Positions 1-64,000 of a DNA stretch of 64,000 bases are shown here, piece after piece. How positions within the stretch are numbered: the first letter of the stretch is position 1; each line of letters begins with the position of its first letter. The DNA is from a virus. The position numbers and the translations under genes are program-made. The notes beneath the pieces were generated by a model. That model saw only the letters and a list, made by a program, of their open reading frames with translations, did no database searches and had not been told where the DNA came from. The stretch lies in the UHGV virus genome UHGV-0171787. The stretch is one strand, 5' to 3'.

Positions 1-1
1 T

Positions 2-1960
2 TCTGATGCTGCTGATGTAGCAACTAAACTAGTTAACCAAATTCTTCTGCGTGATAATCCGGGATATAATATTATCTCTTCTGCTGCACAAGAATGTCTG
101 GTTACTCGTAACTCTTTTATCAAATATTATTGGGATGAGCAAACTTCTACTCAAACTGAAGAGGCTGAAGGTGTACCACCGGAAGCATTGGCTGCATATG
201 TTCAGGGATTAGAAGCTGGTGGACTCAAGAATCTGGAAATCTTCACTGAAGAAAATGAAGATGGTACAGTAGATGTTAAAGTTACTTACGAACAAACTGT
301 TAAACGTGTGAAAGTTGAATATGTTCCTTCAGAGCAAATCTTTGTTGATGAACATGCTACCTCTTTTGCAGATGCACAATACTTCTGTCATCGTGTACGT
401 CGTTCTAAAGAAGATCTGGTTGCTATGGGCTTCCCTAAAGATGAGATTGAAGCATTCAACGACTGGACAGATACGATGGATACCACTCAATCTACAGTTG
501 CTTGGTCTCGTACTGACTGGCGTCAGGATATTGATGCTGATATTGGCACAGATACCGAAGATATTGCTTCTATGGTTTGGGTTTATGAGCACTACATTCG
601 TACAGGTGTTCTAGATAAGAATAAAGAGTCTAAACTCTATCAGGTTATTCAAGCTGGTGAGCATATCCTTCACACTGAAGAAGTAACTCACATTCCGTTT
701 GTAACCTTCTGCCCATATCCTATTCCGGGTTCCTTCTATGGTCAATCGGTCTATGACATTACGAAAGATATTCAAGATTTACGTACCGCGTTAGTTCGTG
801 GTTATATCGATAACGTCAACAATGCTAACTATGGTCGATACAAAGCTCTTGTTGGTGCATATGATCGTCGCTCTCTGCTTGATAACCGTCCCGGTGGAGT
901 GGTTGAAATGGAACGTCAGGACGCTATTGACCTGTTCCCATACCATAACCTACCTCAAGGTATTGATGGCCTCCTAGGTATGTCTGAGGAGCTTAAAGAG
1001 ACACGTACAGGTGTAACCAAACTAGGTATGGGTATCAACCCTGATGTGTTTAAGAATGATAACGCTTATGCAACCGTAGGCTTGATGATGAATGCTGCAC
1101 AGAACCGTCTCCGTATGGTATGTCGTAACATTGCTCACAATGGTATGGTTGAATTGATGCGTGGTATTTACAGCCTTATCAGAGAAAATGGTGAAGTTCC
1201 TATCGAGGTACAAACCCCTCGTGGTATGGTTCAGGTTAATCCGAAACAATTACCAGCTCGTCACAATCTTCAAGTTGTTGTAGCTATCTCCCCTAATGAG
1301 AAAGCAGAACGTGCACAGAAACTGATTAGCTTGAAACAGCTGATTGCAGCAGATGCACAGTTAGCACCTCTCTTTGGTTTGGAGCAAGACCGTTACATGA
1401 CTGCACAGATCTTTGAGTTGATGGGTATTAAAGATACACATAAATACCTTCTGCCTCTGGAACAATATCAGCCTCCAGAACCTTCTCCGATGGAAATCCT
1501 CCAGCTCGAGATGACTAAAGCACAGGTTGAGAACGTACAGGCTTCTTCTCAGAAGATGATTGCTGATGCATTCGACCAACGTGAACGTACTACATTCGAA
1601 CAGCAGAAAGCTGCGGATGAATTAAGTCTGCGTCAGGAAGAGTTGCAGTTCAAGCAAGAAAATGCAGCAGATGCAATGACTCTGGAAAACCGTAAAGAAG
1701 ATAACAATGCTACTCTGGAACAAGCTAAGCACAAGTTAGCTCTTATGCAACAGCAGGTCCGTCAGTATGAATCTGTACTAAAAGAGTTGCAGATGGTTAT
1801 GTCTCATCAGGTTGACCAAGAGAAGCTTAATGAACAATCACGCATTCAAAACAAGACTTTGGAACTCCAAAAGAAAGAAGCTAATGTAACTAAGAAAGAG
1901 CAACAAACTTCTCTCAAAGATTCACGGATTCAAGGCAAACGTCTTGGAAGTAAAAAGTAA
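2..1960 (+). CDS. portal protein (5' end lies outside the window)
   Basis: The reading frame is open from position 2 into the listed ORF 188..1960. Large protein directly upstream of scaffold and capsid genes, with a long Q/E-rich helical C-terminal region as in podovirus portals. Confidence 0.7.
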   Translation, partial: SDAADVATKLVNQILLRDNPGYNIISSAAQECLVTRNSFIKYYWDEQTSTQTEEAEGVPPEALAAYVQGLEAGGLKNLEIFTEENEDGTVDVKVTYEQTVKRVKVEYVPSEQIFVDEHATSFADAQYFCHRVRRSKEDLVAMGFPKDEIEAFNDWTDTMDTTQSTVAWSRTDWRQDIDADIGTDTEDIASMVWVYEHYIRTGVLDKNKESKLYQVIQAGEHILHTEEVTHIPFVTFCPYPIPGSFYGQSVYDITKDIQDLRTALVRGYIDNVNNANYGRYKALVGAYDRRSLLDNRPGGVVEMERQDAIDLFPYHNLPQGIDGLLGMSEELKETRTGVTKLGMGINPDVFKNDNAYATVGLMMNAAQNRLRMVCRNIAHNGMVELMRGIYSLIRENGEVPIEVQTPRGMVQVNPKQLPARHNLQVVVAISPNEKAERAQKLISLKQLIAADAQLAPLFGLEQDRYMTAQIFELMGIKDTHKYLLPLEQYQPPEPSPMEILQLEMTKAQVENVQASSQKMIADAFDQRERTTFEQQKAADELSLRQEELQFKQENAADAMTLENRKEDNNATLEQAKHKLALMQQQVRQYESVLKELQMVMSHQVDQEKLNEQSRIQNKTLELQKKEANVTKKEQQTSLKDSRIQGKRLGSKK

Positions 1961-1969
1961 GGACGTCGA

Positions 1970-2206
1970 ATGAACATTAGGCATCAATTCAATAAAGAGC
2001 ACGCCGCCGCTTTGGCGGCTCTCAATCTTAACGGCAGTCTTGACGCAGCATTAGAGGCATTGAAAGAAAGACTCATGACCGAGATAGTTCAAACTGAACC
2101 TCATGAGAATAAGAAACGCGAAGATTGTTATCAAAAGTATAAAATGGTGGGTAGCTTAAAAGAGGTCATAAAAGCTGCTATCAATAGTGCAGGAGATGTT
2201 TCATAA
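1970..2206 (+). CDS. hypothetical small protein between portal and scaffold
   Basis: 78-aa ORF, same strand, tightly packed; its stop overlaps the next start. Confidence 0.45.
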   Translation: MNIRHQFNKEHAAALAALNLNGSLDAALEALKERLMTEIVQTEPHENKKREDCYQKYKMVGSLKEVIKAAINSAGDVS

Positions 2207-3282
2207 TGCCACAAGATAATTATATTGACCCGAACGATTTTAAATCTTTCCTCCAACTGGATGACCTGAAAGGTTCTTTCAAAGAAGAACTCGGTCGATT
2301 AGAATCTGAACAAGAGCCAGAAGTGGACATTGACGATGAGTTCCCGGAAAAAGACGGTGACGATTTCGACTTTGATACCGACCTTCTCGGTGAAAGCGAT
2401 GAGCTTAAGTTCGAAGATGAAGATGGTTGGGAAGATCATGATGAGGAAGGCGAAGTCGAAGAAGATGAAGATGAATCCTCTGAAGCAGAAGAGCAAGAGG
2501 AAGAAGATTCAAGTGATGCAGGGTATGAAGATGATTCTGCTGACGGTGAAGGTGAAGTCTTTGATGTAGACTACGAAACCGTTATCACCCTTCCTGATGG
2601 ACGTGAGATGACTATTGAAGAACTTTCTAATGGCTATCTTACTGGTGCTGATATGACAGAACGAGAATCAACTCTTCAGCGTCATATGGAAGCATTTGAG
2701 GAACGTGTAGTAGGTTTGAAGGATGTATTAGAATTAGCGTCTTTAGAAGCAGACCGAGTAATTGAAGATTACAATGGTTTTGATTGGGACAAGCTTGCAG
2801 TAGAAGATCCTCAAGCATATGTTGAAAACAAACGTTTCCTAGAGAAGTACACAGCTCGTCGTAACCAGCTTGAACAGGCTCAAGTCCGTATTAAGCAGGA
2901 AGCAGCAGCTAAAGAGCAGGAAGCTTTCCAAGCCAAGAGTGTTGAGTGCGTTAATATTCTGAAACGTGAGATTCCAAATTGGGATGAAAACTTATATCAA
3001 AACTTAATGCAATATGCAATTGACTTAGGTGCTACTGAAGAAGAAATATTGAAGGAAAACCGTCCGTCTATTTTCCTAGCTCTCCACAAAGCATACCAAT
3101 TTGATAAAGGTAAGCAGCAGGTGATGGCTAAGATTAAACGTCCCGGTGCTCCACGCAAGGTTGTGAAGTCTGATGCTGCAAAGTCTCGTACTTCCAATAA
3201 GCCCGACAACGCTAAGGTTGCCAAGGCATTCGCAGAGGGTCGCGTTAGTCACGAAGACGCATTCAAATTCCTCGTAGATTAA
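2206..3282 (+). CDS. putative scaffolding protein
   Basis: 358 aa with a very acidic D/E-rich N-terminal half and a helical C-terminal half; sits between portal and major capsid genes. Confidence 0.55.
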   Translation: MPQDNYIDPNDFKSFLQLDDLKGSFKEELGRLESEQEPEVDIDDEFPEKDGDDFDFDTDLLGESDELKFEDEDGWEDHDEEGEVEEDEDESSEAEEQEEEDSSDAGYEDDSADGEGEVFDVDYETVITLPDGREMTIEELSNGYLTGADMTERESTLQRHMEAFEERVVGLKDVLELASLEADRVIEDYNGFDWDKLAVEDPQAYVENKRFLEKYTARRNQLEQAQVRIKQEAAAKEQEAFQAKSVECVNILKREIPNWDENLYQNLMQYAIDLGATEEEILKENRPSIFLALHKAYQFDKGKQQVMAKIKRPGAPRKVVKSDAAKSRTSNKPDNAKVAKAFAEGRVSHEDAFKFLVD

Positions 3283-3322
3283 TCGACAAATTAATTATTA
3301 ATAGTATAGGAGCTAATATAAC

Positions 3323-4384
3323 ATGGCTAGTCCAACTTTATTTGTATCGTATGACCAGAATGGTAAAAAACTTTCTTTTGCTAACTGGATTTCTGTTCTG
3401 TCCCCTCAGGATACCCCGTTCGTATCTATGACCGGTAAAGAGTCTATCAACCAGACTATCTTTAGCTGGCAGACCGATGCACTGGCAAGCGTTGACGGTA
3501 ATAACGCACACGTCGAAGGCTCTCGTGCTGAAGACGGCGAAATGAAACCGACTGTTATCAAATCTAACGTTACTCAGATTCTGCGTAAGGTTGTTCGTGT
3601 TTCTGATACTGCTAACACCACCGCTAACTACGGTCGTGGTCGTGAACTGATGTATCAGCTGGAGAAGAAAGGTAAAGAGATCAAGCGTGACCTCGAGAAA
3701 ATCCTTCTGTCCGGTCAGGCTCGTACCGACGTTCTGGCTGACCAGTACCTGACTAACTCTGCAACTGATCCTGCTGTTGTTGGTCTGAATGACACCCATA
3801 CAGCTCGTAAGACTGGTGCATTCCAGTTCCTGTGTGCTCACGGTGGTCTGGCTGGTGGTGTTGTTGACAAGACCAAGAATGGTCCTGCTGACCCGGATAC
3901 TGGTGCAATCACTGTTAAAGTTGCACAGAATGCTTCTAACCCGACCACTAACATTGGTTTCGACGAAGCTGATATCTTTGATATGACTCTGCAACTGTAT
4001 ACCGCTGGTTCTGAAGCAGATATCATCATGATTAACCCGGCTCATGCTAAGATCTTCGCTGGTCTGCAAGAAAATACTCAGGGTTCACGTAAGCGTATCT
4101 TTGAGAACACCAAGCAGTTCATCTACGAAGTTAACAGCATCACTGACCCGCTGGGCCAGAGCTACAAAATCATCGTTAACCGTTGGATGCCTACCGATGC
4201 AGTTTACTTCTTCCGTAGCGCTGACTGGACTCAGATGGTTCTGCGTGCTCCGAAACGTACTGAACTGGCTAAAGATGGTTCTTATGAGAAATGGATGATT
4301 GAAATGGAAGTTGGTCTGCGTCACCGCAACCCGTATGCTTCCGGCGTTCTGTTCACTGCTGCGGGAAAGGTAGCGGCGGCGTAA
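3323..4384 (+). CDS. major capsid protein (zero-frame product)
   Basis: 353-aa ORF after the scaffold gene with a good RBS context (aggagctaatataacATG); canonical capsid position. Confidence 0.75.
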   Translation: MASPTLFVSYDQNGKKLSFANWISVLSPQDTPFVSMTGKESINQTIFSWQTDALASVDGNNAHVEGSRAEDGEMKPTVIKSNVTQILRKVVRVSDTANTTANYGRGRELMYQLEKKGKEIKRDLEKILLSGQARTDVLADQYLTNSATDPAVVGLNDTHTARKTGAFQFLCAHGGLAGGVVDKTKNGPADPDTGAITVKVAQNASNPTTNIGFDEADIFDMTLQLYTAGSEADIIMINPAHAKIFAGLQENTQGSRKRIFENTKQFIYEVNSITDPLGQSYKIIVNRWMPTDAVYFFRSADWTQMVLRAPKRTELAKDGSYEKWMIEMEVGLRHRNPYASGVLFTAAGKVAAA

Positions 4385-5487
4385 CAGTAGATTCCGTAAC
4401 TGTTAGTCCTTCGTCGGTTGCAAGCCTTCCGACGGGGGCTACTCAGCAGTTTACAGCTACAGCAGAAATGAGTGACGGCTCCACAAGCACAACTGGATTT
4501 AATTGGTCCGTTGAAGGCGGTGGGGCTATTTCTGTTTCTGGGCTATACACTGCACCGAGTGCGTCGCAAGAAACCCCAGCAATTATTACGGCAACGAAGT
4601 CATCCAAGAAAGGGACGGCTACTGTTAATTCTATCTACGAACCAGCGACTATTGTATCAAAAGGTCCTATTACTGGTAAGATTGGTGGCAGCACTACAGC
4701 ATTCACCACAATGTTTACAGCAACCAACTCAGCATTCTCTGATTATGAGTTTGAAATCACTCCTCCGTCAGCAGGTTCTTTTAACCTGTCGGGTGTATTT
4801 GGTTTAGATGACAATGCATCTGGAACAGTGACTGTAAAAGCAACGCATAAAACTCAAACCTCAGTTACTGCAACAGGGACAATCAGTGGTGTAATTCCTA
4901 AAGCTACTATCACAGGTAAGTCTCTTACCGGTAAGGTTGGTGGTGATGTGATTCCTTTTACTGACATGTTTACTAGTAACAAACCAGCATCGGAATTTAC
5001 TTACGCACTGACTCCTGATGGTGAAGTTGGTTCAATCAACACTACTACTGGTGCACTGACTTTAGCACTGGCTCCTACAGATGAACTTATGAGTGTTAAA
5101 GCAACCCATAAAACACAAACTTCTGTAACAGCTACTGCTACAATTACAGCAACACCGAAGTTGACAGGTCTTGTCCTTTCTTCTGTGACTAACACCACGG
5201 TTACTGGAAGCCCTGCGGTTCCGGCTGAATCTGATACAATTACTATCACTGATTCAGGTGTTGCAGGTGTTGCTCGTGTAGATGGGGTTCCTCAAGGAGC
5301 TTTAACTGGAGCTTTGGCCTATGATGTAGAAGGTACAGATTCTTCATTGATGACAGTGGATTTAACCAGCAATGTGTTAACTATCACCCTGTCAGCACCG
5401 ATTACCAGTGAAGATACAAAAATTACCATCCGAACTAATCCGGGTTCTGATGTTTTCCGTACTTATATTGTTAAATCTGGTGCATAA
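3323..5487 (+). CDS. capsid / Ig-like (Big_2-type) fusion protein made by -1 frameshift at 4363-4369
   Basis: The -1 frame reads ...GKGSGGVTVDSVTVSPSSVASLPTGATQQFTATAEMSDG... straight across the capsid stop. The Ig-domain sequence begins before the ATG at 4468, so the listed ORF 4468..5487 is a truncated view of this extension. Confidence 0.55.
4363..4369 (+). other. candidate -1 programmed ribosomal frameshift site (G GGA AAG)
   Basis: X XXY YYZ heptamer in the capsid frame, five codons before the capsid stop. The -1 frame is open from 4303 and encodes Big_2-like Ig domains through 5487. Inverted repeats follow at about 4382-4404 and 4414-4436. Confidence 0.6.
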
Positions 5488-5493
5488 GAATAA

Positions 5494-5524
5494 AGCCGCC
5501 TTCGGGTGGCTTTTCTTGTTTTAA
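5494..5524 (+). terminator. rho-independent terminator after the capsid/Ig gene
   Basis: AGCCGCC-UUCG-GGUGGCU hairpin followed by a T-run. Confidence 0.6.
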
Positions 5525-5586
5525 GACCTATACAAGTCAGTGTGTAATGTATATTCTTTGTCTACATATAACAAGGAGGACAACCT

Positions 5587-6339
5587 ATGGCAATGCCAGA
5601 TGTGGCCTATCCGATTAACACGTATGGCTGGCTTAAGAAAGCTGTTGCCTTGTGGGCCGATCGGGACGATGATGAATTTGTCAATCAAATTCCAAACTTT
5701 ATTAACTTTGCAGAGAAAGAGATCTATCGTAACTTACGTATTCCTCCTCTGGAAAAAGAAGTGTATTTAGATATCAAAGATGGAGTGGCTTATATTCCTC
5801 CTGATTACTTAGAAGCTCAATGGATGATGAGAGCCAAAGATGGTGCAATCTTCCAAGTAACATCTCCTGAAGAGATTAGCTATCGTAGACAGCATGGAAC
5901 AATTAATCCATCTCACTGGAATAACCAACCTGTTAACTTTGCTCGTTTCGGGAGTCGTTTCATTTTCTACCCTAGTATTGAAGCAGATACTCCATACTAC
6001 CCTGATGATGGAAGCCCTTTGATTCCAGCAGAAAACTCAGTAATTCTTAGTTATTATGCAGATCCACCGGAATTCCACGAAGATACAGATACCAGCGCTA
6101 TTCTTACTATAGCACCAGAACTTCTTCTGTATTTTACCCTACGTCATGCTTGTCTGTTTGTTCAAGATGATAACGGTGTTCAGAAATGGTCAGCATTAGG
6201 AAAAGCTATCCTTGATGAAATGGTAGAGCAGAACAAGAAACAAGAGTACTCAGGTTCACCTATCGCAATTCCGAATAACATGACTCGACTTCAGAGCAGC
6301 TTGCCTGATATTTATGGTATTCGCACTTCACGTGTATAA
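5587..6339 (+). CDS. virion structural protein (function unassigned)
   Basis: 250-aa ORF with an RBS (aaggagga) immediately downstream of the capsid module. Confidence 0.5.
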   Translation: MAMPDVAYPINTYGWLKKAVALWADRDDDEFVNQIPNFINFAEKEIYRNLRIPPLEKEVYLDIKDGVAYIPPDYLEAQWMMRAKDGAIFQVTSPEEISYRRQHGTINPSHWNNQPVNFARFGSRFIFYPSIEADTPYYPDDGSPLIPAENSVILSYYADPPEFHEDTDTSAILTIAPELLLYFTLRHACLFVQDDNGVQKWSALGKAILDEMVEQNKKQEYSGSPIAIPNNMTRLQSSLPDIYGIRTSRV

Positions 6340-6348
6340 GGAGAAAAC

Positions 6349-9081
6349 ATGATTAGTTACAACAATTCAGCACCTAAAGCGGTAAATAATGTAGGGCAAT
6401 TCGGTGCTACAGAAGGGTCCATTGGTGCATATAAATCAGCAGCTGAGTATGCGTCTGATGCTAAATACTGGGCACTTCTATCCCAAACTAAATACTCTTC
6501 AGTAGAGGATATTCTGGCTGAAGTAGAACGCCTGTATGCTCAAGGTTATCTACTGGAAGAAGATATTAAACAGCTTAAGAGTGACTTTGAGTCACAAGAG
6601 CAAGTGCTCTTAGGCTTGATTCAATCCACAGGAACTGCAATTGACAACACTAATGCAGCAACTGAACTTTCAAAAGAGGCAACTCAAAATGTTCTAGCAC
6701 AACTTGACATTATCTCTAATATGACAGTTCAAACAACGCTACTCCCTCCCGGAAGTTTAGCAACTGGATCTTATGACAACTTAACTGGAGAGTTTTCTTT
6801 TGGTATTCCAGAAGGTAAACCGGGCCGTGATGGGACAGATGGTACGATTTCTGATATCGGCAGTGTTCCTATTGGTACCCCTGTTACTGATGACTTCGGT
6901 TTCTATGTAGATCAGGATGATGGTGGTTTATACCGAGCCAATATGTCTGATATTGCCAACCTAGTGCCTTCTATCCGATCTATCTCTATCAACGGCGGTG
7001 CAGAGCAGACGGGTACTGTATCTTTTAACTCTGTATCTAGTTTTAACACTCGTACCGGAGATGTTGTATCACAAACTGGTGATTATGAAGTAAGTCAAAT
7101 CACAGGGGCGGCTGCTAGTGGTGATAATTCAGATATTACATCCCTTTCTGGCCTTACTACAGCAATATCTGTTTCACAGGGTGGTACAGGGGCTACATCT
7201 GCTGAGAATGCTCGAGTAAATCTTGGACTCGGTTCAGTGTCTGTGGAAAATGTAACCCCTTTAACTAAAGGAGGTACAGGAGCTACTACACCTTCTGGTG
7301 CACGTAGTAATCTTGGCTTAGGTTTAGTTTCAACTGAATCTATCGTGCCAATCACTAAAGGTGGTACAGGGGCTACATCTGCTGAGAATGCTCGATTGGC
7401 ATTGGTTGCAGCTAAAAGCGGTGCTAACTCAGATATTACATCAATGACAAATAGCGTCACTTTTACCCAGCCAATATCTATTGCCGATGGGGTAAGTGCT
7501 ACAAACGCTGTGAACCTCGGTCAAATTTCCTCAAATCAAGGGGCTTCTTTAATTGGTGTTAAGCAACCCTTTACAAACACAGTAGCTCGGACACAATACG
7601 ACAAGAATGCGGAGATGATATCCATTCGTGACTTCCATCAGAGCACTGACCCTGACTGGACGCTTGCGTTTAATCGTGCGTCAACAGTATCTGCACAGCA
7701 GGGGAAAATTATATTCGTACCTGCCGGTGAGTACAAAATATCAGATTCTATCCTTCTCTATGATTCGGAAGATGTTTACAACGAGAAATATTATCAGCCA
7801 CCAGGGAGCCGATTTGTCGGGGAGGGCCGCGCATCTATTATTCGCAAGACAGCGGTAGGGACTCAGGACATTAACGCTGTTTTCTACAACAAAGGTAAGC
7901 GCGGTAATGTTGTCCGTGGACTGCGCATTCTGGATGAGACAACGGATAGTTACGGGTATTACACACCCAATACAGCTGTATACCAGGAATTTAGCGATCT
8001 GTTTATCCTGGCACAAAAATGGGGAATGTATTTTGGAGGTAATACCTTTGTTGGTGTTTCCCTCCGCGAAATCGTTGTCCAAGGTTCAAACGCTACGGGT
8101 ATATATGGTGGTATTCATATCCATGGCGGGACGAGCTACGTAGTATCTCAATGTAATGTGTTTAAAGCGAACTACTGTTCCTTTGAGTTGACTGGCTCAT
8201 ACTGCGAAGTGGGACCATTAGCATCTGATGATTGCACTGGGACTCCGTATATTTTTAACGCAGGCTCGTACAGCGTTTCATCTTTAGGCTGTGAGCAGCC
8301 TTCGCGCCAGAACAGTGGAACAATTATTAAGGGAACCGGGGCTAACTTGCAGATAGACAATATACATCTGTATGACCAAACGCAGATTGCCGGTAGCTAC
8401 ATGTTTGACCTATCCGGCTATGCGAAAGTAAGTATTAAGCAACTAATCACCAGCTCAACCACTACTTTCAATGGTGCGATGGCCCGTTTAAACAACGGTG
8501 CTAAGTTAGAAATCGTGTACAGCAATAAGGTTGAAACGTCGTGGCCTCAAAGGAATTCTTATGACACAACAACAACAACTTTCGCTACGTTAGGAAGTCT
8601 TGGTGGTGTGGCAACCATCCCGACATTCGGAACTACTATGTGCCGAGATATAGCTCTACCAAATCCGAACCAGGAGAATGGTCCCTACTATCGTATTGTT
8701 GGTGGTCAATATGGAACTCGTGGTTGTATTGGAACTATATTCACTCTACGTAGTGGTACTGGTATGACTCCTATCGCAGGTGCTTATAATCTTAACACAG
8801 TAAGCAGTAACACTGCTACGAACGCAAAATTAGTTAAAGCTGCTCATTGCGACACTGAAGCCCTCAAAGACTATGATAAATGGTTCACTGGTACGTACGA
8901 AGGGACGTCTTATCTATTTATCCGTATGCCTATTGAAGGCGGGGATCGCAACCTCGGGACATTCTTCTCTGGTGTTGTTTTTGGACAAGATCGAAATATG
9001 TTCAAAACCTTGTTAGGGAGTGAGATCTCCGGACTAACTGAATATTCGTCGGGTAGTATTCTTACCGCGCAGGCAACTTAA
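6349..9081 (+). CDS. tail fiber / tailspike protein with fiber-repeat region
   Basis: 910 aa with three tandem copies of a (T/S)(K/Q)GGTGATSAENAR.NLGLG-type fiber motif; the C-terminal part looks like a beta-helix-type domain by composition only. Confidence 0.55.
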   Translation: MISYNNSAPKAVNNVGQFGATEGSIGAYKSAAEYASDAKYWALLSQTKYSSVEDILAEVERLYAQGYLLEEDIKQLKSDFESQEQVLLGLIQSTGTAIDNTNAATELSKEATQNVLAQLDIISNMTVQTTLLPPGSLATGSYDNLTGEFSFGIPEGKPGRDGTDGTISDIGSVPIGTPVTDDFGFYVDQDDGGLYRANMSDIANLVPSIRSISINGGAEQTGTVSFNSVSSFNTRTGDVVSQTGDYEVSQITGAAASGDNSDITSLSGLTTAISVSQGGTGATSAENARVNLGLGSVSVENVTPLTKGGTGATTPSGARSNLGLGLVSTESIVPITKGGTGATSAENARLALVAAKSGANSDITSMTNSVTFTQPISIADGVSATNAVNLGQISSNQGASLIGVKQPFTNTVARTQYDKNAEMISIRDFHQSTDPDWTLAFNRASTVSAQQGKIIFVPAGEYKISDSILLYDSEDVYNEKYYQPPGSRFVGEGRASIIRKTAVGTQDINAVFYNKGKRGNVVRGLRILDETTDSYGYYTPNTAVYQEFSDLFILAQKWGMYFGGNTFVGVSLREIVVQGSNATGIYGGIHIHGGTSYVVSQCNVFKANYCSFELTGSYCEVGPLASDDCTGTPYIFNAGSYSVSSLGCEQPSRQNSGTIIKGTGANLQIDNIHLYDQTQIAGSYMFDLSGYAKVSIKQLITSSTTTFNGAMARLNNGAKLEIVYSNKVETSWPQRNSYDTTTTTFATLGSLGGVATIPTFGTTMCRDIALPNPNQENGPYYRIVGGQYGTRGCIGTIFTLRSGTGMTPIAGAYNLNTVSSNTATNAKLVKAAHCDTEALKDYDKWFTGTYEGTSYLFIRMPIEGGDRNLGTFFSGVVFGQDRNMFKTLLGSEISGLTEYSSGSILTAQAT
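7180..7395 (+). repeat. 36-bp perfect direct repeat (two copies) inside the tail fiber gene
   Basis: ggtggtacaggggctacatctgctgagaatgctcga occurs at 7180-7215 and 7360-7395, encoding the repeated fiber motif. Confidence 0.8.
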
Positions 9082-9085
9082 AAAT

Positions 9086-9110
9086 AAGGCCCTGTTTGGG
9101 GCCTTTTAGC
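9086..9110 (+). terminator. rho-independent terminator after the tail fiber gene
   Basis: GGCCC-UGUUU-GGGGCC hairpin plus T-run. Confidence 0.55.
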
Positions 9111-9176
9111 AGTATCACACTGCGATAAGTAATGAATATACTATACTTAAGAGGTTAAATAATAGGAGGATGATAG

Positions 9177-9395
9177 ATGAAAATAATGAAACAAGTTACA
9201 TACGGATTAGCGTGTCTAAGCACCGGGTTTGTGATTTCAACCGCACTTCCAGTAACAGCAGGACACTCTCTGATTACTACCTCTGCACCAGCAGAGAAGC
9301 TTAGCTCTCATTGTAAGCAACGTACTATACAAAATAACCTCGTTGTTATCTGCCCTGATGCTGAATCTAACGCCCTGAGAAAGATGCTACCTTAA
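9177..9395 (+). CDS. small exported or membrane protein upstream of the endolysin (holin candidate, weak)
   Basis: 72 aa with an N-terminal hydrophobic segment and RBS aggagga; adjacent to the lysozyme gene. Confidence 0.35.
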   Translation: MKIMKQVTYGLACLSTGFVISTALPVTAGHSLITTSAPAEKLSSHCKQRTIQNNLVVICPDAESNALRKMLP

Positions 9396-9422
9396 TAAAG
9401 GGACTACAAAAGGAGGTTAGAA

Positions 9423-9914
9423 ATGGATAACGTCGCATTGCCACCTGTACATTTAAACTTAAGCCCAGCTGGAATGGAATTCATCATGAAGCATGAGGGT
9501 ATGAGAACTAAGGCTTATAAGGATTCCGCAGGTATCTGGACGATATGTGTAGGGGCTACGCGCGATATGAATGGTTATCCGGTTAGGCAAGGATTAACAT
9601 ATTCTATAGAGGATTGTCTAGCTCTGCTAGATAGAGACACACAAGACTCTGTTCGTGCTACTCAGAAAAACATAAAGGTTCCTTTGCTTGTTCATGAGTT
9701 CGATGCACTCACCTCTTTCAACTTCAATGTTGGCAGTGGGGCTTTGAGCACATCTAAGCTGAGGAAGGTTATCAATGGAGAAGTCAAAGGTGATATTTAT
9801 TCCGAATTTCTTCGTTGGGATAAAATCACGGTTAAAGGAGAGAAACGGAGAAGTCCGGGTCTTCATAACAGAAGGGTTGCAGAAGCTGATCTTTATACAG
9901 AAGCTAAATATTAA
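9423..9914 (+). CDS. endolysin, GH24 lysozyme (T4 e / lambda R / P22 gp19 type)
   Basis: Motifs EG.R.KAYKDS.GIWTI.VG, then FDALTSFNFNVG, then RR..E.DLY match GH24 muramidases. Confidence 0.8.
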   Translation: MDNVALPPVHLNLSPAGMEFIMKHEGMRTKAYKDSAGIWTICVGATRDMNGYPVRQGLTYSIEDCLALLDRDTQDSVRATQKNIKVPLLVHEFDALTSFNFNVGSGALSTSKLRKVINGEVKGDIYSEFLRWDKITVKGEKRRSPGLHNRRVAEADLYTEAKY

Positions 9915-9926
9915 TGGAGGTGCCTC

Positions 9927-10730
9927 TTGGCTATTGAAACTAATGCGGTAGTAGTTACCGACTTAAACCCTCTCTATCCTCGTGATAGAGATTATATCTA
10001 TGAAGGTGCAGCCCAGCTGCGCCTAGTTAAACAGGTATTACAGAACACGTTCCCTAATTTGACAGAACCTATGACTGTTAATTCTGATACGCTAGCCGCT
10101 ATCTCTGATAAGATTTCTTTTGCTGGAGATTATATGGACGTTGGTGGTCTAATGATTAAGAATGGTACAGCAGGTACTGGAAATAATGATTTTACAACCA
10201 AAGCTCAAATGGAAGCTTTTATGCTTAACTGGATGCAAAACAAGATTTACAGGGTTGGGTCTTATTATATCACTGAGGAAGATATCAATCCGGGAGATTC
10301 TACATCTCTAGGGTTTGGTATCTGGACAGCTGTTACTGGTGTTATTATGGGTGCCGGGGTTGTGAATCCTGATGGGACAGTCCCTAATGCTCAGCGTGTG
10401 GAGTTTACTGCTGGTGCTACTGGTGGTCGTGTCTACAACACGATTAAGACGGAGAATCTGCCATTGACCACAATCTCTGGTTCTAGTTTCTCTCTTTCTA
10501 ATTATACACACACCCATACAACAACGTTTGGACGAGGTGATGCCAGTGGTCACAACAGCTCTCCTAACTGGTACAGTCCGGGAAGCGGTTATTCTGCTGT
10601 AACAAGCTCTGATACCCACACCCACTCTATTACGGGCGAAGCAACATTTGGTTATGATGACGTATCTCGTCAACCCATAAATACGTTACCACCTTTCCGT
10701 GCAGCATATATTTGGAGACGTATCAGCTAA
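9927..10730 (+). CDS. putative tail fiber / receptor-binding-like protein
   Basis: 267 aa, G/T/S-rich with HTHTTTF and DTHTHSITG His-x-His motifs. Confidence 0.4.
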   Translation: MAIETNAVVVTDLNPLYPRDRDYIYEGAAQLRLVKQVLQNTFPNLTEPMTVNSDTLAAISDKISFAGDYMDVGGLMIKNGTAGTGNNDFTTKAQMEAFMLNWMQNKIYRVGSYYITEEDINPGDSTSLGFGIWTAVTGVIMGAGVVNPDGTVPNAQRVEFTAGATGGRVYNTIKTENLPLTTISGSSFSLSNYTHTHTTTFGRGDASGHNSSPNWYSPGSGYSAVTSSDTHTHSITGEATFGYDDVSRQPINTLPPFRAAYIWRRIS

Positions 10731-10739
10731 GGAGGAAGT

Positions 10740-13697
10740 ATGGCTCTCTACCCAATAAAATCTTTGGGTGCGGTTGGTGTTATTGCCGACCAATCTCCTA
10801 CAGATCTGGCTCCTAATGCATTCACTAATGCAATCAATGCTCGGTTTGTAGAACAGCGTGTGTTTAAGACGGGGGGCTCTGCCCCTCTTTCTTACGTTGA
10901 GAGTGATAAAGGAATAAAACCATTATCATTCACTTCAATGCCTTTTGACTACTTCAGTGCTAACAACAGTTTCTTGCTGGTAGGTACAGATAAGAGTATT
11001 TTTAGGCTAAATAATGAATCTATGATTGATGTTAGTCGAAGAGTGGCCACAGTCACCAAAAAGGCTGTGTCTTACATTAAGATAAACCCTGTGCTAACAG
11101 AGATTGTCCCCAAAGAAACATCTGTCATTATGAGTTTTAATGAAAGCAAAGTTCTCGAGGTATCTCTTCTTCCAGAGGGTGTTACTACTCCATCTCTTGT
11201 GTGGGAAGTTAGCAATCCTTCTTATGGTTCAATACTAGTTGACCCTGACGATAACAAGAAGGCTACATTGAGCGTCTTGTCTAATGAGGGAAGCTTCACT
11301 GTCACCATCTCTAATGAAGAGGAATCTGTTACTGCCAGTATTTCCGTAAAAGTTGTTGATTCGGATTCTGGTATATTTCTTAACCGAGACTCTGTCCAAC
11401 TCCGGAAAGGTGGGACAACTACCCTTACAGCAACAACAAGTAAGACCCCTCTAACATGGACTTCTTCTAACCCAGCCATTATCTCTGTAGCGCCTAATGG
11501 TGACACTACTACCGCAGTGTTAACCGCTCAAGGAGTAGGTAATGCACTGATAACTGTAAGCAACGGGTCTAAGACCTCAGAATGTTCTGTTAGCGTTATT
11601 AATCAGATTGACAGTATATCTTTGAGTCAAACAGACTTACAAATTAACCGTGGGACGTCTTATGTCTTATATGCTAGCTTGACCCCATCAAATGCTGCAA
11701 ATCAGAAAATAACTTGGACCTCCTCTAATCCAAATGTTGCCACTGTTTCAGGAACTAGCCTTCAAGGAACTATCTCTGGACTCACAGCTGGGTTTACAGT
11801 TATAACAGCAACTACGGAAGAAGGCGAGAGGACAGCCACCTGTAATGTCAGGGTTGAGTTATCAAGCAGGACTCTTTTTGCTGCTGCATCGGCTCCTCCT
11901 GAAGAGTCTAGTTCTACGGATTCAGATATTGACACCTCAGCTATGTCAGAGGGGAACTCTTTTTATGACTACTCTATGGTTGATGGCGTTGAAGCCTATT
12001 CAATAAATGAAGTCATGTCTAGATCAACTCAGCTTGAATCCTTAACTCTTGATATTGTGGATACTGAAATTGATGTTGGGGATGAGTTAGTAATAACTGC
12101 AACGGCAGCCCCTGAAGGGGAGTATCTTTATAGTTGGGTGGTAGACCAGCCGGGGTACATATCCTCTACTTCCACTACCGAGCCTTCCTTTACTTTAACT
12201 GCAATTAAGACTGGCAAAGTGAAGATAACCTGTACTGCTAGTCAAGTAGCTCGTAGAGATTATGAAGCGTTTGAAGAATACCCTTGGTATAATACCATCA
12301 TCTCTAACTGTGCAGTGTTCACTACTCACTATGAAACACCTCAAGTAAAAGAGTTTGCCTCTGAATACTTCACAGATCTTCCGGGGTGGGGAGAGCAGAC
12401 GATAGTTGATGCTAATGGGAACCCTTCTGTTGTAAAATATAACTGGAAGTGCGAAAGGATTCGTGCATTCAATAATCGCCTATTTGCTCTTAATATGCGA
12501 GAGTCTAATGCATCAGGGGTTACTACTCACTACCCTCTTCGACTTCGCTGGTCTAACTATGCTAATGAGAACAAGGCACCTACCTTGTGGGATGACTTTG
12601 CTTATGACAGATATGTGACTTCAGATTTAGCAGCAAATGTTGTAGGTCAAACTGAGGCTCTAGAAAATGGATATGCCGGATACATAGATTTAGCTGACTC
12701 AAACGGTAGCTTAGTTGAGATTCTTCCTCTTAAGGATTATCTATTTATCTATACGGAGTTTGAGACTTACATTGGATCCCCAACTAACAACACATATCAA
12801 CCTCTAATGTTCAAGAAGCTCTTCAATGATTCTGGAATCTTAGCACCTGAGTGTGTGGTTGAAGTTGAGAGTGGTCACTTTGTTGTTACTCAGAATGATG
12901 TTATTCTACACAATGGTGCAACTAAGAAGTCTATTGCATCCAACAGGGTCAAGAATATGCTTATCAACGAGGTGTGTTTAGTAAACCCTTTAGCCACTAA
13001 GGTTCACCTACATCAAGATAAGAAGGAAGTGTGGATTCTCTATGTTGGACCCGGAGAACCCGCTGGGAGTTTTGCTTGTACAAAAGCTGCCGTATGGAAC
13101 TACGAGTTTGATACATGGTCTTTCCGTACAATCCCATTCTCTCATTGCATTGGTTTGGTGGATCCTCCGACTTTAGAAAAAGGTCCTACTTGGGTTGATT
13201 TCCAAGAGTACACTTGGGATGATCCCTCAATCAATGAACTTGTGTGGAGAAAGGATTCTACTAACTTCCGTCAGAGAGTCACTGTAGTAGGTTCTTGGAT
13301 GAAAGGCTTTTACCAAGTAGATGTAGGTCCTTATGACTACTCATATGATAGGTTGAATGACGTTGTTGTCAAGAAGCCATTAGAGATGAGATTGGAGAGA
13401 ACTGGTATAGACTTTGACAATGTAACTAACGAGTGGAATCAGAAGCACATAAACAGGTTCCGCCCACAAGTAACAGGGTCAGGTACATACATATTCCAAG
13501 CGGGTGGTAGTCAGTATTCTGACCAAGAAGATAGACACATTCATAGTGAAAAGTCTTATACGATCGGTGTTGACAGACATATAGGTGTCCGACTGAACCA
13601 TCCGTATCTATTCTATAATGTTATAGATAATGATGTTAACAGTAATGCAGCTATCAATGGACTAACTATTGAGTTTGCTGTTGGCGGGCGAAGATAA
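10740..13697 (+). CDS. large virion protein with Ig-like (Big_2) domains
   Basis: 985 aa with several Big_2-like segments (for example VQLRKGGTTTLTATTSKTPLTWTSSNPAIISVAP...). Confidence 0.5.
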   Translation: MALYPIKSLGAVGVIADQSPTDLAPNAFTNAINARFVEQRVFKTGGSAPLSYVESDKGIKPLSFTSMPFDYFSANNSFLLVGTDKSIFRLNNESMIDVSRRVATVTKKAVSYIKINPVLTEIVPKETSVIMSFNESKVLEVSLLPEGVTTPSLVWEVSNPSYGSILVDPDDNKKATLSVLSNEGSFTVTISNEEESVTASISVKVVDSDSGIFLNRDSVQLRKGGTTTLTATTSKTPLTWTSSNPAIISVAPNGDTTTAVLTAQGVGNALITVSNGSKTSECSVSVINQIDSISLSQTDLQINRGTSYVLYASLTPSNAANQKITWTSSNPNVATVSGTSLQGTISGLTAGFTVITATTEEGERTATCNVRVELSSRTLFAAASAPPEESSSTDSDIDTSAMSEGNSFYDYSMVDGVEAYSINEVMSRSTQLESLTLDIVDTEIDVGDELVITATAAPEGEYLYSWVVDQPGYISSTSTTEPSFTLTAIKTGKVKITCTASQVARRDYEAFEEYPWYNTIISNCAVFTTHYETPQVKEFASEYFTDLPGWGEQTIVDANGNPSVVKYNWKCERIRAFNNRLFALNMRESNASGVTTHYPLRLRWSNYANENKAPTLWDDFAYDRYVTSDLAANVVGQTEALENGYAGYIDLADSNGSLVEILPLKDYLFIYTEFETYIGSPTNNTYQPLMFKKLFNDSGILAPECVVEVESGHFVVTQNDVILHNGATKKSIASNRVKNMLINEVCLVNPLATKVHLHQDKKEVWILYVGPGEPAGSFACTKAAVWNYEFDTWSFRTIPFSHCIGLVDPPTLEKGPTWVDFQEYTWDDPSINELVWRKDSTNFRQRVTVVGSWMKGFYQVDVGPYDYSYDRLNDVVVKKPLEMRLERTGIDFDNVTNEWNQKHINRFRPQVTGSGTYIFQAGGSQYSDQEDRHIHSEKSYTIGVDRHIGVRLNHPYLFYNVIDNDVNSNAAINGLTIEFAVGGRR

Positions 13698-13702
13698 TAA
13701 CA

Positions 13703-13733
13703 AGGGAGCTTCGTGCTCCCTTTTCTTGTTTAT
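13703..13733 (+). terminator. rho-independent terminator
   Basis: GGGAGC-UUCGU-GCUCCC hairpin followed by a T-run. Confidence 0.5.
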
Positions 13734-13747
13734 TATAAGGAGGGTCT

Positions 13748-14716
13748 ATGGGTGCTGGTGGCTTTCGTAAGAATACCGGAAGAAACAACACAACACAACC
13801 TTACAGTGTGGGCTTTCTAAACACCTCTGAGAGTGTAGAAACTAACAACGTTGCAATATATGATGAACTACAGAACATTAGCACTGCAACTAACCAAATG
13901 TTCCAAGCTATAGATGAAATCCATGAGGAGATTGATGTTCGTATTAAAGCTCTTCATGCTATGAATTTACAATTTGATGAATTAGAGAATCGTGTTACGA
14001 CAGAGATTGAGACTGCCATCGCAGATATTATAACACAAATGGGTAACCTATCCACCGATGATATTTGGGATAATTCAGTTAGTCCTCCTGTTAAGTTAGA
14101 TTCAACTATGTCTGGTATTAAGACTTCTATAGAAGGTAACACAGCATCTATACAGACTGTTGAAGGGATTGTTAATGATCAAGGACAAGAGATTGCCCTT
14201 ATCCAATCTGACCTGACGAACGGAACAGGTAGTGCATCTCAGTATATGAAGCTCACTGAGTACGAGGCTACTTGGGGCGTTAACTCCACGGTGAATGGTA
14301 AGACAGCAGGGGTAAAACTGACAAATAATGGTTCTACAAGCCAATTCCAAGTCACTGCTGATAAATTCCTTGTTTCCGATGGCACATCAGGGAGTACTCC
14401 TTTTAAAGTAGTTGGTGGAAGGGCAGTTATGGAGTTTGCTGATATTACTAACGTTGTGATAACAACTGCTCAGATAGCAACAGCTAGGATTCAGTGGGCA
14501 CAAATTGATAACGTTAGCATAACAAATGCACAGATTACAAGTTTGTCCGCTGATAAGATAACAGCTGGGTCAATGTCAGGAACTAATTGGCGTCTTACGG
14601 TTGGTGGTGATTTTGTTTTGGGTAGGACTTCTAGTTCTCAGCTTTGGATGAATGGTAGTCGTATCGACTTCTATGATGCAAGTGGTACTCTTCGTATTAG
14701 AATAGGGAGTTGGTAA
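13748..14716 (+). CDS. putative tail protein
   Basis: 322-aa ORF in the structural module with a helical N-terminus and beta-rich C-terminus; stop overlaps the next ORF. Confidence 0.45.
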   Translation: MGAGGFRKNTGRNNTTQPYSVGFLNTSESVETNNVAIYDELQNISTATNQMFQAIDEIHEEIDVRIKALHAMNLQFDELENRVTTEIETAIADIITQMGNLSTDDIWDNSVSPPVKLDSTMSGIKTSIEGNTASIQTVEGIVNDQGQEIALIQSDLTNGTGSASQYMKLTEYEATWGVNSTVNGKTAGVKLTNNGSTSQFQVTADKFLVSDGTSGSTPFKVVGGRAVMEFADITNVVITTAQIATARIQWAQIDNVSITNAQITSLSADKITAGSMSGTNWRLTVGGDFVLGRTSSSQLWMNGSRIDFYDASGTLRIRIGSW

Positions 14717-14717
14717 T

Positions 14718-15752
14718 ATGGCGTATGGAATATGGACAACGCCAGTCGGACCGGGACCAGCTTCTCCGGCTGAGCTTTTTATTGATAGTGATTCTACTTT
14801 CCCTCAATTCAAGAACAGGGTTAGTGGTAATTACAACTTTAATGGGGGTAGTAGAGATTTCCCTATTTCTGGATGGGATGGCTCAGGCCAAATCGTTGTA
14901 GTCCCCACCGGCTCTTTGTGTTGGCAATGGGAAGTCCCTCCTAATCTTGTCCCTGATGTGTATGTTGTAAACAATATCAGTATTGTAAATAACTCAACTT
15001 TCAGGGTTAGTATAAACATGAATCCCGGAAGTAATCCACTGTTTGACGTGGCTTTCAATGTATACCAAATATGGCCTAGAGCCAATAGAAACTATGGTAT
15101 AACCTTTTCAAACACAGCTGATTACTTCTCTATATCAGATGCTGGAGTTGTTGGTCAATGTATTTGGGCTTGGGAAGGAAACATTAATGGCTCTATGCAA
15201 ATACCAGCAATCAGTGGTTTTGATATGTCTAGAGCTTCAGTGTTTGCTAACTGGTCTGGAGGACAAGGTTTACTCTATGATGCTGGGAGTCGTAATATCA
15301 GGGTTTACCAAAACAGAACCTATGATAACGGAAACAACAACCAAACAGGAACAATTAATAATGTGAGAGTTGCAGTGTTCTGTAACGGGGCTGGTGTTCC
15401 TACTCACAATGGTGGATTAAACATATATTCACCTAATGGTTCTCAGTGTGTATTTTCTACTTACAGAACACCTTTTATGGTTGATCGTTTTATGGCTATG
15501 AGTGGAGGGAATACTGGACTTACATATCCTATGATACCTCTGACGAACGGGGCAGGTTCTATTAGGGGTCAGGCGGGGAGTTGGTATTTCCAACATGCTA
15601 GATCTCATACGATGAACGGCTCTTCTTTTGGTACAGGGTATGGTCGATATATGTTCCAGTGGGATAGAAACTACGATATGGGTGGTGGTGGGGCTATCTC
15701 CCTTCAGATTCCAGTCCTAGATGCTAGGAAGATTTTTAGAAGCATACAATAA
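14718..15752 (+). CDS. putative tail protein
   Basis: 344-aa N/G/S-rich ORF in the structural module. Confidence 0.45.
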   Translation: MAYGIWTTPVGPGPASPAELFIDSDSTFPQFKNRVSGNYNFNGGSRDFPISGWDGSGQIVVVPTGSLCWQWEVPPNLVPDVYVVNNISIVNNSTFRVSINMNPGSNPLFDVAFNVYQIWPRANRNYGITFSNTADYFSISDAGVVGQCIWAWEGNINGSMQIPAISGFDMSRASVFANWSGGQGLLYDAGSRNIRVYQNRTYDNGNNNQTGTINNVRVAVFCNGAGVPTHNGGLNIYSPNGSQCVFSTYRTPFMVDRFMAMSGGNTGLTYPMIPLTNGAGSIRGQAGSWYFQHARSHTMNGSSFGTGYGRYMFQWDRNYDMGGGGAISLQIPVLDARKIFRSIQ

Positions 15753-15761
15753 GGAGAACTT

Positions 15762-16544
15762 ATGGCAATTAGAATGGGTATAGAAGAATTAGACCCGATG
15801 GTTCAACAGGCTTCAAAGAAGTATGGTATACCAGCTGCTTTGATTCATGCTGTAATTCAAAGGGAGTCTAGTGGTCGTCCTAAGGTGGCTTCCGGAACTG
15901 GTCCTGTTGGTTTGATGCAGATCAGTAAAGGGTTAGCTAAAGATTACGGTTATAAACTAGAAGATAGGCTTGACCCAGCTAAGAATATCGACATGGGTGC
16001 TCGCTATATCAGAGATAACCTTAAAGCTTTTAATGGTGATGTTAAGAAAGCAATGGTTGGTTATTCAGAAGGTATTGGTGGAGCTAAGCAGATGTTCGCT
16101 GGTAAAAGAGGGTTTACTCCTCAGGCTCTCGACTCTATGAATAATAAGCACTTCCTTCCTTTCTACGGTGATGCAGCTTCTCAGATTGCTAACCCTATTG
16201 GAGCTTTACAAGCTATCCAACCAGTCAACCAGTTTAATCCTGACTTACTAGACAGAGAGAAAGCTGCACAAGCTCCAACTCAGGCGGAGATTGCTGCTTC
16301 TAAGACAGGAGCTTTAGGAGGTAATCCGGTAGAGTTTTACTCTGATGAAGTGCAGGAAGGGGAAGATCAGAAGCCTCAACAGAACTTTGGTAATGCAGTA
16401 TTAGGAGTAGCTGCTATGCTTGCTGGTAAACCTCCTACTTCTCAAACAGTTCAGAGGGCAAGTGCACCACATGCAGCAGGTTCTCAGTACAGTCCACAAA
16501 CACAAGCAGTGCTTAGACGTTTGGCTAGCATTGGTGTAAAGTAA
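15762..16544 (+). CDS. virion-associated lytic transglycosylase (SLT domain)
   Basis: Motif AVIQRESSGRP...GLMQIS...GARYIRD matches the SLT catalytic region. Confidence 0.7.
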   Translation: MAIRMGIEELDPMVQQASKKYGIPAALIHAVIQRESSGRPKVASGTGPVGLMQISKGLAKDYGYKLEDRLDPAKNIDMGARYIRDNLKAFNGDVKKAMVGYSEGIGGAKQMFAGKRGFTPQALDSMNNKHFLPFYGDAASQIANPIGALQAIQPVNQFNPDLLDREKAAQAPTQAEIAASKTGALGGNPVEFYSDEVQEGEDQKPQQNFGNAVLGVAAMLAGKPPTSQTVQRASAPHAAGSQYSPQTQAVLRRLASIGVK

Positions 16545-16563
16545 TAATCTTTAAGGAGGACTT

Positions 16564-17616
16564 ATGTCTTTATTTGGAAAATCAGCTTCTAGCAAAACCA
16601 CAGTGGCCCCTTCCTCTCAGGTTGATGCCCTGCTGAAGCAGATTGTTGCTAATGCTCAGAAGATGCAGAACAACGATCAGGGATTCATCTCCCAACAGCT
16701 GGCTGGGTTTAATAACAATCAACAAGGTGCTCTGAACAACTTATCAGCTTCTACAACTCAGAAGCAACTGGCTGACATGTACACACCTCGTACACAGCAA
16801 GGGCTGGACCAACTTAACTCTCTTGCTCAACAGTATCAGAATATTGTCAATGGTGGTGGAGTGACAGCCGAGGGGGTTAATAACTTTAGTAAAGGGTTAA
16901 ATAATTCTGCTCTTGCTCAAGCAACTAGTAAAGCAGCTTCTAATGTATCTCTCGGAAATGGTTCTGACTCAGGTTCTCTCCGTAGAGCTGCTGCTCAGGG
17001 TGCTGCTCTGAACGGTGCTAATACAAACTTAGCTCGTACTATCAGTGGTAAGAATATGGGAATCAGTGCCCTGCAACAAGACCAGAACTTCCAGAGAGGT
17101 TTGCTTGGTGCTCAGTCTGGTCTAGCTGGACAGAATCTCAATCTTGGTGCTCAAGGTGTTCAGGCAACTCAACAAGCTATTCAGAATCAACTTATGGCTG
17201 GCAATCTACAACAGCAACAGGCTCAAGCACAAGCTGATATCAATTGGCAGAACGCTATTGGTTCTCAGCAGTACGGATGGAATCAGCTTAACAACCAACT
17301 TAATGTATTAAATAGTGTAAGCCCAATGGCTGGATATACAATTAAGAATGCCGCTCCGGGCGTTAACGTAGGACAACAGCTCCTAGGTGCTGGTATCACT
17401 GGTTTAGGTATTGCGGGTCGTATGGGTGCTTTCTCTCCTAACCAACAGACTCAGAATGCTTGGAGTTCATATAACAACTCGGGTGGGCAATCTGGAATGG
17501 CTGGTCCTATGATTGGAGGTTCTAATCTTTCTCAACAGAGGGGTCAGTCTAACTGGTTATCCACGGCAGGGAGTAATATCTTAGGTGGGGTCTTGGGGGC
17601 ATTTGGAGCAAACTAA
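16564..17616 (+). CDS. Q/N/G-rich low-complexity virion (internal) protein, paralog 1
   Basis: 350 aa starting MSLFG...SKTT, sharing GFNNNQ..ALNNL and a Gly-rich C-terminus with the next ORF. Confidence 0.45.
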   Translation: MSLFGKSASSKTTVAPSSQVDALLKQIVANAQKMQNNDQGFISQQLAGFNNNQQGALNNLSASTTQKQLADMYTPRTQQGLDQLNSLAQQYQNIVNGGGVTAEGVNNFSKGLNNSALAQATSKAASNVSLGNGSDSGSLRRAAAQGAALNGANTNLARTISGKNMGISALQQDQNFQRGLLGAQSGLAGQNLNLGAQGVQATQQAIQNQLMAGNLQQQQAQAQADINWQNAIGSQQYGWNQLNNQLNVLNSVSPMAGYTIKNAAPGVNVGQQLLGAGITGLGIAGRMGAFSPNQQTQNAWSSYNNSGGQSGMAGPMIGGSNLSQQRGQSNWLSTAGSNILGGVLGAFGAN

Positions 17617-17628
17617 AGGAGAATATCT

Positions 17629-18597
17629 ATGTCACTTTTTGGTGGAGGCGGAAGTAAAACTACTTCCCAAATGATTCGCCCTGAATACATTCAACAGTAT
17701 ATTGACCAGCTTAATAAGCAGATTGGTAATACTAGTTCAGGGGATTATGTTTATCGAGATAATGTAGGGTTTAATAACAATCAGACAGAGGCACTTAATA
17801 ACCTAGCACAATCTGGCGCTTTAGGCACTCTCTCACAGCAATATATGGATGCAGCAGGTCAAGGCTTGGGTTATCTAGATAATGCCTATAAAGGCTATCA
17901 GAGCCTCTCTGGACAAGGTGGGATTACTGGAGAACAAATTGGTGCTCTCGCTGGTCAACTGTATGATGATGATGCTGTGCAAGCAGCTATTACAGCTAAT
18001 AACGAGCAGGTTCAACAGAACTTGGCACGTAATGCTCTTCCTCAATTAGCTCAACAGTATGCTGGTCAGCAAGGCTCAGGTGCTCGTATGGCTAAATCTT
18101 TTGCCCAAGGTGATGCTCTGAATCAGATGCAAGGGCAAGCAACAGATATTACCAACAGTGCCTATAACTCTGCTATCAACCAAGCTGAAAGCATTCTCTC
18201 TGGTAATAGACAGAATCAGGCAGCTGCTCTCTCTGGTCTTTCTACTATTGGTTCTAACCTTTCTAACCTAGGTCAGCAGGGTGCTAATTTGTCTCAACAG
18301 CAAATAATGAATCAATGGAATGCAGGGTTGCAGCAACAACAGCAACAACAGAATGAATATGATAATGCCTACCAGAACGCTCAGAACGCAGCTAATTGGG
18401 GATGGCAAGATATCAACAACCAACTCGGTGCAGCAGGTGTACTTAACGGTGCTCTCGGACAAACTACAACTACTAAAACATCTGGTGGTAGTGGTGGCTT
18501 CTTAGGTGGGGCCATGAGCGGTGCAGCAGCAGGCTCTGCGTTTGGGCCTTGGGGTGCATTAGCTGGGGGTGTAATCGGTGGGTTGGCTAGTACTTAA
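17629..18597 (+). CDS. Q/N/G-rich low-complexity virion (internal) protein, paralog 2
   Basis: 322 aa starting MSLFGGGGSKTT; same motif set as 16564..17616. Confidence 0.45.
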   Translation: MSLFGGGGSKTTSQMIRPEYIQQYIDQLNKQIGNTSSGDYVYRDNVGFNNNQTEALNNLAQSGALGTLSQQYMDAAGQGLGYLDNAYKGYQSLSGQGGITGEQIGALAGQLYDDDAVQAAITANNEQVQQNLARNALPQLAQQYAGQQGSGARMAKSFAQGDALNQMQGQATDITNSAYNSAINQAESILSGNRQNQAAALSGLSTIGSNLSNLGQQGANLSQQQIMNQWNAGLQQQQQQQNEYDNAYQNAQNAANWGWQDINNQLGAAGVLNGALGQTTTTKTSGGSGGFLGGAMSGAAAGSAFGPWGALAGGVIGGLAST

Positions 18598-18610
18598 TTA
18601 GGAGATAAAT

Positions 18611-20260
18611 ATGCAACAGACAACTTACGCTCAGGTCAGAAGTCGTGACCCGAGAAATACTTTCTATGGTGTTAATCCGGGAGCGGCTTCGGCCTCTCCT
18701 TATATGGCTAGACCCGTTCAGACAGCAGATATTTCTATGTATCAACGACCTGCTGTACCTGCTGGGTTATCTGCTCTAGTAGGTCAGGCTTCAGTTGATC
18801 ATCAGAATATGTTAAATCCTGTTCAGAGTAATGGTCTTCCTTCTGACATTCCGAATGATGTACAACCTCAAGCACAACAGGCTGTAACTCTTCCTGAGTT
18901 TGAGAATCAAGAAACCATGCAAGCTGCTGGGCTTTCTCCTTCTTCTATTCCTCCAGAATCAGAACCTCTTCCGGTAACACCTCCTACTAAACCGTTAGAA
19001 GCTGGTCCTATGGAGTTTACTCCTTCTCAGGTGGAACAGGCACAAGGTGTGGTTAACACTCTTGCTCAAGGACAAGACACTGGTGATGGGATGGCTGCTG
19101 CTACTCGCGCTAAAGATCAAGAGCGTGTTAACAATGATATCTTGCAAGTTGCTAAAGCTAAAGACCCTTCAGAAGCTTGGAACAAGCTACAGAAAGAGCC
19201 ATTCTATCAGAACTCTAGTTTCTATACAGGTTTGATGGGTGTAGGTCTTTCCATTATGTCAGGTAAATCCCCTATCGAAGCTTTCCAAATTGGTCAGGGA
19301 ATGGCTAATCAAGATGAGACTAAGAAGCAATTGGAAGCTAACCGTGATGCATTGGTTGAGCAAGGTTTCTCTCAAGACTCTATTGCTGCTGCTATTGCAA
19401 GCGGTGACCCTTCTCTTCTGAAGATGAAAACTAAAGACCCACTCCAACAGGAGGCTCTGTATGCTGCTCGTGAAGAACGACAGAATGCTGAATGGGATAG
19501 ACGTCAACGGATTCAAGAGCAGACTATGCGTGAGCGTGCTGATGAGACTCGTCGTGCCGCTGAAGAAAGGGCTAACCTGAACTTTGAACGTCAGAAAGAG
19601 TTGATTGGCTTCCGTGATAAGGTTAAGGCTGAACGTGCTGAACAAGCTGCTCAGAGTTTTAACTTTAACCCGAAAGAAGTTCGTCTTGCTCAGAACACAG
19701 CTGAAGGTACAGTTGCTAAGCAGTGGGCGGAGAAAGGTGGTCTATTTAATCAATCCAACAAAGACTTGGATTTGGCTGACAAAGCAGTTAAAGATAAAGA
19801 TTATCAGACAGCTCGTTCTGCTTACATGCAGGCTATCATGAACTCCGCAAGGGCTGAAATCGGTGCTACTCGTTCACTTACTGAAGAGGACTTGGGACAC
19901 TTCGCAGAAGACCCGTCGGTCTTTGTTCGTGTTGGCAACAAGTTTGCACTGAAGTCTGGATGGCGTCCTACTGATGCTGCTCTTTCTTATGCTCGTAAGC
20001 AAGCTAACGTTGGTCACACCTCTGCAATGAAAGGTGTTGCTGATGCTAAGAAAGCGACAATTGAAGCTTACATCGGTTCTGGTATGGATAAGAAGAGAGC
20101 TACTGCATTGGTTAACCGTGCAATTCCTTCTGGTGGTTTCTATGACCCTCTAGGTGTTTTCTCTGAGCAAGCGGAAGAATCTGTTGGGGGTGCAGCAACC
20201 AACCCTAAGCTTAATGGTGCTTTATCAGCTGTCGAAGACACTAGCTGGTTCACTCAATAA
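18611..20260 (+). CDS. putative internal virion protein
   Basis: 549-aa ORF in the structural arm with a P/Q-rich N-terminus and charged helical C-terminus. Confidence 0.45.
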   Translation: MQQTTYAQVRSRDPRNTFYGVNPGAASASPYMARPVQTADISMYQRPAVPAGLSALVGQASVDHQNMLNPVQSNGLPSDIPNDVQPQAQQAVTLPEFENQETMQAAGLSPSSIPPESEPLPVTPPTKPLEAGPMEFTPSQVEQAQGVVNTLAQGQDTGDGMAAATRAKDQERVNNDILQVAKAKDPSEAWNKLQKEPFYQNSSFYTGLMGVGLSIMSGKSPIEAFQIGQGMANQDETKKQLEANRDALVEQGFSQDSIAAAIASGDPSLLKMKTKDPLQQEALYAAREERQNAEWDRRQRIQEQTMRERADETRRAAEERANLNFERQKELIGFRDKVKAERAEQAAQSFNFNPKEVRLAQNTAEGTVAKQWAEKGGLFNQSNKDLDLADKAVKDKDYQTARSAYMQAIMNSARAEIGATRSLTEEDLGHFAEDPSVFVRVGNKFALKSGWRPTDAALSYARKQANVGHTSAMKGVADAKKATIEAYIGSGMDKKRATALVNRAIPSGGFYDPLGVFSEQAEESVGGAATNPKLNGALSAVEDTSWFTQ

Positions 20261-20327
20261 GACCTAAGTCCTGCCTTCTATAATGTATATAGGGGGTAGG
20301 ACATTTTTATTTATAAAAGGAGACGTT

Positions 20328-23300
20328 ATGGCTAACATTAAACCGTGGGAAGAAGCTTCCAAAGCTCCTGCGTATCTGAATGCCTCTCCGGAGCAACAAG
20401 CTCAAATGAGAGAACAATATAAGGCAGCAGGTGGCTCTATTCCTGAGGAACAACCAGTAGCACAACCACAACAAGAAGAACGTGGTGCTATAGGTGAGTT
20501 TGCTCAAGGTGTGTCAAATGCTCTTCAGTCCGGCAGTGCTAACATCTCTGCTAATCTTGCTAGGGGTATTGGAGGCTTAGTTGAGATTGGTGAAGATCTA
20601 ACTGGAGCACAAACCGGTTACGGGAAGCGTATGCAAGAGAACGCTCAAAATCTCTTGAAAGAACGTATGGATAAGATTGAGGATGGGATTGGTAAATCTG
20701 CTGGTCAGTATGCTGGGGTGGTTGCCGACATTGGTCTGACAGTTGCTAACCCATTAGTTGCCGCTGCTATCATCGCAGGTCGTGAGACAGGTCGTGCATA
20801 TGCAGACCAAACCCCTGAAGAGGGGGAAGATAAGTCTGTTCTAGATGCAGCCCTAGTTGGTGGTGCTAACTATGCAGCTCAAAGAATCCTTCCGGGTGCT
20901 GTTGGGACAGCTGAATCAGCTCTTGGTCGTATCGGTCAGAACGTTGCTAGTAACGCAGTGGCTGGTGCTAAAGGTGGTGCTCTTGTTGGTGCTGCTGAGG
21001 TTCAGAACAAGTATGGTGATGACAATGATCTAGCTAAGACATTGGAAGGTGTTATCGAAGAAGGTGCTATGGGTGCTGCATTCGGTGGTGCAGTTGGTGG
21101 GGTTCATGGTTTGATTAGCCGTCCGGATTCTGCTGTCTTCAGGAATACTCCAGAGTATGCGAAGACTGATATTGCTGCTGATGACGAACTGATTCGTAGT
21201 GCTAAGAATGTTGATGAATTGAAAGAGGCTTACTCTAAAGCTGAAACTGCTAACGCTGCTTCTGCTCTGAACCTTCTCGATGAGAATGGATTCCGTATTA
21301 CAGATGCTGTTGCTGTAGATTCTCCTGCTGCTCAGCGTATTCTTAATACTGACCAAGCTCGTGCTGAGAAAGCTGCTTCCGTTCAGAAAGAGCATTCCAA
21401 CATTCCGGGCCTTAATCCTTTAGCTTCTCCTGCTAAGACTCGTGGTAAAGCATTCGCTGATAATGAGCACAACCAGAAGCAGGCTGTTGCTATGAAGGAT
21501 GCAATGGCTGACTACACCAAAGACAACACGAAAGCTCTTACAGATGTTCTGGATAACCTAGATCGTGAATTAACTTCTCTCCGAGCTTCTGGTGATTTTA
21601 CTGGTAGTCCGATTGATATTAAGAACCGTACACAAGCCGACCGTGATTTCATTGATGCTTACAAGACTTTCTACAATGAAGCAAATCGATTCAAAGCTCG
21701 TGATGGTGAAGACTTTAATAACTTTGTAGAGAAAGCTGCTGAACTACAGAAGATGGCTGATAATGTTTCTCCAGAGATGAAGAAAGCTATTGGTGGGTTG
21801 AAGAAACTGAAAGGTATGCCTGAAGGTTTTAATCCTATCCAAGATGCTTACACTCTGAACAATACAGCTAAGTTCATGAGCAATCAAGATCGTGGTTGGA
21901 CTTCCCTGACTGATGATGGCTTCCGTGAGGCTTCTTCACCTAGTCTGGTAATGAACACTCTTGGTGCTGCTAAGTATGCTCTGAATCGCTTCTCTTCTCA
22001 GCGTGCTCGTTCTCAGCGTGTTAAGCAACAAGAGTCTAACAGCGAAGCTATCCGCTCTCTGGCTCGTGGTGATTTGGAAGTTGCTCGTGCTAAATCTACT
22101 GCTGATGAAGCTCGCGCTAAGATGGAAGAAGAACCAGTTGTTGATGACATTAAATTTAAGATGCAAAATGATGTAGAAACCGAACCGGTTCGGGAGCCTT
22201 CTTCTAGTACTGTGACGGAAGAAAATCTTCCTTCTTCTGTTCCTCAAGAAGCCCCTCTTACGGCTCGTGATTTAGTTGCTCAAAGACGTGCAGTTAAGCA
22301 GGTGGAACAGCGTCGTGCGCAAGAAGAGGCCGCACAGGCTCCAGAATCGACCGTAGAGGAACCAACCATCAAAGCTGAGCCATTACCTGCCCGTGCCCCT
22401 AAAGCTCCTAAGGAAGCTGTACAGGATGTTAAACCATCAATTGGTGTAGAACGTTTAGCTGCCATGTCCAGTGCTGCTCGTCAAGCTACTAAAGATCGTG
22501 CAGAACGTTTTGCTCGTTCTCTGTACTCTAAGGCTGCTAAGGCTAAAGCAACTGCTGAGAACTTCTTATCTTACAAGGGTGATCCTAAGGAGTTGATGCG
22601 TCGTATTCGTCAGGAAGATAATGCTATCAACACTGAACGTCATGAAGAAATGGCTCGTAACCAGCTGGCTTCTCAGCAAGGCATTGCTACTGCTAAGAAC
22701 AACACGGTACGAACTAATTTTGCTGAATGGGTTAAGGAACGTGGTCTTCCAGAAGACATTGCTACTAAGGCATTACGTGCTGAAGAGAAAGGTTTAGGTG
22801 GGAACGTAACTAACTTGGATAGCCTGAAACGTCGTGCAGAAAGGTTATATCAGAAGCAGCGTGAGGATGAGTTTGATAGGCTGTATCAACAAGCTCTTGA
22901 AGAGAACAAAGCTTTCGATAATAAGAATGCTCCTAAGCTGGTTGACCAGAAGAAAGAGCTTCAGTCTGAGATTGATGCTTTAATTGATTCAGAACCTTTA
23001 CGTCCTGCTCAGAAAGATGCTATGCGTAAGCTGATGAATGACTTTGTAGATGGGAAGTTTAAATCTTCAGAGAAGGCTGGTAGGGAAGAGGCTTTGGAAG
23101 TTGGTCAGATGAAGGATATTTGGGATGGGTTTATCAACACCTATAACAGAGAAGTGAATGCCTTCAACAGAGCTAATAAGAACTCTCAGTATGAAGCTTT
23201 TGCTAAACACATACAGGCTCGTGAAGAACGTCTTGCTACTCTGAAAAATAAAGCTCAGGCTCGTTCAGATGCCAAGGCTGCTGTTGAGAATGAACGTAAA

Positions 23301-24635
23301 ACTCTAGAAGCTATTGCAGCTCAAAAGAGTGAGATTGAGAAGATGATGGAAGGTTTACCTAAACCTGTTCGTGAGGCTCAGGAATCTCGTACATTGAAAC
23401 AGTTGGCTGCTCACCACGACAAGAACTCTCCAGTTCCTCCAGAGAAGTTCCGTAGTTACATTGAACGTATCCATAACGCCGAGTCAGATTACCTTGATCG
23501 TCAGCGTCGTTTAACTGATGCAGAGGAAGATGCTCGTCAGGCTAAATGGAATAGGATGTATGAGCAAGCGGAAGAGATGAATCGTAAGTTTGATGTGGAC
23601 AAGAGAGTTAAGCGCAGTGAAGAGCTTAAAGCGGCCCAAGAGCGTGAGAATGACCTTATGGCAGTACAACGTCAACGTGATGACATCCATCGCCGCCTGA
23701 TGCGTACTATGGAAGATAAGGGCATATCTAGAGAGGATGCTGAAGCATTTGCTGGTTCCTACATGGACAACCGTTATGCACTTCTTGAGAAGCCTATGAC
23801 TCCTACTGAACATCAGAATGCTCGTTCTCGTATCGAAGCTGATGTTGAGAAATTCGCTAAGAAGTACGAATCAATGACTCCTATCGAGAAAGAGATTGTT
23901 AAGGTTACTGGAGATACTGAAGGTAAGCTTGATAACTTGGATGCGGATACTAGGAAGGCTATTGAGGAGGCTCAGAAGGTTGACTCCGATATTAAGAAAC
24001 TGCAAGAGGAAGAATTGGAGATGGAGAAGATTCGTTCTGCTCTGCCTGATGATGAAAAATCTCAAGCAAATTCTGATATCTTGGAAAGCATTAAACAGCA
24101 GGAAGAAGCCTTTGCTGATAAAGCAGAGAAAGCTTTCTTGAATGGGAAGAGCTTGGACGAATTAGTCAGTGTGGCTGAAGTTTTAGACAGAGTGCATGGT
24201 GCAGACAAGGCTGGTAACAACCGTCGCTTTGTACGTGCATTGCAGACTGCTGCTGAAAACAAGAAGAAGTATGGAGATAATCCGGTAGCTTGGTTTAGTG
24301 CTGATGATTATTCTGCCATTGCTAAACTTGGTGCTTCTTCCGCAGGTGGTAACAAATCCAGAGCACTGGAGAAGATTTTTGGTTCTACAGCTGAACAGGC
24401 TAAGAGTAAGTTGCTTGGTAGGGATGATGTAGCGAAGATGAGACGTGTGATTGAAGAGAACCCTGATATTAAGATTCCTTCTTACAAGACAACGAATCGT
24501 ACTGAGTACTTGCAGTTCTTGGAGAAGTTTAATGACGAAGGGAAGCCGAAGATTAAACGTGGCTCATTGTCAGAGAAGCTTGAACGCAGTAAGCGTCAAT
24601 CGAGACTCCGTGTAAGAGTTCGACCTAAGGAGTGA
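20328..24635 (+). CDS. very large internal virion / ejection-type protein
   Basis: ORF 20283..24635; start preferred at the ATG at 20328, preceded by aaaggagacgtt. About 1435 aa, Gly/Ala-rich N-terminus then long charged helical region; last gene of the plus-strand arm. Confidence 0.5.
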   Translation: MANIKPWEEASKAPAYLNASPEQQAQMREQYKAAGGSIPEEQPVAQPQQEERGAIGEFAQGVSNALQSGSANISANLARGIGGLVEIGEDLTGAQTGYGKRMQENAQNLLKERMDKIEDGIGKSAGQYAGVVADIGLTVANPLVAAAIIAGRETGRAYADQTPEEGEDKSVLDAALVGGANYAAQRILPGAVGTAESALGRIGQNVASNAVAGAKGGALVGAAEVQNKYGDDNDLAKTLEGVIEEGAMGAAFGGAVGGVHGLISRPDSAVFRNTPEYAKTDIAADDELIRSAKNVDELKEAYSKAETANAASALNLLDENGFRITDAVAVDSPAAQRILNTDQARAEKAASVQKEHSNIPGLNPLASPAKTRGKAFADNEHNQKQAVAMKDAMADYTKDNTKALTDVLDNLDRELTSLRASGDFTGSPIDIKNRTQADRDFIDAYKTFYNEANRFKARDGEDFNNFVEKAAELQKMADNVSPEMKKAIGGLKKLKGMPEGFNPIQDAYTLNNTAKFMSNQDRGWTSLTDDGFREASSPSLVMNTLGAAKYALNRFSSQRARSQRVKQQESNSEAIRSLARGDLEVARAKSTADEARAKMEEEPVVDDIKFKMQNDVETEPVREPSSSTVTEENLPSSVPQEAPLTARDLVAQRRAVKQVEQRRAQEEAAQAPESTVEEPTIKAEPLPARAPKAPKEAVQDVKPSIGVERLAAMSSAARQATKDRAERFARSLYSKAAKAKATAENFLSYKGDPKELMRRIRQEDNAINTERHEEMARNQLASQQGIATAKNNTVRTNFAEWVKERGLPEDIATKALRAEEKGLGGNVTNLDSLKRRAERLYQKQREDEFDRLYQQALEENKAFDNKNAPKLVDQKKELQSEIDALIDSEPLRPAQKDAMRKLMNDFVDGKFKSSEKAGREEALEVGQMKDIWDGFINTYNREVNAFNRANKNSQYEAFAKHIQAREERLATLKNKAQARSDAKAAVENERKTLEAIAAQKSEIEKMMEGLPKPVREAQESRTLKQLAAHHDKNSPVPPEKFRSYIERIHNAESDYLDRQRRLTDAEEDARQAKWNRMYEQAEEMNRKFDVDKRVKRSEELKAAQERENDLMAVQRQRDDIHRRLMRTMEDKGISREDAEAFAGSYMDNRYALLEKPMTPTEHQNARSRIEADVEKFAKKYESMTPIEKEIVKVTGDTEGKLDNLDADTRKAIEEAQKVDSDIKKLQEEELEMEKIRSALPDDEKSQANSDILESIKQQEEAFADKAEKAFLNGKSLDELVSVAEVLDRVHGADKAGNNRRFVRALQTAAENKKKYGDNPVAWFSADDYSAIAKLGASSAGGNKSRALEKIFGSTAEQAKSKLLGRDDVAKMRRVIEENPDIKIPSYKTTNRTEYLQFLEKFNDEGKPKIKRGSLSEKLERSKRQSRLRVRVRPKE

Positions 24636-24643
24636 TAAAAGAA

Positions 24644-24684
24644 AAGCCCTCAAGGTGAAATCCAAGAGGGCTTTATTTATTTCT
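24644..24684. terminator. terminator at the convergent arm boundary
   Basis: AAAGCCCTC...GAGGGCTTT inverted repeat flanked by an A-run on one side and a T-run on the other. Confidence 0.55.
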
Positions 24685-24921
24685 AGATCTTCTTGTAGGT
24701 GATAGTTCCTTCTTTAACAGCTTTATCATAAGCTGCTTTGAATTTTTCTATCATAGCGATTTTACTCTGTTTTATCTTTTCAAAATCCATCAAATTCATC
24801 CTCATACATCCCAATTTTCCTCAGAAGTCTGGGTGTTCATCTTCAAAGCACCCTGAGACACCGCCATAGAACCAATCGGATTTACTGCCAAGAATAACAA
24901 CTTCTTCATTCATATTTCCTC

Positions 24922-25149
24922 CTAGATCAAATCATAATATTGAATAATATCTGAGAGCTTGAACTCTCGAATCTCATCTTTCTCTATATCAATTGCTGTC
25001 ATAATCCAACAAGGTTTGCCACCGTTATGAAAACGGGAGCTAGCAACGGAGGTTCGGAGTGGAATAACGGACCGGTCAGCAACCTCGCCTCTCCAATTGC
25101 GATAGCGAAAGCGAAGCACTTGTTGCGTAGATTTTTGATCATTACTCAT
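24922..25149 (-). CDS. hypothetical protein (start uncertain)
   Basis: ORF 24922..25290; an internal Met start at 25149 would avoid long overlap with the HNH gene. Confidence 0.35.
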   Translation of the reverse strand: MSNDQKSTQQVLRFRYRNWRGEVADRSVIPLRTSVASSRFHNGGKPCWIMTAIDIEKDEIREFKLSDIIQYYDLI

Positions 25150-25543
25150 TTCCTTTTTTGAATTGTTTTCTTGCATCATTCTCTTCTTTTGTTTTAATCT
25201 TATGACAAGGGTCTTTACACAGAACCTGAAAACCTTCTTTCTCACACAGAGCACGAGAGATGATCTCATCCCAAGTTGCTTCATGGTCAAGAGGGACTAT
25301 AGGCTCTATGTGGTCAATAGCCATATCCTTTACAGGGTGGTCAGAACCACACATGGCACACTTAAAGTGCATTGCCAGTCTACCTGTCTTCGGGTTAATC
25401 TTCTGCTCTGTCTTGGAGTCTGCTAGTGCATCAAACATGGGCTTCCACTTTCTAGTCAGAGAACGAATCCCTGACTTGATGAATGAGTTGTAACGAGCTT
25501 CAGTCCACGTTCCACTACAGCGTGTCTTCTCAGACTTCGCCAT
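25142..25543 (-). CDS. HNH endonuclease
   Basis: Motif CAMCG...IDHIEPI...LC..CH.IK is an HNH / zinc-finger signature. Confidence 0.65.
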   Translation of the reverse strand: MAKSEKTRCSGTWTEARYNSFIKSGIRSLTRKWKPMFDALADSKTEQKINPKTGRLAMHFKCAMCGSDHPVKDMAIDHIEPIVPLDHEATWDEIISRALCEKEGFQVLCKDPCHKIKTKEENDARKQFKKGNE

Positions 25544-25709
25544 AATCAGCTTCTTCCCAAACTCGTTTGTTTACACGATGACTTACTTTACCCTCACGAG
25601 GAATACGACCAGTCCGCTGATCAAATAGTTGATGTTTAATTTTTTGGTCTTTACGGGATTCACGATTGGAGGAGTTTTCATCATATGAACGATAATCAAA
25701 TTTACCCAT
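25530..25709 (-). CDS. hypothetical small protein
   Basis: ORF 25530..25817; internal Met start at 25709 follows the stop of the upstream gene. Confidence 0.35.
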   Translation of the reverse strand: MGKFDYRSYDENSSNRESRKDQKIKHQLFDQRTGRIPREGKVSHRVNKRVWEEADYGEV

Positions 25710-25719
25710 TATAATATCC

Positions 25720-26541
25720 TTATTTCCAAGTTTTTTCGAGCCATGACCAATCAAATAGGTCTTCCGGAGTCTGACCAACAAATAGAAGCCGAGCATTCTC
25801 AAGCATCTTCTCTTCATCTTCAGTATCGAACTTCTTATAATATTCCATTCGTACTATATGATACATGGTCCACTTATCTGTAACATCAGCCAGTAATTTA
25901 GCTGCTGCCCTCTTCCCTATGCCTTGACGTCGAAGCTGAAGCTTACCACCCCACATAACCTCTTTACGTTCCCCACATCCGGGAATATTATCCGTACCAT
26001 CCCCAATCAACATTTGATAGAAGAAGTTTTGCCATGAGACTAAATCAGATACGTAGTGAGGGGGTACCTCTTTCTGCCTTTCTCCACAAGCCCAGCGATA
26101 GTGCCATCCGGGGGTTATTAATAAATCTTTGTCTCTAGTACAAATGATAGTGTTCTTGTCTCTACGTTGCCTTTCAGCTAGTGCATCATCAGCCTCTCTC
26201 CCAAATACATCTATGTATTCATATTTACCTTTAATATAATCACCAACATTTTGCCAGTGAAAAGGTCTTTCTCCGGGAGGTCTATTTGCTTTGTAGTCTT
26301 GCTGCTTAGCGACATCGAAACGGAAGTTACCACCTTCGCTGAAGTAGAACACAACCTTACTACAACCTGAGCGAGCAATGATAGTATCTATCTTGTACTG
26401 AAGTCGTTCAATCATGAAATTATAGTCAACTGGAACACGTCCTGTGTCAAGAAAGGGATGCTCCTGAGTAAGAGCACCTACTTCATAACGAAGAACATCC
26501 GCGTCCACAATTGCTACTTCAGGGAGCTTAACATCTCCCAT
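25720..26541 (-). CDS. 5'-3' exonuclease / flap endonuclease (T7 gp6 / FEN-like)
   Basis: N-terminal acidic PIN-like region and the H3TH-type motif LIGDGTDNIPG. Confidence 0.65.
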   Translation of the reverse strand: MGDVKLPEVAIVDADVLRYEVGALTQEHPFLDTGRVPVDYNFMIERLQYKIDTIIARSGCSKVVFYFSEGGNFRFDVAKQQDYKANRPPGERPFHWQNVGDYIKGKYEYIDVFGREADDALAERQRRDKNTIICTRDKDLLITPGWHYRWACGERQKEVPPHYVSDLVSWQNFFYQMLIGDGTDNIPGCGERKEVMWGGKLQLRRQGIGKRAAAKLLADVTDKWTMYHIVRMEYYKKFDTEDEEKMLENARLLFVGQTPEDLFDWSWLEKTWK

Positions 26542-26542
26542 A

Positions 26543-27713
<1,171 letters not shown>

Positions 27714-27957
27714 AATGCATCTCTTTATAAACCGTTTCTGTATTCTTCTTCCAGTCGGATAAACCGGTAAGAACTCTCTGAGCAACTTCATCAGCTGCCT
27801 TACTTCTTTCAATCTCTAACTCTTGTTGATGCTTCTCTCTATCAAGATTGTTACTATCTGTTCGGTATTCATTGAACTTCATACCTCCAAAGAACACGAG
27901 AGCAGAGAAGATGATAAAACCTACATTATCACTTAATGTACTTTTCATATTGTCTCC

Positions 27958-27985
27958 AACGAAAAAAGCCACCCGAAGATGGCTA
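27958..27985 (-). terminator. rho-independent terminator after the SSB gene
   Basis: On the minus strand AGCCAUC-UUCG-GGUGGCU followed by UUUUUU; the G-U pairs exist only in the minus orientation. Confidence 0.6.
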
Positions 27986-28005
27986 AGCTATAACAAGGAG
28001 AGTTA

Positions 28006-28752
28006 TTAGAATGGGCTATCGTTGTCGTCTTCGTAAGTAGAAGCAGGTTCTTTATCAATCGTAGGGATTGAAGGAGTAGCTTCTTTCTGTTCTGTTTCAG
28101 AAGCACGAGTAATTTCACGACCAGCCAGAGGCATGTTCTTAGCGTCAATAGCTTGGGTAAGCAGGTTGCGCTGGAACGGGAACATCAGTTGATAGGATGC
28201 TACGTTCTCATCGGTTTCAGCATACGGTTCGAAGAATACCAGAGGACTACGAGCTTCACCAACTGCTGCACGATATTTGGTTGGGATTGGAGAAATGGTC
28301 TTGATGGAGTTTTTAACTTCACCAGCTTTGTTAGTGTAAGAATTAACCAGAATGTTAACAGGCTGACCTAACAACACATCCTTAAACCAAGACAGATCAC
28401 CTTTCAGTGCTTGGATGCTTGGGTCAATCATCTTGCAGAGATCAAGGATACCAGAGTTCTTGGCTCGTGGGTTTACATCATAGCTCTTGAACTGGCAAGC
28501 CGGACGCGGTTCTAATGCCTTACCATCGGAATCTTTACCAGTAGCATCAACACCAATCAGCTCGAAAGCCAAATCCATACGGAAAGCCGGATTCTTAGGG
28601 GTTACTGCTTTGGTCTTCGGGTCAATCCAAGGGTCACGATTGTGAACACCCAAACCTACTACACGAACGATACGTGCTTCGTATTCACCATCAGGGATTA
28701 CATCGTAGTTGGATTTACGGGAAGCAGTTGCGATAGTTGGGATCATGCTCAT
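28006..28752 (-). CDS. single-stranded DNA-binding protein (T7 gp2.5-like)
   Basis: 248 aa with an acidic C-terminal tail ending in Phe (...YEDDNDSPF), the hallmark of gp2.5-type SSBs. Confidence 0.55.
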   Translation of the reverse strand: MSMIPTIATASRKSNYDVIPDGEYEARIVRVVGLGVHNRDPWIDPKTKAVTPKNPAFRMDLAFELIGVDATGKDSDGKALEPRPACQFKSYDVNPRAKNSGILDLCKMIDPSIQALKGDLSWFKDVLLGQPVNILVNSYTNKAGEVKNSIKTISPIPTKYRAAVGEARSPLVFFEPYAETDENVASYQLMFPFQRNLLTQAIDAKNMPLAGREITRASETEQKEATPSIPTIDKEPASTYEDDNDSPF

Positions 28753-29318
28753 TATTAATTTCCTTATTTAATTTGAAAGATTGTTGCTCTCTTTGAGCGG
28801 TTATGTATAATATACATTACATATATAGTGTAGGAACTACCGGAAGGTAGTAGGTTTTGTCCAAACAAAAGTCTCTTTAGAGTTATTTGTTGGGGACTGT
28901 CTCTTATAAACCCGAGACTGTCTAGCAGTTACATAAGCTCTAGCTTTTTCTGTAGCTGCATACTTATGATTAAATTTCATGGTAGTATATCTCTAAGTGC
29001 TATAATATATATAAGTTATAGCTGATAAAGTTATTGCACGGGACTGACGACGATAAGGCGCAGACGACAACCTCTCATAAGTTTGTAAGAAATTGAGAGA
29101 CTACCGGAAGGGCAGGAGCCACCTGCGAGATAAAAATAGAGAATTAAGGAATCCTTGATTTAGGTTGTAGGGACTCCTAGGGACTTTGATTCTCTATTTA
29201 AAAGAATAAATAATTATTACATCTAACACTAAACAAACTGAAACAAAGATAAGAAACTTCTTATAAATACTCATTACTTATCACTTAAACAGTTAACTAG
29301 CCTCTGATATAAAGAAGT

Positions 29319-29507
29319 TTAAATCAAGCATCCATCACAAACATAATCTCCACTAAGAGATTCTTGTAGCAAGCGATTTTGTTCCTCTGAATATAGAGAA
29401 TCTACTAATTCTTTTAACTCTGAAAGAGTAATGAAATCAATAGTATTTCCATTATCTAAAATAGAAGAGTTGAGTATATATTCATTATCTTTAATTTTAT
29501 TGATCAT
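29319..29507 (-). CDS. hypothetical small protein
   Basis: 62-aa ORF; its start overlaps the stop of an upstream small ORF (ATGA). Confidence 0.4.
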   Translation of the reverse strand: MINKIKDNEYILNSSILDNGNTIDFITLSELKELVDSLYSEEQNRLLQESLSGDYVCDGCLI

Positions 29508-29644
29508 TTTTCTATTCCTTTTACTTCAGCGTATACTTTAACTTCTCCCTTAAGGATTACCTTGGAAGCATTAGCGCTTTCTTCGGAGTGGTGTACAACG
29601 GTCATCTCTTTCTTTCCAATCTTATATGTGTGAATCCAAATCAT
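29504..29644 (-). CDS. small ORF (46 aa) below the ORF-track cutoff
   Basis: Hand translation MIWIHTYKIGKKEMTVVHHSEESANASKVILKGEVKVYAEVKGIEK; stop overlaps the next start. Confidence 0.3.
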   Translation of the reverse strand: MIWIHTYKIGKKEMTVVHHSEESANASKVILKGEVKVYAEVKGIEK

Positions 29645-29660
29645 TATTTCTTAATCCTTT

Positions 29661-29690
29661 TAGACAAGAAAAGCCGCCCTAAGGCAGCTT
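29661..29690 (-). terminator. rho-independent terminator
   Basis: Minus strand AAGCUGCC-UUAG-GGCGGCUU followed by UUUUCUUG. Confidence 0.5.
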
Positions 29691-29695
29691 CTTAT

Positions 29696-29872
29696 TTAAC
29701 TGTTCACTTTAGCTTCAAGTGTTTCGTTTTCAATACTCAAGTCAATCACTACACCAGTAAGCTCAACGACTGCTTGGCGAAGGGCATCTTTACCCATAGA
29801 GTGTACTTGAGATAAGAAGAAAGCTTTCCCTTCTTCAGTGGATAGGGTTTCTTTCAGTTCAGTTGCAGTCAT
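29696..29872 (-). CDS. small ORF (58 aa) below the ORF-track cutoff
   Basis: Hand translation MTATELKETLSTEEGKAFFLSQVHSMGKDALRQAVVELTGVVIDLSIENETLEAKVNS; RBS gagaggaaaaga upstream; followed by the terminator. Confidence 0.4.
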   Translation of the reverse strand: MTATELKETLSTEEGKAFFLSQVHSMGKDALRQAVVELTGVVIDLSIENETLEAKVNS

Positions 29873-30065
29873 TCTTTTCCTCTCTCTCTTTCCATAGTTC
29901 AGCTAATTCTAAATAGTATTGTGCTTCATCAGCACGTCCTTGTTCATTACAGATGGCGCTTTGACGATAACACCAATCCGATGGCATCTCTTCCACTTCA
30001 ATCTCCTTATGATGAACTAATCAATAAGACTAGTTCATTTGTGTTCCTGTCTTTCAGTTCTGCCT

Positions 30066-31910
30066 TTAGTGCGTATGCATCCAATTTAATCCAATCTGAC
30101 AATCAGAAGCCAGAGGACATTCCATGTTCAAGTACTCACCAGCCTTCTTAACACAAAGCTCAGTGTGCTCTTTGAGTTTCTGTACATCATTACGATTTAC
30201 TGAGAATTGGCCCTCATCGTGCATATCAATTACCTTAGCACAACGAACCCCATCCTTCTCAATCCACTTGTTAAGGAACATCATAGCATATTTCATAACA
30301 ACAGCACCAGCACATTGCAGGAGTGTGTTAAGGGCTTTATGAACCATAACTTTACCAGTGGCATCTCTTCTCATTGTAATCTTACGACCATCAACTCCAA
30401 TCAAGTATCCTTGAGCAGCTTTCTCTGTCATACGATCAATGAGGATTGCAATACACGGGTTCTCTGCTAAGAAACGCGCTCGCATCACTGAACCTTCGTC
30501 AGCCCCACCACCTACAATTGAACCAAGCTTAGCATCACCAGCACCGTAGTTGAATGCATAGATAAATGTCTTAGCGTTGTCACGAGTAGGAAGACCAGCA
30601 AGTTTCTGGTTGTGGGAGTGGATATCACCTTCAAGGAGAATATCACGATACATAACAGCAGAAGCTAAACCGCGTTCTGCCAGAGCTTTCTTAGCTGGGT
30701 TATTCTCTTCGATTGCTTCAGCAAGCATATCTCTACACTCTTTGATGAGGTAGTGAGCGAGCATACGAAGTTCAAGTCCAGAACCATCATACCCTAAGAA
30801 TATTTCTTTACCAGCGGGTATGTAATATTTGTAAGCACCTACAGGTTTGTCTTTCTTCCCCGGCTTACCTTTCTCGTAAATTACGTTAGTACCTTTTCGT
30901 ATATAACAATCATCAGGAACAACGTTAGTAATAACGAAAGGACGAGAGTGATCACTGTCTGAGTTATAGTCAGACTCAAACAAACTGCGACACTCATGAC
31001 CAAACAAACCACGGGAGGGAATATTAACCACGATACGATGTTTGAATCGAAAAGTCGGCGTAGCACAGCTGTTAGCTTCTGCCGAAAGTTTACCATCTTT
31101 GCGTTCCTTTGCTATGAGTCCGCTGATAAGGCCTAGCCTGTGAGCCGCTACAACACGTCTCTTAAGCAAACTTCCGACACTCCCTAGCTCACCCCCTAAT
31201 CCTTCTTCAAGGGTCTCCTCGAGGTTTGTAGGAGCTGTAGGCCACTTGTTTGAGGTAGCTAGTGCTATCTTAATCTCGTCAAAAGTGATAGGCCTACGTC
31301 GGTTAGGATTTAAACCTAAACCAAATACATAAGCCTTCATGTAGTTCTTAGTCTTAAACCTAAAATGCTTCTCTAAGAACTTCCTGATATCAGCGTCAAC
31401 CATCTCGGCTGTCTGCTTCTGTTTAGCATTACCTCGCATCCAAGCTGAATACCATGCTTGGTATGTTCCATACTTTCTCATATCTTTCTTAATTTCAAAA
31501 GTATTCCAAGGCTTCTTAGATACGTTAAACTCTGGAGGAAGAAAGCCCTCATCCATAAGAGCTTCTTTAACTCGTGCATCCTTCGATGGGTCAAAGTCTA
31601 CGTATTCGACACAGGTAAAAGCTCCACCAATGTCTTCTCTCTTCAGCCCAACCCTATCGCAATAAGCTTGAGGCCACTTCTGCAAAGCCCCAGACTTCTT
31701 AAATGGCTTCATATAAGTAGAGCCATCTAATCTCATCTTAGGTAAGAGAGGAATTAGTTCTTTATCAATATTAACAATAATCTCTTTAAGGAGGTGAACA
31801 TACCACCGAGCATTTCTTCGGTTGAAACTCACTCCGTGCTTTGCTTGCTTAGAGATTATATCAGCGACAGTCATCTCTGTCAAAAATGGGAGAGCGTCCG
31901 GGTTGCTCAC
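30066..31910 (-). CDS. DNA polymerase, family A polymerase domain (no exonuclease domain)
   Basis: Motif A DGSGLELR, motif B RDNAKTFIYAFNYGAG, motif C HDEGQF. Confidence 0.8.
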   Translation of the reverse strand: MSNPDALPFLTEMTVADIISKQAKHGVSFNRRNARWYVHLLKEIIVNIDKELIPLLPKMRLDGSTYMKPFKKSGALQKWPQAYCDRVGLKREDIGGAFTCVEYVDFDPSKDARVKEALMDEGFLPPEFNVSKKPWNTFEIKKDMRKYGTYQAWYSAWMRGNAKQKQTAEMVDADIRKFLEKHFRFKTKNYMKAYVFGLGLNPNRRRPITFDEIKIALATSNKWPTAPTNLEETLEEGLGGELGSVGSLLKRRVVAAHRLGLISGLIAKERKDGKLSAEANSCATPTFRFKHRIVVNIPSRGLFGHECRSLFESDYNSDSDHSRPFVITNVVPDDCYIRKGTNVIYEKGKPGKKDKPVGAYKYYIPAGKEIFLGYDGSGLELRMLAHYLIKECRDMLAEAIEENNPAKKALAERGLASAVMYRDILLEGDIHSHNQKLAGLPTRDNAKTFIYAFNYGAGDAKLGSIVGGGADEGSVMRARFLAENPCIAILIDRMTEKAAQGYLIGVDGRKITMRRDATGKVMVHKALNTLLQCAGAVVMKYAMMFLNKWIEKDGVRCAKVIDMHDEGQFSVNRNDVQKLKEHTELCVKKAGEYLNMECPLASDCQIGLNWMHTH

Positions 31911-31926
31911 TTTATACTCCTTTAAA

Positions 31927-32331
31927 TTATTGGTAAAGTAAATCTGTAAATGCTTGATTGTCAGCTATTGCATCTAGGTCATTAGGAGATACTCGGATAG
32001 TGTTACCTTCAACTCTCCACGGAGTTGGCGTAGGTGAAGACCTAACTTCAAGAGGCTGCTCTCTGACTAGATGGGCCATGACCTCCTGATCGGCAACTTC
32101 CTCTCTTTCTCGAATATCTCTCTGGATGTAGGCCAGCTTCATGCCCCAAGCTTCTTCAAACTCTTGAGGGTGTTTATCACTGATCACTACATATCGACGA
32201 TTGACGGAAAACCTTCTTGCTTTCAAAATAAGATTGCAAAGATCTTCTACTTCATCTTCTTCTAGGTTGTTATAAATATCATCCCACTTCACTACACAGA
32301 AGCGGTTTTGGTGTCTAGTTGGTAGTGGCAT
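31927..32331 (-). CDS. hypothetical protein
   Basis: 134-aa ORF in the operon. Confidence 0.45.
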   Translation of the reverse strand: MPLPTRHQNRFCVVKWDDIYNNLEEDEVEDLCNLILKARRFSVNRRYVVISDKHPQEFEEAWGMKLAYIQRDIREREEVADQEVMAHLVREQPLEVRSSPTPTPWRVEGNTIRVSPNDLDAIADNQAFTDLLYQ

Positions 32332-32334
32332 AGC

Positions 32335-32619
32335 TTAACCTTTCGGGAATGGCATTAAAGATTCCATAGCAGATTTAATTTCGCTATTGATTCGAGCATC
32401 ACGATAAGAGATAAATTTACCTTTGCTATCACGTAACATTACATGGGTTCTGGCTGTTTCGTGAGGAAGCAGTGTGATACTGGTTGGGATAGTATCAATC
32501 CCTACAGGTAGTTTGTAAATAGTCTTACTCTCAGCTAGTAGGTAAGACCAAGTACATGGTTTCTTCTCCGGATGGTTAGGGTATGTATCTCTAATCTGAA
32601 CCATAGCTAATTTATTCAT
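32335..32619 (-). CDS. hypothetical protein, tandem paralog A
   Basis: C-terminus ...TARTHVMLRDSKGKFISYRD...MESLMPFPKG parallels the adjacent ORF. Confidence 0.45.
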   Translation of the reverse strand: MNKLAMVQIRDTYPNHPEKKPCTWSYLLAESKTIYKLPVGIDTIPTSITLLPHETARTHVMLRDSKGKFISYRDARINSEIKSAMESLMPFPKG

Positions 32620-32620
32620 A

Positions 32621-32872
32621 TTAAACTCCTTTAGGAAATGGGATGAGGTTTTCTATTGCAACACGGAAAGGTTTTTCTACATTCTTATTTTTATAAGAGA
32701 TGAACTTCCCATCAGCCCCACGAAGGATTACGTTAGTGCGAGCTGTATTGGGATCTAGATTGATCATAGAGGTGATGTTCTTTTTTGAGTTGTTGTAGTT
32801 GTTATCGAAAGTCCACTTATCCAGATGATTAGCTATTACATCAATAATAGTTACAGTTTTTACAATAGACAT
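32621..32872 (-). CDS. hypothetical protein, tandem paralog B
   Basis: C-terminus ...TARTNVILRGADGKFISYKN...IENLIPFPKGV parallels 32335..32619. Confidence 0.45.
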   Translation of the reverse strand: MSIVKTVTIIDVIANHLDKWTFDNNYNNSKKNITSMINLDPNTARTNVILRGADGKFISYKNKNVEKPFRVAIENLIPFPKGV

Positions 32873-32904
32873 ATTTGTTACCTAAGAAATTTAATTTAGT
32901 TTAT

Positions 32905-32938
32905 ATAAAAGAAAAGGCCACCCGATTGGGTAGCCTCA
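32905..32938 (-). terminator. rho-independent terminator
   Basis: Minus strand GGCUACCC-AAUC-GGGUGGCC followed by UUUUCUUUU; same hairpin family as 55585..55612. Confidence 0.55.
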
Positions 32939-32940
32939 TA

Positions 32941-33258
32941 TTACGATGAGCTTAAAGCTCCTTTGCGAGATCCAGCTGCTTTTCCAGCTCGATCACCACT
33001 TTTGCCGCCGTTTGAACGGTTTGAGCTGACTGATTCAACACGTAAGTTGCTTGACGCATTAGAGCCTCCAGACTTGATAGCTCGTTTGTGTCCAACATCT
33101 TTACCTCTGACAGCAGCTTTTCCATCGCGCTTTTCAACGATGCGACGTGCACGGTGGCGCTGAGCATCTCCGCTCTTGCTCCCAATGCCTGTCTCACCAC
33201 GGGCAATTGCGGTACGTCTTTCTTGTGCATAATCTCTCTTTCCTACATGGTCTGCCAT
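32941..33258 (-). CDS. basic G/S/K/R-rich low-complexity protein (KGG/YciG-like composition)
   Basis: 105 aa, with a strong RBS (taaggag) before the ATG; preferred over the overlapping alternative-frame ORF 32952..33230. Confidence 0.4.
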   Translation of the reverse strand: MADHVGKRDYAQERRTAIARGETGIGSKSGDAQRHRARRIVEKRDGKAAVRGKDVGHKRAIKSGGSNASSNLRVESVSSNRSNGGKSGDRAGKAAGSRKGALSSS

Positions 33259-33314
33259 TTAGAACTCCTTAATATATCAGTGTACACTAAGGAGTATACA
33301 TTATAAGTTACTGT

Positions 33315-34052
33315 TTAAGCTTTCTTTTCCATTGCTTTAACAATCGCCTTACAGAAACCAGAACGAACAATGTCATCCGATTCGCCGTCTACAATCTCAG
33401 CAAACTCATACAGATCGTGTTCATCAATAAAGTTAGTAGCCCAAGTTAGACCACTCTCGCGACCACGCATATCATGCTGGTTTGTATCACCCATGCAGAA
33501 CAATTGAGAGGTTTCTCCCAATCGAGTCATGATAGAGAAGGCTTCATCTTTAGTGGTGTTCTGGAACTCATCCACGATAACAATGGCATCATTGAAGGAA
33601 CGACCACGGAGATATTCCAGAGGTACAAATTCAATGTTACCATTTCCGATCTGGCATTCATAGAATCCCTTACCATATCGCTGAGTGATAACATCAATGA
33701 TAGGCATCAGGTAAGGTTCAAATTTCTCACGCATTCCTCCCGGAAGTAATCCAAGAGAATTACCCATACCAACTGAAGGACGACTAAGAATGATCTTTTG
33801 AATCTTACCGCTCTTCAGTGCATCGATAACTGTGGAGGTAATTACAAAGGTCTTACCACAGCCCGCAGGAGCGTCTGTGAACACAACTTGCTTAGTCTTG
33901 ATAGCATTGAGTAGCTCAGACTGAAACTGGTTCTGAGGGACTACAGGCTTTGCTAAAACCACCTCTTCATACTCTCGCTTACCCTTACGAGTAACGAGTG
34001 CTTCCCGACGAAGGTCTTTCCGTGATTCTTTCCGTGATTGACGACGACTCAT
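33315..34052 (-). CDS. phoH: PhoH-like ATPase
   Basis: Walker A APAGCGKT plus the GLLPG and DEFQN...GD.NQ.D motifs. Confidence 0.75.
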   Translation of the reverse strand: MSRRQSRKESRKDLRREALVTRKGKREYEEVVLAKPVVPQNQFQSELLNAIKTKQVVFTDAPAGCGKTFVITSTVIDALKSGKIQKIILSRPSVGMGNSLGLLPGGMREKFEPYLMPIIDVITQRYGKGFYECQIGNGNIEFVPLEYLRGRSFNDAIVIVDEFQNTTKDEAFSIMTRLGETSQLFCMGDTNQHDMRGRESGLTWATNFIDEHDLYEFAEIVDGESDDIVRSGFCKAIVKAMEKKA

Positions 34053-34234
34053 TTACGCTCTCCAATTTCTTCGTAATGACACTCAGTAGTTAAGCAGTCT
34101 TTACAGATTGCTGTATAAACCCTGACGTTAGTAAATCGTTTGTTCTTCCCTTTGGTTGGAGAGTCTTTGGCAAGCTCTCTGATAACCTTGTTACTTAAAT
34201 GAAGGTTTGTTCCTTCACATCTAGAGCACTTCAT
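34049..34234 (-). CDS. small zinc-ribbon protein
   Basis: 61 aa with two Cys pairs (CSRCEG ... CKDCLTTEC). Confidence 0.45.
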   Translation of the reverse strand: MKCSRCEGTNLHLSNKVIRELAKDSPTKGKNKRFTNVRVYTAICKDCLTTECHYEEIGERK

Positions 34235-34550
34235 GGTTCATATCTTTATGAATCCTGTAAACAGCTGTCGCCATACAAGCAACAGCCTCATTGTGTGGGA
34301 GGTGCATCCCTGTAGAACCATCCCAATCTTTGAACTCATTGTCAAAGACTCCAGTAGGTTCTGGATACAGAGCTTGCAGCTCAACCAAATCATTAGCAAC
34401 TTGTTGCCATTTATCATCAGACCAGATAGGGTCATCCAACCAGTAATACAAATAGGAATGGATGATCAATTGCCTTCTGTGCCGATTAATTATTTCAGCG
34501 GGACTTATCTCACTTCCGTTTGAAGTCCTAAATGTATTACTGTCAATCAT
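34221..34550 (-). CDS. hypothetical protein resembling the N-terminal Ia domain of NAD-dependent DNA ligase
   Basis: Pattern LIIHSYLYYWLDDPIWSDDKWQQVANDLVELQALYPE resembles the LigA Ia helix motif; a weak, memory-based similarity. Confidence 0.3.
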   Translation of the reverse strand: MIDSNTFRTSNGSEISPAEIINRHRRQLIIHSYLYYWLDDPIWSDDKWQQVANDLVELQALYPEPTGVFDNEFKDWDGSTGMHLPHNEAVACMATAVYRIHKDMNHEVL

Positions 34551-34552
34551 GA

Positions 34553-35209
34553 TTACTTATTCCAAGTAGTTGATAAGGCTTTCCAAGAGATTGGATAGAG
34601 CTTCTTCATCTCTTCATCAATAGTTTGTGCAAATAGTCGGACCTCATACTGAGCGTGTTCTGACAGACGTTGACGGCATACTTCTGACCAGCCATATAAG
34701 GAGCCAGTCCAGATCCACTCCGTCGTCATTCCCTGAGGTAGGACAAACCGAGCTTGCTCAGGGGCAATCAGGTCAATCAGTTTTTCATAATTACTAACAG
34801 CTACTTCATATGCCTCGTTAATCAGTGTGAGAGCTTCTGCACGGGCTTCGTCTTGTAATAGGATACCAGAACCTTTGTGAAGGTCTTCAGGTCGGGAGAA
34901 GATCTCTTGTGGAATGAATACATCAACGTCTCCATCTTTATATCGACGGCTCATCTCATTCCAGCTAAACCCCGTCTGATGTTTTCCTAGCTGGCGAGCA
35001 ATAGCAATAGGTGCTACACATCGGAAGGTTACTTGTGGGTGCCTAAAAGGAGTCACATGTTTTTCACGAGCGAGGAAGTTGATGAGACGTTCATCACGTT
35101 CATTTAAATCACCTTCACGGGTTACTCCAAAGGATACACGAGCTGCATTTACTACAGTTTTATCCGAGCCTAAAAACTCTACCAGTTCTGCTTTAAGCTG
35201 ATCATTCAT
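34553..35209 (-). CDS. thyX: ThyX-like flavin-dependent thymidylate synthase homolog with a divergent RHR motif
   Basis: NAARVSFG ... TPFRH ... ARQLGKHQTGFSWNEMSRRY ... RQRLSEHAQYE align with ThyX signatures; the canonical R-H-R reads K-H-Q here. Confidence 0.6.
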   Translation of the reverse strand: MNDQLKAELVEFLGSDKTVVNAARVSFGVTREGDLNERDERLINFLAREKHVTPFRHPQVTFRCVAPIAIARQLGKHQTGFSWNEMSRRYKDGDVDVFIPQEIFSRPEDLHKGSGILLQDEARAEALTLINEAYEVAVSNYEKLIDLIAPEQARFVLPQGMTTEWIWTGSLYGWSEVCRQRLSEHAQYEVRLFAQTIDEEMKKLYPISWKALSTTWNK

Positions 35210-35240
35210 TACTTTTTCTCTCCATCCATGAATTTCCTTA

Positions 35241-35450
35241 TTAATATTCTTTTACATAATAAACCACTAAGGTTCCCATCTCTGACAATGTTGATTTATG
35301 TAAGCTTACTTTACTATAAATCTTTGGAGACATCTTAAGAGCCTTCTTAAAACGGCGAGCGTCTTTACGAGTAGCAAAGTGCTCTGTAACAGGTATAGCC
35401 GGGTCTTGGTAGAGGTAGTATACCACCGTCCAATATTTTTTCATAATCAA
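35241..35450 (-). CDS. small hypothetical protein, paralog of 36926..37120
   Basis: Shares MKK(Y/F)W...R.(D)AR.FKK...(S/L)HK pattern with the ORF after the dCTP deaminase gene. Confidence 0.4.
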   Translation of the reverse strand: MIMKKYWTVVYYLYQDPAIPVTEHFATRKDARRFKKALKMSPKIYSKVSLHKSTLSEMGTLVVYYVKEY

Positions 35451-35719
35451 ACACCTAGGGCAGTAGTTAAGAATGCTTTCAGGTTTGCTTCGGTTTGCAT
35501 ACCAGAGAGGCTGTAATGTGCACCACTGTTACGGTCAGGTACAACGAAAGCAGGGATGCTACGAACTCCGTACTTAACAGCTTGTTCACGACCATCACCT
35601 TCAAGGATGTTAATCTCTTCCACTTCTACATCGAACTCCTTAACAACCTTCTCAAAGATAGGAGCCATTGCTTTACATGGAGCACACTGATCACTATAAA
35701 ACTTAATCACTTTAGACAT
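35447..35719 (-). CDS. thioredoxin / glutaredoxin-like protein
   Basis: 90 aa with a CAPC active-site motif near the N-terminus. Confidence 0.65.
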   Translation of the reverse strand: MSKVIKFYSDQCAPCKAMAPIFEKVVKEFDVEVEEINILEGDGREQAVKYGVRSIPAFVVPDRNSGAHYSLSGMQTEANLKAFLTTALGV

Positions 35720-35727
35720 GTAAACCC

Positions 35728-35907
35728 TTATGCAGTCAGGAGGTGAAGCAGGAATGGGATAACAACAGCTACAATAACCATGATGGTTGATGCTGTTTGA
35801 AGCTCACCTTTCTTGTCAGGGGTTTCTTCAATAAGCTTACCAGAAGCCCAATAAACACCACCACCAATAAAGATAGCCCAAATACCCCATACGATTGCTG
35901 ATAACAT
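35728..35907 (-). CDS. small two-TM membrane protein (59 aa), not in the ORF track
   Basis: Hand translation MLSAIVWGIWAIFIGGGVYWASGKLIEETPDKKGELQTASTIMVIVAVVIPFLLHLLTA; stop abuts the thioredoxin start. Preferred over the overlapping ORF 35769..36068. Confidence 0.4.
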   Translation of the reverse strand: MLSAIVWGIWAIFIGGGVYWASGKLIEETPDKKGELQTASTIMVIVAVVIPFLLHLLTA

Positions 35908-35967
35908 ATATCTATATCCTTATAAATAAGTTCGCCCCACCTCGGGTTAGGAGACAGGGCGTAGGTT

Positions 35968-36531
35968 TTAGTAAGACACATCACCACTTGAATGGGACAT
36001 GTTGCTCTTGACAAAGTAACAATACTTGCCAAGACCTTCATTAATTTCTTGAAGCATACTCTGATCAACTGGATAAGTAGCTAAATCGCCATCAAACTCA
36101 TCCATCTTCTCAATAATACACATCAAGGTCATGCACATATCAGAGAGCATACCATCCATGTCTAGATCAGCATTACCCTCTGAGAACCAAGCATGAGAGA
36201 GGTAGTTAGCTGCTGTAGCATCCACTTTAACACAGTGGTAGCGCATACGTTCAGCAATACGATCTCCTACTTGTCGTGCGTAATCTTCCAGCTCGTCAAA
36301 CATACCATGAACACCCTGAAACCCTGCACCAGAGACGTTCCAGTGGTAGTTCTTAGCTTTGATATGCAAGAGTTCCATGTTAGCTTGTAAGCAGCTCAGG
36401 ATGTGTTCTAGGCTGTTTCCGCTAATCATGCCTTGCATCGTTTCAAGGCGAGAGATTGAAAGCTCAGACCGGTCTAACACACTATAGCTGTCACGACCAA
36501 TCTCAGGTAAATCAAAAACATTCTTATGCAT
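35968..36531 (-). CDS. Dps / ferritin-like protein
   Basis: NYHWNVSGAGFQGVHGMFDELEDYARQVGDRIAERM resembles the Dps ferroxidase helices; start preferred at MHKNV (36531) with an upstream ggag. Confidence 0.55.
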   Translation of the reverse strand: MHKNVFDLPEIGRDSYSVLDRSELSISRLETMQGMISGNSLEHILSCLQANMELLHIKAKNYHWNVSGAGFQGVHGMFDELEDYARQVGDRIAERMRYHCVKVDATAANYLSHAWFSEGNADLDMDGMLSDMCMTLMCIIEKMDEFDGDLATYPVDQSMLQEINEGLGKYCYFVKSNMSHSSGDVSY

Positions 36532-36853
36532 TTGGCTTTTCTCCATCAAGTTCAACTGAATTAGCAACGTTACGTTCCAGATTGTCAATTACCTGCTGGG
36601 TAATTACGATGCAGTTCTGTGGATCTACTGACTTAGAACGCCCCATTTCAGGGTCATACACCTTAACACGCTTAGCAGTTGAACCTGTAACCTGAAGAAC
36701 CTTCAACAGATATCCCTGATTACCAATAGACCAAGCAACAACATCACGATTCTTGATAAAGCGACCAAGCATATCACGATGATAAAACTGTTGCATCACC
36801 TTGGATTTTGTAATCTCTTCAGTGGGCGGGGCCACTTTACTCAAATCTAACAT
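36524..36853 (-). CDS. hypothetical protein
   Basis: 109-aa ORF. Confidence 0.45.
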   Translation of the reverse strand: MLDLSKVAPPTEEITKSKVMQQFYHRDMLGRFIKNRDVVAWSIGNQGYLLKVLQVTGSTAKRVKVYDPEMGRSKSVDPQNCIVITQQVIDNLERNVANSVELDGEKPNA

Positions 36854-36925
36854 AACTCTCTCCTGTAAAATACAAATTCTTATTGTACTCTATATACATT
36901 TGAGAGTTACCATATCTACTACCAA

Positions 36926-37120
36926 TTAGTAGTGTACTTTTCCACTGAGATAAACACGACCAGAGGAATATTCTCTGGCCTTATGGATGCTAACGCTCTT
37001 AGTTAAGTCCCCATGAAACATAGACTTTTTAAAATCTCGAGCCCGTTGACGAGTAGGTAATGAGGTCATAGTCGTACAACCAGATGACCACTTAATCTTC
37101 ACTAACCAGAACTTTTTCAT
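36926..37120 (-). CDS. small hypothetical protein, paralog of 35241..35450
   Basis: ORF 36926..37153 trimmed to the MKKFW start, which removes overlap with the dCTP deaminase gene. Confidence 0.4.
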   Translation of the reverse strand: MKKFWLVKIKWSSGCTTMTSLPTRQRARDFKKSMFHGDLTKSVSIHKAREYSSGRVYLSGKVHY

Positions 37121-37127
37121 AATGATA

Positions 37128-37661
37128 TCACACACCTTTAGACGCAACCACACCTTCAGAGTTATTATAACGACCCTTCACTGCATAAGAATGCTCTCCT
37201 GCATGAGAGTGCTCAAACATAACCATCTGACCAACACGCATACCAGAACGGATTCTTAAGCTGTGATGTTTGGTCACATTATGAAATTCAAACGTCAATT
37301 TACTGTTATTAAACCCCCCATCTGCCCACCCGGCGTGAAGATGGTTCAAACCACAACGAGCCATAGATGAACGAAGAACAAACAAGCTTGAGATGTTATC
37401 TGGAAGGTTAAACTCTTCCATAGAGTGAGCCAAGAAGAACTGACCCGGAGTAATAACCAAACCCTCTTCAGGAATCTTTACTTCCTTCCACTGAAGATTC
37501 TCTTTCGCATCAATATCAACGATGCCATCAGCCTGTTCTTCAACAAGGATAGTATCACCAATACGGATATCCACACTAGCAGCGTTAACATACTTATGCT
37601 CCGCATCCAAATAGCCATTGTCAATTACATCGTGCAGTTCAACACTTCCTAGTAAACTCAT
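37128..37661 (-). CDS. dcd: dCTP deaminase (Dcd/dUTPase superfamily)
   Basis: LRSSMARCGL, RSGMRVGQMVMFE and a C-terminal YNNSEGVVASK parallel E. coli Dcd motifs. Confidence 0.7.
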   Translation of the reverse strand: MSLLGSVELHDVIDNGYLDAEHKYVNAASVDIRIGDTILVEEQADGIVDIDAKENLQWKEVKIPEEGLVITPGQFFLAHSMEEFNLPDNISSLFVLRSSMARCGLNHLHAGWADGGFNNSKLTFEFHNVTKHHSLRIRSGMRVGQMVMFEHSHAGEHSYAVKGRYNNSEGVVASKGV

Positions 37662-37682
37662 TCTTATTCCTTAGTTATTTGT

Positions 37683-38984
37683 TCACACTTCAAAAGAGAA
37701 ACCGCGACCCGATTCATCGGCAAACCGAACTGTACGGGTTTGAGGTTCTAATACTTCAGGGTTGTTGGCAACAAATCTATCAGCGAGGCTATCTCCTAAA
37801 TCCTCTATCACATCTTCATCAGTCCACACAGTCCTAACCGGTACATCAAAGTCACCAGCAACAAAACCCTGACCGGAGAATTGACGTGCGCTGACAGTAA
37901 AGTCATTTGACCGACCACGAGAAGAACCAGTCATCCACCGCTCTGTAGAACCGTTCGTAATACCAAGAGCCTCTTCAAAAGATGTTCTAGGATCGGGGCT
38001 TTCACTTCGTGACTCTTGTGCTCGACGCATTTCAGGGACTGCAAACACCCCTTCCATTGTGTTGTGATGATTAGTCTCATCTTCCCGACCAAGTAGATCT
38101 CCACTTGTATTGGTTGTTAAGTTTGTCAACCCTTCAGACCAATACGCACTAATCTGACTAGATCCATGAACACTTGACATTAACTGGATTTCTTCATAAG
38201 GGATTCCAAAGAATCGACTCATGTCACGATTAACACAATACTGAGCACTTGTTGTATCCTCAACAAGAGCAACCTGACCCCATTCATTGATCAGATGACT
38301 GACCGGTTGAGGTGTGGGAAGATATCGAGATTGTGCCATATATTGGTATGCAACAGATGGAGCGGAGAATCTTAATACCTGTGAATTAGGCCACTTCTTG
38401 TGAACATACTTGATTTCACGACCAGAAACAACTACTGGACAGGGGGAGGTCATAGCCAAATATCCATGAGGGGTCATGAATAGATTGTCAAGAGTAATCG
38501 CACCACGGCACATCATAGGAAAGCTGTCCAACACCTCTTCAATAGAAGTAGGATAGTTAAACATGAATTGGATACGAACCCCACTCCACTGGAACTCAAT
38601 AATATCGGTAAATGTTAACAGAGATCCTTCAGCGTAGGCTTCATTCGTAGCTTCAGCAAGAAGGGAAGAGTACTCAATATCTTGAGACTCGAGCCACTCT
38701 TTCACGTTACTTTCAACCTCTCGTCCGAGATCTTGCCACTGGTCATGGTGGATAAAGGTGTTTCGAGTTCTTGGGGCCTGTCCTCTGACAATAAAGATAT
38801 CAATGTCATGAGGTGCTCTGTTATTAAGAACAGCATCACGAACAGCCCCACCAGTGATGATGGGACAAATACAGTCTGGAATCAAGTTGTTGTTAATCAG
38901 CTGTTCAATGAAGTGACGACCAACAGCGATATCAGGTTGTTGAGCAACCTTATCTGCAATTCGGTTAATCGGGATAACAATCAT
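37683..38984 (-). CDS. nucleotidyltransferase (CCA-adding / poly(A) polymerase-type head domain) with an unassigned C-terminal domain
   Basis: GGAVRD followed by DIDIF matches the class II NTase signature; start taken at Met 20 of ORF 37683..39041 to abut the upstream stop. Confidence 0.5.
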   Translation of the reverse strand: MIVIPINRIADKVAQQPDIAVGRHFIEQLINNNLIPDCICPIITGGAVRDAVLNNRAPHDIDIFIVRGQAPRTRNTFIHHDQWQDLGREVESNVKEWLESQDIEYSSLLAEATNEAYAEGSLLTFTDIIEFQWSGVRIQFMFNYPTSIEEVLDSFPMMCRGAITLDNLFMTPHGYLAMTSPCPVVVSGREIKYVHKKWPNSQVLRFSAPSVAYQYMAQSRYLPTPQPVSHLINEWGQVALVEDTTSAQYCVNRDMSRFFGIPYEEIQLMSSVHGSSQISAYWSEGLTNLTTNTSGDLLGREDETNHHNTMEGVFAVPEMRRAQESRSESPDPRTSFEEALGITNGSTERWMTGSSRGRSNDFTVSARQFSGQGFVAGDFDVPVRTVWTDEDVIEDLGDSLADRFVANNPEVLEPQTRTVRFADESGRGFSFEV

Positions 38985-38985
38985 T

Positions 38986-39543
38986 TTACATTTTCCAATA
39001 TAATGAAGGTGGGTCGTAAGGGTCAAATCCTGTGAGTTCACACAAGTATTTATAAACCTTAACAGTTAAATTAACGTCCTGTTCACAATAAGTAAACATA
39101 TCCTCAGTGAAAGCATCCCATGCTTCCTCTTGCTCACCGTAATCACCTTTAAGTTCCCCTAAGAACTCACCCCATTGCTTCAAGCCATGACCTCTTGGGC
39201 CATGTCTAGGGTCGCCTTTCGGGTACTCAGGACTGTCACCAATACGGTCAGGTTTAAGATATCGACTAAGACATAAAGTGTCAAAGACGTTAAAACGATA
39301 GTTAATCAGATTGGGATACATCTTCTTCAGAGCACAAAGGTCGAAGTCAATAATATTGTGACCCACGAGCACATCTGCTTCTGTAAGTTTATGAATCCCA
39401 TCTTCAATTTGGTGAGGCCGATAGCCCCACCTTTCACCAGTTTCAACATCGAAAACATAAATACACCATACTTTGGTTATATCATCGTATAGTGCATTAC
39501 TCTCAATATCGAATGCAAACACTTTCTTCTTTTTCTTTACCAC
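38986..39543 (-). CDS. 3'-5' exonuclease (DnaQ/DEDD-like), encoded separately from the polymerase
   Basis: Exo I-like FAFDIES and a downstream Y..EQD motif; GTG start overlaps the helicase stop. Confidence 0.55.
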
Positions 39544-40079
39544 GGTGAAGCTCCATCTGCTTGGCTGACGAGAGAAGCTGCATCCTCTCCGTTAGTTAAA
39601 ACGAATGGATTATCTTCATCAACTTCAAAGTCTTCCCTTTCTACAAGTCTACCGGTTTCACTGATATACTTAGTATAACAGACACCTGTCTGACCGTAGT
39701 TACGTTCTTTCAGTAATCGAATGACTGAGAGGTTCTTAGCTAAGCCGTCAGCTTGCTTGTCACGCTCAAAGCCAATGATACACTGACACCAACGCATAAG
39801 AGAACGAGAGCCAGTGAACTGTACTTCACGTACCTGTCCACCTTCTTCATGAGGAGCACCACCTGCCGGAGCATTAAGGTGAGATAGCACGAAAGCGGTA
39901 AAGTCTAACTCTTTACACATACCAGCAAGCTCGGAAGCGATCTTACTGATTTCAGTGTTAATCTCTGAAGGTGTTAAATGAGATACCAGAGCGGTAATGT
40001 TATCAAGGATGATAAATTTACACTGGTTTTCAACTACCCAGAAACGAATACACTGTTTAATGTCTTCCCATTCGTTTTG
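39537..40079 (-). CDS. primase-helicase, exon 2 (helicase C-terminal part: Walker B and later motifs)
   Basis: [11 protein letters not shown] (Walker B / H2) and FVLSHLN; joins in frame to exon 1 after intron removal (...FLYDNFG|QNEWEDIK...). Confidence 0.7.
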
Positions 40080-40332
40080 CAATAATTCAATGAAGGACGC
40101 AACTCCTTCACCCGTAGCATTATATCTACTGCCCGTGGTTTCCCACGGGATTGGACTATATCATCACTCCTATTAAGGAGGCTAGGCGCTTCCACTAGCA
40201 TTAGCTTCTAGTGTACTCCTTTCGGATAGTCTCTGCACTTTCTAGGATGTATCCTAGCTTAGCTCAGGATTGGCATATCTTTCGACTTAGCTTTCCCTGA
40301 ATTCACCTAGTTTTACTTCGGCCATTGTGTTA
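40080..40332 (-). ncRNA. group I self-splicing intron (ORF-less, 253 nt) in the primase-helicase gene
   Basis: Intron RNA starts with UAA after an exon-terminal U and ends in G. P1: exon CUUCGGU pairs with intron GCCGAAG with U-G at the splice site. Conserved R element GUGCAGAGACUA (plus 40227-40238) and S element GAUAUAGUCC (plus 40153-40162). Confidence 0.75.
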
Positions 40333-50592: not shown

Positions 50593-51798
50593 CTAACCTT
50601 TTATTTTCCTAAAAAATAATCCGCTCATAACACCATCCCATTCAGAAGATGGAACCACTGAATACTCCGAACTTCGGTCCAGAGTTCCACTACTAAATCG
50701 CTGAACAATGTTATAGATGTTGAACATATCTTTAGTCTCAATACGATTACCGTAGATTAACTTTTCAGCTGTTCTTTCATTTTTAGACACGCGACGGGTA
50801 AAGTTAACCAAAAGGTTATCACCTTTAAGTATCTCTGACCCATCTTTTACTAGATCGGGATGCATCACTGGCAAGAACATTGAGTTGTTCACTCGTAATT
50901 CTGCTGTTTCATCATTCTCATAATGAATCCACTTAAAATCTTCATCACGAAAGTGACCGCATCCATCTCTGTATGACTGTTGACGCCAAGGCACTTGAAA
51001 TGCTTCAGCGTATTTATCAGCCATACCAACTGTAAATAGCGACGCTGGGAAGATACAAGCATCCCAATCATTACCAACCAGAGTTGCTTTCGTTTCACCC
51101 AAGAGGTTAGTGTAAGTGCTAACCATTCGTGAGTAAACATAAGCCTGAAGGATTGTCCAGCCTTCAACCAACCATTTATGGAGGAAGGTTTCAACTTGAC
51201 TCTCTTCATCTTCACAATAGAAGGTTCGATCTAACATCAAATAGAACAGACAGCGATCAGCAGGAACATTTTCAGTTGCTACACCCATAAAACCTTTCTC
51301 GTGCCAGCGTAAACAGGAGGGACGATCTTTGTCCACAAATGCTTCCATAGCTTCCAGTACAGCACGAGGTGTGGTTCGATGCTCAGGGTTTTTGTCATTC
51401 CAACGTTCAATGTTGTTTTTAAGCTCGCCTTCGTAATCAATAGCACCCCAACCCAAAGCTGCGGATACAGGTTTTTCATCACGCCAACGTATAAAACCTA
51501 ACATCTTCATGTGAGTTCCGGAGTTCCAGATATGCTTAATTTTACACATATCCATTTCTTTACTTAACAGGAACTCTTCCCCATCAGAACTACGAACGTT
51601 ATCTTTTTCATGCCACACTCGAACGTGCATATTCCACCCATGAGTTGCCTCATACATGTTAAGGTCGAAGTAGTCACCATCTTCGTCATCGTTTTCATCA
51701 ACGCCACCGTTATAGTTGCGAAGCTGAAGGAACCCATAACAAGGAGGGTTGACCGTTAAAACATTACCTTCAGTATCTTCTAATGTTACTGGAAACAT
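50593..51798 (-). CDS. hypothetical protein within the cluster
   Basis: 401-aa ORF. Confidence 0.45.
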   Translation of the reverse strand: MFPVTLEDTEGNVLTVNPPCYGFLQLRNYNGGVDENDDEDGDYFDLNMYEATHGWNMHVRVWHEKDNVRSSDGEEFLLSKEMDMCKIKHIWNSGTHMKMLGFIRWRDEKPVSAALGWGAIDYEGELKNNIERWNDKNPEHRTTPRAVLEAMEAFVDKDRPSCLRWHEKGFMGVATENVPADRCLFYLMLDRTFYCEDEESQVETFLHKWLVEGWTILQAYVYSRMVSTYTNLLGETKATLVGNDWDACIFPASLFTVGMADKYAEAFQVPWRQQSYRDGCGHFRDEDFKWIHYENDETAELRVNNSMFLPVMHPDLVKDGSEILKGDNLLVNFTRRVSKNERTAEKLIYGNRIETKDMFNIYNIVQRFSSGTLDRSSEYSVVPSSEWDGVMSGLFFRKIKG

Positions 51799-51809
51799 TA
51801 TACCAACCT

Positions 51810-52172
51810 CTATTGGTTTTTAATCAACTCAATCGACTTACGGATATAAAGAATATCTCGGAAGTTTCGATAGTTGTTCATAAATTGGTGCTTCTGGAAA
51901 GTAGCTTCTTCCAGAGCTTTCTTTGCTTCTTCGTAGTTTTTACGGGCAAGATGTACAACCCGCTCTGGTAACACATTTGCACGACGGATGATATACTTGT
52001 GAGCTTTCATGTTGCTTTGCTCACGAGCAATCTTACTTTTAGCAACTTTGATACCATTTGCAATCCAAGCAAGTTCTTGCTCAAGCTCATCGTTGGACAT
52101 ACCACCGAGGTTTGATGCAACCTTGTTCAGAGTTTCAATATTAACGTTGCCCTTAATGGGACGTGTATTCAT
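51810..52172 (-). CDS. hypothetical protein
   Basis: 120-aa ORF. Confidence 0.45.
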   Translation of the reverse strand: MNTRPIKGNVNIETLNKVASNLGGMSNDELEQELAWIANGIKVAKSKIAREQSNMKAHKYIIRRANVLPERVVHLARKNYEEAKKALEEATFQKHQFMNNYRNFRDILYIRKSIELIKNQ

Positions 52173-52174
52173 AC

Positions 52175-52327
52175 TTACTCCTGTTGTTTACACTCGTCAG
52201 TAACCCACTGATAAGTGGATTGCCCAGAAAAGAAACACTGAATAAATCCAGATGTTCTCTGCGTTACCAGTGCTAGTGCACAAATCACTACCGCTGCTGC
52301 TAGCAGTTTTAAACCTAATTTAGACAT
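52175..52327 (-). CDS. small membrane or secreted protein (50 aa), not in the ORF track
   Basis: Hand translation MSKLGLKLLAAAVVICALALVTQRTSGFIQCFFSGQSTYQWVTDECKQQE; RBS gagaggaaat; stop overlaps the next start. Confidence 0.4.
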   Translation of the reverse strand: MSKLGLKLLAAAVVICALALVTQRTSGFIQCFFSGQSTYQWVTDECKQQE

Positions 52328-52593
52328 ATTTCCTCTCATTGAATTTAAAAAAGGACTCTCCGAAAAGAGCCAAGCTTTAAATCCAAAAAAAAGATATTAC
52401 CCAATATCTGTGGATAACCTGCTCTTAAAATATCTATCCGACGGATGTTTGAGGAACACTCCTCGCCCTAGCATCGGCCCCATACGGGAAATATATTAAG
52501 ATTAGGTTAGTTGAGTTAGAATAACTCACATAGCCCTCCGAAGAAGGCTATAGGCGTTACTACAACTAAAAATCACCTGATTTTACAAAATCA

Positions 52594-52827
52594 TCACTCG
52601 CCTTTCTTAGCACGATCTTTGGCAGTTTTGCCAGTGCGGATGCGATAGGAAACGTTAACCAGAGTGCCACCATCAACTACGGTAACGCTCTTGTTTTTAG
52701 CCAGATCAAATACAGTCTTCTCTGTGCCACCCAAGCGAATCTGCTTAGGCTCGCTGAAGGTTTGGGTTGATTTGGATTGGAACTGGAACGGTTGACGGAT
52801 TGCATCGATTGCGCTTACTTTAGACAT
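52594..52827 (-). CDS. hypothetical small protein
   Basis: 77-aa ORF preceded by a conserved motif and hairpin. Confidence 0.45.
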   Translation of the reverse strand: MSKVSAIDAIRQPFQFQSKSTQTFSEPKQIRLGGTEKTVFDLAKNKSVTVVDGGTLVNVSYRIRTGKTAKDRAKKGE

Positions 52828-53058
52828 AGGGGAAATTCCTTAAAAAGTTATGGCTGCGTAGAGGGAATTCCCTACGCAAATTGGGCCGCCTACAGAGAGG
52901 CGTCATAGTACTAAAAGGAGGAGAGAAGAAGGCTTATTTAGCTACCTTTTTCTGTCCATTTACGAACCAGATAATTGAACCGTCAGGCTGTCGTTGACCG
53001 AAGCCTTTCTGGGTAATCATATCGTCATAAGAATATGCTTTACGTCTCATTTGTTTTC

Positions 53059-53307
53059 CTATGGAGTTAAGATAATTTCAGCCTTACTAAACTTCTCACC
53101 AACAACCATATCTCCAGAGATGACACGTAGTTCTCCAGTACCCAAATTAACAGCTCCAGCAGGTTGGCAACCTCTGCTCTTAGCTGTCATCATGTAAATC
53201 TTTTTATTCTGGCACTCTTGAAGTGTGAACACATCAGACATGTTTAGATCTTTAACACGAAGAACTATCTTTTCTATGGAATCAACCTTGATACTGATAG
53301 TGCTCAT
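53059..53307 (-). CDS. hypothetical small protein
   Basis: 82-aa ORF. Confidence 0.4.
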   Translation of the reverse strand: MSTISIKVDSIEKIVLRVKDLNMSDVFTLQECQNKKIYMMTAKSRGCQPAGAVNLGTGELRVISGDMVVGEKFSKAEIILTP

Positions 53308-53312
53308 TGGTA

Positions 53313-53558
53313 TTACTCCTGAACCACTGACATGCGAATCATTTCCACCTGAGTATCAGCACCTTTAGCACATAAGACCCCTGTGAGAAGATTTACCACA
53401 GTAATCCAACCGTTAACTACACTAATATTGCTAGAAGTGTTTTCAACTCTCATGTAATATTGAGGAGATGCTGAGCCACGTTGAATTACGAATGGGTTTC
53501 CGGGAATGATAGTAGACAAGGAAACAGTATTATCTTTAATCTTGGGAATGATCTTCAC
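53313..53558 (-). CDS. hypothetical small protein
   Basis: 81-aa ORF. Confidence 0.4.
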   Translation of the reverse strand: MKIIPKIKDNTVSLSTIIPGNPFVIQRGSASPQYYMRVENTSSNISVVNGWITVVNLLTGVLCAKGADTQVEMIRMSVVQE

Positions 53559-53566
53559 ATTGATTC

Positions 53567-53878
53567 CTATTTAAGTTTGAGGCTAATATTAAGGTGCATA
53601 CATGCCCTGTTCTGTACAGCAGCATAACTTCTACCGAGCATGTCAGCCATTCTCTGAATAGACATGAACCCGGCATTACGGATAACAAACTGATCTTCTT
53701 CTTCAGACCACTTTAATCGAGCTTTAGCGCGAGAGATTTTAAAACGAGAGCACGCAGCATTAATAATCTGTGCTGTTGTTCCCATCATCTCTGCTACTTC
53801 TTCAACTGTGTGATCTTTAATCAGAGTCTTTAGCAAATCAATTTGCCAAGGAGTCCATTGAATCTGTGCAGGTTTCAT
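53567..53878 (-). CDS. putative helix-turn-helix DNA-binding regulator
   Basis: Two HTH-like segments (TVEEVAEMMGTTAQIINAACSRF and IQRMADMLGRSYAAVQNRA). Confidence 0.4.
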   Translation of the reverse strand: MKPAQIQWTPWQIDLLKTLIKDHTVEEVAEMMGTTAQIINAACSRFKISRAKARLKWSEEEDQFVIRNAGFMSIQRMADMLGRSYAAVQNRACMHLNISLKLK

Positions 53879-54172
53879 ATACCCTCCAATTAAACATTTA
53901 TATAAGACTTGCTTAGATAAAGATTCAATAAATAGGGGGAGGGGACGAATCCTCCCTTATCCTATTAGTTACTATTGCATGTAAGATCTAACAATCGGTT
54001 GCCTTTGTAGGAATAAGCGTTATGCTAATCCAGCACTAAACTCCCGCCCCCTTAGTGGGCTGGGTTATTAAAGGGTAACGCCCTTATGGGCTAGTTACAT
54101 GAATGTTAGTTTGATAGGAGATCTGAAGTCCTATCTCAAAGGACTCTCGTAAGAATCCTTCACGATAAGTTC

Positions 54173-54370
54173 TTAATACACTAAGCCGTGTAAAAGAAAC
54201 ACCCTCTTTGTAAGCTCTGCTTTAGCTCTGTAATAAGCCCTAGAACCTAACAGACGGCTCTTAACAAAGAACTTAATGTCATTGCTAACATCTTGTATTA
54301 AACGCTCCTGTACAGCTTCTGAGGAGCTATTAATCGAATCAATTAACACCTTTGTAGATGTGTAATTCAT
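54173..54370 (-). CDS. hypothetical small protein
   Basis: 65-aa ORF. Confidence 0.35.
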   Translation of the reverse strand: MNYTSTKVLIDSINSSSEAVQERLIQDVSNDIKFFVKSRLLGSRAYYRAKAELTKRVFLLHGLVY

Positions 54371-54469
54371 GTCACTACTCCCTACTAATTACAGCCTGTA
54401 AGGGCCACACAGACGATGAAGATACAGATTAAGGATATTACACCACCCCAACTCATAACACACCTCATT

Positions 54470-54985
54470 CTATTTAGTTAACCAAAAACCTTTCGGCTTT
54501 TTAACAACACCAAGAATCCTACATCTCTTATGGACAGCCGAATCACTAACACTCAGTAACCTCCCTACTACGTACACGGGGTAAATGTCTATTAAAGACT
54601 GAAGAGATTCTTTTGTTATTTCAAACCGTCTGCTATCTAATTTGGCACAAAGCTGTGAGCAAAACCTTTGGTTGCTATTCTCTGAAACAAGGTAAATCTC
54701 TCCACAAAAAGAACATAATCTTTCTTCCATAACAGCCCCATGATGATGCCTGCTATGCTCCTCATAAGTCATGATTTCTAAATTAGATGGTTCGTTGTTT
54801 AACTTATTCTCATCCTTGTGATGAACCACTAGGTCAGAGTTCAGTTCGACACCGTAGAAATTTTGAGCAACATACCTATGAACATACACCTTTCCAGCTT
54901 TATTGGCCATAGGGTGTGTTGGTTGGTACACATACAAATAACCAACACCTTTATCAACAACTGCTTTACTTAGATCTAGCTTCAT
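54470..54985 (-). CDS. HNH homing-endonuclease-like protein
   Basis: VVHHKDENKLNNEPSNLEIMTYEEH is HNH_3-like; a Cys-pair region follows. Confidence 0.65.
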   Translation of the reverse strand: MKLDLSKAVVDKGVGYLYVYQPTHPMANKAGKVYVHRYVAQNFYGVELNSDLVVHHKDENKLNNEPSNLEIMTYEEHSRHHHGAVMEERLCSFCGEIYLVSENSNQRFCSQLCAKLDSRRFEITKESLQSLIDIYPVYVVGRLLSVSDSAVHKRCRILGVVKKPKGFWLTK

Positions 54986-55005
54986 AATACCTCAAGAACT
55001 CTTAG

Positions 55006-55084
55006 CGAGGGTGACAGGACTCGAACCTGCATACTCCATTTACTTCTTTAACGACCACTTAGAAGGCGGGGAAGATACACCCTC
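55006..55084 (-). tRNA. tRNA-like element (non-canonical; could not be folded into a standard cloverleaf by hand)
   Basis: Minus strand has a 7-bp acceptor-like pairing GAGGGUG/CACCCUC and a T-arm GCAGG-UUCGAGU-CCUGU; 79 nt before the discriminator; a CUUCUAA loop would fit anticodon UCU but D-arm pairing is not evident. Confidence 0.3.
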
Positions 55085-55105
55085 ACTAAGAGCTCTCGTT
55101 AATCC

Positions 55106-55357
55106 TCAAGCACAAGCAGGGAGTGTGATGATCTTATACTTACCTTCAAACTCTCCAAACAAACCCAAGAATGTAGGACTGTAGGTTCCAGTACAAACAA
55201 ACTCATCAAACAATTCGTTATAGCTAGGCTTAATCTTCCAAGCCCATACATAACCCATCCTATCAATCGCAATGTAACGAGTGTTCAGAGGAACAGTCAT
55301 CATCACACCATCAACTTCAATCACTTTAGTTATTGGTGCAGCTTGAAAGTTTTTCAT
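55106..55357 (-). CDS. hypothetical small protein
   Basis: 83-aa ORF. Confidence 0.4.
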   Translation of the reverse strand: MKNFQAAPITKVIEVDGVMMTVPLNTRYIAIDRMGYVWAWKIKPSYNELFDEFVCTGTYSPTFLGLFGEFEGKYKIITLPACA

Positions 55358-55530
55358 ACTTTACCTTTGATAAAAATATCATTACCACAGACACAGCATG
55401 AACGAACAACAGTAGCGCCACGCTGAACGATACGAACCTCTTCCTTAACCAGATTAATACGAGCACCGCAGCAAGGAGAATTGACATAAGAGTAACCAGC
55501 TTGTGTATTCTTGATTGTTTGCTTAGACAT
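55354..55530 (-). CDS. small Cys-rich (zinc-ribbon-like) protein, 58 aa, not in the ORF track
   Basis: Hand translation MSKQTIKNTQAGYSYVNSPCCGARINLVKEEVRIVQRGATVVRSCCVCGNDIFIKGKV; RBS agaggaag; ATGA overlap with the next gene. Confidence 0.4.
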   Translation of the reverse strand: MSKQTIKNTQAGYSYVNSPCCGARINLVKEEVRIVQRGATVVRSCCVCGNDIFIKGKV

Positions 55531-55584
55531 TTTTAGCTTCCTCTTGTTAGTTTAAGTAAGAGTTGTCCCTTAATTAAAACAACA

Positions 55585-55612
55585 AAGGCCACCCGATTGG
55601 GCAGCCTTTTTA
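55585..55612 (-). terminator. rho-independent terminator
   Basis: Minus strand AAAGGCUGCCC-AAUC-GGGUGGCCUUU followed by a U-rich tract; related to the hairpin at 32905..32938. Confidence 0.5.
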
Positions 55613-56056
55613 TTTGTTAGCTGTTATAAGTCCAACCACCTTGCTTGTTACGAATGGCAGACATTGCATGAAGCCAGAAGTCTTCCAGTTTCAGAGCACC
55701 GTTAGCTACTGCATCCATACGTTCAGGGCGGTTCATACGTTTGGTTGATACTTTCATACCTATCTCTCTTTGTTAGTGGAGGCATTATTGCCAGTTGATA
55801 TAGCGGATAGCTCTCACTATAGAGCCAACTACTCTACAAACTGGTGAAGACTCCCTACCCCTAGGAAGTCTCCTGAATCCCAAACCAATACGTACCCCTA
55901 CATATCGGAAAGTCTTTCGAAAATTAACAGGTTTTAGTCTAGCACCGGATGTTCGAGCAAGCTCTCCCTAGCGGTGTGGCATATGCCTGAATTAATAAGT
56001 TAATGAGGAACACCCTCACATAGCCCTCTGATGAATACAAGGGCTATAAGTCGGTG

Positions 56057-56353
56057 TTACTTATCAGCTTCAATCTCTTGATGCTTAGCAATAGCTACTC
56101 GCAAGTCTTCATTAGCACGAGCAAGGCGTAAGACTTCGTGGTTGAGATTCTGAAGACGGTTGTTTCTGTCTTCAACTTGCATAACAAGATCATTAAGAGT
56201 TACTTTAACTTTCTCGCTATACATTTCATCTACTTGAATCAGAGATTTATACTTTCTCTCCCAGCTTGCTGCTTTGTTTCTAAGAATAATAAATCCTATA
56301 ACACTGATAGTTAAACAGCTTACAAAAAGGAATTTATATACTTCTAAAGTCAT
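56057..56353 (-). CDS. membrane-anchored coiled-coil protein
   Basis: 98 aa with an N-terminal TM segment then a helical region. Confidence 0.45.
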   Translation of the reverse strand: MTLEVYKFLFVSCLTISVIGFIILRNKAASWERKYKSLIQVDEMYSEKVKVTLNDLVMQVEDRNNRLQNLNHEVLRLARANEDLRVAIAKHQEIEADK

Positions 56354-56552
56354 ATTATTTACCCTTTATCAGAGATTAAAAGTAATATTATTTAAGTAAG
56401 TTATATTTAGTAAACTTATTTTCTAAGAAATTTTCAAAGGGTCTATATACAGAGCATTACTCATAGTCCCAGAATACTACCATCTTTTTCAATAAATTTA
56501 CTAAGTGGTTGGTTTATAAAGGAATTTAGTTTGTCAAATCTGGCACTAGTGA

Positions 56553-56942
56553 TTATTCCCTAGAGCTATTATCGAATACTAAATCACCACAATACATAGG
56601 ATTGGCATACCATTTTGGCACCCCTTCGCTCTTACTCTGAAAGTAAGTCCCACTGTACAGCGGAACATAATTCTTCTTAAGGGCACGTTTAGCTAGCTGC
56701 TCACTTTCTCCAATGGCTTGCTTAGTCATCGGATTTTTATCACGAATCAGCTTCACATAACGTTTATAAGGTTTCTCCTGTTTTAATAGTACCGGAATCC
56801 ACTCAAACTGGTTCTTTTGTCTTATCACCTGTTCAGCGGTCAGTTTTCGTTGAGCCATTCTATTTATTACGGTATCCGCAACCATAGCTTTACATGCGGT
56901 TGGCTGATTCCCTGCCTCATAATAAATAGTCAATGTCAACAT
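56553..56942 (-). CDS. putative cell-wall hydrolase (SleB-like)
   Basis: YYEAGNQPTACKAMVADTVINRMA resembles the SleB-family signature; memory-based. Confidence 0.4.
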   Translation of the reverse strand: MLTLTIYYEAGNQPTACKAMVADTVINRMAQRKLTAEQVIRQKNQFEWIPVLLKQEKPYKRYVKLIRDKNPMTKQAIGESEQLAKRALKKNYVPLYSGTYFQSKSEGVPKWYANPMYCGDLVFDNSSRE

Positions 56943-57016
56943 TAGCTGGGCCGTTGTTATCAGAACTTGCTACCTCCTTTGTTTATAGGCCCCCAATTGT
57001 GGGGGCCTTCAGTCTG

Positions 57017-57427
57017 TCATTCAATAACTTTGTAAGATATTACGTCGCCACCGTTTTTGTGTATGTTCCAGTTCACATCTTCGGACTTTATGACCTCTTT
57101 TCCGCCATCCCGATATATAACACTAACAATTTTACCGGTGGCTGGGTTTTCTCCGCCTCCCCAATAGCTCCACCATTTAGAGGACTCTTCATTTTCATCG
57201 GTTGTGACAGACTCTATTGCTTTGTATTTTCCGACTGTGGACCCTGAAGAGTTCATAGCGTAGACTACGCTATACACTAAAGCGTCGCCTACTTCCTTTA
57301 AGTGTAAAGTGAACGGTCCATCAGAATCAACCGCATCTATTTTATTGCTTTTAGCGTGGTAGGAGAAAGTTTTAACCTCATATAGAGATTCTGACCCATC
57401 GTTACGCATAGCTTTTAATGTAAACAT
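57017..57427 (-). CDS. hypothetical protein (start revised)
   Basis: ORF 57017..57520; the listed N-terminus runs through a terminator-like hairpin, and an internal Met (MFTLKAM) has a strong RBS (gaaggagaataat). Confidence 0.45.
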   Translation of the reverse strand: MFTLKAMRNDGSESLYEVKTFSYHAKSNKIDAVDSDGPFTLHLKEVGDALVYSVVYAMNSSGSTVGKYKAIESVTTDENEESSKWWSYWGGGENPATGKIVSVIYRDGGKEVIKSEDVNWNIHKNGGDVISYKVIE

Positions 57428-57666
57428 ATTATTCTCCTTCTTCGTAGTTAAGAAATAATCTCGTTTTACAGGCATAAAAAAGCCCCAGCCGTAGCCGGGG
57501 CAAACCTGAAAGCAACACATGACCGTTGCTATAAATACACTCGCAAATGCACTTACAGCAACGCAAAAAGCCGCTCAAAGGCGGCTATGCGGAAGCTTCA
57601 AATGGGGAGAGGGCACGACGCTACAGAAAGAGCGTCACAGTACTAAAAGAGGGGGCTATATTCCTA

Positions 57667-58110
57667 CTACTTAACCCTTGCTTCTTTGATGGGGTCGATG
57701 TATTTCTCAACTCCCCACTTGTGTTTACTATCTGCGTAGAATACATCAGGTGCACACTGGCTAGTCTTAGGAAAAGCCTGCGGGTCTTTCGTGCTACCCT
57801 TAAACTTCTGTTTACCACGGGTGCGACCATTACAGAAGATTTCTAACTTCTTCTCCTCTTCTGTTTTAGCTCCCCCGCTCTGTAATAAAGAGCGTTTATG
57901 ATCGGCTAACAATAACGCATCAGCACGATGGACACGATGGCCTACACGTTTTGTCACACTGGAAGGAACATGGGATTCAGCCTCAACCTTTGCAGCACGA
58001 CGTTTTAAACTACGCTTACTAACGTGATTGGTTGCCTTTGGTTTCTCTTTCTCCAGTTCAGAGATAGAAAAACAACGACCGCCCTTCATGCTGATTTTAG
58101 ATTTAGCCAC
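57667..58110 (-). CDS. basic hypothetical protein
   Basis: 147 aa, K/R-rich. Confidence 0.45.
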   Translation of the reverse strand: MAKSKISMKGGRCFSISELEKEKPKATNHVSKRSLKRRAAKVEAESHVPSSVTKRVGHRVHRADALLLADHKRSLLQSGGAKTEEEKKLEIFCNGRTRGKQKFKGSTKDPQAFPKTSQCAPDVFYADSKHKWGVEKYIDPIKEARVK

Positions 58111-58179
58111 AATCTTATTCCTTTTAGTGATAAGTTATATCGGGCAAGCCCATCAAGGCGATAGGCTTGAACAAACAAC

Positions 58180-58386
58180 TTAATTAAGTAAACCGAACGA
58201 CTTCCAACTACGTGTTAAAACTGTACCATCATCCATCTTAACGGACATATTGAGAAATTTCTTTCCTTGTGTACTAATCGTTGCAACTACTCCCGTCATT
58301 GCCTTACCTTTATTTAAGTATCGGTATGAAACACGACGCCCAAGAAGGGCTATAGGAGTCTTACTAAAAGGTTTAATATTAATCAT
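58180..58386 (-). CDS. hypothetical small protein
   Basis: 68-aa ORF. Confidence 0.4.
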   Translation of the reverse strand: MINIKPFSKTPIALLGRRVSYRYLNKGKAMTGVVATISTQGKKFLNMSVKMDDGTVLTRSWKSFGLLN

Positions 58387-58607
58387 GCTGCTTGATACCT
58401 TTTCATATATTCGATGCGGTGGGAATGTGTGTATGACGCTTTAATTGCCATTGCTCTGACTTCTTCTAAGCGTTGGTTTTCGTAAACCTTCTTTGCTTCT
58501 TCATGGTTATGTCGTTTCTGGAGAATCTTACTACATTTACGATGGTTTCCCGTGCTGCGATGTTTCTCACAAATAGGACACTTACCAAAGCCTTCACTAA
58601 TGATCAT
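58383..58607 (-). CDS. small zinc-binding protein
   Basis: CPICEKH...H..C motif near the N-terminus. Confidence 0.4.
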   Translation of the reverse strand: MIISEGFGKCPICEKHRSTGNHRKCSKILQKRHNHEEAKKVYENQRLEEVRAMAIKASYTHSHRIEYMKRYQAA

Positions 58608-58867
58608 TTTCTCAATCCTACCTTACGTAGTACACGGCCTAACGTTGTTTCTTGCGTGATGGTATAACTAATCGCTTCACGTTCTAACGTCTCAATCTTC
58701 ATTGGCGACGGATACCATTCACCGGTAAGCATACATTTATATTCAATGCCATACTTCTTAGATAGGCGGTAATGTTGACCGTTTCGAAGGTTTCTGTAGA
58801 TCGTGGTATGTGTAGTTAACATAGTCATCACCTTTGATTGGATTCTTTGATTAATGCACTGAATCAA
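58604..58867 (-). CDS. hypothetical small protein
   Basis: 87-aa ORF. Confidence 0.4.
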   Translation of the reverse strand: MIQCINQRIQSKVMTMLTTHTTIYRNLRNGQHYRLSKKYGIEYKCMLTGEWYPSPMKIETLEREAISYTITQETTLGRVLRKVGLRK

Positions 58868-58874
58868 TGCACTG

Positions 58875-58912
58875 ATAAAAGAAAAGGCGCTACCCGTTAA
58901 GATAGCGCCTTA
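58875..58912 (-). terminator. terminator after gene 58934..59842
   Basis: Perfect inverted repeat AGGCGCTA...TAGCGCCT flanked by A/T-runs. Confidence 0.5.
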
Positions 58913-58933
58913 TGTTTATTTAAATTGTCTTAC

Positions 58934-59842
58934 TTATGCTGCCTGACGTGCTGCCATAATTTCAGCCGCTTTGCGCAGTACTTCTTCCTCTTCTGCTTTC
59001 GCAGCTTGCTCGGTACGAGTAGCAACCGTTGAAGAGATACGACCGCGCAGACTTTCTAACTTCTCCTGCATAGCTGCAACAGCCTTTTCCATTTCATCAG
59101 CGTATGAATCAAGTGATTCCAATTCCTTGCTTGATGCGTTCATCAGGTAGTCATCAGAGATTGCTACCGTTGAGGCCGTGACTTTCTTGATGAGTGAATC
59201 AAAGGACTTTTTAACTTTGCCGACTTCTTCGCTCAGGGCAATAGTGTTATCACTAGTTGCGCCGTTGCGCTCATCAGCTAGTAATTTAGCTTCAATACGG
59301 ATTGCATTCAAGCGTTCAACCAAAGCGTAAATATCTTGGTTAAAATCTTCCTTGTTTTTCGCCGGGATTTGCAGGTGTGCCGCTACGTTGTCGTTGCAAC
59401 CTTTGTAGAAGTTAGGATTATCAACTTCAATTTCACGACCTAAAGCAAAGTTTTCGAAAGCGTTTGACCAGCGAGCGCGGTTTTGTTCCATTTTGGTCTT
59501 AATCTGCGCTTCTTTCGCATCTTCTTTCGCTTTCGCTTCACCTTCCAGATTAATCCACTTTTTACGACCATTTGCCGCATCGGTGTTAAACTTGATAGGG
59601 GTTAAGAAAGTGATTGCGGTAGCAATAACATCCATATCGCGGAAGCGTTCAGTTAACAGGAAATCAACCGCCGTCTGTAATACGTCCAGTTTCTTACCGT
59701 TGCTGCGGAAGTGCTGCAAATGACCTAACAGGAAGTTAGAAACATCTTGTTTGATCGCCGCGTTATTGCTACGAATGTTGTTAGCCAGAGCATTAAAACC
59801 GGATTCGTTAACCAGAGTAAAGATTTTAGCCATGATATTCAC
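58934..59842 (-). CDS. hypothetical protein; first gene after the ORF-free 59843-61446 region
   Basis: 302-aa helical, charged protein, bounded by the ORF-free region upstream and a terminator downstream. Confidence 0.5.
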   Translation of the reverse strand: MNIMAKIFTLVNESGFNALANNIRSNNAAIKQDVSNFLLGHLQHFRSNGKKLDVLQTAVDFLLTERFRDMDVIATAITFLTPIKFNTDAANGRKKWINLEGEAKAKEDAKEAQIKTKMEQNRARWSNAFENFALGREIEVDNPNFYKGCNDNVAAHLQIPAKNKEDFNQDIYALVERLNAIRIEAKLLADERNGATSDNTIALSEEVGKVKKSFDSLIKKVTASTVAISDDYLMNASSKELESLDSYADEMEKAVAAMQEKLESLRGRISSTVATRTEQAAKAEEEEVLRKAAEIMAARQAA

Positions 59843-60755
59843 CTTTCAATTGTAAGGGCACTTTGCCCCGCTCTCTATGAGCTTGCTTAAGTCACTATTA
59901 ACTTAACTCTAACCACTCACTATTAAGTAGTTATAGGTAAGTGGAGCGGTCTTATCAGGAATTAACCTTGCCGCTCCCTTATCCGTGATGTTTCATCTGG
60001 TATCTTTAATTAGTCGCTATAAACAAAGCCGACCTGATAGCGATGATCAATCATCACAATAAGGCAGTGCGTCCGACTCTAATTAGTTACGTTATTGTAA
60101 CCGTCGGCAATATCGTCTACTTTGCTTTCGCTCTCGCCTATCCTTTTGTATCAACTCTCAATCGCTAGTCATCGCCCACTACGGGATACTATTGCGAAAG
60201 AGTCATTGACCGTCTAATATTCCGACGTTTTATATCTTTCAGCGAGTTTACTACATAAACCGACTATGTACTTTCATCATGAGATGAATCTCAAGCCGTT
60301 CACATTGTAAACGTTCACACTAAACCTTATTGTTAAATAGCAATTTGCCACTTTTTAACCACTCCCCGCCGCTCTCAATTGAGCGTTAATTCGTCGGACT
60401 TATCTACCCTGATTAACTTCTTTCACCGTAGCGCCTTGTTAGCGATGACCGCCGCTACCCTTAACCGTGGGCGATTAGCTTAAGTCGATGCGTGCACTCG
60501 ATGAATCTGCTTATCAGTGGTGATGTTTCCAGTAAGGGATTGTAAGGCTGTTTTCTCTGATAGTTTAGAGAGTCTTACACCGTTTTATCTGGTATGCTTT
60601 CCGATGGTTATTATCATCAAGCATATTCAACCGATATAGGAGAACGTTTAAATTGTTAAAGAGCGGTAAATCTATCAGCGCGCTTTCTCACGCTATGCAA
60701 CTGTTAGCCGTTGTTACGCTATTCACTGAAGCGGTGATTTGCTTAAGTGATGCTC

Positions 60756-60784
60756 ATTATGAATCATGTTGTTTTAGCTGTCAA
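60756..60784 (-). promoter_or_regulatory. sigma-70-like promoter candidate (TTGACA, 17-nt spacer, CATAAT)
   Basis: Plus-strand tgtcaa at 60779-60784 and attatg at 60756-60761 read on the minus strand as TTGACA-17-CATAAT; two similar TTGACA elements lie at 60936-60941 and 61083-61088. Confidence 0.35.
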
Positions 60785-61446
60785 CCACTTTTTTAATCTT
60801 TTTCGTCGTTCCCGTTATTGGGAGGATATACCAATCAGCTTTATTCGATTGGAGATTAAGCGGTAAGGCTTAACTTATGATTCATATTTTTAAAGAGCGG
60901 TTACTACATTCACAGCTTAACACATCGTGTTAGCTTGTCAACTCTTTTTATCATCTTCTTTGAATTCCTTTCCCTTATCTCGCGTGAATCTCTGCGAAAG
61001 GGCAAGATGATAAGTTTTTAAAGAGCAATTGCAAGTTTCCTTGCTTTGTTTCTGATACCCATCTTACTACATTTGGGCATCTTGTCAATCTTTTTATTTC
61101 TTATCGATTACCTGTTTTTCGTACGACTTATCAGGTTGTCTACTTGGCACTGCTTAACCGATGAATAGATAATAGTGGAAGTGAGGGAGGAAAGCAACAC
61201 TTATTTTGATTATTTTCAGGGAAGGAAGATATAAAAGAACGCGCACGCGAATAACATACTAAAACAGGCTTGTAAAGCACTAGTTGACGCTCTCAGACGC
61301 ATCACAACGAGCTAAAAGGAAGTAAGGCATACAATCACCTTATAAAAGAGAAAAGCCTCACTAGGAGGCTTACAGGAAGGATTAGAGAATCAGATAGATT
61401 ATGACCATAGGCATGACTACGGCACAATACAGGAGAAAGATTAAGC

Positions 61447-61812
61447 CTATGGATTTACACATTGACCGTTGCCGGATTTTATTTCGTTCATAGACTCGTC
61501 AAAGAGCGTCAACGACGAGCGCAACAAGTGATCGACCGTAATTTGTTTGCCAGTGGTTTCGTTAGTCATATAGATAGACTTGTCATAGACTACAACACTC
61601 TCAAAATCTTCTACATGTAAAATAATAACTTTAGGTGACTGTTTACCAGTTTCATAATCTTCTATCAAATAGGTGCACTGTAGACCTTCGATAGTATCAG
61701 GTGTGAACGTTGCAGCCTTCACACTACCCATAGACGATAGCAGGACACCTAACAGGAGAACAACAAGGAAGAAGCCTACAACCGTTTTAACGACGAATTT
61801 AATAAACCACAT
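61447..61812 (-). CDS. membrane-anchored or secreted protein
   Basis: N-terminal hydrophobic segment FLVVLLLGVLLSSMGSVKA. Confidence 0.45.
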   Translation of the reverse strand: MWFIKFVVKTVVGFFLVVLLLGVLLSSMGSVKAATFTPDTIEGLQCTYLIEDYETGKQSPKVIILHVEDFESVVVYDKSIYMTNETTGKQITVDHLLRSSLTLFDESMNEIKSGNGQCVNP

Positions 61813-61906
61813 AGCAGTAAACCTTTTTAGTCAGAGAATGTAAGAATACAGCATATCAGCGACGAACAACGCTACCGTAACGACGAACAAGCAACGCCAA
61901 AAATAA

Positions 61907-62170
61907 TCATGAAGCATCATTGCTACCCTCGACAAAAAATACTATACTGATTTGTTCCACTTCTTCCAGCGACAGGAGAATCCCACGTTGAGCTAAATAC
62001 TTCCCAATAGCGAGATAATCTTGCACTAAATAGACCGCAGGAAAGCTAACGGTTTTTATCTTACCCTTCGTAAGAAAAGACAAATAAGCATAGTCGATTG
62101 ACTCATCAAAGGAGAGCGTAACGCCACCGTAATTATGCGTATCAATCAGCGCAATAGTTTCATTACCCAT
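61907..62170 (-). CDS. hypothetical protein (start revised)
   Basis: ORF 61907..62437 overlaps the lipoprotein gene by about 160 bp; an internal Met (MGNETIAL) removes the overlap. Confidence 0.35.
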   Translation of the reverse strand: MGNETIALIDTHNYGGVTLSFDESIDYAYLSFLTKGKIKTVSFPAVYLVQDYLAIGKYLAQRGILLSLEEVEQISIVFFVEGSNDAS

Positions 62171-62276
62171 TGGTATCACACTCCCAAAACAACTAACAGA
62201 TAGTAAGCGATTGCAGTAGCAATCACCGTGAAAATTAAAGATAAAATGGTTGAGCTGGTATTGCAAACCATTCTTT

Positions 62277-62606
62277 TTAAATGTCCCATTCTTTACCTTT
62301 AGTGGAAGTGTTGCCACCGCAATGAGTTGCTCGGGAGATAAAGTCTGACTTCTTCCAATCAGCTTGTGTTTCCATATCACGCTCACGATAGGCTTTCTCA
62401 TCAACAGATCCACCATTAGAGCAGCTAGCACCTTCATACTTCATATCAATTTCACCAGAAGGAACCTTAACCCCATCTTTCCAACGCATTACACAAGTAC
62501 CCTCAACTCCCAGAGCACACCAACCGTTGGGACGCGGAGAAGAAGAACATCCAACAGTTGAGAGAACAGCTACAGATAAAAGAGCAGATGCAATCAGAGT
62601 TTTCAT
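62277..62606 (-). CDS. putative Cys-rich lipoprotein
   Basis: MKTLIASALLSVAVLSTVGC: signal peptide with a lipobox-like VGC, followed by a Cys-rich domain. Confidence 0.5.
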   Translation of the reverse strand: MKTLIASALLSVAVLSTVGCSSSPRPNGWCALGVEGTCVMRWKDGVKVPSGEIDMKYEGASCSNGGSVDEKAYRERDMETQADWKKSDFISRATHCGGNTSTKGKEWDI

Positions 62607-62675
62607 TGTCTTGATTCCTTTAGTGTTGTCTTGATGAGGTAATAATACTGCCAATCAATAACCGTGTCAACAACT

Positions 62676-63152
62676 TTATTTTGCTTTAACACAATCACCC
62701 ATCTGGAAGCGGAACGTCCAGATACTATTATCAGCAGCATAGACGGAAGTGGCTAACATGGTTTCTTGCATTGTGCCATACGTTACCAGATTAGTCACAA
62801 CTTTAGAGCCTTTGATAGTCTGCACATCGCCAAAGGTAATCAACTCAGGGTCATTGTCTTTGCGAGAAAGGAGAATATCCTCATTGTTCTGATTGTCAAG
62901 TGTATGAGTAGACAGCACCATACCACGATTGGTTACGTTAGATAACTTAACCTTCATCAACGTAGTGACATTATCTGAATCCAACCCTTTACAAACCATC
63001 CAACCTTTAGGAGCGTTGCTAACGAATGTATCAGCAGCATCATTCACAACTACAGCAGCTTGAGCAACTGGAGCACTAGCAATCTTGTCAGCGATAGCCA
63101 TGCTACCGAAGGTTAATATCAGAGCACCGATTACAAAGTTTGACTTAGTCAT
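62676..63152 (-). CDS. secreted / periplasmic protein
   Basis: N-terminal signal peptide (MTKSNFVIGALILTFGSMAIA...). Confidence 0.5.
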   Translation of the reverse strand: MTKSNFVIGALILTFGSMAIADKIASAPVAQAAVVVNDAADTFVSNAPKGWMVCKGLDSDNVTTLMKVKLSNVTNRGMVLSTHTLDNQNNEDILLSRKDNDPELITFGDVQTIKGSKVVTNLVTYGTMQETMLATSVYAADNSIWTFRFQMGDCVKAK

Positions 63153-63514
63153 GATTGATTCCTTTAGTTGGTATGCTTCGTTTCAATGAGATAACTATAC
63201 TTCTTACTACACAACAAGTCAACAACTAATTTTAATTCTTTTATGATTCACGATGTAGCCTGAGCAACCGCAGTTCTCAGAGAGCCATTACTCACTTGGC
63301 TTCTCCAGTGACCCGATAGTGTTCCAGCCTTAGCCAGTCAATCGCGGAGTCCTTACATCTAATCACTTTCCACTACTTAGGACGATTATCCTTCATGGAA
63401 CCTACTACTATCTAGCTACTTGGTATCGCTACTTCGCTTCGATGAATACAATTTACTACTTCTTACTAAGGAAAGCAAGCGCTACGGGTAAAATATTTCT
63501 ACTATCTATATAGG

Positions 63515-63955
63515 ACGGGGAGATAACAACCGCAGGACAGACCACGGGGAAGGGTAGCCAGATAGTGCGGTAATAATATACCACTTAAATAATTGTATAA
63601 CTCAAACATCAAAGACCGTTCGTACTACGTACTCACCATTCGCTACGCTCATGTACGCTGAAAAAGAAAGTAATAAAAGAATATAATAAACATCAAACAT
63701 AATCTTTCCACTTAATTAATACATACATCATTATTGCACTCATAATAACAACTATTGAAACTATTATCAACGTAACTATGGGGGCTTGTGACTGTTACTC
63801 ATGGGCATTATATCGCCTTAATCTATTGGTACAGTGGAAGACCATTATCAGTGCTAGCCTTTCATCCATTCAGTAAAGGGGAACTAAATAAACGGGTAGG
63901 TAATGAATAGGATGGTATACACGGGGAAAGAATAACGGGGAGTAGGCACGGGGAA
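63515..63955. repeat. cluster of short G-rich repeats (ACGGGGA) in an ORF-free region
   Basis: ACGGGGA(A/G) occurs at about 63515, 63544, 63921, 63936 and 63949. Confidence 0.5.
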
Positions 63956-64000
63956 GGTTGGAACGTTGAAAGGGAAGGTAAAGGCATTCCCATATGAGCT

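Follow-up and report, generated by a model that had tools for sequence, protein, structure and literature searches.

A probable internally permuted tRNA-Arg(UCU) encoded by an E. coli phage and by unrelated phages

What kind of RNA possesses the acceptor stem and T arm of a tRNA but has no D arm between its acceptor and anticodon stems? The question is raised by a 79-base gene on the minus strand of an E. coli phage, at positions 55006–55084 of the window (the whole 64,000-nucleotide stretch of UHGV virus genome UHGV-0171787 that was analysed), in which position i of the minus-strand RNA corresponds to window coordinate 55085 − i. A first-pass annotation, made from the letters and their open reading frames, had recognised a T-arm context, a perfect 7-bp acceptor pairing, and a location between the stop codon of ORF 55106–55357 and the start of ORF 54470–54985, all of which were borne out: the two acceptor strands are fully complementary, and GGUUCGAGUCC, at 55027–55017 (minus strand), lies in a canonical T arm that the Rfam tRNA model aligns (Table 1). 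Two matches to the pattern GGTTCRANYCC lie in the window, whereas 0.33 would be expected by chance. The annotation's remark that no D arm could be folded was half right: the acceptor and anticodon stems, which in the window copy are only 7 nt apart, have no D hairpin between them, but the nucleotides of the D stem and D loop are relocated 3′ of the anticodon arm and not lost. Absent from that earlier account were the anticodon arm, a covarying 3-bp helix (55074–55072 with 55045–55043), a D-loop-like stretch (UAAAUGGAGUAU, 55042–55031, minus strand), and a duplex between leader and trailer.

Table 1. Features of the element and its surroundings, in window coordinates; residue numbers are those of the minus-strand RNA unless marked canonical.
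Feature	Sequence or residues	Coordinates	Strand	Remarks
Leader strand, 5′ half of the 14-bp leader:trailer duplex	CGAGAGCUCUUAGU	55085..55098	-	Continues the acceptor stem
Acceptor stem, 5′ strand	GAGGGUG (1–7)	55078..55084	-	Pairs with 55013–55007
Connector	U8-A9-U10	55075..55077	-	UAU in 130/135 members, UAC in 5
D-stem-like helix, 5′ strand	C11 U12 U13, plus C14	55071..55074	-	Partner strand 55043–55045
Anticodon arm	Stem CCCGC/GUGGU, loop CUUCUAA	55054..55070	-	All 5 stem pairs covary
8-nt bulge	CGUUAAAG	55046..55053	-	Counterpart of the variable loop (canonical 44–47)
D-stem-like helix, 3′ strand	A40 A41 G42	55043..55045	-	Covaries with 55074–55072
D-loop-like connector	U43-AAAUGGAGUA-U54	55031..55042	-	Motif in the family
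T arm	GCAGG / UUCGAGU / CCUGU	55014..55030	-	Rfam tRNA alignment
Acceptor stem, 3′ strand	CACCCUC	55007..55013	-	Pairing with the 5′ strand
Discriminator	G73, then CUA	55006	-	CCA unencoded in the window copy
3′ trailer strand of the leader:trailer duplex		54993..55005	-	
HNH endonuclease gene	171 aa	54470..54985	-	Pfam PF13392 (HNH_3), 47.2 bits, E 1.6e-12; neighbour, outside the RNA

The element probably encodes a tRNA-Arg(UCU) of non-canonical structure, here termed an internally permuted tRNA, whose most likely function, judging from sequence, is that of a working AGA-decoding tRNA charged by the host ArgRS. The first-pass annotation had offered a divergent tRNA, a tRNA remnant, or a tRNA-like structure. 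The divergent tRNA is favoured by the arginine anticodon, the presence of all ArgRS identity nucleotides, the association with tRNA clusters, and the replacement of a syntenic tRNA-Arg(UCU), whereas the remnant is refuted by covariation in 135 sequences.

Both a tRNA finder and a covariance model had been proposed as checks on the locus. ARAGORN called no tRNA in the whole window, and Rfam RF00005 scored 28.1 bits against a gathering score of 29, aligning the acceptor and T arms alone, with local ends. Between 54950 and 55150, no Rfam family except tRNA appeared at E-values up to 10; Y RNA, tmRNA, YrlA, and other Rfam tRNA-like families were rejected because none gave a covariance-model match. 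The sole gathering-level Rfam match in the window is a group I intron at another site. Set beside the canonical cloverleaf, the element has the acceptor stem and discriminator, a T arm with the 7-nt loop UUCRANY, and an anticodon arm with U33 and a purine at 37; it lacks a D arm (a 3–4-bp stem and a 7–11-nt loop with G18G19) between positions 9 and 26, and it scores below the curated detection thresholds of RF00005 and ARAGORN.

Gathering by sequence patterns—a selection to which part of the family's 'invariance' is owed—yielded 135 distinct relatives of 74–79 nt with one common architecture: in order, the acceptor stem, U8-A9-U10, the 5′ strand of the 3-bp helix, the anticodon arm, a bulge of 3–8 nt, the return strand of the helix, the connector, and the T arm. 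A full-length relative is present in about 150 GenBank phage records and more than 130 distinct ones in IMG/VR, which places the element far beyond chance. Covariance-model scores are 88–103 bits for the family and ≤31 for ordinary tRNAs; divergent copies of the Mildred21 type (50.6 bits; middle part without a convincing fold) were excluded from the statistics. The phages concerned are unrelated and span Proteobacteria and Actinobacteria, their hosts being E. coli, Klebsiella, Proteus, Vibrio, and Streptomyces, and further members come from viral metagenomes. A host or prophage origin was rejected, since 5,426 complete E. coli genomes held no match to the element and a 185,579-species genome collection yielded four matching contigs, all of them MAG contigs with phage-like tRNA clusters. 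GenBank labels at these genes are 'none', 'tRNA-OTHER', 'tRNA-Undet', 'tRNA-Leu', or 'tRNA-Val', or the genes are overlapped by hypothetical proteins. In the openly accessible full texts searched, no D-arm-less or permuted phage tRNA is described, and this is apparently a large, undescribed family of phage arginine tRNAs.

The anticodon, UCU at 55063–55061 in the window copy (reading AGA/AGG, Arg), is UCU in 133/135 members and CCU, likewise Arg, in the other two, within a loop of the form Y32-U33-NNN-A37. Scans with the anticodon left free recovered only UCU or CCU; the same architecture with other anticodons was not found. The bulge is CRUUAAnn in subtype A and only 3–5 nt (AGCA, UGAAA) in other subtypes. 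Of the 135 members, 84 encode CCA; 71 have G as discriminator, 55 have A, and 9 have U.

Covariation extends to every helix of this architecture. Taken together, the four helices are 94.6% paired in 38 subtype-A sequences, with double changes at 18/21 pairs, a result that none of 500 shuffles reaches. The acceptor stem is 99.2% paired over 38 homologs, with double changes at all seven of its pairs, and the T stem 99.5% paired with compensatory changes, G53–C61 being invariant. Pairs 11:42, 12:41, and 13:40 of the 3-bp helix are formed in 38/38 subtype-A sequences; across the 135 members this helix is 99% paired, versus 63% in shuffles, and four Watson–Crick types occur at pair 12. In the window phage, C14 additionally pairs with G39, and the anticodon stem contains one C·U and one G·U.

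The single-stranded segments retain a recognisable pattern of their own. U8-A9-U10 may represent canonical U8 and A9 together with the partner of a U·U closing the D-like helix. The connector follows the motif UAA-N0-2-GGA-N3-8-AU in 132/135 members, with an A after the GG in 131/135. Its third and last nucleotides are A..U in 132 members and G..C in two, never mixed (A45:U54 changes jointly to G:C in those two sequences), a pattern like that of the Levitt pair R15:Y48. In order, the connector is proposed to hold the equivalents of A14, R15, G18, G19, A20, and A21, then Y48; the conserved candidates for the tertiary core are U8, A44, A45, G48, G49, A53, and U54, standing for U8, A14, R15:Y48, G18, G19, and A21.

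Further pairings were considered and not adopted. A fifth helix of 32–36 with 43–48 (a pseudoknotted 'variable arm') fits 99.5% of subtype-A cells, yet it displays no covariation and cannot form in subtypes with the bulge AGCA or UGAAA. MFE hairpins in the 32–54 region differ between homologs and are unconserved, and pairing of U8-A9-U10 with G51-U52-A53, possible in subtype A, involves invariant positions only, 51–52 varying in other subtypes.

Standard tRNA finders miss the family because its tRNA parts stand in a different order. ARAGORN called none of the 135 native sequences (0/135); after one internal block had been moved in silico, it called 130/135 as tRNA-Arg, and the window sequence, once rearranged, folds as a tRNA-Arg(tct) cloverleaf. 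At the 110% threshold, 117/135 block-swapped sequences pass, compared with 347/529 genuine tRNAs from the same loci, and with 0–32/135 when the control blocks are mis-placed, reversed, or shuffled. This outcome points to a tRNA-Arg(UCU) in which blocks 10–21 and 22–47 have been exchanged.

Every module of a normal tRNA-Arg would thus be present, with block 10–21 (the 5′ strand of the D stem plus the D loop) placed after, not before, block 22–47 (the 3′ strand of the D stem, the anticodon arm, and the variable loop). Through this exchange, the D stem would close the anticodon arm instead of the D loop, and the D loop would become a single-stranded connector leading directly into the T stem. The new backbone junctions, 9→22, 47→10, and 21→48, would join residues that are adjacent in the canonical L-shape; reasoning from knowledge of canonical tRNA structure, the permuted RNA can therefore plausibly keep this shape, including the G18G19/T-loop elbow, U8–A14, and R15:Y48. 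One point against charging is that ArgRS reads A20 in a closed D-loop geometry, whereas the A20 equivalent of the family sits in an open connector.

The identity set of bacterial ArgRS comprises A20 as the main determinant, C35, U/G36, and A/G/U73 (PMC9976931). All of these are found in the family, in which C35 and U36 are invariant, the nucleotide after the GG of the connector is nearly always A, and 73 is G, A, or U; the window equivalent of A20 is A50. In the window, 15% of Arg codons are AGA (7.9 per 1000), and AGA/AGG use by this phage is about that of kuraviruses with a canonical tRNA-Arg(UCU); heavy use of AGA is the reported reason for the presence of this tRNA in kuraviruses (PMC9965538). 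Even a tRNA with no D arm at all, moreover, is accepted without adaptation by the translation machinery of E. coli (PMC11551756).

At the exact syntenic position of the window element, phiEco32 encodes a canonical tRNA-Arg(UCU) (L001 2392–2468); as delimited by the synteny break points, a 641-bp segment (55098–54458) comprising the RNA and the HNH gene stands in for gp107 and this tRNA. The two RNAs are alike in their anticodon loop (Y-U-UCU-A-A) and near-identical in their T arms, the D-loop motif AAUUGGA of the phiEco32 tRNA recurs unchanged in the connector of the element, and its variable loop, CGGUU, is similar to the bulge, CGUU... The window and Bas94 hold no other tRNA, and tRNA clusters occur at 102/134 family loci, with 659 canonical tRNAs in all. 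The canonical Arg tRNAs among these include ACG, GCG, UCG, CCG, and CCU, Arg(UCU) accounting for only 5/659, a depletion for which the control is tiny (2/24 tRNAs). As a canonical tRNA-Arg(UCU) lies beside the permuted element at five family loci, the mutual exclusion of the two is strong but not absolute. With canonical tRNA-Arg(UCU), of which E. coli argU is a host example, the element shares the ArgRS identity nucleotides and the genomic position, both in kuraviruses and in tRNA clusters; it differs in the order of its internal blocks, in the absence of a D hairpin after A9 and before the anticodon stem, in a D stem that encloses the anticodon arm, and, for the window copy, in lacking CCA and possessing the leader:trailer duplex.

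The first-pass annotation also drew attention to the adjacent HNH endonuclease gene. This gene is real, but its presence is incidental, an HNH gene lying within 250 nt of only 11/135 members. HNH neighbours across the family include full-length homologs of the window HNH at 31–60% identity. A single mobile cassette of RNA plus HNH was nevertheless rejected in view of that low count, the merely distant relationship of the Roth37 and Bas93 HNH genes to that of the window, and the HNH gene that adjoins the canonical tRNA-Arg of kuravirus YF01.

Pairing of 55098–55085 with 55006–54993 lengthens the acceptor stem of the window copy to 21 bp, and the MFE fold of 54995–55100 reaches −42.3 kcal/mol (z = −5.5). 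The last pair of the duplex takes up the first G of the HNH Shine–Dalgarno sequence GAGG (54993–54990). Such stability, the contact with the Shine–Dalgarno sequence, and the recurrence of HNH genes beside family members would suit a functional unit that is the 21-bp hairpin and not a tRNA: an RNase III processing or stability element, a translational regulator of HNH, or an HNH DNA target or immunity site. This is very improbable, however, given that leader:trailer extensions (13–15 bp, of differing but compensating sequence) occur in only 11/47 flanked subtype-A members, that Bas94 has the duplex without an HNH gene, that the YF01 HNH gene abuts a tRNA of canonical form, and that the conserved, covarying part is the 79-nt core, found most often with encoded CCA and without duplex or HNH. 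More probably, the duplex serves maturation in one subclass, and none of the 11 duplex-bearing members encodes CCA.

As a permuted tRNA, the RNA would be co-transcribed with the flanking minus-strand genes and excised from the mRNA via the 14-bp duplex, likely an RNase III-type site, after which RNase P and then 3′ trimming would act. CCA would be added by the host CCA-adding enzyme, charging by the host ArgRS would proceed through A20 (A50 in the window copy), C35, U36, and G73, and the mature RNA would decode AGA/AGG codons. Within the duplex, position −1 of the window copy pairs with position 73, which would disfavour RNase P cleavage unless a different nuclease came before it.

The extreme conservation of the anticodon loop, T loop, and D-loop nucleotides on an abnormal backbone topology is also compatible with a tRNA-Arg(UCU) mimic acting outside translation—a decoy or sponge that draws off a host anticodon nuclease or some other defence aimed at tRNAs, or a binder or regulator of ArgRS or a modification enzyme—which would still present the surfaces by which a tRNA is recognised (anticodon loop, elbow, acceptor) but would itself be inert or resistant. 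CCA is unencoded in about 38% of members, the window copy among them, the five loci at which the element coexists with a canonical tRNA-Arg(UCU) fit this reading, and phage tRNA genes are known to be linked to tRNA-cleaving defences, e.g., Septu and tRNA-Tyr (PMC13096335). A decoy, however, would be expected alongside the canonical tRNA-Arg(UCU), whereas at the syntenic kuravirus locus the element takes the place of that tRNA, and family loci hold hardly any canonical Arg(UCU); members have kept the acceptor stem, the discriminator, and, in 62% of cases, CCA, although a pure anticodon-loop decoy would have no need of them; and no tRNA-Arg(UCU)-specific defence nuclease was identified in the analysis. 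A mimic is accordingly considered unlikely. That the element is a decaying tRNA pseudogene or a functionless recombination remnant is barely credible: standard tRNA finders do fail on it and a truncated copy exists elsewhere (L292), yet 135 distinct sequences from unrelated phages combine compensatory changes in every helix with invariant loop nucleotides and fixed lengths, and their covariance-model scores separate cleanly from those of ordinary tRNAs.

On balance, the broader reading is favoured in which an internally permuted tRNA-Arg(UCU) is both encoded and put to use by phages of many bacterial phyla, as a natural elongator whose L-shape is threaded in a different order and which the RNase P, CCA enzyme, ArgRS, EF-Tu, and ribosome of the host all accept. 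Non-cloverleaf tRNAs are regarded as peculiar to animal mitochondria; if used in translation, the phage RNAs would be the first known outside these organelles. An L-shaped, host-compatible tRNA would then not require cloverleaf connectivity, and the family would offer both a natural test case for the features read by ArgRS, RNase P, EF-Tu, and the ribosome, and a ready-made scaffold for orthogonal tRNA design. At least about 150 GenBank phage genomes carry such genes without annotation or under a wrong one; as a result, a probable AGA decoder is systematically missing from phage tRNA repertoires and analyses of codon usage. The rewiring may also have been selected for hiding the RNA, or its gene, from something that recognises the canonical form. 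A host nuclease directed at tRNAs is one candidate; homing endonucleases cutting canonical tRNA-Arg genes are another, and these would account for the recurrent HNH neighbours.

Circularly permuted tRNA genes, in which the 3′ half precedes the 5′ half, were reportedly found in the red alga Cyanidioschyzon merolae by Soma et al. in 2007, and a circular intermediate is said to restore the canonical mature tRNA. The phage genes resemble these in encoding their modules in a non-canonical order, but their acceptor termini are in the normal place, paired directly at the gene ends, and the internal blocks alone are exchanged; this leaves no simple processing route back to the canonical order, so that the mature phage RNA would itself have to be permuted. 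tmRNA, YrlA (a bacterial Y RNA), and plant-virus TLS share the acceptor and T-arm mimicry but, unlike the phage family, belong to larger RNAs and have no anticodon arm for decoding. E. coli aaRS, EF-Tu, and ribosome can work with a tRNA that has no D hairpin, as the engineered D-arm-less 'mini HisT' demonstrates; it is artificial, with nucleotides 11–25 deleted, and is limited by PNPase degradation (PMC11551756). The phage family, by contrast, keeps its D-domain nucleotides, relocated.

Metazoan mt-tRNA-Ser(AGY) and nematode mt-tRNA-Ser(UCU) lack a D arm; in such mt-tRNAs, the D-loop/T-loop elbow is lost, the T loops are degenerate, the molecule adopts a flexible Y or boomerang shape, and co-evolved partners are needed (PMC7609411, PMC4013460). 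The phage RNAs are similar in having no D hairpin between acceptor and anticodon stems and hence a three-way junction secondary structure. They differ in keeping the canonical T loop, the GG, the A14-, R15-, and A21-like nucleotides, and Levitt-type covariation, and also in that they must work with unmodified bacterial host factors and carry an anticodon that means Arg, not Ser. With the D-loop motif and canonical T loop retained, and with genes residing in bacterial phages, they do not conform to the mitochondrial type of D-arm-less tRNA. As a curiosity, the D-arm-lacking mt-tRNA-Ser and the phage family both read AGN codons.

The 79-nt element is almost certainly a member of a conserved, structured family of phage RNAs, here called permuted tRNA-Arg(UCU), and is classified among the tRNAs, its internal topology being new. 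With RNA position i corresponding to window coordinate 55085-i, it reads GAGGGUG UAU CUUC CCCGC CUUCUAA GUGGU CGUUAAAG AAG, followed by UAAAUGGAGUAU GCAGG UUCGAGU CCUGU CACCCUC G. The first-pass annotation described something tRNA-like with no foldable D arm, correctly so, since ARAGORN calls no tRNA in the whole window and the Rfam tRNA model aligns only with the acceptor and T arms, at a sub-threshold 28.1 bits (gathering score 29); the sole gathering-level Rfam match within the window, away from the element, is to a group I intron. The 7-bp acceptor pairing and the T-arm context reported earlier were both recovered, the latter with GGUUCGAGUCC, as were the position between two ORFs and the HNH identity of one of them. 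Overlooked at that stage were a regular anticodon arm (CCCGC-CUUCUAA-GUGGU, anticodon UCU), a helix pairing positions 11-14, CUU(C), with 39-42, (G)AAG, and a leader:trailer duplex that prolongs the acceptor stem, giving a stem of 21 bp (fold -42.3 kcal/mol, z = -5.5).

Coordinates of the element, its neighbours, and other loci discussed (L-numbers are handles of sequence records or viral contigs)
Feature	Record	Position	Strand	Remarks
Element	window	55006-55084	minus	79 nt
Leader:trailer duplex	window	55098-55085 with 55006-54993		14 bp
HNH gene	window	54470-54985		Pfam HNH_3 endonuclease, E 1.6e-12
HNH Shine-Dalgarno (GAGG)	window	54990-54993		first G is in last duplex pair, with 55098; ATG at 54985
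Neighbouring ORF	window	55106-55357
Segment swapped in relative to phiEco32	window	55098-54458		641 bp; element and HNH gene
Intrinsic-terminator-like hairpin	window	55584-55609	minus	11 pairs, then T-rich tail
Group I intron	window	40132-40342	minus	Rfam RF00028, 86.3 bits, full-length model
ORF flanking intron	window	40330-41580		416 aa, no Pfam hit
ORF flanking intron	window	39537-40082		weak DnaB_C match, under Pfam cut-off
HNH gene of kuravirus YF01	L440	1630-2079		overlaps start of canonical tRNA-Arg
Overlong ARAGORN call	L060	10443-10536
Truncated family member	L292	6111-6183	minus	40.8 bits
Divergent relative, Streptomyces phage Mildred21	L054	4001-4075		75 nt, 50.6 bits; annotated tRNA-OTHER
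tRNA-like sequence	L027	about 10790-10870	minus
CUA-anticodon tRNA	L044	2109-2182
tmRNA gene (ARAGORN)	L032	6424-6703

The structure was first drawn from an alignment of 38 distinct sequences of 78-79 nt (subtype A). RNAalifold recovered the acceptor, anticodon, and T stems, with compensatory changes in 15 of 17 pairs; once helix 11-14/39-42 was added, 94.6% of cells were paired and 18 of 21 pairs showed double changes, a four-helix score matched by none of 500 shuffles, with slid controls only 35%-45% paired. All 38 sequences pair at 11:42 (invariant CG), 12:41 (UA, GC, AU), and 13:40 (CG, UA, GC), whilst the fourth pair of this D-stem-like helix is occasional and is formed in the window. The corresponding covariance model gives 88-103 bits for family members and no more than 31 bits for ordinary tRNAs, and hits exactly one site in the window, a match that is not independent because the window sequence is in the model. 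In subtype A, a possible fifth helix showed no variation, and it cannot form in other subtypes; it was dropped.

Two broader scans, one anchored solely on G7-U8-A9-U10-C11, the anticodon loop, and the T loop, and the other on a variant of the connector (the D-loop-like stretch 3′ of the D-stem-like helix) with the anticodon unconstrained, yielded shorter subtypes of 74-77 nt that share the architecture and have other bulges after the anticodon arm (AGCA, UGAAA) and other connectors (UAAUGGAUCAAU, UAAUUGGACACAU). Parsing that did not demand pairing of the 3-bp helix gave at least 135 distinct members from the matches listed, in which this helix is 99% paired, compared with 63% in shuffles (maximum 71.6%). 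Pair 12 is GC in 64, UA in 49, AU in 16, and CG in 6, and pair 13 is CG in 63, GC in 60, and UA in 7. The anticodon is UCU in 133 and CCU in 2, the discriminator G in 71, A in 55, and U in 9, and CCA is encoded by 84 of the 135. The connector motif UAA-N0-2-GGA-N3-8-AU occurs in 132/135 members, and A follows GG in 131/135; the third and last connector nucleotides are A..U in 132 and G..C in 2, never mixed. This is the known covariation pattern of the tertiary Levitt pair R15:Y48, and by sequence it identifies the connector as a putative A14-R15-..-G18-G19-A20-..-A21, with Y48 directly following.

Compared with the canonical tRNA-Arg of phiEco32, the element has the same D-loop motif AAUUGGA but places it after the anticodon arm, carries a variable-loop-like CGUU straight after the anticodon stem, and has a stem strand on either side. 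These counterparts suggest an exchange of two blocks, the canonical order 1-9, [10-21], [22-47], 48-76 becoming 1-9, [22-47]', [10-21]', 48-76; subtype lengths fit a pure exchange, with variable loops of 4 + 1 = 5 nt and D loops of 9-11 nt. In silico, the 3′ stem strand and the connector minus its last nucleotide were placed ahead of U10, the 5′ stem strand, N14, the anticodon arm, and the bulge, and ARAGORN was run on native and rearranged sequences, on genuine class-I tRNAs of the same loci (n = 529), and on controls in which the cut was shifted by 2 or 4 nt or the block reversed or shuffled. At the default threshold, it called 0/135 native, 130/135 rearranged (128 Arg-tct, 2 Arg-cct), 508/529 genuine, and 13-133/135 control sequences. 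This setting is permissive, with about half called in most control sets and 133/135 for the +2-nt cut, and it is therefore at raised thresholds that rearranged sequences are discriminated from controls: 0/135 native, 117/135 rearranged, 347/529 genuine, and 0-32/135 controls at 110%, and 0/135, 82/135, 218/529, and at most 2/135, respectively, at 115%. For the window copy itself, the rearranged sequence passes only at the default threshold, as a tRNA-Arg(tct) cloverleaf whose D loop has 10 nt (AAAUGGAGUA). By these block-swap results, the family has the full set of parts of a good canonical tRNA-Arg, their order alone being different.

An L-shape is plausible for the family RNA because the three new junctions would connect residues that already lie next to each other in the canonical core, an argument grounded in the established structure of yeast tRNA-Phe and not in a model of the family RNA. 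The junction from A9 to 22 would fall where canonical A21 and G22 lie beside the U8-A14 layer, that from 47 to 10 where residues 44 and 45 touch 26 and the 10-25 pair, and that from 21 to 48 where the 15-48 pair has the 8-14-21 layer stacked on it. Like the canonical D stem, the D-like helix would be stacked on the anticodon stem.

The window comes from a phiEco32-like coliphage (Kuravirus), with flanks 93%-97% identical to phiEco32. In phiEco32, gp107 and a canonical tRNA-Arg(UCU) occupy the interval from the homolog of ORF 55106-55357 to the lipoprotein gene, and in the window this interval is swapped for the element and HNH gene. Bas94 carries the element at the same locus without the HNH gene, and in Bas93 and 1-6af an HNH gene unrelated to that of the window lies upstream of it. 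Kuraviruses are reported to have one tRNA, tRNA-Arg(TCT), in keeping with high AGA use (PMC9965538); AGA accounts for 15% of the window's Arg codons (7.9 per 1000).

The element probably works as an arginine-accepting, AGA-decoding tRNA, for which we infer expression, processing, charging, and decoding. This role as the phage's AGA decoder is argued from tRNA-cluster context, from replacement of the canonical tRNA-Arg gene at the syntenic kuravirus locus, and from a complete ArgRS identity set. Family loci are tRNA clusters, with 659 canonical tRNAs in 102/134 loci, only 5 of them Arg(UCU), compared with 30 Lys(UUU), 30 Thr(UGU), and 29 Leu(UAA); other canonical Arg species are (ACG) 12, (CCU) 8, (UCG) 5, (CCG) 3, and (GCG) 2. 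In a small control set, Arg(UCU) accounts for 2/24 tRNAs. The bacterial identity set comprises A20 (the main determinant), C35, U/G36, and A/G/U73 (PMC9976931), all present in the element, and ArgRS-independent components of E. coli accept a tRNA from which the entire D arm is missing (PMC11551756).

Maturation was compared in 47 subtype-A copies with flanks: 26 encode CCA and have no leader:trailer pairing; 11, including the window, have no CCA and a 13-15-bp duplex from -1:73; and 10 have neither. Duplex sequences vary among phages in a compensating manner (CUUAGU/GCUAAG, UAUUGC/GCAAUA, CUUUGU/ACAAAG, CAGAGC/GCUCUG). The duplex would be a device for excising the RNA from a polycistronic mRNA, probably by RNase III-type cleavage, after which RNase P, 3′ trimming, and CCA addition by the host would follow. 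No promoter-like site was found adjoining the element; the terminator-like hairpin is about 500 nt upstream on the same strand, the sole such site in 54300-55800. Because the end pair of the window's duplex uses a Shine-Dalgarno G, HNH translation could require that the stem of the tRNA precursor be processed or melted.

An HNH-like ORF lies within 250 nt of 11/135 family members, and in four of these (L379, L196, L339, L011) it is a full-length homolog of the window HNH (31%-60% identity); further HNH genes nearby are unrelated to it. The four homologs directly adjoin permuted tRNA-Arg genes, and the viral contigs that carry them are unrelated. As few members have an HNH gene, as these genes are partly unrelated, and as YF01 has one at a canonical tRNA-Arg, the association is explained by homing-site preference: tRNA-Arg(UCU) loci look like recurrent, favoured homing sites, and the HNH gene is not part of the mechanism of the element RNA. 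It is speculative to see in the permuted gene an allele resistant to cleavage. Elsewhere in the window, the group I intron lies between a 416-aa ORF and a DnaB_C-like ORF, and so appears to interrupt a replicative helicase or primase-helicase gene.

BLAST places full-length relatives in a subset of kuraviruses, in phi92-like phages (146 kb; inside a tRNA cluster, CCA encoded), in Vequintavirinae and the jumbo Asteriusvirus group (PBECO4, 121Q), and in Klebsiella, Proteus, Vibrio, and also Streptomyces phages. Five pattern scans of IMG/VR added many further members, so totals are lower bounds. The element has no match across 5,426 complete E. coli genomes, and among 185,579 species genomes occurs in four MAG contigs only; in three of these, ARAGORN calls several canonical tRNAs next to the element, and in the fourth it calls one. 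Within the literature searchable in full text without subscription, no permuted or D-arm-less tRNA was found described in phages or bacteria; phages go unmentioned in a 2020 review of non-canonical tRNAs, and a 2024 paper has every known bacterial tRNA as a cloverleaf (PMC11551756).

Most of the 151 GenBank records matching at ≥80% coverage have no annotation there, the labels otherwise being 'tRNA-OTHER', 'tRNA-Undet', 'tRNA-Leu', 'tRNA-Val', and 'hypothetical protein'. The gene is labelled tRNA-Leu in 121Q (NC_025447) and tRNA-Val in Yaboi (NC_048730), and 'hypothetical protein' CDSs overlap it in 1-6af, BIS47, and Mydo; these are probably annotation errors. At four loci (L060, L313, L346, L347), ARAGORN calls an 88-96-nt 'tRNA-Arg(tct)' overlapping the family element, in some at least of which flanking pairing appears to be taken as the acceptor stem, showing a route to annotations with wrong gene ends.

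The truncated member is intact from its 5′ end to ...GCGUAAU and then runs into unrelated sequence, and could be a broken copy or carry an insertion within the connector. The Mildred21 copy, with relatives in LilMartin, Bmoc, and Persimmon, has the family's acceptor stem, UAU, anticodon loop CUUCUAA, and T arm, and a middle region (AGGCGCAUAACGGAAAGAU) for which no family-type fold was found; this copy may represent an additional subtype or be in decay. A gene annotated as a Ro-like RNA-binding protein lies about 4 kb upstream of it. The L027 sequence has the stretch UGGAGUAUGCAGGUUCGACUCCUGC in common with the family, with an apparent 9-10-bp acceptor stem, normal D arm, and long extra region, and so could be a gene resembling those of tRNA-Sec or allo-tRNAs. 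Lastly, ARAGORN calls a tmRNA gene in L032, and CUA-anticodon tRNAs (amber-suppressor type, labelled tRNA-Pyl) in the tRNA clusters of three permuted-tRNA-Arg phages, at L044 and two other family loci.

What the first reader, a model, noticed from the sequence alone, without database searches (positions are those of the whole stretch)
59843..61446. About 1.6 kb ORF-free region with three TTGACA promoter-like elements and a repeated GCTCTTTAAA motif
No ORF of 60 aa or more on either strand. Plus-strand tgtcaa (minus-strand TTGACA) occurs three times (60779-60784, 60936-60941, 61083-61088) with plausible -10 hexamers at 16-17 nt. Each is followed downstream on the minus strand by a CCGCTCTTTAA(A/C)A-type motif (plus-strand tttaaagagcgg at about 60654, 60890, 61016). 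This could be an early promoter cluster, untranslated RNAs or a replication origin.
Basis: seen in the sequence. Interest (0 to 1): 0.45.

Follow-up and report, generated by a model that had tools for sequence, protein, structure and literature searches.

The report
Phage early promoters, boxA signals, structured leader
This gene-free stretch of a phiEco32-like coliphage is its early transcription launch pad: three strong host-type promoters, each followed by the same 'boxA' anti-termination signal that E. coli uses on its ribosomal RNA operons, feeding into a conserved, heavily folded 0.8-kb untranslated RNA of unknown function.

Summary
The window is a phiEco32-like phage (Kuravirus). The gap lies between the homologues of phiEco32 genes 125 and 124, both on the minus strand.

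The three TTGACA elements are sigma-70 early promoters. Two correspond to promoters already published for SU10 and phiEco32. The third is a T7 A2-like cassette with a 37-nt, 94.6% match to T7.

The "GCTCTTTAAA" motif is boxA, the NusB/S10 site of rrn-type antitermination. All three copies fit the published consensus GYTCTTTAANA and are its only matches in 64 kb (0.43 expected). One copy shares 16 of 16 bases with the E. coli rrnH leader. In 33 related genomes, promoter–boxA cassettes recur 3-5 times.

Between the last boxA and the start codon lie about 820 nt with no conserved ORF. They fold into a multi-domain RNA: 238 pairs, 99% canonical, 73 pairs with compensatory changes against 30±3 in shuffles, and specific to the minus strand. 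The RNA has no Rfam match. It is recognisable in relatives whose gene-124 protein is about 70% identical; the layout persists down to 47%.

No origin features were found. The promoters are known. I found the boxA reading and the structured leader RNA in no paper I could search; the RNA's function is unknown.

The parts
61344..61371 (-). Intrinsic terminator that ends the upstream (right-end) early operon after the gene-125 homologue: stem-loop 61371-61353, then a T-run.
   Evidence: 7-bp stem, TTCTCTTTTA tail. The homologous element is annotated or listed as a terminator in SU10.
61109..61145 (-). 37-nt segment 94.6% identical to T7 552-588, the stretch just upstream of T7 promoter A2. It marks P1 as a T7-like promoter cassette.
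   Evidence: Among the loci fetched, only the window and metagenome contig L020 carry it.
61061..61099 (-). Promoter P1: A-tract AAATAAAAAGA 61099-61089, -35 TTGACA 61088-61083, 16-nt spacer, -10 TAAGAT 61066-61061. Predicted start near 61054.
   Evidence: 19/23 identity to the T7 A3 -35 region and 11/12 to the T7 A2 -10 region.
61031..61044 (-). Short hairpin GCAAG-GAAA-CUUGC, 4 nt upstream of boxA-1, in the position that boxB occupies in rrn leaders.
61015..61026 (-). boxA-1: (T)GCTCTTTAAAAA, about +28 from the predicted P1 start.
   Evidence: Fits GYTCTTTAANA.
60948..61013 (-). Long hairpin between boxA-1 and P2, closed by the inverted repeat CUUAUCAUCUU / AAGAUGAUAA.
   Evidence: I15; MFE -26.4 kcal/mol, z -2.9 for the 115-nt P1 transcript segment.
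60914..60955 (-). Promoter P2: A-tract 60955-60942, -35 TTGACA 60941-60936, 16-nt spacer ending in TGT (extended -10), -10 TAAGCT 60919-60914. Predicted start near 60907.
   Evidence: One base differs over 35 nt from the SU10 promoter listed at 73668.
60887..60898 (-). boxA-2: (C)GCTCTTTAAAAA, about +9 from the predicted P2 start.
   Evidence: Conserved at about -1065 in all relatives.
60756..60804 (-). Promoter P3: A-tract GAAAAAGATTAAAAAAGTGG 60804-60785, -35 TTGACA 60784-60779, 17-nt spacer, -10 CATAAT 60761-60756. Predicted start near 60749.
   Evidence: 11/12. Present in all full-length related loci. Matches the SU10 promoter listed at 73511.
60677..60713 (-). Two hairpins 5' of boxA-3: H1 60713-60698 and H2 60694-60677 (AGCGUG-AGAAAG-CGCGCU). 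H2 lies where boxB lies in rrn leaders.
   Evidence: H2: 3 of 6 pairs with compensatory changes, 100% paired. Compared with rrnH.
60653..60664 (-). boxA-3: (C)GCTCTTTAACAA. GCTCTTTAACAATTTA (60664-60649) is identical to the E. coli rrnH leader over 16 nt. About +85 from the predicted P3 start.
   Evidence: 14/14 with T7 boxA. Invariant in 24 relatives apart from the consensus N position.
60354..60652 (-). Leader RNA domain I. It is closed by a long-range helix that starts right after boxA-3 (60652-60642 with 60364-60354). It holds hairpins 60636-60586 and 60578-60542, a 123-nt arm 60524-60402, and 60397-60366.
   Evidence: helices 4-18, several with compensatory changes.
60335..60353 (-). Hairpin H19 inside an invariant 27-nt block (60348-60322). 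It includes the boxA-like GCTATTTAACAA (60341-60330). That sequence is base-paired and has A at consensus position 4, so it is probably not a boxA.
60056..60333 (-). Leader RNA domain II. It is closed by 60333-60315 with 60074-60056 and holds nested helices. Its core, 60248-60131, was modelled as covariance model R1.
   Evidence: R1 finds the same element in relatives with about 70% gp124 identity (E 8e-33 to 9e-8).
59855..60057 (-). 3' part of the leader: hairpins 60034-60012, 59977-59943, 59936-59907, 59905-59888, 59882-59870 and 59869-59855. A covariation-supported helix pairs GUGAUG (60057-60052) with CAUCAC (59990-59985); it competes with the local hairpin 60055-60042.
   Evidence: these helices are 90-98% paired even in the distant relatives.
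59831..59845 (-). Shine-Dalgarno AAGGTG (59845-59840) and ATG (59833-59831) of the gene-124 homologue.
   Evidence: conserved in 24 relatives.
58934..59833 (-). First gene of the unit: homologue of phi32_124, 299 aa, function unknown.
   Evidence: phrog_13018, unknown function; no informative match.
58884..58911 (-). Strong intrinsic terminator-like hairpin (12-bp stem, T-run) immediately after gene 124.
   Evidence: A terminator is annotated at the homologous place in SU7.

Best explanation
The gap is the main early transcription control region of a phiEco32-like phage, read on the minus strand by the host sigma-70 RNA polymerase.

Three tandem strong promoters (P1, P2, P3), each with an A-rich UP-like tract, fire at the start of infection. 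Each transcript soon contains a consensus boxA. I infer that boxA is bound by host NusB-S10 and, together with NusA, NusG and SuhB, converts the polymerase into an rrn-type antitermination complex. That complex resists Rho and elongates faster. It would let the polymerase cross 0.9-1.2 kb of untranslated RNA and continue into gene 124 and the early genes beyond it.

The roughly 820 nt between boxA-3 and the start codon are not spacer. They form a conserved multi-domain structured RNA whose first long-range helix begins right at the 3' edge of boxA-3. As proposed for rRNA, the boxA-tethered complex may help the distant helix strands of this RNA find each other.

Shown here: the sequence elements, their conservation, their statistical excess, the strand-specific covariation, and the absence of coding or origin signals.

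Inferred, not shown: the transcription start sites, Nus-factor binding, antitermination, and the function of the leader RNA. For that function my best guess is a cis-acting 5' leader that stabilises, processes or controls the gene-124 mRNA. A trans-acting role is not excluded.
For: Identity of the phage and the gap.

Promoters:
- Searches give the hexamers and spacings.
- The SU10 paper describes three sigma-70 promoters in the homologous spacer, 'like phiEco32'.
- SU10 Table S2 lists sequences matching P2 and P3, and the terminator.

boxA:
- The published consensus is GYTCTTTAANA.
- It has three matches in the window, all on the minus strand within 373 bp; 0.43 are expected and 0 of 100 shuffles reach 3.
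- boxA-3 shares 16/16 bases with the rrnH leader and 14/14 with the T7 boxA downstream of A3.
- In 33 related genomes, 3-5 promoter-boxA cassettes recur. The flanks carry almost no information. Positions outside the search pattern agree with rrn boxA: position 12 is A in 82/83 contexts and position 13 is T in 71/83.
- Other strong promoter-like sites in the window (62670, 62899, 63222) are followed directly by genes and have no boxA.

Need for read-through: several intrinsic terminator-like hairpins follow on the minus strand, and no strong sigma-70 promoter-like site lies between them.

Leader RNA:
- No ORF of 30 aa or more on the sense strand; 84 stop codons across the three frames; the only conserved mini-ORF lacks a Shine-Dalgarno sequence and changes non-synonymously.
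- MFE -274 kcal/mol, z -5.8.
- Consensus structure of 238 pairs: 99.1% canonical, 73 pairs with compensatory changes against 30±3 in shuffles (0/500) and 5-10 in slid controls.
- 576 G·U cells against 20 A·C cells; the sense strand folds better than the antisense strand.
- The layout 'cassettes, then an 870-936-nt leader, then gene 124' holds in relatives down to 47% protein identity.
- The structure holds up in 32 sequences, and covariance model R1 gives hits in the ~70% group.
Against: Nothing here is experimental. Start sites, Nus binding and antitermination are inferred from sequence.

rrn-type complexes are known mainly to counter Rho-dependent termination, not strong intrinsic terminators (my own knowledge). 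boxA alone may therefore not explain read-through of the hairpin at 58911-58884.

No boxC-like GU-rich element follows any boxA (read).

P2 has a weak -10 hexamer (3/6).

A highly structured RNA with more G than C may be a poor Rho substrate anyway, so the need for boxA is not proven.

The leader's own function is unknown. The predicted pairing of the boxA-3 flank with the Shine-Dalgarno region has no covariation and is broken in TH34.

The two primary phiEco32 papers could not be read, so I cannot exclude that they already discuss boxA.
Confidence: 0.72

Rival explanations
1. The structured leader is the main product. It is a large trans-acting non-coding RNA, possibly released by processing and possibly acting with gp124, that works on host machinery during takeover. 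The promoters and boxA exist to make large amounts of it, rRNA-style.
For: The RNA's size, multi-domain fold and invariant unpaired blocks persist across deep divergence. Its biogenesis signals resemble those of rRNA. It is strictly linked to gene 124 in all relatives. A terminator follows directly after gene 124.
Against: There is no evidence of a discrete 3' end or processing site upstream of the Shine-Dalgarno sequence. No known RNA family matches. gp124 has no recognisable RNA-binding fold. A cis-acting leader explains the same data.
Confidence: 0.2
2. This is a lambda-like, phage-protein-dependent antitermination module. boxA plus leader hairpins would act as a nut-like site for a phage factor, for example gp124, in a pL-nutL-N-tL1-like layout. 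That factor would let polymerase pass the intrinsic terminators.
For: The layout is promoter, boxA, first gene, then a strong terminator, with further terminators and no strong promoters downstream. The authors of the paper on phage 7-11 suspected an undefined antitermination strategy in that relative.
Against: The boxA copies are full consensus, which by established knowledge binds NusB/S10 without N. No lambda boxB-like hairpin follows them. gp124 is acidic and helical, with no arginine-rich motif and no homology to N or Q. Phages 7-11 and GAP52 have no boxA at all.
Confidence: 0.08
3. The repeated motif is a DNA site for a host or phage DNA-binding protein that regulates the promoters, or simply a duplicated part of promoter cassettes. 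It would have no RNA-level role.
For: The cassettes look like duplicated and exchanged modules, so a hitch-hiking sequence could be repeated.
Against: The core stays invariant while its distance to the promoter ranges from about +9 to +150 and its flanks are randomised. It is always on the transcribed strand downstream of a promoter. It is identical to rrn and T7 boxA beyond the core. The same promoter-hairpin-boxA pattern recurs in unrelated phages.
Confidence: 0.05
4. The gap is a replication origin, or it hides small protein genes.
For: It is a long non-coding stretch. Some database records annotate 5-11 tiny ORFs here.
Against: There are no DnaA boxes in the region, no iterons and no AT-rich dip or skew switch. 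Compensatory, strand-specific substitutions point to RNA. The annotated mini-ORFs are mostly on the non-transcribed strand and are not conserved. The one conserved sense mini-ORF has no Shine-Dalgarno sequence and shows non-synonymous, helix-preserving changes.
Confidence: 0.03

Closest known systems
E. coli rrn operon leader (tandem P1/P2 promoters, boxB-boxA-boxC, Nus/SuhB antitermination complex)
   Same: Both have tandem strong sigma-70 promoters with A-rich upstream tracts. boxA-3 is identical to rrnH over 16 nt (GCTCTTTAACAATTTA). A hairpin sits just 5' of boxA. A long untranslated, highly structured RNA follows, whose long-range helices start next to boxA.
   Different: The product is not rRNA and ends in a protein gene. 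No boxC-like GU-rich element is present. There is one boxA per promoter (three in a row) instead of one per operon. Nus binding is untested.
Phage T7 early control region (promoters A1, A2, A3, boxA, RNase III site R0.3, gene 0.3)
   Same: Both have three tandem host-polymerase promoters pointing inward near a genome end, a consensus boxA (CGCTCTTTAACAAT, 14/14 with boxA-3), and then the first early gene. There is direct sequence homology: 37 nt at 94.6% upstream of A2, plus A2/A3-like hexamer regions.
   Different: T7 has a single boxA after A3 and only about 100 nt between boxA and gene 0.3. Here each promoter has its own boxA, and about 820 nt of structured RNA precede the gene. The two phages are otherwise unrelated.
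Published early promoters of phiEco32 and SU10 in the spacer between genes 124/125 (SU10 CDS120/121)
   Same: P2, P3 and the upstream terminator are the homologues of the listed SU10 elements. The region is 92% identical to phiEco32.
   Different: The window's P1 is a different, T7-like cassette. No paper I could search that mentions phiEco32, Kuravirus or SU10 also mentions boxA, and the SU10 paper's description of the spacer covers only promoters and a terminator. The primary phiEco32 papers were not readable.
Lambda nutL/nutR with the N protein
   Same: boxA lies in the early transcript just downstream of the early promoters. The first gene is followed by a terminator.
   Different: Lambda's boxA is a weak variant that needs N and the boxB hairpin (established knowledge). 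Here boxA is full consensus. No boxB-like hairpin and no N homologue were found.
Large structured non-coding RNAs carried by phages (for example GOLLD, ROOL)
   Same: The leader is a large, multi-domain, covariation-supported RNA carried by a phage.
   Different: It matches no Rfam family. It is a 5' leader fused to an mRNA, not a free-standing gene. It is restricted to Gordonclarkvirinae-like phages.

Membership tests
Sigma-70 promoter (strong, UP-element type) | -35 TTGACA-like and -10 TATAAT-like hexamers separated by 16-18 nt | tested here: met
   P1 scores 10/12 and P3 11/12. P2 has a perfect -35, a 3/6 -10 and an extended -10 TGn.
Sigma-70 promoter (strong, UP-element type) | A/T-rich UP-like tract upstream of the -35 hexamer | tested here: met
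   16-18 of the 22 upstream bases are A/T in the window and in relatives.
Sigma-70 promoter (strong, UP-element type) | Mapped transcription start site and dependence on sigma-70 holoenzyme | not testable with these tools
   Only indirect evidence: the SU10 paper states that phiEco32 has three such promoters in this spacer. The primary paper was not readable.
boxA (NusB/S10 binding element) | Match to the gamma-proteobacterial consensus GYTCTTTAANA | tested here: met
   Three of three copies match. They are the only matches in 64 kb, with 0.43 expected.
boxA (NusB/S10 binding element) | Located in the transcript, sense strand, downstream of a promoter | tested here: met
   All copies lie on the minus strand, about 9-85 nt after the predicted start sites. 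The start sites themselves are predicted, not mapped.
boxA (NusB/S10 binding element) | Selective conservation of the element relative to its flanks | tested here: met
   Across 83 distinct contexts from 33 genomes the flanks carry about 0-0.3 bits. Positions 12 and 13, which the search pattern does not fix, are A in 82/83 and T in 71/83, as in rrn.
boxA (NusB/S10 binding element) | Binds NusB-S10 and confers resistance to Rho-dependent termination | not testable with these tools
   Needs binding assays, or genetics with boxA or nus mutants.
rrn-type leader (boxB-boxA-boxC) | Hairpin (boxB) immediately 5' of boxA | tested here: met
   H2 (60694-60677) has compensatory changes. Hairpin 61044-61031 precedes boxA-1. 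No such hairpin precedes boxA-2.
rrn-type leader (boxB-boxA-boxC) | GU-rich boxC 3' of boxA | tested here: not met
   rrnH has ...CAATCTGTGTGGGCAC after boxA. Nothing similar follows any of the three copies.
Lambda-type nut site | boxB hairpin with a purine-rich pentaloop a few nt 3' of boxA, plus an N-like protein | tested here: inconclusive
   No such hairpin appears in the folds of the three cassettes. No N or Q family hit was found for neighbouring proteins. No dedicated search was run.
Any Rfam RNA family | Covariance-model match at or near the gathering score | tested here: not met
   No hit in the region at gathering threshold. The best E-value hits are 13-25 bits against cut-offs of 34-167.
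Replication origin | DnaA boxes or iterons, an AT-rich unwinding element, a skew switch | tested here: not met

The most novel reading that the evidence does not exclude
The 0.85-0.95-kb leader would be a previously undescribed family of large structured phage RNAs, made like an rRNA: from tandem strong promoters, with consensus boxA and Nus-complex-assisted folding of long-range helices. It would act as an RNA in its own right. For example, it could be a stable processed RNA or a gp124-containing RNP that sequesters or redirects host factors (Nus factors, ribosomal proteins, RNases) during takeover, rather than serving merely as a 5' UTR.
Probability: 0.2. Interest if true: 0.8.

Novelty: new variant of a known kind. 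Interest (0 to 1): 0.55.

Why it matters
It turns an unexplained motif into a testable mechanism. A virulent coliphage appears to borrow the host's rRNA antitermination signal for its very first transcripts, before any phage protein exists.

The same promoter-hairpin-boxA cassette turned up in many unrelated phage contigs. These include T7, Vibrio phage Vc1, where the cassettes lie beside an S-adenosylmethionine hydrolase gene, and the T5-like Proteus phage PM135. It may therefore be a general, under-described module of host-polymerase-dependent early transcription, exchanged between phage families.

It also identifies a large, deeply conserved, covariation-supported RNA with no Rfam family. 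This RNA lies in a phage group whose molecular biology is little studied and which is used in phage therapy work. Several GenBank records currently annotate the stretch with spurious mini-ORFs.

Tried and rejected
- tRNA or tmRNA genes: none in the window.
- Rfam at gathering and E-value thresholds: nothing credible in the region.
- Reading the two primary phiEco32 papers: not held. A first literature search with loose terms was uninformative.
- Origin hypothesis: rejected.
- Promoters for the phage's own sigma factor (TAATGTATA): none in the region.
- Small ORFs in the leader: rejected.
- Predicted pairing of the boxA-3 flank with the Shine-Dalgarno region (helix 3): rejected for lack of covariation.
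- The fourth, boxA-like GCTATTTAACAA at 60341-60330: rejected as a boxA. It has A at position 4 and is buried in conserved helices.
- The more distant relatives 7-11 and GAP52: no boxA, so the module does not extend to the Grimontviridae.
- One collection scan was wasted on a pattern whose gap was too narrow. The corrected pattern found only the five known Gordonclarkvirinae contigs.
- gp124 function: Pfam, PHROGs and PDB sequence searches, an AlphaFold model (pLDDT 66.8, N-terminal half below 50) and Foldseek gave nothing usable.
- Covariance model R1 did not recover the roughly 48%-identity group, even with filters off. For that group only the shared layout and motif-level similarity support homology of the leader.
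Full report
**What the window is.** The region 59700-61600 is about 92% identical to Escherichia phage phiEco32 and about 60 other Kuravirus/Gordonclarkvirinae genomes. In phiEco32 the homologous gap lies between phi32_124 and phi32_125, both on the minus strand. Everything below is read on the minus strand.

**Checking the observation.**
- No ORF of 60 aa or more lies in 59843-61446. The downstream gene most likely starts at ATG 59833 (900 bp, as in phi32_124, with an AAAGGTGA Shine-Dalgarno sequence), so the gap is 59834-61446.
P1 pairs with TAAGAT at 16 nt and P3 with CATAAT at 17 nt. P2 pairs with a weak TAAGCT at 16 nt, preceded by a TGn extended -10.
- TTGACA alone is not enriched in the window (41 found, 50.8 expected). 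The evidence that the three sites are promoters is their common strand, their A-rich upstream tracts, their conservation, and the literature.
- The 10-mer motif is at the stated positions.

**The promoters are already known in relatives.** The SU10 genome paper states that, "like phage phiEco32", there are three sigma-70 promoters in the spacer between the homologous genes, and a terminator after the upstream gene. Its Table S2 lists sequences that match the window's P2 (one base differs over 35 nt) and P3, and the terminator at 61371-61353. The two primary phiEco32 papers are not in the library.

**P1 is a T7-like cassette.** The window's P1 differs from the cassettes found in phiEco32 and SU10. 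A 37-nt segment just upstream of it (61145-61109) is 94.6% identical to T7 552-588, the stretch upstream of T7 promoter A2. The P1 hexamer regions resemble T7 A2 and A3. Among the loci I fetched, only one metagenomic contig shares this cassette. This points to exchange of promoter modules between unrelated podoviruses.

**The motif is boxA.**
- T7 carries CGCTCTTTAACAAT after A3.
- The E. coli rrnH leader reads CTGCTCTTTAACAATTTATCAG.
- The published consensus for gamma-proteobacteria is GYTCTTTAANA.
- All three copies in the window fit that consensus. They are its only matches in the 64-kb window on either strand, against 0.43 expected; 0 of 100 shuffles reach three.
- boxA-3 shares 16 of 16 bases with rrnH and 14 of 14 with T7.
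- In 24 close and 9 more distant relatives, the region upstream of the gene-124 homologue holds 3-5 cassettes of the form A-tract, TTGACA, 16-18 nt, TATAAT-like hexamer, then boxA some tens to about 150 nt downstream of the -35 hexamer.
- Over 83 distinct sequence contexts the flanks carry almost no information. Two positions that my search pattern did not fix agree with rrn boxA: position 12 is A in 82/83 and position 13 is T in 71/83.
- Short hairpins precede boxA-1 (61044-61031) and boxA-3 (60694-60677, with compensatory changes), where boxB sits in rrn leaders. No boxC-like element follows.
- Other strong promoter-like sites further right in the window (62670, 62899, 63222) are followed directly by genes and carry no boxA. 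This fits the idea that boxA is needed where a long untranslated RNA follows.

**The cassette is common in other phages.** My own rough estimate of the chance expectation is fewer than ten. Many of these loci show promoter, hairpin, boxA. Twenty-six of the 80 loci I examined carry 2-5 boxA matches, in most cases clustered on one strand. Two arrays map to Vibrio phage Vc1, beside an S-adenosylmethionine hydrolase gene, and to the T5-like Proteus phage PM135, next to its A2 gene. The cassette is therefore a widespread early-region module, not a Kuravirus peculiarity. Phages 7-11 and GAP52, distant relatives of phiEco32, lack it. No paper I could search mentions boxA together with phiEco32, Kuravirus or SU10.

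**The larger part of the gap is a structured RNA.** Between boxA-3 (60664-60653) and the ATG lie about 820 nt.
- There is no sense-strand ORF of 30 aa or more, and the three frames hold 84 stop codons.
- The transcript from P3 to the start codon (917 nt) folds far better than shuffles: -274 kcal/mol, z -5.8.
- An alignment of 24 distinct relatives gives a consensus of 238 pairs in 42 helices.
- 99.1% of cells are canonical pairs. 73 pairs show changes on both sides, against 30±3 in column shuffles (0 of 500) and 5-10 when partners are slid by 1-3 columns.
- The fold has two domains closed by long-range helices, plus a string of 3' hairpins. Domain I is 60652-60354 and starts at the 3' edge of boxA-3. 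Domain II is 60333-60056. The 3' hairpins run down to 59855.
- It belongs to the minus-strand transcript: 576 G·U cells against 20 A·C cells, and an alifold energy of -443.5 for the sense strand against -377.9 for the antisense strand.
- It has no Rfam match.

**The architecture is old.** Homologues of gp124 at 67-70% and 47-49% identity exist in metagenomic contigs. In every case the gene is preceded by 1-3 kb with almost no called gene. That stretch holds 2-3 promoter-boxA cassettes and a leader of 870-936 nt. Recognisable motifs persist. In a combined alignment of 32 leaders, 91.7% of cells in 261 pairs are canonical, against 38-44% in slid controls. 177 pairs carry compensatory changes, against 77-94. 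A covariance model of the domain II core (60248-60131) finds the ~70% group at E 8e-33 to 9e-8. It does not find the ~48% group.

**What I conclude, and what is inferred.** The sequence evidence supports a host-polymerase early control region built from tandem promoters, rrn-type boxA elements and a conserved structured leader. The following rest on the established behaviour of consensus boxA and are not tested here: that boxA recruits NusB-S10 and builds an rrn-like complex; that this protects transcription of the untranslated leader from Rho; and that the tethered complex helps long-range helices form.

Downstream on the minus strand there are intrinsic terminator-like hairpins at 58911-58884 (right after gene 124), 57586-57569, 57501-57482 and 55609-55584, with no strong sigma-70 promoter-like site between them. 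Some read-through mechanism therefore seems needed. rrn-type complexes are not known to be strong against intrinsic terminators, so an additional factor cannot be excluded; I list a lambda N-like scheme as a rival.

gp124 itself remains uncharacterised. The function of the leader RNA is unknown. My working guess is a cis-acting leader for stability, processing or translation control. The more novel alternative is a trans-acting RNA or RNP.

**Rejected alternatives.**
- Replication origin: no DnaA boxes in the region, no iterons, no composition break.
- Promoters for the phage sigma factor: none in the region.
- Small protein genes: the mini-ORFs annotated in two GenBank records are mostly on the wrong strand. 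The one conserved sense mini-ORF lacks a Shine-Dalgarno sequence and changes in a helix-preserving, non-synonymous way.

**Verdict.** The promoter cluster is already known in this phage group. I found the reading of the motif as boxA, and the recognition of a large conserved structured leader RNA, in no paper I could search. Overall this is a new variant of a known kind of system (rrn-, T7- or lambda-style Nus-dependent early transcription). It has one open element, the leader RNA, that deserves experiments.

Noticed in passing
window 40132-40342 (-): Rfam group I catalytic intron (RF00028) match: 86.3 bits against a 50-bit gathering score, full-length model. It probably interrupts a phage gene.
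   Followed up: no
window 62642-62670, 62872-62899, 63194-63222, 63742-63770 (-): Further strong sigma-70 promoter-like sites (10-11 of 12) in the right-end operon upstream of the gene-125 to gene-128 homologues. None is followed by a boxA, unlike the three in the finding.
   Followed up: partly
window 58884-58911, 57569-57586, 57482-57501, 55584-55609 (-): A series of intrinsic terminator-like hairpins inside the early gene block, with no strong sigma-70 promoter-like site between them. This implies substantial read-through or antitermination.
   Followed up: partly
window 61447-61812 (-): The 121-aa gene-125 homologue is labelled 'terminase' in GenBank records and in PHROGs (phrog_13168). 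It has no Pfam support and sits in the early region, so the label looks doubtful.
   Followed up: no
L002 (NC_070989.1) 1845-3435 and L027 (MZ234017.1) 1500-3170: Two GenBank records annotate 5-11 tiny 'hypothetical proteins' of 30-50 aa across this leader and promoter region, mostly on the non-transcribed strand. Given the RNA covariation, these look like spurious calls.
   Followed up: partly
L094 3569-4536 (Vibrio phage Vc1) and L090 5647-7034 (Proteus phage PM135): Tandem arrays of 4-5 consensus boxA elements, several of them behind TTGACA promoters, in unrelated phages. In Vc1 they lie beside an S-adenosylmethionine hydrolase gene; in PM135 they lie next to the A2 gene. This suggests a general early-region module.
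   Followed up: partly
window 60052-60057 with 59985-59990, versus the local hairpin 60042-60055: GUGAUG can pair either within the local hairpin GAUGAUUGAUCAUC or with the distant CAUCAC. Three relatives change to GUGGUG and CACCAC together, which supports the long-range pairing. The two folds are mutually exclusive, so a conformational switch is possible.
   Followed up: partly
window 60322-60348 (-): An invariant 27-nt block GCAAATTGCTATTTAACAATAAGGTTT is conserved in all 24 close relatives. It contains a boxA-like sequence with A at consensus position 4. It is base-paired in the consensus fold, so it is probably a structural or binding motif rather than a fourth boxA.
   Followed up: partly
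L154, L157 (Logan contigs of 96 and 87 kb): Relatives with about 70% gp124 identity sit on contigs 10-20 kb longer than Kuravirus genomes. This suggests an undescribed, larger-genome sister group that shares the same early control architecture.
   Followed up: no
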